Positions 1-20,000 of a stretch of DNA of 20,000 nucleotides are shown here, one piece after another. A program made the position numbers and the translations under genes. How positions within the stretch are numbered: position 1 is the first letter of the stretch; each line of letters begins with the position of its first letter. Source of the DNA: an uncultured virus (IMG/VR IMGVR_UViG_3300027986_000009). Its lineage: Duplodnaviria; Heunggongvirae; Uroviricota; Caudoviricetes. The notes below the pieces were generated by a model. That model was not told the origin of the DNA. It ran no database searches and was given only the letters and a program-made list of their open reading frames with translations. Location: the IMG/VR virus record IMGVR_UViG_3300027986_000009; one strand, 5' to 3'.

Positions 1-1132
1 CCGGGACTCCACCCAGAACGACCTGGTAGGCCTTGGTGAAGCGCGTTCCCGTGAGGGTCACCGAGGTCCCGCCCGTGTGGCTTCCGCTTGACGTCGAGAG
101 ACTTGTCAGCGTCGTCTGCGATTGGTTGAGTAGCGCCGCTGCCGCTAGATGGCCGGCGTTGAAGCACTGGCCGAAGTAGCTTGGGTGCGTACCGTCGACA
201 TAGAGGACCGTGTTGGAAGCCGCCGCCAGGGGCCCCATCACCGGATCGCCTCCCATGTCGATGAGGTAGTTGATCCCGATCGATCCAAAGTTCGCGCGCA
301 GCCACGTGTTGTAGGCGAGCCTCTGGGTCTCGAACCCTGACGTCGTACGAGGCCAGAGAGTCCAACCGATGACGATGTCCGCCCCATGCGCGACCACATC
401 GCTTACGTACGTGGTGATCCGGCTCTCCACGTCTGAAGCGGTGCCACCCGCCGTGATGTCGTTGCCGCCCCCCGCAATCGAGACGTAGGCGAGCTGGCCA
501 GCGGCGTGAGCTGAGGTGATGTTGGGGTACACGTTTGTCGGCAGATTGGTGATCATCTGCGCGAGCGTTTCGCCGTTCGTGGCGACGTTGATGAAGCTGT
601 TGCCGGGAGGGAAGTTGAGCGAAGCGAGGTACGGGTAGCTCGTCACCGGCGAAGTGTTGAAGCCGACCGTGATCGAGTCGCCGTCGGTGATGAGTAGGAA
701 GGTGGTTTCTCCCCAGACAGACGGCGTCGGAACCGTTCCAAAATTGAAGGCCGCCGAGGCGAAGTAGTTGGTGCCGTTCCAGTAGAGGTTGACACAGTCC
801 TCCGCGCCGGGCGTCTTCGAGAGAGTCGGCGGGACACTCCCCTGCCACTTGATGCCCGCGGGCCAAGTCACCGTTCTAGAGCCGGTGCCGTCCTGGACGA
901 GGCGAAGCGTTGCGATGCAGACCCCGCTCGGGTTGCTCCCGAAGCTGAGCGTGCAGTTGGCGGTCAGCGTGATGGACTGCTGCTGCGCGATGGACCACTG
1001 AATCGTAGCGGAAGCACCGCTATTTCCGTTGGAGAACTCCTGGTTTCCGGTCATCGTCTTCGCCGAGAGAACATTCAAATTCCCAGCGTTGAGATCCTCC
1101 GTCAGTCCGTTGAGGCGAAGGAATCGGTTCAC
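1..1132 (-). CDS. Virion appendage protein: fibre-type N-terminal domain + SGNH/GDSL esterase + IPT/TIG-like domain (3' end runs off the window)
   Basis: Not in the ORF track; translated by hand. GTG at 1132 overlaps the upstream TGA (GTGA) and the frame is open to the edge (377 codons): MNRFLRLNGLTEDLNAG...LRLVQDGTGSRTVTWPAGIKW...NGTNYFASAAFNFG, then SGNH blocks GDSIT (GDS at 674-682), NVATNG, GGGND and DGTHP (182-196), then TSLSTSSGSHTGGTSVTLTGTRF (IPT/TIG-like start). Confidence 0.85.
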   Translation of the reverse strand, partial: MNRFLRLNGLTEDLNAGNLNVLSAKTMTGNQEFSNGNSGASATIQWSIAQQQSITLTANCTLSFGSNPSGVCIATLRLVQDGTGSRTVTWPAGIKWQGSVPPTLSKTPGAEDCVNLYWNGTNYFASAAFNFGTVPTPSVWGETTFLLITDGDSITVGFNTSPVTSYPYLASLNFPPGNSFINVATNGETLAQMITNLPTNVYPNITSAHAAGQLAYVSIAGGGNDITAGGTASDVESRITTYVSDVVAHGADIVIGWTLWPRTTSGFETQRLAYNTWLRANFGSIGINYLIDMGGDPVMGPLAAASNTVLYVDGTHPSYFGQCFNAGHLAAAALLNQSQTTLTSLSTSSGSHTGGTSVTLTGTRFTKAYQVVLGGVP

Positions 1133-1806
1133 GTGTTCTGCCCGTAGAGAACAGAACTAGCGGCGAGAGCCTTGAATGCGCAACCGATCGTCTGCCAGGC
1201 GCCTTCGGCGGGCGGCGTCGTGATGGTGACCGATCCGGTTCCTGTTTTGATTTGGTACTGAGCTAGATCGATGATCTGGTCGTCGAAGAGCAGAAGGAAG
1301 CCGGTGCCTGGGGTGCTTCCACCCGCTCCTCCACCAGGTCCCGCAACGCTTGTCCACCCGAGGACGAGGCCCCCTGGAGACGTCGTCGTCACCGAGACGG
1401 TAGGTGTCGAGCTCGCGCTCGCAGACGCGAATTGAACATCATCGAGAGGATCTGAATCTTTTTGTATCCCGGCCCACTGCGAGACGTGCATCGAGTTGCA
1501 GACGGGGGAACCCGCCCCGGTTGCGGTCATGCTCACTTCGTTGCCGGAGGCCGAAGCGAGCGAATTGAAGACGTACCAAACCGCCGTCGTGTAGAGCTGG
1601 AAGACGGAAAAAACCTTCGCCGCGTGCCACGTGTTGCCGGCTGTATCGGTGGGCGTATTGAACGAGCTGCTACTGTTCCAGGTGGCACCGACGCAGATGA
1701 GAAGGCTCCCCTCTGCGATCGGTTCGGTGAACGTCTGAACCTGCGTGGTCGGTGTGTTCTGCGACGCTCCCGCCGATCCGAAGCTTTGTACGAGCGAAAT
1801 CGACAT
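1129..1806 (-). CDS. Beta-rich putative virion structural/appendage protein (225 aa)
   Basis: Ser/Thr/Gly/Ala-rich, with motifs common in phage minor structural proteins (GSLLICVGATW, TDTAGNTW, W..IGCAFK); coupled to neighbours. Confidence 0.6.
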   Translation of the reverse strand: MSISLVQSFGSAGASQNTPTTQVQTFTEPIAEGSLLICVGATWNSSSSFNTPTDTAGNTWHAAKVFSVFQLYTTAVWYVFNSLASASGNEVSMTATGAGSPVCNSMHVSQWAGIQKDSDPLDDVQFASASASSTPTVSVTTTSPGGLVLGWTSVAGPGGGAGGSTPGTGFLLLFDDQIIDLAQYQIKTGTGSVTITTPPAEGAWQTIGCAFKALAASSVLYGQNT

Positions 1807-1815
1807 GGGCCACCA

Positions 1816-2559
1816 TCACGCATTGATCCCGTAGAAGATGGGATCGAGCGGCGTCGTCGATGCGCTTGCCTTGAGGACAGAAGGTGACAGTCTGGGCGAG
1901 TAACGCCATGGCACATTCGGCCGAGAGCTCCCGTTGGCGAGCGTGCCGTTGACCGACCAGCGGGTGCCGGAGATGGGATCGCGTGGTCCCGAAGGTGCAT
2001 CGCTCAAGGGCAGCATTCCAATCGCGCCCGGCCATAGAGGAGAGCGCTGACGTGCCTGCAGGACGATCTCGCGTGACGTGAGCACTCGGCTGTAGACGAT
2101 CATGTCGGCGATTTGCCCATTGAACGCATCGGTGACGGTTGCCTGAAAGTTGCCGCAACAAAGTGTGTTGCTCGTGGCGTCGCTGGCCGCCGCGCAAGAT
2201 CCCTGAAACGTGACGTTCCCTGAGGATGTGCCCGAGTAGCCCGCGGTCAGGGTGGCACTGCTTGTGACGGCGATGTACGTCCACTGGTTGTCTACGAGCG
2301 CGTTACTGAACGCTTGTACGTTGACCGCGTTCGATACTTCGGGCGTGCTCGAGAATCCGGGAAGCGAGAGCTGGACGTTGTTGCTTCCCAAATCGGTGAC
2401 GCGCCAGATGTACGTTCCGGCACCCACGAACACCTTGAGGTTGACCCAGCAGATGATCGTGAAATTGAGCTGTGTGAGCCGGGGACCCGTCCACGACAAG
2501 GCGGCTGCCGTGGAGGTGCTGAAATCGACCGATCCGCCGTATTGCCCCAGATCGAGCAT
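1816..2559 (-). CDS. LamG/concanavalin-A-like lectin domain protein, putative receptor-binding or virion protein
   Basis: Laminin_G_3-type motifs FTIICWVNL, NQWTYIAVT and FNGQIADMIVYSRVLTSREI. Confidence 0.75.
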   Translation of the reverse strand: MLDLGQYGGSVDFSTSTAAALSWTGPRLTQLNFTIICWVNLKVFVGAGTYIWRVTDLGSNNVQLSLPGFSSTPEVSNAVNVQAFSNALVDNQWTYIAVTSSATLTAGYSGTSSGNVTFQGSCAAASDATSNTLCCGNFQATVTDAFNGQIADMIVYSRVLTSREIVLQARQRSPLWPGAIGMLPLSDAPSGPRDPISGTRWSVNGTLANGSSRPNVPWRYSPRLSPSVLKASASTTPLDPIFYGINA

Positions 2560-3039
2560 TCAGACGATCTGTGGGTTGAGCGGCTGGTAGTTGAATAGAA
2601 AATTTCCGGCGGTCGCGTCGAGGGCTGCGCCGGTGTTGTTGAAGAGGATGATACCCCACTTCTGGTACTGCATGAGCGACCCAACCACACTCGTCACGTC
2701 GATGACGCGCGGATCGGGGGTCTGCGCGTTGGCCGAGACGTAGACGGTGTCGAGGAGGACGAGATTGCTCTGCAGGACGGGCGTGAAGCTCGCGTTGCTT
2801 CCCGAAGCGCCGGAGCTGAAGTTGGTCCCGTCGTAACCGTAGAAGTAGAGGCTCGCGGTGCCGGTGGCCGAAACGCCGGAGGCCCCCGTCTTGATCTTCC
2901 ACAAAAGAAATGCGGCCCACATGAGCGTGGACGTGTTGTCAATTGAGGCGCTCTGCTGGTAGCTTCCGTTGCCGAGGCTCGCCGCCGTGATCGTGAAGGC
3001 GGTCGTAGAGCCGTAGAGGGGTTTGACGGTGGAAGACAT
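2560..3039 (-). CDS. Beta-rich putative virion structural protein (159 aa)
   Basis: Alternating beta-strand pattern; its TGA directly abuts the LamG ATG; lies within the appendage module. Confidence 0.6.
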   Translation of the reverse strand: MSSTVKPLYGSTTAFTITAASLGNGSYQQSASIDNTSTLMWAAFLLWKIKTGASGVSATGTASLYFYGYDGTNFSSGASGSNASFTPVLQSNLVLLDTVYVSANAQTPDPRVIDVTSVVGSLMQYQKWGIILFNNTGAALDATAGNFLFNYQPLNPQIV

Positions 3040-3040
3040 T

Positions 3041-3379
3041 TTACGTCACCGACCACAAATGCACGCTTACGAGCTCATCTCCTGGCTCAGCAACATTTCC
3101 ACCGATCTGCACCTTCACGGCCTTGATGTTCGAATCAGGCCATGCGGCGAGATATGCGACGCACGCTCGGACGGCGCTCTCGATCTGTGCATCGTAGCGA
3201 GCAGGCACATGCGCCGGCCGAGCCGGCGCGGAGGGGTTGCCCGGAGCCAGCCTCGACTTTTCCAGGTAGTCCTGCTCGGCTGACCTTCGCTCTGCATGTT
3301 GGGCGCTGAGTATCGCGCGCAGGCTTTTCTCGAAGTTGGGACCCACTTCGATGCGGTCGATGGTGTATGCGTAGCTCAT
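3041..3379 (-). CDS. Hypothetical protein (112 aa)
   Basis: Fills the gap between 3384 and 3039 with 4-bp and 1-bp spacing; no recognisable motif. Confidence 0.65.
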   Translation of the reverse strand: MSYAYTIDRIEVGPNFEKSLRAILSAQHAERRSAEQDYLEKSRLAPGNPSAPARPAHVPARYDAQIESAVRACVAYLAAWPDSNIKAVKVQIGGNVAEPGDELVSVHLWSVT

Positions 3380-3383
3380 GGTT

Positions 3384-3788
3384 TCACCCGAAATTGAGGC
3401 CGTAGGACGCGTAGTAGTTGGTCCCGTTGTAGTAGATGCTCACGATATCGACGGCCGCAGCGGCGGTCGAGAGCACGGGTGCCGCGCTGCCCACCCATTT
3501 CACGGTCGCAGGCCACGCCACAGTGCGCGTCCCGGTGCCGTCTTGGATCAGGCGCAAGACGAAGTTTCCTGGACCGTTGGGCGCCGTGAAGGTGAACGTG
3601 CAGTTGGCGGTGAGTGTGATTTTCTGCTTCTGCCCGGCGAGGAAGCTGATGGTCGCGGCGGCTCCGGAGTTACCGTTATCGAATTCGGCGTTGTAGGTCA
3701 CCGTCTTCGATCCGAGGATGTTGAAATTCTCGGCGTTCAGGTCGTTGATGAGACCGAAGAGGGCTTGGAAGAAGTTGGCGAGGGCCAT
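3384..3788 (-). CDS. Stand-alone phage fibre-type beta-sandwich domain protein; paralogue of the N-terminus of the 1-1132 gene
   Basis: Motif LRLIQDGTGTRTVAWPATVKW.G..APVLST....VDIVSIYYNGTNYY, typical of phage fibre C-terminal domains; roughly 55% identical by hand alignment to codons 1-132 of the 1-1132 gene. Confidence 0.75.
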   Translation of the reverse strand: MALANFFQALFGLINDLNAENFNILGSKTVTYNAEFDNGNSGAAATISFLAGQKQKITLTANCTFTFTAPNGPGNFVLRLIQDGTGTRTVAWPATVKWVGSAAPVLSTAAAAVDIVSIYYNGTNYYASYGLNFG

Positions 3789-3789
3789 C

Positions 3790-5349
<1,560 letters not shown>

Positions 5350-5865
5350 TTAGAACTGCTCGGTCACTTCGATTTGACAGCCGTGCTGCTGGATCACCAG
5401 CAGCGTCGAAGCGTCACCGAGCCCCACGGCGTTGAACTGCACTGGCGTGCCGACGGGAAAGATCACCGGCGCCGCGAGGTTGTAGTATTCGACGATGATC
5501 CCCCACGGCATCGAGGCGATCGACTCACCACCCGACGATGGGCAGAGCATCTGCGGGATCTGATAGTCAGTCGGCGTCGCGGCGCCACCATGACTCATGC
5601 TCATCGTGAAGAGATGGCCGTTGGTGGCGTCCGTGTTTGTCACGACGCCGGTGATGCGAACCGCAAGCTTACCGGTCAGTTTAGGCGTGATCGTGGCGCT
5701 GGCGATGATCTTGTTCGCTGCCGTCAGCGTGACGGGGGAGGCGCTCGCTTGCTCACCCCATGCGCTTGCCAGGAGGCCCCTGAGAGCTGCACCACCACCA
5801 CCATTGGGCAGGAAGAAGAGGGAGCGCCTGTCCGCGCCGGGCCCGATGGGGTAGCTGCCTTTCAA
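5350..5865 (-). CDS. Putative virion structural protein (beta-rich, ~171 aa)
   Basis: The ORF track starts at 5925, but TTG at 5865 follows a strong SD (GGAGAGGTG); its TAA directly abuts the collagen ATG. Confidence 0.65.
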   Translation of the reverse strand: MKGSYPIGPGADRRSLFFLPNGGGGAALRGLLASAWGEQASASPVTLTAANKIIASATITPKLTGKLAVRITGVVTNTDATNGHLFTMSMSHGGAATPTDYQIPQMLCPSSGGESIASMPWGIIVEYYNLAAPVIFPVGTPVQFNAVGLGDASTLLVIQQHGCQIEVTEQF

Positions 5866-5896
5866 GCGGTCACCTCTCCGTGGGGAGTCACGGATC

Positions 5897-5925
5897 AGTG
5901 TACGCGCATGGGCTCCCACCCACAA
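5897..5925 (-). promoter_or_regulatory. Candidate sigma70-type promoter for the appendage module
   Basis: Minus strand TTGTGG-17 bp-TACACT in the only sizeable gap between the glycan and structural genes; the -35 is imperfect. Confidence 0.35.
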
Positions 5926-5955
5926 CCTGACCGATTGACGATAGGTTACGCTGGC

Positions 5956-8900
5956 TTACGGTTTCCGTAGCTGAGCATTGACACGCGCCGGGTCGAAAAA
6001 CGCCAGATGGGCGCTCGCATCGTTCACGCCGTAGCTCGCCACCAAGCGTTCGCCGTCGCGCGCCAGGCCGGCGCAGAACTCAATCCCCACGTGCTGAAAG
6101 TAGAAGGGATCGCTGATGGCTTCGACGTGGAAGTCCTTGGTGAATTTGACGAATCGATGCAGGTACACGCGCTCGGGGCGCCAGGCGACCTCGTGGGTCA
6201 GGCAGAGCCAGCCGTCGTCGTGGGGAATGACTTGAGAGCCGCCGCGGAGGTCTTTGAGGCACACCGGTGCGGGCTGCCGCGAGAGTTCGGCCGTCTTCTC
6301 GCCGTCGTGGGCGATACGAATGGTGGGGTCACACAAGTAAATGAAATGTCTAGGCCATCCGACGATCGGCATCCAATTCTTTTCGGTCGGACCTCGGTCC
6401 CGGATGGGTGTGAGAGTTGAGATTTCGAAGTCCTCATCGAGATCGGCGATCACCATCTCGCAGTTGCCGTTGGGGTTGTCGGCCAGATCGCGCACGGTAG
6501 CGGAAATGATAAGCCCAAATTCTGGTGAGTGCCAGAGTCGGCAGTCCTCGAAGCCTTCGACGGGGAAGGAGCTGCGAGGCAAATCCGTCTTGTCCTTGAT
6601 GAGCGTGGATTTGACAACGTTCCACCGCTTGTCGAATTCGATGATGTAGTTTTTTGTCTTGATGATGTTTGAGTTGTCGACGGTCGGATACTGGCCCTCT
6701 CGCGTCACGGTGTAGTTGACGGTTCGAACGAGTACGAATCGATCGGTGATGCCGATACCGATCTCGGGCGCCGACACATACACCGACGGATTCATCGGAT
6801 GCCATCCATCCGTCGGCCTCCAGTCGATCTCCTGCGTCGTCGCCCCAAACAGCTCCGCCGCCGACTTGGCGTAATGCGTAAAATTCCTTCGAGCCTCTTC
6901 CCGTACTCCATCGTTGGCATGCGTCGTCAGCTTCGCGCACGCTCGGTACCCCATCTCTCGCCGCCGAGGCGTCGCGTAGAAGCCGGAGATGCTCATCCCC
7001 TTGTCGGCCACCCAGTCATAGCTCTCTCGATCGACGAAGAGGAAGTCGCCTGGGAAGGGAAGGCGCGCGAGCTCCTCGTCGAACATGAAAGCGATCTCGT
7101 TTTTCGCCCGATCGCGGAAGTAGCACGCCAGCTCCCGCAGCGATTCTCCGCGCGACGGCCGGAAGTTGTAGGCTTCGAGCGCAGCCAGCACGAATTCGGC
7201 GGTGTTACCGAGATCCTTGTGGCAGAGGCAGATGCCGTAGAGCGAGAAGTAGGTCTCCTCGTCCCAGCCGCCGATCTCAACCCGACGCTTGTACCAGGGG
7301 AGCGCTTCCGCGGGCCGGCCCGTCTCGCGGTAGGTCTGCGCGAGGTAGAACATCGAGCGCACGCTGTTGGGGTTCTTCGCGAGGTCTTCGCTCAGAAGCC
7401 GGATGTCGCGCTCAGCTTTGTTACCCTTCGAGCCACCGTCGTCGCGGTCTTCAATGACGAGAGTTCGAAGCTGTTCCGGAGGAGGCCCGTCGATCGATAC
7501 ATACTCGTGGGTCGGGGCCTCGTAGTGCGCCTTCGTCGAGCGAGCGAGCAGGCGCGTGTTCCACCAGGACCGGAAGGGCGTGCGCTGCTCGACGTTGTAG
7601 GATCCAGCGGTGAGCTGGGAGCGGTCGAAAGCGTTGCCCGTGAGCTCCATGTCGGCGTCGAGAAAGAGGACGTAGTCCCAGCCAGGAGCGGCGCGCGCGA
7701 AGGTGAGAGCGGCGTTGCGAGCCTGGGAGAAGTTCTGAAACTCCGTTTTGCAGAGGCGACCTGGGATGTTGTGCTCCTTGAAGAAGTTGGTGATGAGGTC
7801 GGGTGTGCCGTCGGTGCTGCCGGTGTCGGCAATGACCCACGTGTCAATGAAGGGGAGTGCGGCGGTGAGACAACGGAGGATGATTTTGGCCTCATTTTTC
7901 ACAATCATGTTGAGGCATACACGCGGCGCTCGTGGTGTGATAAGGGCTGCGTCTGATTTCAGCGCTTCTAGATATTTGCGCCTCATACATTCTGCCTTCT
8001 CGATGTAGATAATGCTGTCGTTGTGGTCGGCCTCGTACCAATCAAAGAGCGTCCCCGCCGCCTCCATCTGAGCCCACGTGTTGACCTCCCACGTCAGATG
8101 CTTCTGACGGCGGAAGGTGACGTGGTAGTCCTCGACGAGATCGGGGATGGAGCCGCGATCGGCGAGGAGGAAGCCGCCACAGAAGCGCCAATTGACACCG
8201 TCGTCGTTGGCGTGGTCGCCTTTCCTCCAGCAGCCCGGGGCGAGCACGCACTTCGGGGGTGGCGCCAGCGTCTTGAGCTTCGTGAGGAAGGCGGCGTGGT
8301 CTTTGACGATCTTGAGGATGCCGAAGTCGATCCAGGCGTAGTGGCTTGGAAAGTTTACGGGAGGGTGCTCGGCGTCATCTTTTGCGGCGGCGGCCAGGAG
8401 ATCGAGCTTCGCGTGCTGGAGGAGAAGGAAGTCTTTTGTGTCCTTCTGAGGATCTCGGTGCTCAGGTAGTCCTGCCGGATGGTGACGAAAAGGCCAAAGT
8501 TGGCCGAGTTGCCTCTCGATGACGTGAACGTTTGATGGGAAGTCAGGCACATCCTCAGCGAAGCCTTCGTCGGCGAAGAGGGTGATAGGCAAACCGCTCG
8601 CCGCGAGCTCGCGAAAGTTCTGAAGCAGCTCCTCTTCGTCCACCTTGCGGTCGCGCAGCCGAAAAAATGCCGTGACGAACGTCACCGACGGCTTGCTGAT
8701 CGGCAAGCTCACCGGAGCGATCCGTGACTCCGTGCGCCGCTGAGCCTCTCTATCCAACTGCGCCTTGCTCTTCTGCACCGCAAAAATCCAGTCATGCACC
8801 GCCTTCGGGTTCGCCTTCGTAATGATGCGCGTCAGCCCTGGCGCGGTGCTCCCAAAGAGGCCCGCTTCGTCGGCAAGGCGCATGACGTCATTTTCTGTGA

Positions 8901-9441
8901 ACCACGACACCCCTGGGTATTGCCACTCCTTGAACACCTCTCCGTGCACCTGACTCCCCGGAGAGCCAAACGGGTTACCCTCAGCGAGCCGGATCGAAGC
9001 GACGAGCTTGCCGTCGGGCGCGAGCTGCTCTTTCGCGGCGACGAGGAAAGCCTTGAGCTGCGCGTAGGAGCAGTGGCTGAGGATGGAGTGCGAGAAGATG
9101 AAGTCGAACTTGTTTTCGGTGAGGTTGGCGCGAAAGTCTTCGCGCGTCTGCAGATGTGGCCTCTTGATGGCGATCGTTTGAGCTACCTCGGGTATTCTCC
9201 TCGATGCCATCCGGAGCCACACGTTAGGATCCACCCCCCAGTAATTGCCCTCGTCGAGGTACTGCATCACCGGGTAGCCGGCGATGAGTGCGCCGCACCC
9301 GATCTCGAGCACGCGATGCGTGGGGAGGCAGCCGATGCTTTTGAGCACCTCGAGCTGCGCGAGGCCCTCTTCGGGGGTGGTGGCGACGTAGCCAACGGCA
9401 TCGGCGTTGTCGTCAGACGTAACAGGCAGAGGACGAATCAT
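5956..9441 (-). CDS. Multidomain glycan enzyme (1161 aa): class I SAM methyltransferase + HtrL/WlaTC-like domain + GT2 glycosyltransferase + TPR + GH130/GH43-like beta-propeller
   Basis: Start reassigned to ATG 9441 (ATGA overlap, GGAG SD). Motifs: VLEIGCG and FDFIFSHSILSH (~9441-8780); TFVTAFF, YAWIDFG, RFCGGF (~8690-8010); CLNMIVKNE, DTGSTDGT, LFLDAD (~7925-7400); FYLAQTY...ALPWYKRR TPR-like helices (~7390-6880); GFEDCRL, EKNWMP, LRGGSQ, IEFCAGL, SYGVND (~6830-5970). Confidence 0.85.
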   Translation of the reverse strand: MIRPLPVTSDDNADAVGYVATTPEEGLAQLEVLKSIGCLPTHRVLEIGCGALIAGYPVMQYLDEGNYWGVDPNVWLRMASRRIPEVAQTIAIKRPHLQTREDFRANLTENKFDFIFSHSILSHCSYAQLKAFLVAAKEQLAPDGKLVASIRLAEGNPFGSPGSQVHGEVFKEWQYPGVSWFTENDVMRLADEAGLFGSTAPGLTRIITKANPKAVHDWIFAVQKSKAQLDREAQRRTESRIAPVSLPISKPSVTFVTAFFRLRDRKVDEEELLQNFRELAASGLPITLFADEGFAEDVPDFPSNVHVIERQLGQLWPFRHHPAGLPEHRDPQKDTKDFLLLQHAKLDLLAAAAKDDAEHPPVNFPSHYAWIDFGILKIVKDHAAFLTKLKTLAPPPKCVLAPGCWRKGDHANDDGVNWRFCGGFLLADRGSIPDLVEDYHVTFRRQKHLTWEVNTWAQMEAAGTLFDWYEADHNDSIIYIEKAECMRRKYLEALKSDAALITPRAPRVCLNMIVKNEAKIILRCLTAALPFIDTWVIADTGSTDGTPDLITNFFKEHNIPGRLCKTEFQNFSQARNAALTFARAAPGWDYVLFLDADMELTGNAFDRSQLTAGSYNVEQRTPFRSWWNTRLLARSTKAHYEAPTHEYVSIDGPPPEQLRTLVIEDRDDGGSKGNKAERDIRLLSEDLAKNPNSVRSMFYLAQTYRETGRPAEALPWYKRRVEIGGWDEETYFSLYGICLCHKDLGNTAEFVLAALEAYNFRPSRGESLRELACYFRDRAKNEIAFMFDEELARLPFPGDFLFVDRESYDWVADKGMSISGFYATPRRREMGYRACAKLTTHANDGVREEARRNFTHYAKSAAELFGATTQEIDWRPTDGWHPMNPSVYVSAPEIGIGITDRFVLVRTVNYTVTREGQYPTVDNSNIIKTKNYIIEFDKRWNVVKSTLIKDKTDLPRSSFPVEGFEDCRLWHSPEFGLIISATVRDLADNPNGNCEMVIADLDEDFEISTLTPIRDRGPTEKNWMPIVGWPRHFIYLCDPTIRIAHDGEKTAELSRQPAPVCLKDLRGGSQVIPHDDGWLCLTHEVAWRPERVYLHRFVKFTKDFHVEAISDPFYFQHVGIEFCAGLARDGERLVASYGVNDASAHLAFFDPARVNAQLRKP

Positions 9442-10706
9442 GCGCGCTCCAAAATCATCAAGCCGTTGTTGTTCCGATACCGATCCGTCTCCCGCCACTC
9501 CGGATGCTTGGCGAGAAACCGGTCGACCGCGCCGATGAGGCCCGGCTCGCTGCCGTCTTCGCCGCGCATCCCGAAGGTCTCGGTATCGTGCATGAGGATG
9601 TACTGACGAACTTTCGATGCGTGCATCTCGAGCTCCTGGCTTAGCTGCGCGCAAGTGTGGAGCGTGTCGATGAAGAGCAGATCGGTTGGCTGGATCGTGA
9701 TCTCGAGATCGTTCGCCTGGTAGAAGCGCAGGTTGACGTCGACTTCGTTTGCAATTTTCAATAGGTCATCGCCGAAGCTTCGATTTGGATCGGGCCTTGG
9801 ATCGTAACAACGCATGTTGTCAGGTCGAGCATGCGCAAGAGCCCAACTGCTACGACCCACACCGAACTCGGTCACGTGGTCACACTGCGCAGCGTAGGCG
9901 CGCAGCGTAGGCAGGTGCTCGTTGATGTCGCTCGGCGTGTCACGAAGCTGGATGTACTTGCGTTCGAGTGCGTCCAATTTGTCACCTCTTGCGATGGCTT
10001 CCGCGGAGCGCCGACACATGTAGCCGAGATAGGAATCCCACACGGCGCGCTCGCCGGCAGCGATAGCTGCGAGCTCGGGAACGTGACGGCTGCTGACGCT
10101 CTCGGCATGCCACACGCGGAGGTCATCGACGATGACGCCACGGCAGCCTAGATGCGTGAGGAACTGCCAGATCCAGTCGTCGCCATGGTAGATACGGAGC
10201 TCGGAGGGGATGGGGAAACACGACTCGACATCGACGCGATCGAGAGCGAAGAAGACGCCGGCTGAGTGGCCGGGACCGTATGGCGGCGGCGGCGCGCTTT
10301 CGGGTAGAGATGGTAAGACTGCGGAAAATTTACCTCGATACTGAATACCTCTGCCGAAATAGAACTCGCTCGCTCTCTTGACGGATTCGAATCTTGAGTA
10401 GAGAGCGTTTCCCCATTCAGGGGACACGACCGCATCCGCGTTCGCGATGACGAGAATTTCGGCATCGCTCTCCAGGAAGCGCGTCGCAAGCTGATTCCAC
10501 GCCGGATTGACGTAGACGTTCTCGGGGTTGCGGATGACTTCGATCTTGTCCGCGAACTCTTCGAGCACGGCCTTACACTCGACGCTCGATCCGTTGTCGA
10601 CGACGACGACGTCGACGAGAGGGTCGAGAAAGGAGGCGAGGGCATCGCGAAGGAGCTCGGCGCCTTCTCTGAAACAGGGGGTGCCGAGCATGATTCGCTT
10701 GCTCAC
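9438..10706 (-). CDS. GT2 glycosyltransferase fused to a class I SAM methyltransferase (Methyltransf_24-like) (422 aa)
   Basis: N-terminal VVVVDNGS, NPAWN, IANAD, YHGDDW; C-terminal DINEHLPTL, VTEFGVG, DLLFIDTLHT, YILMHDT. Confidence 0.85.
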   Translation of the reverse strand: MSKRIMLGTPCFREGAELLRDALASFLDPLVDVVVVDNGSSVECKAVLEEFADKIEVIRNPENVYVNPAWNQLATRFLESDAEILVIANADAVVSPEWGNALYSRFESVKRASEFYFGRGIQYRGKFSAVLPSLPESAPPPPYGPGHSAGVFFALDRVDVESCFPIPSELRIYHGDDWIWQFLTHLGCRGVIVDDLRVWHAESVSSRHVPELAAIAAGERAVWDSYLGYMCRRSAEAIARGDKLDALERKYIQLRDTPSDINEHLPTLRAYAAQCDHVTEFGVGRSSWALAHARPDNMRCYDPRPDPNRSFGDDLLKIANEVDVNLRFYQANDLEITIQPTDLLFIDTLHTCAQLSQELEMHASKVRQYILMHDTETFGMRGEDGSEPGLIGAVDRFLAKHPEWRETDRYRNNNGLMILERA

Positions 10707-10927
10707 GGGAGATTCCCCGGAAGCCTGAAGGTGAGGGCGCGCTCACGCAGTCGTCTCCCGTCGTCTGTAAACATGTAGTAGCCCTCTCCAAGGTTGTCGT
10801 GGCAACCGACGAGCCCGGCATCCTGAAGATCGATAGCGATGTCGATCGCACCTTCACCGATCGCGAAGATATCCTCCTCGGTGGCGCCCATACCGATGGC
10901 GTCGAGAACCTCTCTCATCATGCTCAT
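10703..10927 (-). CDS. Small hypothetical protein with a winged-helix-like C-terminus (~74 aa)
   Basis: ATGA/GTGA overlaps at both ends; DLQDAGLV...YYMFTDDGRRL resembles a wHTH wing. Confidence 0.55.
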   Translation of the reverse strand: MSMMREVLDAIGMGATEEDIFAIGEGAIDIAIDLQDAGLVGCHDNLGEGYYMFTDDGRRLRERALTFRLPGNLP

Positions 10928-12450
10928 CGGCAAGCCTCCTCCGCGCGCACAAGCTCCTCACCGAGCGAACACACTCCCGCTTCCACCGACTTACGCATGA
11001 TGGCGCACGCCCTCCGCGCTACCGCCTTGTCGCCCGCCTCGAGCGCATGCGCGATGAGGTTCCGAAGTGGTTGCTCCGGCCGCTCGCGCACCAAAGTGTA
11101 GTTCGTGACCATCTCGGCGTAGTCGCCGACGTACCAATCGAAGAGCTCCGGCCGGCGGTAATAGACGATGGGGAAGAGCTGCTCGTCGGCGTGGCCGTAG
11201 CCTTCGCCGAGGCAGTCGCAAAACGCTTGCTCGATCTCGAGGCAAAACTGCCGCATGGCGTGAACGCTTCCGGTGAAGAAACCGGAGCACATCGAGCAGC
11301 CAGCCGCGCAGTGTTGGCACCCTCCTTCGCCGAAATGTGCGTGCCAGTTCTGCGCTCTCCCCTTGCTGATGTAGTCGATCCAGCACGTCGAGAATCCGTC
11401 GCGGTCCTGAGCAAGAGCGTTCTGGAAGTGCACCAGGTTCTTCCATCCCATGCGCTCGATGCAGACGTTGACCCACGCGAAATGGCTGGAGTCGAAAGCG
11501 TTTGCGTCGATCGCCAGTCGCAACATCGCGTATCGCGCCATACAGAAGAGGTAGTAGCTGGCGGTGTTGCGCGGATCGCGCGAGCAAGCCCCCTGACCAC
11601 CTCGGTTCTCGATGATGCGCTGGCGAGCTCCCGAGAGCGGAAACGATTCGAAGTCGTATGGGATGACGAGCGTTCGGTTGCGCAGATGCTCTGGCCGCAG
11701 GCTCCATACCTTCTCCTCGAGCTCCGGATCGCAGAAGACGACGAGGTTGTTCGGCATCGCCAGCGTCGCGCGCCCGTGAACGTCGAGGTAATGCGAGGGC
11801 GGCCGAGAGCGCAGCTCGGGCGTCGCGTCCGTCTTGCCGGTGAGGTCGAAGTACCCGGTGACGAGGGTCCAGTTGTCGTTGCTCTTCGACTTGGGGAGCC
11901 TGGACGGATCGCGACAAACGATGCCGGTCCCTGACCAGTGCCCGCACTCGGTAACGTCGGCCTTGAACCGGTCGGGGATCTGGGACCAGCAGTTGTCGCG
12001 CATCGGCTTGAAGTACCAGATGTCGTCGAGGACGATGAGACCGTCGTATTTCTGATCGAGGAGCCAGCGGACGAGGGAGAGTTCGCGGGTACCCTCGTGG
12101 GGGTCGACGTCGATCAGGATGAGCGAGGAGCTGAGGAGTAGGTTTCGACACTCCTCACTCATCTGACCGTCGAAGAGATCGACGAGGCGATAGAAGACGT
12201 TGGTTGACGGTCGCTCGATCACCTTGCGAACGACATCGAAGGAGTGCGTTTCTCGGCCACCATAGGTGAGCGCCAACGCCGAATCGCCCAAGTGTGTCCC
12301 TATGTCGATGATGTGTCCCCCAACCTGAGTCGAAAGGTAGGCGAGCAACCAGTAGTGCTCATTTTTTGCCTGAAACACTGCAGGATCGCTCGCCATCGGA
12401 GCGAGCTCGGACAGATCGATAGCGTCGATCGCAGTACGAGAGAGAATCAT
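10924..12450 (-). CDS. Class I SAM methyltransferase (Methyltransf_24-like) fused to an HtrL/WlaTC-like glycosyltransferase domain (508 aa)
   Basis: IIDIGTHLGDSA, LILIDVDPH, IVLDDI; then WTLVTGYFDL, HFAWVN, GFFTG, HADEQL. Confidence 0.8.
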   Translation of the reverse strand: MILSRTAIDAIDLSELAPMASDPAVFQAKNEHYWLLAYLSTQVGGHIIDIGTHLGDSALALTYGGRETHSFDVVRKVIERPSTNVFYRLVDLFDGQMSEECRNLLLSSSLILIDVDPHEGTRELSLVRWLLDQKYDGLIVLDDIWYFKPMRDNCWSQIPDRFKADVTECGHWSGTGIVCRDPSRLPKSKSNDNWTLVTGYFDLTGKTDATPELRSRPPSHYLDVHGRATLAMPNNLVVFCDPELEEKVWSLRPEHLRNRTLVIPYDFESFPLSGARQRIIENRGGQGACSRDPRNTASYYLFCMARYAMLRLAIDANAFDSSHFAWVNVCIERMGWKNLVHFQNALAQDRDGFSTCWIDYISKGRAQNWHAHFGEGGCQHCAAGCSMCSGFFTGSVHAMRQFCLEIEQAFCDCLGEGYGHADEQLFPIVYYRRPELFDWYVGDYAEMVTNYTLVRERPEQPLRNLIAHALEAGDKAVARRACAIMRKSVEAGVCSLGEELVRAEEACR

Positions 12451-12459
12451 CGAAGCTCC

Positions 12460-12939
12460 TCAGAGGCAGACGTAATTTGGGATCCCACACACGTGCTGCA
12501 ACCCGGCCGTCGTGCAATCCATGCACTTCTGCCCGTTCTTACCGCACGCGGTGGTCATGTTGCCGGCGTAGCAGACGCCGCGATCGTCGAGGCAGCCGAG
12601 GCAGAAGGTGATGGCGTCGGTGGGGATGGCGGCGTCTACGGAGGCTTCAGGGGCTGCCGCTTCGACTACGGAGGCTTCGGCAGTGGAAGTTTCGGTATTT
12701 GCAGCGTCAGCGGTGGAAGCTTCGGAAGATGCGTCAGTAACGCCCCCCTCGACGGCAGCCTCGGGAGCATCGGCTTCGACTGCTGCCGCTTCCGGTTTCG
12801 TTTCAGCGCGCGCGCCTGCCTCCCTTGTCGGCTCCTGCTCCGCGGCGATCTGGGGGCCGCTATCGATCTGAGGGAGGTCTTCACCTTGGAGGGATAGACC
12901 GCAGCCTGTGAGAGCGAACGTGAACGCAATGAGTTTCAT
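12460..12939 (-). CDS. Lipoprotein with an acidic Ala-rich linker and a Cys-rich C-terminal domain (159 aa)
   Basis: Lipobox MKLIAFTFALTG-C; EA/DA-rich linker; 8 Cys in the last ~48 aa (ACGKNGQKCMDC). Confidence 0.75.
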   Translation of the reverse strand: MKLIAFTFALTGCGLSLQGEDLPQIDSGPQIAAEQEPTREAGARAETKPEAAAVEADAPEAAVEGGVTDASSEASTADAANTETSTAEASVVEAAAPEASVDAAIPTDAITFCLGCLDDRGVCYAGNMTTACGKNGQKCMDCTTAGLQHVCGIPNYVCL

Positions 12940-13370
12940 CTTTTTCCTGCATGCTTGAGGGCGAGAAAGAACGCAGCCAAAAGGCCCACGGTGACTCCGG
13001 CGGTAACAGCGACGAGCTTCCAGTCGGTGGTGGTGGGGTAGTCGCTGCTGTAGACGGCAGCGTTGGGGTCGGGTGCGTTGAGTGAATCGGTGATCACTGC
13101 GCGCGCGCTGGTGTCGCCCGCTGGCTCGTAAAGCGTGATCCCGGGAATACAGAGACCCGTTACGAGAGTGCCGTTACGGTAGGTCCAAGTATGGCGGTCG
13201 ACTCTCGCGATATAGCCCTTCCCGGCGTAGTCGAGGGAGAACGTCTGACCGAAGGCGTAGTGGCTCACTTGGTGGAGCAAATCGATCGCCCACTGCGTCA
13301 GCGGAGGCGGGACCGTGCTCCGCATGATGCGGTATCCGGGAGGCGGCGGCGGGTTTTCGGGGCAGGTCAT
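12936..13370 (-). CDS. C-terminally membrane-anchored hypothetical protein (144 aa)
   Basis: Start reassigned to ATG 13370 (ATGA overlap); C-terminal hydrophobic helix LVAVTAGVTVGLLAAFFLAL followed by KHAGKR. Confidence 0.7.
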   Translation of the reverse strand: MTCPENPPPPPGYRIMRSTVPPPLTQWAIDLLHQVSHYAFGQTFSLDYAGKGYIARVDRHTWTYRNGTLVTGLCIPGITLYEPAGDTSARAVITDSLNAPDPNAAVYSSDYPTTTDWKLVAVTAGVTVGLLAAFFLALKHAGKR

Positions 13371-13549
13371 TGCCCAACCCATTTGAAAGACACCTCGACA
13401 TCGAGGGCGCGCCATAGGTCGTCTAGCGCGTGATGACCTATACCCATGTGAGACGGGCGTAGCTCGTCGATGACAACCTCTCCGTCGACCGAAACTGTCC
13501 ACGGTCCTTCACCGTCACCGTTGCGATCTTCGAACATAACTTTTTTCAT
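13367..13549 (-). CDS. Hypothetical protein (60 aa)
   Basis: GAGAGAG upstream of the ATG; ATGA coupling to the downstream gene. Confidence 0.6.
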   Translation of the reverse strand: MKKVMFEDRNGDGEGPWTVSVDGEVVIDELRPSHMGIGHHALDDLWRALDVEVSFKWVGQ

Positions 13550-13590
13550 GACTCTCTCGACGTAGCGCTGATTGCCTCAGCCGTCAACGG

Positions 13591-13989
13591 CTACGGCATC
13601 TTCTCCAGCCGCTTGACCATCTCCTCGTGGACCACTCCCGCCCGGCGCATCGCCTCCTGTTGAGGAGAATATGCGACCTGTCCGGCATAGTCGATTGCGT
13701 TACGCCATAGAATTTCTAGTGTAGCCTCCAAATCGTTGCCGGCTTCACGATTTTGCGCTGCCATCGCGACAACATCCGGATCGGTCACAAAGAGGGCGTA
13801 AGCGAGCGCTTCGCGGAAGGTGCGATCGGACTCTTCGAGCGAGACTTCGATGACGGAGGCTGGTTCGTTCTTCTGACGCATCATCTCTTGGAAACTATGG
13901 CACCGCGTTCCTGCCGAGTGTAGATGATGGCACAAGGAGCATGGTCCCCCCATACTTCCGTGCGTGCATTCGCAGATTTGAGAATTCAT
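13591..13989 (-). CDS. Hypothetical protein with an N-terminal Cys/His cluster (132 aa)
   Basis: GAAAGG SD before the ATG; CECTH...CSLCHH..H....CH. Confidence 0.6.
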   Translation of the reverse strand: MNSQICECTHGSMGGPCSLCHHLHSAGTRCHSFQEMMRQKNEPASVIEVSLEESDRTFREALAYALFVTDPDVVAMAAQNREAGNDLEATLEILWRNAIDYAGQVAYSPQQEAMRRAGVVHEEMVKRLEKMP

Positions 13990-13998
13990 TTCAGCCTT

Positions 13999-14526
13999 TC
14001 AATGCCATAGATTCGGTGTGGCGAGCGTCATCGCATTGCAAGTGTTCCCCATCGGCCAGCTCCCCGCCCTCACGTGCCCGTCCGGATCCCAGCACGTACA
14101 CGTCGAGGTACCGGCGCCATTGCAAACACCGCCGTAGCCGTCGGTGAGCGTGCATCCGGATCCGCAAGCGGTTGCTGCATCTGGCGGATTACAGTCCTGC
14201 CAGGTGCGGCCGAATCCGTTGTCGTGCGTCACGAGGGCGCAAGCGTCGACATCCGAAACACCGATCCCGGAGTCGAGCGCGGTCCCCGGAGGCGCCCCTT
14301 GGTCAACCAGCCGCGCAGAGTCAGGCCAAGGCGCAGACGAATCCCGAAGGCCGTCCGGTGTTGCGTCGGAGGCTAGCAAGCGATCGTGCTCGACATCAGT
14401 ATCACTAGTCTGACGTTCATCGCCTGCGGCTTGGATTGCTTGTGCATCGTAGGGTTCCGTGAGGGCGACACCGAAAGGGGCGCCACCGCAGCCTGCGAGG
14501 AGAAAGAGAAGCGGGGTGGGTCTCAT
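13999..14526 (-). CDS. Lipoprotein with an Asp/Ala/Ser-rich linker and a Cys-rich C-terminal domain (~175 aa)
   Basis: From ATG 14526: MRPTPLLFLLAG-C lipobox; C-terminal THDNGFGRTWQDC...CTCW. Alternative start GTG 14562. Confidence 0.7.
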   Translation of the reverse strand: MRPTPLLFLLAGCGGAPFGVALTEPYDAQAIQAAGDERQTSDTDVEHDRLLASDATPDGLRDSSAPWPDSARLVDQGAPPGTALDSGIGVSDVDACALVTHDNGFGRTWQDCNPPDAATACGSGCTLTDGYGGVCNGAGTSTCTCWDPDGHVRAGSWPMGNTCNAMTLATPNLWH

Positions 14527-14571
14527 GGGAGATTGGACGGGATGGGGGCGGCGGTTATTCACTCGCGCGCA

Positions 14572-14757
14572 TCATTGCGCCTCGATAAGTGCCTTGCGGC
14601 CGGAGGCGGTGAGAGAGAAGGTGGCACTCCGCGTATCGATCCACCCCTTCGCCTTCACGCGCTCCCACGCCTCCGTGTGAGCCTTCGTCGGGAAGAAAGC
14701 GAACGCCGGCCATCCGGCTCGCGCACCTTCGAGTACCCACCGCTCTAGCTCGGTCAT
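14572..14757 (-). CDS. Small winged-helix-like hypothetical protein (61 aa)
   Basis: GGAG SD before ATG 14757; MTELERWVLE...VKAKGWI.....FSLTASGRKAL. Confidence 0.6.
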   Translation of the reverse strand: MTELERWVLEGARAGWPAFAFFPTKAHTEAWERVKAKGWIDTRSATFSLTASGRKALIEAQ

Positions 14758-14783
14758 CTTGTCTCCGGTTGCGCGCACGGGGT

Positions 14784-15050
14784 CTACTCCGTCTCCCGAG
14801 CCGCGTCGGGATACTGAGCGAGGTGGGCCCTCGCGAGACCAACCGTCACGATGCCTGCATCGCACTCGATTGCTGCCCGCACCACTTTCTCCGCGCTGGC
14901 GAGCCGGGCCTCAAGGTCGGCGACCGTCGCGAGTAGGCGCTTGATGACGTCGCGTGCGTTCTCTGGGTTTTGCAGGACGTACCACGCCCCCAGCACCCCG
15001 AGGGCGACCGTGCGCAATTGCTCCGCGTCGTACGGCTTGGGCTCGCTCAC
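14784..15050 (-). CDS. Hypothetical phage protein (88 aa, coiled-coil-like)
   Basis: GTG 15050 overlaps the upstream TGA; RLLATVADLEARL pattern is common in phage early-region proteins. Confidence 0.6.
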   Translation of the reverse strand: MSEPKPYDAEQLRTVALGVLGAWYVLQNPENARDVIKRLLATVADLEARLASAEKVVRAAIECDAGIVTVGLARAHLAQYPDAARETE

Positions 15051-15421
15051 GCGCCACCGTCCTTGCCGAGCGCTTTTCCGATGGGGCATCCAGGTAGATG
15101 CGCCTGTCCGCGTGCAGGCTCGTAAATCTGTCCGGGCGTATCCCAACACCAGAGGCAACCGGCCTCGGAGCACCCGTGCATGCCGGCATCAGCGACCATC
15201 TCCAGCGCCTCCCGCAGCCGCTTGCACTCGGCCCTGGCTTTCTCAAGCTCGAGTTCCGCACGCCACAGACGAGAGCCGCGCGGTGGATCTCCTGACTCGA
15301 AGCTGTCCAGCGCCTTCTCGAGCGCGTCGGCGGTTAGAAGCTCCAGGCATGGCGGCCTCGTGCAATGCGAGTGATTGTCACGCACCTTCGCAATGAGCTC
15401 TCTCGGGTCGGTCGCCATCAC
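15047..15421 (-). CDS. Hypothetical phage protein with Cys/His motifs (124 aa)
   Basis: GTGA overlaps at both ends; CLWC...HLPGCP motif and a coiled-coil segment. Confidence 0.65.
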   Translation of the reverse strand: MMATDPRELIAKVRDNHSHCTRPPCLELLTADALEKALDSFESGDPPRGSRLWRAELELEKARAECKRLREALEMVADAGMHGCSEAGCLWCWDTPGQIYEPARGQAHLPGCPIGKALGKDGGA

Positions 15422-16074
15422 TCGCCGCCCTTCTCGATGCGGAGCGCCCTTTCAAGGAAGTCCGTGTGGATGTTCCGTATCTCGCCACACAAGACGTGCA
15501 CCGCCGCATCCCGATACGCCTCAACTCTGCCCGCTCGGTGCGCCGCGTCGACGGCCTCCTTGACCGAGCCGACCTTGCGCCGGCAGCACTCGCACAGCTT
15601 CTCTTCCCCCTCGGCCTTCGCGGGCGCCCCTGACACTGCCGGCGTCTCAGCCCGATTGAGCGCGTCTGCGATGCGTTGCGCTACGTCTGCCGAGTCCAGG
15701 AGACCGCAGAGGGTCTCACCGTTGTAGAGCGTTCGTCCGAGCTTGCGCCCGACGCGCCACCGATTGAGCTCCTGCGCGACCTTCGCGGGCGCGCAGTGAT
15801 GCTCGAACCCTAGGCCGAGCCCCGGCTCCTTCGCCCGCATCGCATCCGCTTCGTAGGCAGCGTCCATTCCTGCCCGGAGCTTGCGTTGCTCCTCGTCCTG
15901 TAGAGCCTCGTGCGCCCGCACCTGCGCCTCGTCGAGCCGCATCGCATCCGCAATCTCCGCCCGGACCACGGCCCGCAGAGCCTCTAGAAACACCAGCGGG
16001 AGCTCTTGGCTCTCCGGTGCGCCCGCCAGCCGCAGCAACGCCTCGAACGCCTTGTCGCTCTTTTCGCCCATCAT
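15418..16074 (-). CDS. Hypothetical phage protein (218 aa)
   Basis: ATGA overlap with GGAG SD; WRVGRKLGRTLY...AQRIADALN segment typical of phage hypotheticals. Confidence 0.65.
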   Translation of the reverse strand: MMGEKSDKAFEALLRLAGAPESQELPLVFLEALRAVVRAEIADAMRLDEAQVRAHEALQDEEQRKLRAGMDAAYEADAMRAKEPGLGLGFEHHCAPAKVAQELNRWRVGRKLGRTLYNGETLCGLLDSADVAQRIADALNRAETPAVSGAPAKAEGEEKLCECCRRKVGSVKEAVDAAHRAGRVEAYRDAAVHVLCGEIRNIHTDFLERALRIEKGGE

Positions 16075-17678
16075 GCCACTCCAAAAAGTTGCTTCAAAAA
16101 ATAACTCTGTGGCTGCGCCATCGCCGCCTTCACCGATTCCTTCTCGAGAAAGCTCCGCAGATCATCGTCTCCGACGAGCTCCGAGACCGCATCCGGGATC
16201 TCGCTCGGGCTGTCCACGAACCGACACCCCGACTGAAAACGATCCCACCCTTCCCCTTTCTCGCTGACGACAGCCACGCCGCGAGCGATCAGCGGCAACG
16301 CCCTCACCGCTTCGAAGACGCCGCCTTCGGGACCGAAGTCATTGCCGCGGATGTTGAGCACGACCTTCGAGCGGGCGATGAGCTCTTCTCTTTTCACACC
16401 CCAGCATGCCTTTTCGTAGTGGACGCGCAACCCTTTCTGTTGGAGGGCGCCGAGAATTTCGCGGCGGCGTTGGGTGAGACCTCCGTAGAAAAGGACGTCG
16501 ATGTCTTTCGGAGTATCGATGAGAAGATCGGCAACCTCACCCTCTAGCCTCAAGGGCGCCAAGCCCTTGACGAACCCCAGCGGCAACGTCACCGCCGGCA
16601 ACCCAGCCGCCTTCAGGAGATGCGTCGTCACCTCCGCCCAGCTCCAGATCACGCTTGGCCGAAAGAGCTCGGCCTCCGACTTGATGAAGCGAATCCAATC
16701 AGGTGCGGGCTGCTCGCAGCAGAAAAAGATGCTGCCTTCTGGGATGTCGACGTCGGGTTGCGCGATGTGGGCGCCGAGGATGATATGGATCGGAGGTTCA
16801 CCTTTTGAACCCAGTGCAAGCGGCCCACTTGCGTTCCAGAACGTATTTTTTCGAGCGATCCACGCCTCGAAACCGATTTCTTTGAGTCCTTCGGCAAGCA
16901 TAGTCGTCACCGGCGCAAAGATATCAGCCACCTTGTCGTTGAACGCGACCGTCGTGATCACGAAACCTCGGCGCATCGCGGCGCGCCAGTTGCCTTCTAC
17001 GAGCGGACGCTGGCGTCGCTCGAGTTCCGAGAGCATCCACTCGGGCTCTTTGCAGAGTAAAGGCGGACCTTCGGGGAGGCGACGGCCGGCGGGGGCGCCT
17101 TCGAGCACGTATTGCGGACCCGAAAGTCGCACCTCATCGGGGTCAACCACGATCGCGTCAGCATGCAAGATCACGCATCCACACCCCAAATGTTTCACCT
17201 CACGAAAACGTCTGCCATTGACCTCGCGCGTTTTTTGCTCGCCGTCAAAAAGTTTCACGTCGTAGCTCAATCCCGCACACGCCAACTCATCCAAGCTCGC
17301 CCTTCGCTTGACGGCCTGGCGGACGCGCGCCCAATCAATCGCCTCGCTTGCCACCGGCACCATCAGACCGACAACATCGATCCTGTGTCGTACCCCATCC
17401 ACGAGCGCAAGCACATCCTCCACCCGAAAGTCCACGTTGCCGTCGATCCAGAGTACGGCATCGGGCTTCTTGTGAGGATGGCCGAGGTAGGCACCCAAAA
17501 GGGTCAGACCCGTCTTGGCCTCACGGCATTCGATGCCGTGCGTGCGCAGCATGAAAACGATTTCAGCGATGGCGCGCCCGAAGGAGGGCGGCGCGAGCTT
17601 CGAGGGGGTCCCGATGCAGATCGAAGAGATCGGGCGAGGGGGGAGGTATTCGGGGGTGGCGATTACGCTACCGGTCAC
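16071..17678 (-). CDS. Two-domain glycosyltransferase-like protein: degenerate GT-A-like N-terminus + GT-B (CgeB/Glyco_trans_1_2-like) C-terminus (535 aa)
   Basis: N-terminal ICIGTP, LWIDGNVDF, DVVG, IDWARV, LGCGCVIL; C-terminal DIDVLFYG..TQRR, REELIARSKVVLNI, FEAVRALPLIARGVAVVSE. GAGG SD before the GTG. Confidence 0.75.
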   Translation of the reverse strand: MTGSVIATPEYLPPRPISSICIGTPSKLAPPSFGRAIAEIVFMLRTHGIECREAKTGLTLLGAYLGHPHKKPDAVLWIDGNVDFRVEDVLALVDGVRHRIDVVGLMVPVASEAIDWARVRQAVKRRASLDELACAGLSYDVKLFDGEQKTREVNGRRFREVKHLGCGCVILHADAIVVDPDEVRLSGPQYVLEGAPAGRRLPEGPPLLCKEPEWMLSELERRQRPLVEGNWRAAMRRGFVITTVAFNDKVADIFAPVTTMLAEGLKEIGFEAWIARKNTFWNASGPLALGSKGEPPIHIILGAHIAQPDVDIPEGSIFFCCEQPAPDWIRFIKSEAELFRPSVIWSWAEVTTHLLKAAGLPAVTLPLGFVKGLAPLRLEGEVADLLIDTPKDIDVLFYGGLTQRRREILGALQQKGLRVHYEKACWGVKREELIARSKVVLNIRGNDFGPEGGVFEAVRALPLIARGVAVVSEKGEGWDRFQSGCRFVDSPSEIPDAVSELVGDDDLRSFLEKESVKAAMAQPQSYFLKQLFGVA

Positions 17679-17928
17679 GGGTCAACCTCGCAAGAATTTC
17701 TTTAGCTCTTGGACTCATCTTTTTCCTCAAGAGAGCCACTTTTCTTGTCCAAATACGGTAGGTTCCCTGATCGATACGGTTGGCACACACCTCTCGCATG
17801 ATCGGAGACTTGATTATGATTTCCGAGTTGTCGGGTAGCTCTATCTCGTAGCGAACTCGTTTCGGGGTAGGCAAAGGAAACCTGATCGCTGTGTCGGCGC
17901 TCTCCTGAGTAACTTTTTTACGTTTCAT
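17668..17928 (-). CDS. Basic hypothetical protein (86 aa), lower GC
   Basis: ATGA coupling with GAGG SD; Lys/Arg-rich. Confidence 0.55.
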   Translation of the reverse strand: MKRKKVTQESADTAIRFPLPTPKRVRYEIELPDNSEIIIKSPIMREVCANRIDQGTYRIWTRKVALLRKKMSPRAKEILARLTRDR

Positions 17929-18110
17929 TGAAACCTCGATCTCCTCTCGGCCCTTGCAGCCTCTTCAAGCTTCACCCACCAAGCGATCCGCCTCTTCTCG
18001 CACTTGGCGCAAAGAATATAGTGCCCATCCTCCGGATCCAAAGTGCAGACCATTGGATCGTCGATAGTGCCCGCGATCGGGCGCTTGCACCGATCGCAGG
18101 TGGCGCTCAC
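17925..18110 (-). CDS. Small zinc-finger-like protein (61 aa)
   Basis: CDRC...CAKC; overlap-coupled at both ends. Confidence 0.65.
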   Translation of the reverse strand: MSATCDRCKRPIAGTIDDPMVCTLDPEDGHYILCAKCEKRRIAWWVKLEEAARAERRSRFQ

Positions 18111-18349
18111 TTCAGCGCCCGCAGCGCTGCGCAGTAGGCTTGGATCGCTTTCTTGGCCTCCGTCTCAGTCAGACCGAGCGCTTCGTCGAGGACGTCGCCG
18201 AGCCCTTCCGCGTCGTCGAGCGCTTGGGCGAGCGCGTGAAGGTCGATAAGTGATTCGCGCATTACTCGGCGCGCAGACCTGAACTTGGATCTCTCTTGCT
18301 CGCTATCGTGAAGACTGCGACCGATAAGCCTGACTTTGGGGTGTTCCAT
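18107..18349 (-). CDS. Hypothetical protein (80 aa)
   Basis: Start reassigned to ATG 18349 after GAAAGGA SD; the upstream extension in the ORF track crosses the hairpin element. Confidence 0.65.
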   Translation of the reverse strand: MEHPKVRLIGRSLHDSEQERSKFRSARRVMRESLIDLHALAQALDDAEGLGDVLDEALGLTETEAKKAIQAYCAALRALK

Positions 18350-18477
18350 CTTGATCCTTTCGTCGAAGTGGCGCCCGTGAGGAGGTTTGCTCGACCGTAG
18401 CCGAGTAGTCGACATGCTCACGGGGGCCACTTCGACGCGGGAACCGAACGGACTGCGCTAACGATCCTCGGCTCCCG
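18347..18477 (-). promoter_or_regulatory. Structured 5'-UTR element, copy A (long hairpin abutting the RBS plus an adjacent upstream hairpin)
   Basis: Arms 18417-18437 and 18361-18381 pair at 20 of 21 positions; inner TCGAC/GTCGA stem; adjacent 10-bp stem 18468-18477/18438-18447 with one G-U on the minus strand; followed by AAAGG-ATC-AAG-ATG. Confidence 0.7.
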
Positions 18478-18548
18478 GTGGAAGGGACGTCTTTCCGCCC
18501 TGTCAGGCGGGCCGGCGCGAAAGGGGGTAAGCTACGGCCGCCGAAACT

Positions 18549-18716
18549 CTAGCTCTGCTCCTCTCTCGGAAAGTAACCGTTGGGTTTGACGTAGGGCGTT
18601 CGCTCCTCGTTCCAACGATGCCCGCATGCGCGGCAACGCTTGACGAGACGATCGAGCTTGACCGCGACAAGCTCGGGCGGACCGTGACACTCGGGACAGA
18701 GCTCGTCGGCGATCAC
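18549..18716 (-). CDS. Small zinc-ribbon protein (55 aa)
   Basis: GTG 18716 overlaps the upstream TGA; CPEC...CRACGHRW. Confidence 0.65.
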   Translation of the reverse strand: MIADELCPECHGPPELVAVKLDRLVKRCRACGHRWNEERTPYVKPNGYFPREEQS

Positions 18717-18919
18717 GTTCGCACCGTCTCGTAGCGAACGACGCGCCGCACAAGGCGCATCGGTTGGCCGCAGCACTCGAAAACGTACTCCGGTTCGTGA
18801 GACCACGAATAATCGCCGTGCGTTGCGCTGTAGTCGGAGCCGCATTCGTCGCAGTGAAGCAACGAGCCTTCTGGTGCCGTCTTGAGCTCGACGACCGTGA
18901 CGCGCTTTCGTTTGCTCAT
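18713..18919 (-). CDS. Small zinc-ribbon protein (68 aa)
   Basis: CDECG...CCGQPMRL; ATGA/GTGA coupling. Confidence 0.7.
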   Translation of the reverse strand: MSKRKRVTVVELKTAPEGSLLHCDECGSDYSATHGDYSWSHEPEYVFECCGQPMRLVRRVVRYETVRT

Positions 18920-19125
18920 GGCTTCCCCGTCAACTTGACGTAGTCCTCTAAGGACTTCGGCGCGAATACATCGAACATGCCCCGCTTCGCCCGCCTCTCG
19001 TCGGCCGCTCGGTTCTCCCGATCCAGCCTGGCGACAAGGCTCCTAGTGCTCTCGCGTTTCAGGCTTCTTTCGAGCTTGTCGTTGGCCTCTGCGAGGCGCG
19101 CGGTCACTTCATCCAAAGGCTTCAT
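18916..19125 (-). CDS. Hypothetical protein (69 aa)
   Basis: Start reassigned to ATG 19125 after GAAAGGG SD; helical and charged. Confidence 0.65.
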   Translation of the reverse strand: MKPLDEVTARLAEANDKLERSLKRESTRSLVARLDRENRAADERRAKRGMFDVFAPKSLEDYVKLTGKP

Positions 19126-19245
19126 CTTTTTTCCCTTTCGTCGCAATCGGCCCCCGAAAGCCGCTCGGGGCACTTGGGGGGAGAGCAGCCGAGCGCTTCT
19201 CTCGAGGGCCGATTGCGACGGCGCCCGTTGGACGGGGCGCTCGGC
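19123..19245 (-). promoter_or_regulatory. Structured 5'-UTR element, copy B
   Basis: Arms 19199-19220 and 19139-19160 form 22 bp (two G-U on the minus strand); inner CGCTCGG/CCGAGCG stem; adjacent hairpin 19221-19240; followed by AAAGG-GAAAA-AAG-ATG. Confidence 0.7.
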
Positions 19246-19252
19246 GCGTTAT

Positions 19253-20000
19253 TTATTCCTTCGCATCTTCAGCCGCGCACCTCCGGATGTCCTCGAGGGC
19301 GCGCTCGTTCGAGGCGAAGAAATACGGAGACCGCCCGGTCGACGCCCGGTAGATGGCGCGACCCGCGTACTCGGCGCCCCCGAGTTTCTCTTCGAGCTCG
19401 TAGCCTGCCTTCCCCGCAAGGTGGACAGCCCAGCCGGCTCGACAATGCGTGGTCTCGCAGGTGTGCCAGTTCGCCATATCGAGCACGCCCCCCCGGCCCT
19501 CGATGGCGGCCAGGATCTGGGCGTCCAGGCGCTCGACCACCGGCACCTCGGGGTGGTGTTGCCGGTACAGCGCCGCGTGCTCCTGGCGCGCTCGCCTCTT
19601 GCGCACGTACGGGGTCTCGGGATCGAGGTGGTCGGCGAGCGACGCGGGAGCGTTCCGCGCGTCGCGGAGGTACGCGCCGCCGAGGTTCGCGCCGCCGAGG
19701 TACGCGTCGCCGAGGTTCGCGCCGCCGAGGTTCACGCCGCCGAGGTTCGCGCCGCCGAGGTCCGCGCCGCCGAGGTCCGCGCCGCGAAGGTCCGCGCCGA
19801 GGAGGTACGCGCCGCCGAGGTACGCGTCGCCGAGGTTCGCGCCGCGAAGGTCCGCGCCGAGGAGGTACGCGCCGCCGAGGTTCGCGCCGCCGAGGTTCGC
19901 GCCGCCGAGGTCCGCGCCGCCGAGGTCCGCGCCGCGAAGGTCCGCGCCGAGGAGGTACGCGCCGCCGAGGTACGCGTCGCCGAGGGTCGCGCCGAGGAGG
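19253..20000 (-). CDS. Pentapeptide-repeat protein with a C-terminal [13 protein letters not shown] domain (5' end beyond the window)
   Basis: Frame open from the right edge: A[DNY]L[GRL][GD] repeats; the GTG 19735 start in the ORF track is internal to the repeat. Confidence 0.88.
19661..20000 (-). repeat. 15-bp tandem repeat (about 22 units visible) encoding pentapeptide repeats
   Basis: Consensus GCG NAC CTC GGC GGC with almost invariant synonymous sites and multi-unit higher-order duplications. Confidence 0.92.

Follow-up and report, generated by a model that had tools for sequence, protein, structure and literature searches.

To our knowledge, repeated intercistronic hairpins that organise phage early transcripts have been well studied in only a few model coliphages. 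Transcribed intergenic palindromes are familiar from bacteria as the REP/BIME, ERIC and Correia elements, which are able to stabilise the mRNA lying upstream or serve as RNase targets; such families number tens to hundreds of copies, nearly identical and dispersed, and those of MITE type carry terminal repeats and target duplications. In the T7 early region, five RNase III sites lie within a polycistronic early mRNA of ~7000 nt; these are repeated, related hairpins of about two helical turns, cut by the host enzyme, and a residual 3' hairpin stabilises the upstream message (PMC3867540). The PeSL elements (promoter-early stem-loops) of T4-like phages are composite intergenic cassettes that run from stop to start codon, end in a Shine-Dalgarno (SD) sequence and flank ORFans in early regions of high plasticity, where they are crossover points, with crossovers falling even within the stem-loop (PMC2839356; PMC4122927). 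In Cluster K mycobacteriophages the SAS, an SD-containing motif, stands directly before the start codons of some of the non-structural genes; about half of these motifs have an inverted repeat upstream (ESAS) in a single orientation, and their function is given as still unknown (PMC3203893; PMC12699233). The ESAS arms, imperfect inverted repeats with a sequence consensus, are 17 bp long and 4-13 bp apart, and since their deviations lent no support to RNA pairing, the authors favoured DNA-binding sites (PMC3203893; PMC12699233).

Here we examined two hairpins in a 20,000-nt stretch of DNA from an uncultured phage (the window), together with their relatives elsewhere. The relevant features are as follows.

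18437-18361, minus strand: long hairpin A, with a 21-bp outer stem made up of 12 bp, a C.C mismatch and 8 bp
Apex of hairpin A, minus strand: an inner 6-bp stem with a UACG loop in the predicted fold
19220-19139, minus strand: long hairpin B, with 22 continuous pairs (including 2 G.U), a 3-nt internal loop and a 7-bp inner stem
18476-18439, minus strand: upstream hairpin of cassette A, ~15 pairs, -19.7 kcal/mol, 1 nt from hairpin A
19240-19221, minus strand: short upstream hairpin of cassette B, a 6-bp GC stem with an 8-nt loop in a 131-nt fold
18360-18347, minus strand: 3' part of cassette A, AAAGGATCAAG followed by the ATG at 18349-18347, with the extended SD AAAGGA and a spacer
19138-19123, minus strand: 3' part of cassette B, AAAGGGAAAAAAG followed by the ATG at 19125-19123, with the extended SD AAAGGGA and a spacer
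18349-15418, minus strand: gene block A, ORFs of 80, 61, 86, 535 and 218 aa, overlapping by 4, 4, 11 and 4 nt
19125-18549, minus strand: gene block B, three ORFs of 69, 68 and 55 aa with 4-nt stop/start overlaps
18548-18477, minus strand: non-coding stretch from the TAG of block B to the upstream hairpin of cassette A

The original prediction had described a hairpin motif repeated on the minus strand, and both of the sequences that it quoted lie where it had placed them. The inner stem that it assigned to each copy is present (6 bp in A, 7 bp in B), as is the abutting upstream hairpin, separated from the long one in our folds by a single nucleotide at A and by none at B, where the short hairpin begins 12 nt past the TAA of a pentapeptide-repeat gene. 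Both long stems stop three bases before the GG core of AAAGG; the hairpins do abut the SD as had been claimed, and each precedes a set of coupled genes in which the stop of one and the start of the next overlap by 4 or 11 nt. Hairpin A has a minimum free energy of -52.7 kcal/mol over a 101-nt stretch (z -6.86) and hairpin B of -60.1 kcal/mol over 106 nt (z -5.47), with 0 of 200 shuffles as stable in either case; they are the top two among the four inverted repeats detected in the whole window, and no cassette-like hairpin was found in the other intergenic gaps looked at (13503-13590, 14563-14783 and 5926-5955). The string CGACGAAAGG occurs exactly twice in the window, both times on the minus strand at the hairpin sites. 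The R1 model scores hairpin A at 58.0 bits in sense against 31.3 in antisense, and hairpin B at 90.4 against 35.2. The element had not been recognised as a known RNA family, and our search of Rfam 15 agrees, returning only noise at E>0.3: the best score, to a plant miRNA model, was 23.1 bits against a threshold of 137 and thus below gathering, and Actino-pnp reached 19.6 bits against 47.7, on the opposite strand.

A PHROG family was found for none of the five ORFs of block A; its 535-aa ORF has a sole Pfam match, glycosyltransferase-like and sub-threshold (19.2 bits against a cut-off of 25), and relatives of this ORF were not found in IMG/VR or among cultured phages. The last two ORFs of block B have zinc-ribbon-like Cys pairs, with zinc-ribbon matches that are weak and below cut-off. 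Searches of the non-coding stretch 18477-18548 for tRNAs and Rfam families gave no match, and the segment 18430-18545 is ~95% identical in a lake-metagenome contig (X2). Among cultured phages, no match to window DNA 17000-20000 was found.

A and B are real copies of a small, uncatalogued family that recurs in an otherwise unrelated phage. Further homologues, with compensatory changes, were sought and found in an IMG/VR phage of 105.5 kb (G001), in a contig from another metagenome (X4) and in a Gemmataceae genome (G007). G001 has almost no protein in common with the window, a single weak tblastn match of unknown function being the exception, and carries five canonical cassettes (74-89 bits), one diverged (25.8 bits) and one hybrid (20.4 bits). 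All lie on the gene strand within 11.6-20.8 kb, a span of 9.2 kb among early-region ORFans (PHROG or other family annotation was obtained for 0 of 21 ORFs there), and the rest of the 105 kb holds no further copy at E<1e-3 apart from a false match to a tRNA plus SD. The order of parts in G001 is that of the window: stop codon, short GC hairpin, long hairpin with the base CGUCGAA/UUCGACG, extended SD, start codon. In the X4 contig, positions 19137-19236 of the window, which comprise hairpin B and its short hairpin, recur with 100% identity over 100 nt, and the gene adjoining the cassette differs at 7 of 97 positions. Among the listed holders of the sequence, no RNA run was found.

The original prediction had described the motif as covarying, and pairing is indeed kept despite sequence change. 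In an alignment of seven copies, in which 22 stem pairs were scored, compensatory changes altering both sides affect 12 of the 22 pairs, and the share of paired cells is 96.6%, compared with 78.2% for shuffled alignments; none of 500 shuffles attains any of the five measures used. Sliding the partner arm by 1-3 columns lowers pairing to 40-50%, and each copy fits its own arm better (20.3 of 21 pairs) than the arms of other copies (15.3 of 21). The covariation is structural, the structure is under selection, and as a structure the hairpin is well supported. The outer stems measure 21-26 bp across the family and enclose 20-70 nt, with overall lengths of 64-119 nt and interiors that cannot be aligned; single mismatches (one or two, at stem positions 9-20) occur in four of the seven copies and are absent from three. 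These dimensions (arms of 21-26 bp, 20-70 nt enclosed, compensation in 12 of 22 pairs) set the cassette apart from the ESAS, as does its motif, which reads CGACGAAAGG(G/A) and differs from the 13-bp SAS consensus GGGATAGGAGCCC at start codons (PMC3203893).

G-U wobbles had been taken to work on the transcribed strand at both sites; this is only partly right, as they favour that strand in B and the outer stem of A has no G.U, and the argument does not generalise, the sense strand being the stabler in four of nine family members and the antisense in five. The outer stems together contain 8 G.U pairs and 3 A.C mismatches, a difference that is weak as strand evidence. With no strand preference in folding energy, the pairing itself is compatible with a hairpin acting at the level of DNA. 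GNRA loops were considered as an RNA signature of the short hairpins and were set aside, being clean in two of six (GUGA, GCGA) with strands equal in energy.

Every copy in the window and in G001 lies between a stop and a start codon and points the same way as the genes; from helix end to start codon the distance is 11-15 nt in the phage copies (16 nt in G007), and from helix end to SD core it is a constant 2-3 nt in the phage copies. The SD of cassette B starts at the helix base and is predicted unpaired, that of cassette A is partly paired with the upstream UCCCUUCC in the predicted ensemble, and in copies other than B the SD is predicted mostly open; the hairpin is thus not expected to mask translation. 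Pairing of the 5' flank with the SD-start region into a closing helix was also considered and not adopted as a general feature, since it beats mononucleotide shuffles in only three of eight copies (z -4.2 for cassette A, -2.3 for G2 and -1.7 for G3).

GC-rich stems placed directly past stop codons recall transcription terminators or attenuators set between transcription units, and U-tract-free terminators have been reported for some high-GC bacteria. Neither long hairpin, however, combines its GC stem with a U run, AAAGG following instead, and the terminator scan called no minus-strand site at the cassettes, with a window total of 15 against 15.2 expected; read-through is therefore expected. 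A promoter scan found two sites in the window and none at the cassettes, the interval from hairpin to SD contains nothing promoter-like and, in B and the G001 copies, is too short to accommodate a promoter, so that termination would silence the downstream blocks. Termination is, in our view, extremely improbable.

We tentatively favour an intercistronic RNA processing and stability cassette, acting on a polycistronic early mRNA much as RNase III splits that of T7, and would put this reading at somewhat short of even. Transcription across the cassette, its cleavage and the roles of its three parts are what we infer from the arrangement. The unit would begin at the stop codon that closes one gene block and end at the start codon that opens the next, and would consist of a short GC hairpin, an abutting long hairpin with a conserved base, and an extended SD at the stem foot. 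A host RNase III, specific for double strands, would cut the long, nearly perfect duplex; the short upstream hairpin would stay behind as the 3'-end protector of the upstream message, and the downstream message would begin a few bases ahead of a free, strong ribosome-binding site. The operon would thereby be divided into segments, each with its own stability and its own translation, as happens in the early region of T7. An idealised substrate of Escherichia coli RNase III measures 22 bp, and the cut can be limited to one strand by mismatches at the target (PMC3867540). The outer stems, at 21-26 bp, are of this size. Like the T7 sites, the cassettes are repeated hairpins of about two turns between the cistrons of a phage operon, on the assumption that these genes are co-transcribed. 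Unlike them, they lack the plan of a single hairpin whose internal loop forces a single-strand cut, and show instead a nearly perfect long stem, a separate short hairpin ahead of it, a conserved foot and an SD at that foot; the likeness is drawn from the description of the T7 sites, the cassette having no significant Rfam 15 match. Six-frame searches of G001 found neither RNase III nor sigma-70 region 2, nor, in a search run without a positive control, a T7-type RNA polymerase; the RNase III family search matched 8 of 14 control genomes. With none of these encoded as far as such matches tell, host enzymes would have to act. The chromosomal copy in G007, which has neither a cistron upstream nor a short hairpin, fits the protector role as a single case.

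The same architecture might instead be read as an insulator and barrier to decay that acts passively and escapes cleavage altogether. A structured spacer between cistrons would block 3'-5' and 5'-3' exonucleases, RNase E and Rho loading, and would hold the SD single-stranded whatever lies upstream, making expression of each block independent of its context. The Rhodobacter puf operon and the malE-malF REP provide known cases of stabilising intercistronic hairpins, nearly every base from stop to SD is predicted to be helical in cassette B and the G001 copies with the SD open, and the cassettes border shuffled ORFan blocks. Still, a perfect duplex of 21-26 bp would be hard to shield from RNase III, which occurs in most bacteria, and stability alone leaves unexplained both the stem base common to unrelated phages and the separate short hairpin. 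We consider a purely passive role unlikely.

The stem base poses a question of its own. The 7-bp foot CGUCGAA/UUCGACG is invariant or nearly so in all seven aligned copies while the stem above it covaries, and we know of no requirement of RNase III for such a base. Foot and SD might together form the site of a dedicated sequence-specific protein that binds or cuts there, for example a translational repressor or activator, an antiterminator, or a Cas6-like endoribonuclease cutting at the helix foot; the constant spacing of 2-3 nt between helix and SD core in the phage copies and the 12 nt of stem base identical between the G001 copy G1 and the chromosomal copy in G007 would agree with this. The conservation could, on the other hand, come from common descent or gene conversion, and no candidate protein is common to the window and G001, whose 21 early ORFs are all unannotated. 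We give a dedicated factor little credence.

Beyond expression, the cassette also appears, from sequence comparison, to be a recombination junction. The hybrid copy of G001 (14347-14513) has 30 nt identical to copy G6, consisting of the 3' arm of the short hairpin and the 5' arm of the long hairpin, and then an unrelated hairpin; the identity between X4 and the window starts at the cassette edge, 19236, and 98% of the X4-run sequence examined continues unlike the window. At the gene downstream of G001 copy G1, a different hairpin precedes the ortholog in G002 and a 4-nt gene overlap takes its place in G003; the cassette is dispensable at this orthologous junction. The hybrid copy, the X4 boundary and the ORFan context (21 of 21 early ORFs in G001) may be compared with PeSL. 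There are also differences: in PeSL the promoter is strong, of sigma-70 type and preceded by an AT-rich region, and the stem-loop is an effective terminator, whereas the present cassettes, from different phages, are GC-rich, lack a U tract, and abut the SD without any sigma-70-type promoter or space for one between stem-loop and SD.

Such junctions invite a reading in which the hairpin works as DNA, as single-stranded DNA or simply as shared homology, that is, as a recombination or mobile element in the manner of PeSLs, REPs or MITEs/PATEs, with effects on RNA secondary; it is compatible with a role in RNA. Besides the hybrid and the mosaic boundary, one may cite the sharing of the cassette by phages otherwise without detectable similarity, its variable presence at the orthologous junction, the lack of strand bias in folding energy, a TnpB ORF in G001, and the palindrome-rich Gemmataceae genome that bears one homologue (with repeated palindromes, and 61 hairpins whose stems reach 18 bp or more within 428 kb). 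The likeness to REP-type elements goes as far as being intergenic palindromes with one homologue in such a chromosome, but the cassettes are few and clustered where REPs are dispersed, two in the window and seven within 9.2 kb of G001, and their interiors differ, unlike recent products of transposition. The defining features of a MITE- or REP-type repeat, which would have overturned the original prediction, are not those that we find: the flanks of the long hairpins are the upstream hairpin and AAAGG in place of terminal repeats and a target-site duplication, flanking direct repeats were not evident in the sequences inspected, and a Y1 transposase was not seen among the 82 G001 ORFs scanned. 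The fixed register to stop codon and SD, moreover, suggests a function in expression. A primarily DNA-level element seems to us quite unlikely.

The family is rare, with a very narrow known distribution: when IMG/VR, JGI metagenomes and GTDB genomes were scanned with exact patterns, the matches listed included no further phage. In IMG/VR the pattern GTCGAA-N48-78-TTCGACGAAAGG gave 31 loci, two of which, in G001, represent three true hairpins, while in the other 29 no stem extends upwards from the base; with the 3' motif 26 loci were obtained, three of them in G001 and the remaining 23 with at most 12 pairs. In JGI metagenomes the pattern scan returned 44 loci of at most 13 pairs each, and in GTDB genomes, among at least 120 matches listed, one unrelated 21-bp hairpin in Leifsonia, with at most 16 pairs in the others. 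The 29 loci with pentapeptide-repeat relatives showed no R1 match at E<0.08.

As to the host, the G007 homologue belongs to a porin gene on the chromosome, in whose 5' leader it sits. The R1 model, run over 151 genomes of the same family at E<=1e-3, matched eight, seven of which contain generic long GC palindromes with other stem bases; among the eight, the G007 copy is the only one to combine the family base, an SD and an ATG. The looser pattern CGTCGAA-N40-100-TTCGACG was uninformative in this family, with thousands of non-hairpin matches probably due to codon usage. In a stricter first look, the 681-aa ORF of G001 found no match in 252 genomes of the family, so the host link rests on one locus. 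A 347-aa ORF of G001 matched only itself, and the G001 DNA polymerase has cultured-phage relatives at only ~24-26% identity with many hosts, which gives no clue.

A bolder extension of the processing reading would treat the cassette as a portable and self-contained stop-to-start expression module of GC-rich phages, made of a 3'-end protector, a nuclease-target duplex with a sequence-specific foot, and an extended SD, that is swapped between unrelated phages, sits on at least one Planctomycete chromosomal gene and marks the junctions at which ORFan blocks are exchanged. It would be an RNA-processing counterpart of PeSL, its CGUCGAA/UUCGACG foot possibly read by a dedicated factor. Taken as a whole, this extension is rather doubtful.

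The present cassettes would add soil phages that are GC-rich and uncultivated, possibly linked to Planctomycetes, and an architecture that, if the proposed roles hold, separates the protecting hairpin from the duplex being cut. Should the favoured function prove true, the cassette could serve operon design in GC-rich hosts as a natural part, compact in size, for insulation and processing; in phage genomes from metagenomes it would mark where early operons begin and end, and it might hint at the host. It would also allow one to test whether cassettes of this kind act as recombination linkers as well.

Both hairpin sequences quoted in the original prediction are present on the minus strand, and RNA folding and an inverted-repeat scan place each long hairpin (A, B) in a cassette that runs from stop codon to start codon, with a short hairpin, the long hairpin and a Shine-Dalgarno (SD) sequence.

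Window features, all minus strand
18437-18361, long hairpin A (RNA fold, inverted-repeat scan)
18476-18439, upstream hairpin of A, 1 base from A
18349 to at least 15418, gene block A, overlapping stops and starts
19220-19139, long hairpin B (RNA fold, inverted-repeat scan)
19240-19221, upstream hairpin of B, abutting B
19125-18549, gene block B, overlapping stops and starts

The 20-kb window contains only four inverted repeats, the two strongest being A and B. Hairpin A (-52.7 kcal/mol over 101 nt, z -6.86) pairs over 12 bp and, past a C.C mismatch, over 8 more, with UACG closing the apical stem; hairpin B (-60.1 kcal/mol over 106 nt, z -5.47) has 22 pairs without interruption and an inner stem of 7 bp; for each, 0 of 200 dinucleotide shuffles were as stable. 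As had been claimed, a second hairpin lies upstream of each copy (one base off for A, abutting for B), AAAGG follows immediately 3' of both, with the ATG 11 or 13 bases past the helix end, and each hairpin heads coupled genes with stop-to-start overlaps of 4 or 11 nt. The motif CGACGAAAGG occurs in the window exactly twice, both times at the hairpin sites. The predicted lack of a known family also held in Rfam 15 (best E 0.33, even with permissive settings over the 1-kb region), and ARAGORN found no tRNA. Window content is phage-like: every gene lies on the minus strand, and the products include collagen-like tail fibre proteins, glycosyltransferases and a pentapeptide-repeat protein. The last of these (19253-19999, minus), the immediate upstream neighbour of cassette B, has a match to phrog_31265 (E 2e-54), and its repeat part matches thousands of metagenomic contigs from lake and freshwater runs.

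An IMG/VR scan with the 3' arm of copy B plus its SD yielded G001, a phage record that is 105.5 kb long and has terminal repeats; in it CGACGAAAGG occurs three times on one strand, and neither on the opposite strand nor in a reversed control. Stem scanning and a covariance model (R1) were applied to the whole record; every element called is plus-strand and falls within 11.6-20.8 kb.

G001 elements
11651-11739, 12425-12536, 13013-13076, 13638-13711 and 15744-15836, plus strand, five canonical copies, R1 74-89 bits
20730-20848, plus strand, one diverged copy, R1 25.8 bits
14347-14513, plus strand, one hybrid, R1 20.4 bits

All five canonical copies consist of a stop codon, 6-9 bases, a short GC hairpin with arms GGCGAGCC/GGCUCGCC or a variant with compensated change, and a directly abutting long hairpin whose foot reads 5' CGUCGAA and 3' UUCGACG (UUCGGCG in one case, which makes a U.G pair). 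The helix is followed by AAAGGGGAA or AAGGAGG, then by ATG at 13-15 bases; since AAAGGGGAA is also found ahead of hairpin-free start codons, the SD is the ordinary strong ribosome-binding site of G001 and not part of the fold. At the nucleotide level, G001 resembles window 17000-20000 in a single 36-nt stretch (G001 13685-13720), namely the 3' arm and SD of copy 13638-13711, and the sole protein link is weak (30% identity, 84 aa, E 6e-5); as far as 20 kb of window can show, G001 and the window are unrelated apart from the cassette. G001 is of temperate type (integrase, TnpB, DNA polymerase A, primase-polymerase, helicases), and its cassette zone, just past the integrase side, is made of ORFans, with 21 of 21 ORFs outside any PHROG family. 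The 645-aa TnpB ORF (L038, 3731-5668), with OrfB_IS605 and Cas12f1-like TNB domains, adjoins lysis and methylase genes. Within a non-coding stretch of ~1.3 kb, from the integrase side to the first cassette, long inverted repeats overlap one another over ~280 nt (10155-10433; 19-28-pair stems, both strands); this may be an early control region or origin.

That pairing is kept despite sequence change was borne out when the two window copies and five canonical G001 copies were aligned with MAFFT and a 22-pair outer stem was applied: 12 of the 22 pairs changed on both sides. Standard pairs occupy 96.6% of outer-stem cells in these seven copies, against 78.2% with shuffled partners; no shuffle in 500 reached any of five covariation measures, and sliding the partner by 1-3 columns reduced pairing to 40-50%. 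With the arms flush, 142 of 147 cells are paired (134 Watson-Crick, 8 G.U; the remainder 3 A.C and 2 others), and arm fit is 20.3/21 within one copy versus 15.3/21 between different copies. Cassette interiors are of unequal length and unalignable. Seven foot pairs are nearly invariant across the copies, and the loose consensus GGCCC..CGAG above them reveals common descent with compensated change. A dedicated protein reading the stem foot is very unlikely and has no candidate. The argument that G-U wobbles mark the transcribed strand held in part: hairpin B has two G.U pairs, but folding energy shows no strand bias among nine members (sense better in four, antisense in five), and 8 G.U versus 3 A.C in the outer stems are weak as strand evidence. 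Orientation thus rests on the flanks rather than the helix, and a DNA-level role is possible.

A recombination or mobile cassette, which is compatible with an RNA role, is in our estimate quite unlikely, and several observations speak for it. The G001 hybrid is identical to copy 12425 over exactly 30 nt, comprising the short hairpin and 5' arm, and then diverges into an unrelated 25-bp hairpin, a 10-nt spacer, AAAGGGGA and ATG; by its sequence it looks like a crossover inside the cassette. On X4, a mine-metagenome contig, 19137-19236 (hairpin B with its short hairpin) recurs with zero differences, the gene beside it differs at 7 of 97 positions, and run sequence past the match nearly always diverges from the window; the identity boundary falls at the cassette edge. 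The same cassette occurs in unrelated phages, yet an orthologous junction may have it or lack it: the gene after G001's first copy has orthologues in two further IMG/VR phages, one (G002, 63% identity) with another hairpin of ~17 bp upstream, ending at the ATG, and one (G003) with no hairpin and an ATGA overlap with the upstream gene; their flanks have nothing further in common. The cassette further resembles the PeSLs of T4-like phages, whose crossovers are described as located inside the stem-loop (PMC2839356); however, a PeSL has a promoter and a working terminator, and the window and G001 cassettes appear to have neither. A MITE/REP-type repeat, the refuting case named beforehand, does not fit in its defining features, there being neither many dispersed similar copies nor target duplications. 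Other hairpins in the related phage G002 (C1 18774-18850, minus, L212; L209 5935-6001) stop precisely where GAAAGGGG plus GTG begins, or at the orthologue's ATG; setting a helix beside the translation start may be more widespread in this phage group.

The cassette family is rare. Three more exact-pattern scans (IMG/VR, JGI metagenomes and 120 listed GTDB matches) gave only chance matches after the stem filter, and no copies were found near 29 relatives of the pentapeptide protein. In public runs the window was assigned to a soil metagenome. A 173-nt lake-metagenome contig is ~95% identical (5 differences, 3 gaps) to window 18430-18545, the minus-strand non-coding stretch upstream of hairpin A, and its other 51 nt do not match hairpin A. 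A freshwater run covers this stretch as well. Its conservation exceeds that of the flanking genes, neither Rfam nor the tRNA search matched it, and its fold is ordinary (z -1.0); it may represent a promoter/operator or a small RNA module.

Five GTDB genomes picked up through chance pattern matches were searched with R1, and one, the Gemmataceae MAG G007, gave a match of 42.9 bits (E 7.5e-10).

G007 element
contig C96 (L277) 3860-3957, BBP7 porin leader hairpin, found with R1

Its stem is a perfect 26 bp, with the first 12 bases the same as in G001's first copy; next come CAGGAAAGGAACAAUC and the start codon (ATG) of the porin gene (Pfam E 1e-53). The site is a divergent intergenic region on an ordinary chromosomal contig, and the copy has neither short hairpin nor upstream cistron. 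Ten bases of its 5' flank, CCCTCGTCAG, also precede G001 copy 15744; in that copy the short hairpin, as an insertion, separates them from the long stem. Over 151 genomes of the family, R1 scored eight at E<=1e-3; when read, seven proved to be generic long GC palindromes and were rejected as homologues. G007 is itself palindrome-rich (428 kb sampled, L309-L328 among the contigs, yielded 61 hairpins of 18 bp or more), its palindromes grouping into several repeated nested-palindrome families. None of 252 genomes from G007's family contains a relative of the G001 structural-region ORF that was searched. Given the lone copy, the palindrome-rich DNA and the missing ORF relative, a Planctomycete host for these phages is a lead, not a finding.

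No U tract lies 3' of hairpin A or B, a terminator scan called no gene-strand terminators at the cassettes and no overall excess in the window, and between hairpin and SD there is neither a promoter-like site nor space for one. A transcription terminator, having neither U tract nor downstream promoter here, is extremely unlikely; the cassette must, we infer, sit inside a read-through transcript. Predicted duplex energies across cassettes range from -42 to -65 kcal/mol, and a duplex this stable will form in such a transcript. Nearly perfect helices with 21-26 bp are textbook RNase III substrates: the ideal one measures 22 bp, target mismatches can restrict the enzyme to a one-strand cut, RNA is stabilised by hairpins remaining at 3' ends, and the T7 early precursor contains five RNase III sites (PMC3867540). 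Six frames of G001 contain no detectable RNase III, sigma factor or T7-type polymerase (the polymerase search had no positive control); with no phage RNase III detectable, the host enzyme would have to act. Host RNase III would cut the long stem, the short hairpin would be left to protect the upstream message at its new 3' end, and the downstream message would start just ahead of an SD predicted to be open. For the observed structure, position and recurrence we tentatively propose this combination of RNase III processing, 3'-end protection and a free SD, at somewhat less than an even chance. A passive, uncleaved barrier or insulator, which is unlikely, would agree with the fully structured spacer but leaves the conserved foot unexplained.

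In function, the proposed processing cassette comes closest to the T7 early RNase III signals; the closest architectural analogues are PeSLs and the SAS/ESAS of Cluster K mycobacteriophages. Deviations in ESAS were described as not supportive of RNA pairing, and their authors favoured DNA sites (PMC3203893), whereas pairing in the cassette is clearly compensated; SAS/ESAS function is given as still open in 2025 (PMC12699233). Among the papers listed by full-text searches, which covered mainly the newer phage literature, no title or abstract describes the motif. We place the cassette with the hairpin signals that recur between cistrons in phage early operons; its split design is unusual and its known distribution very narrow.
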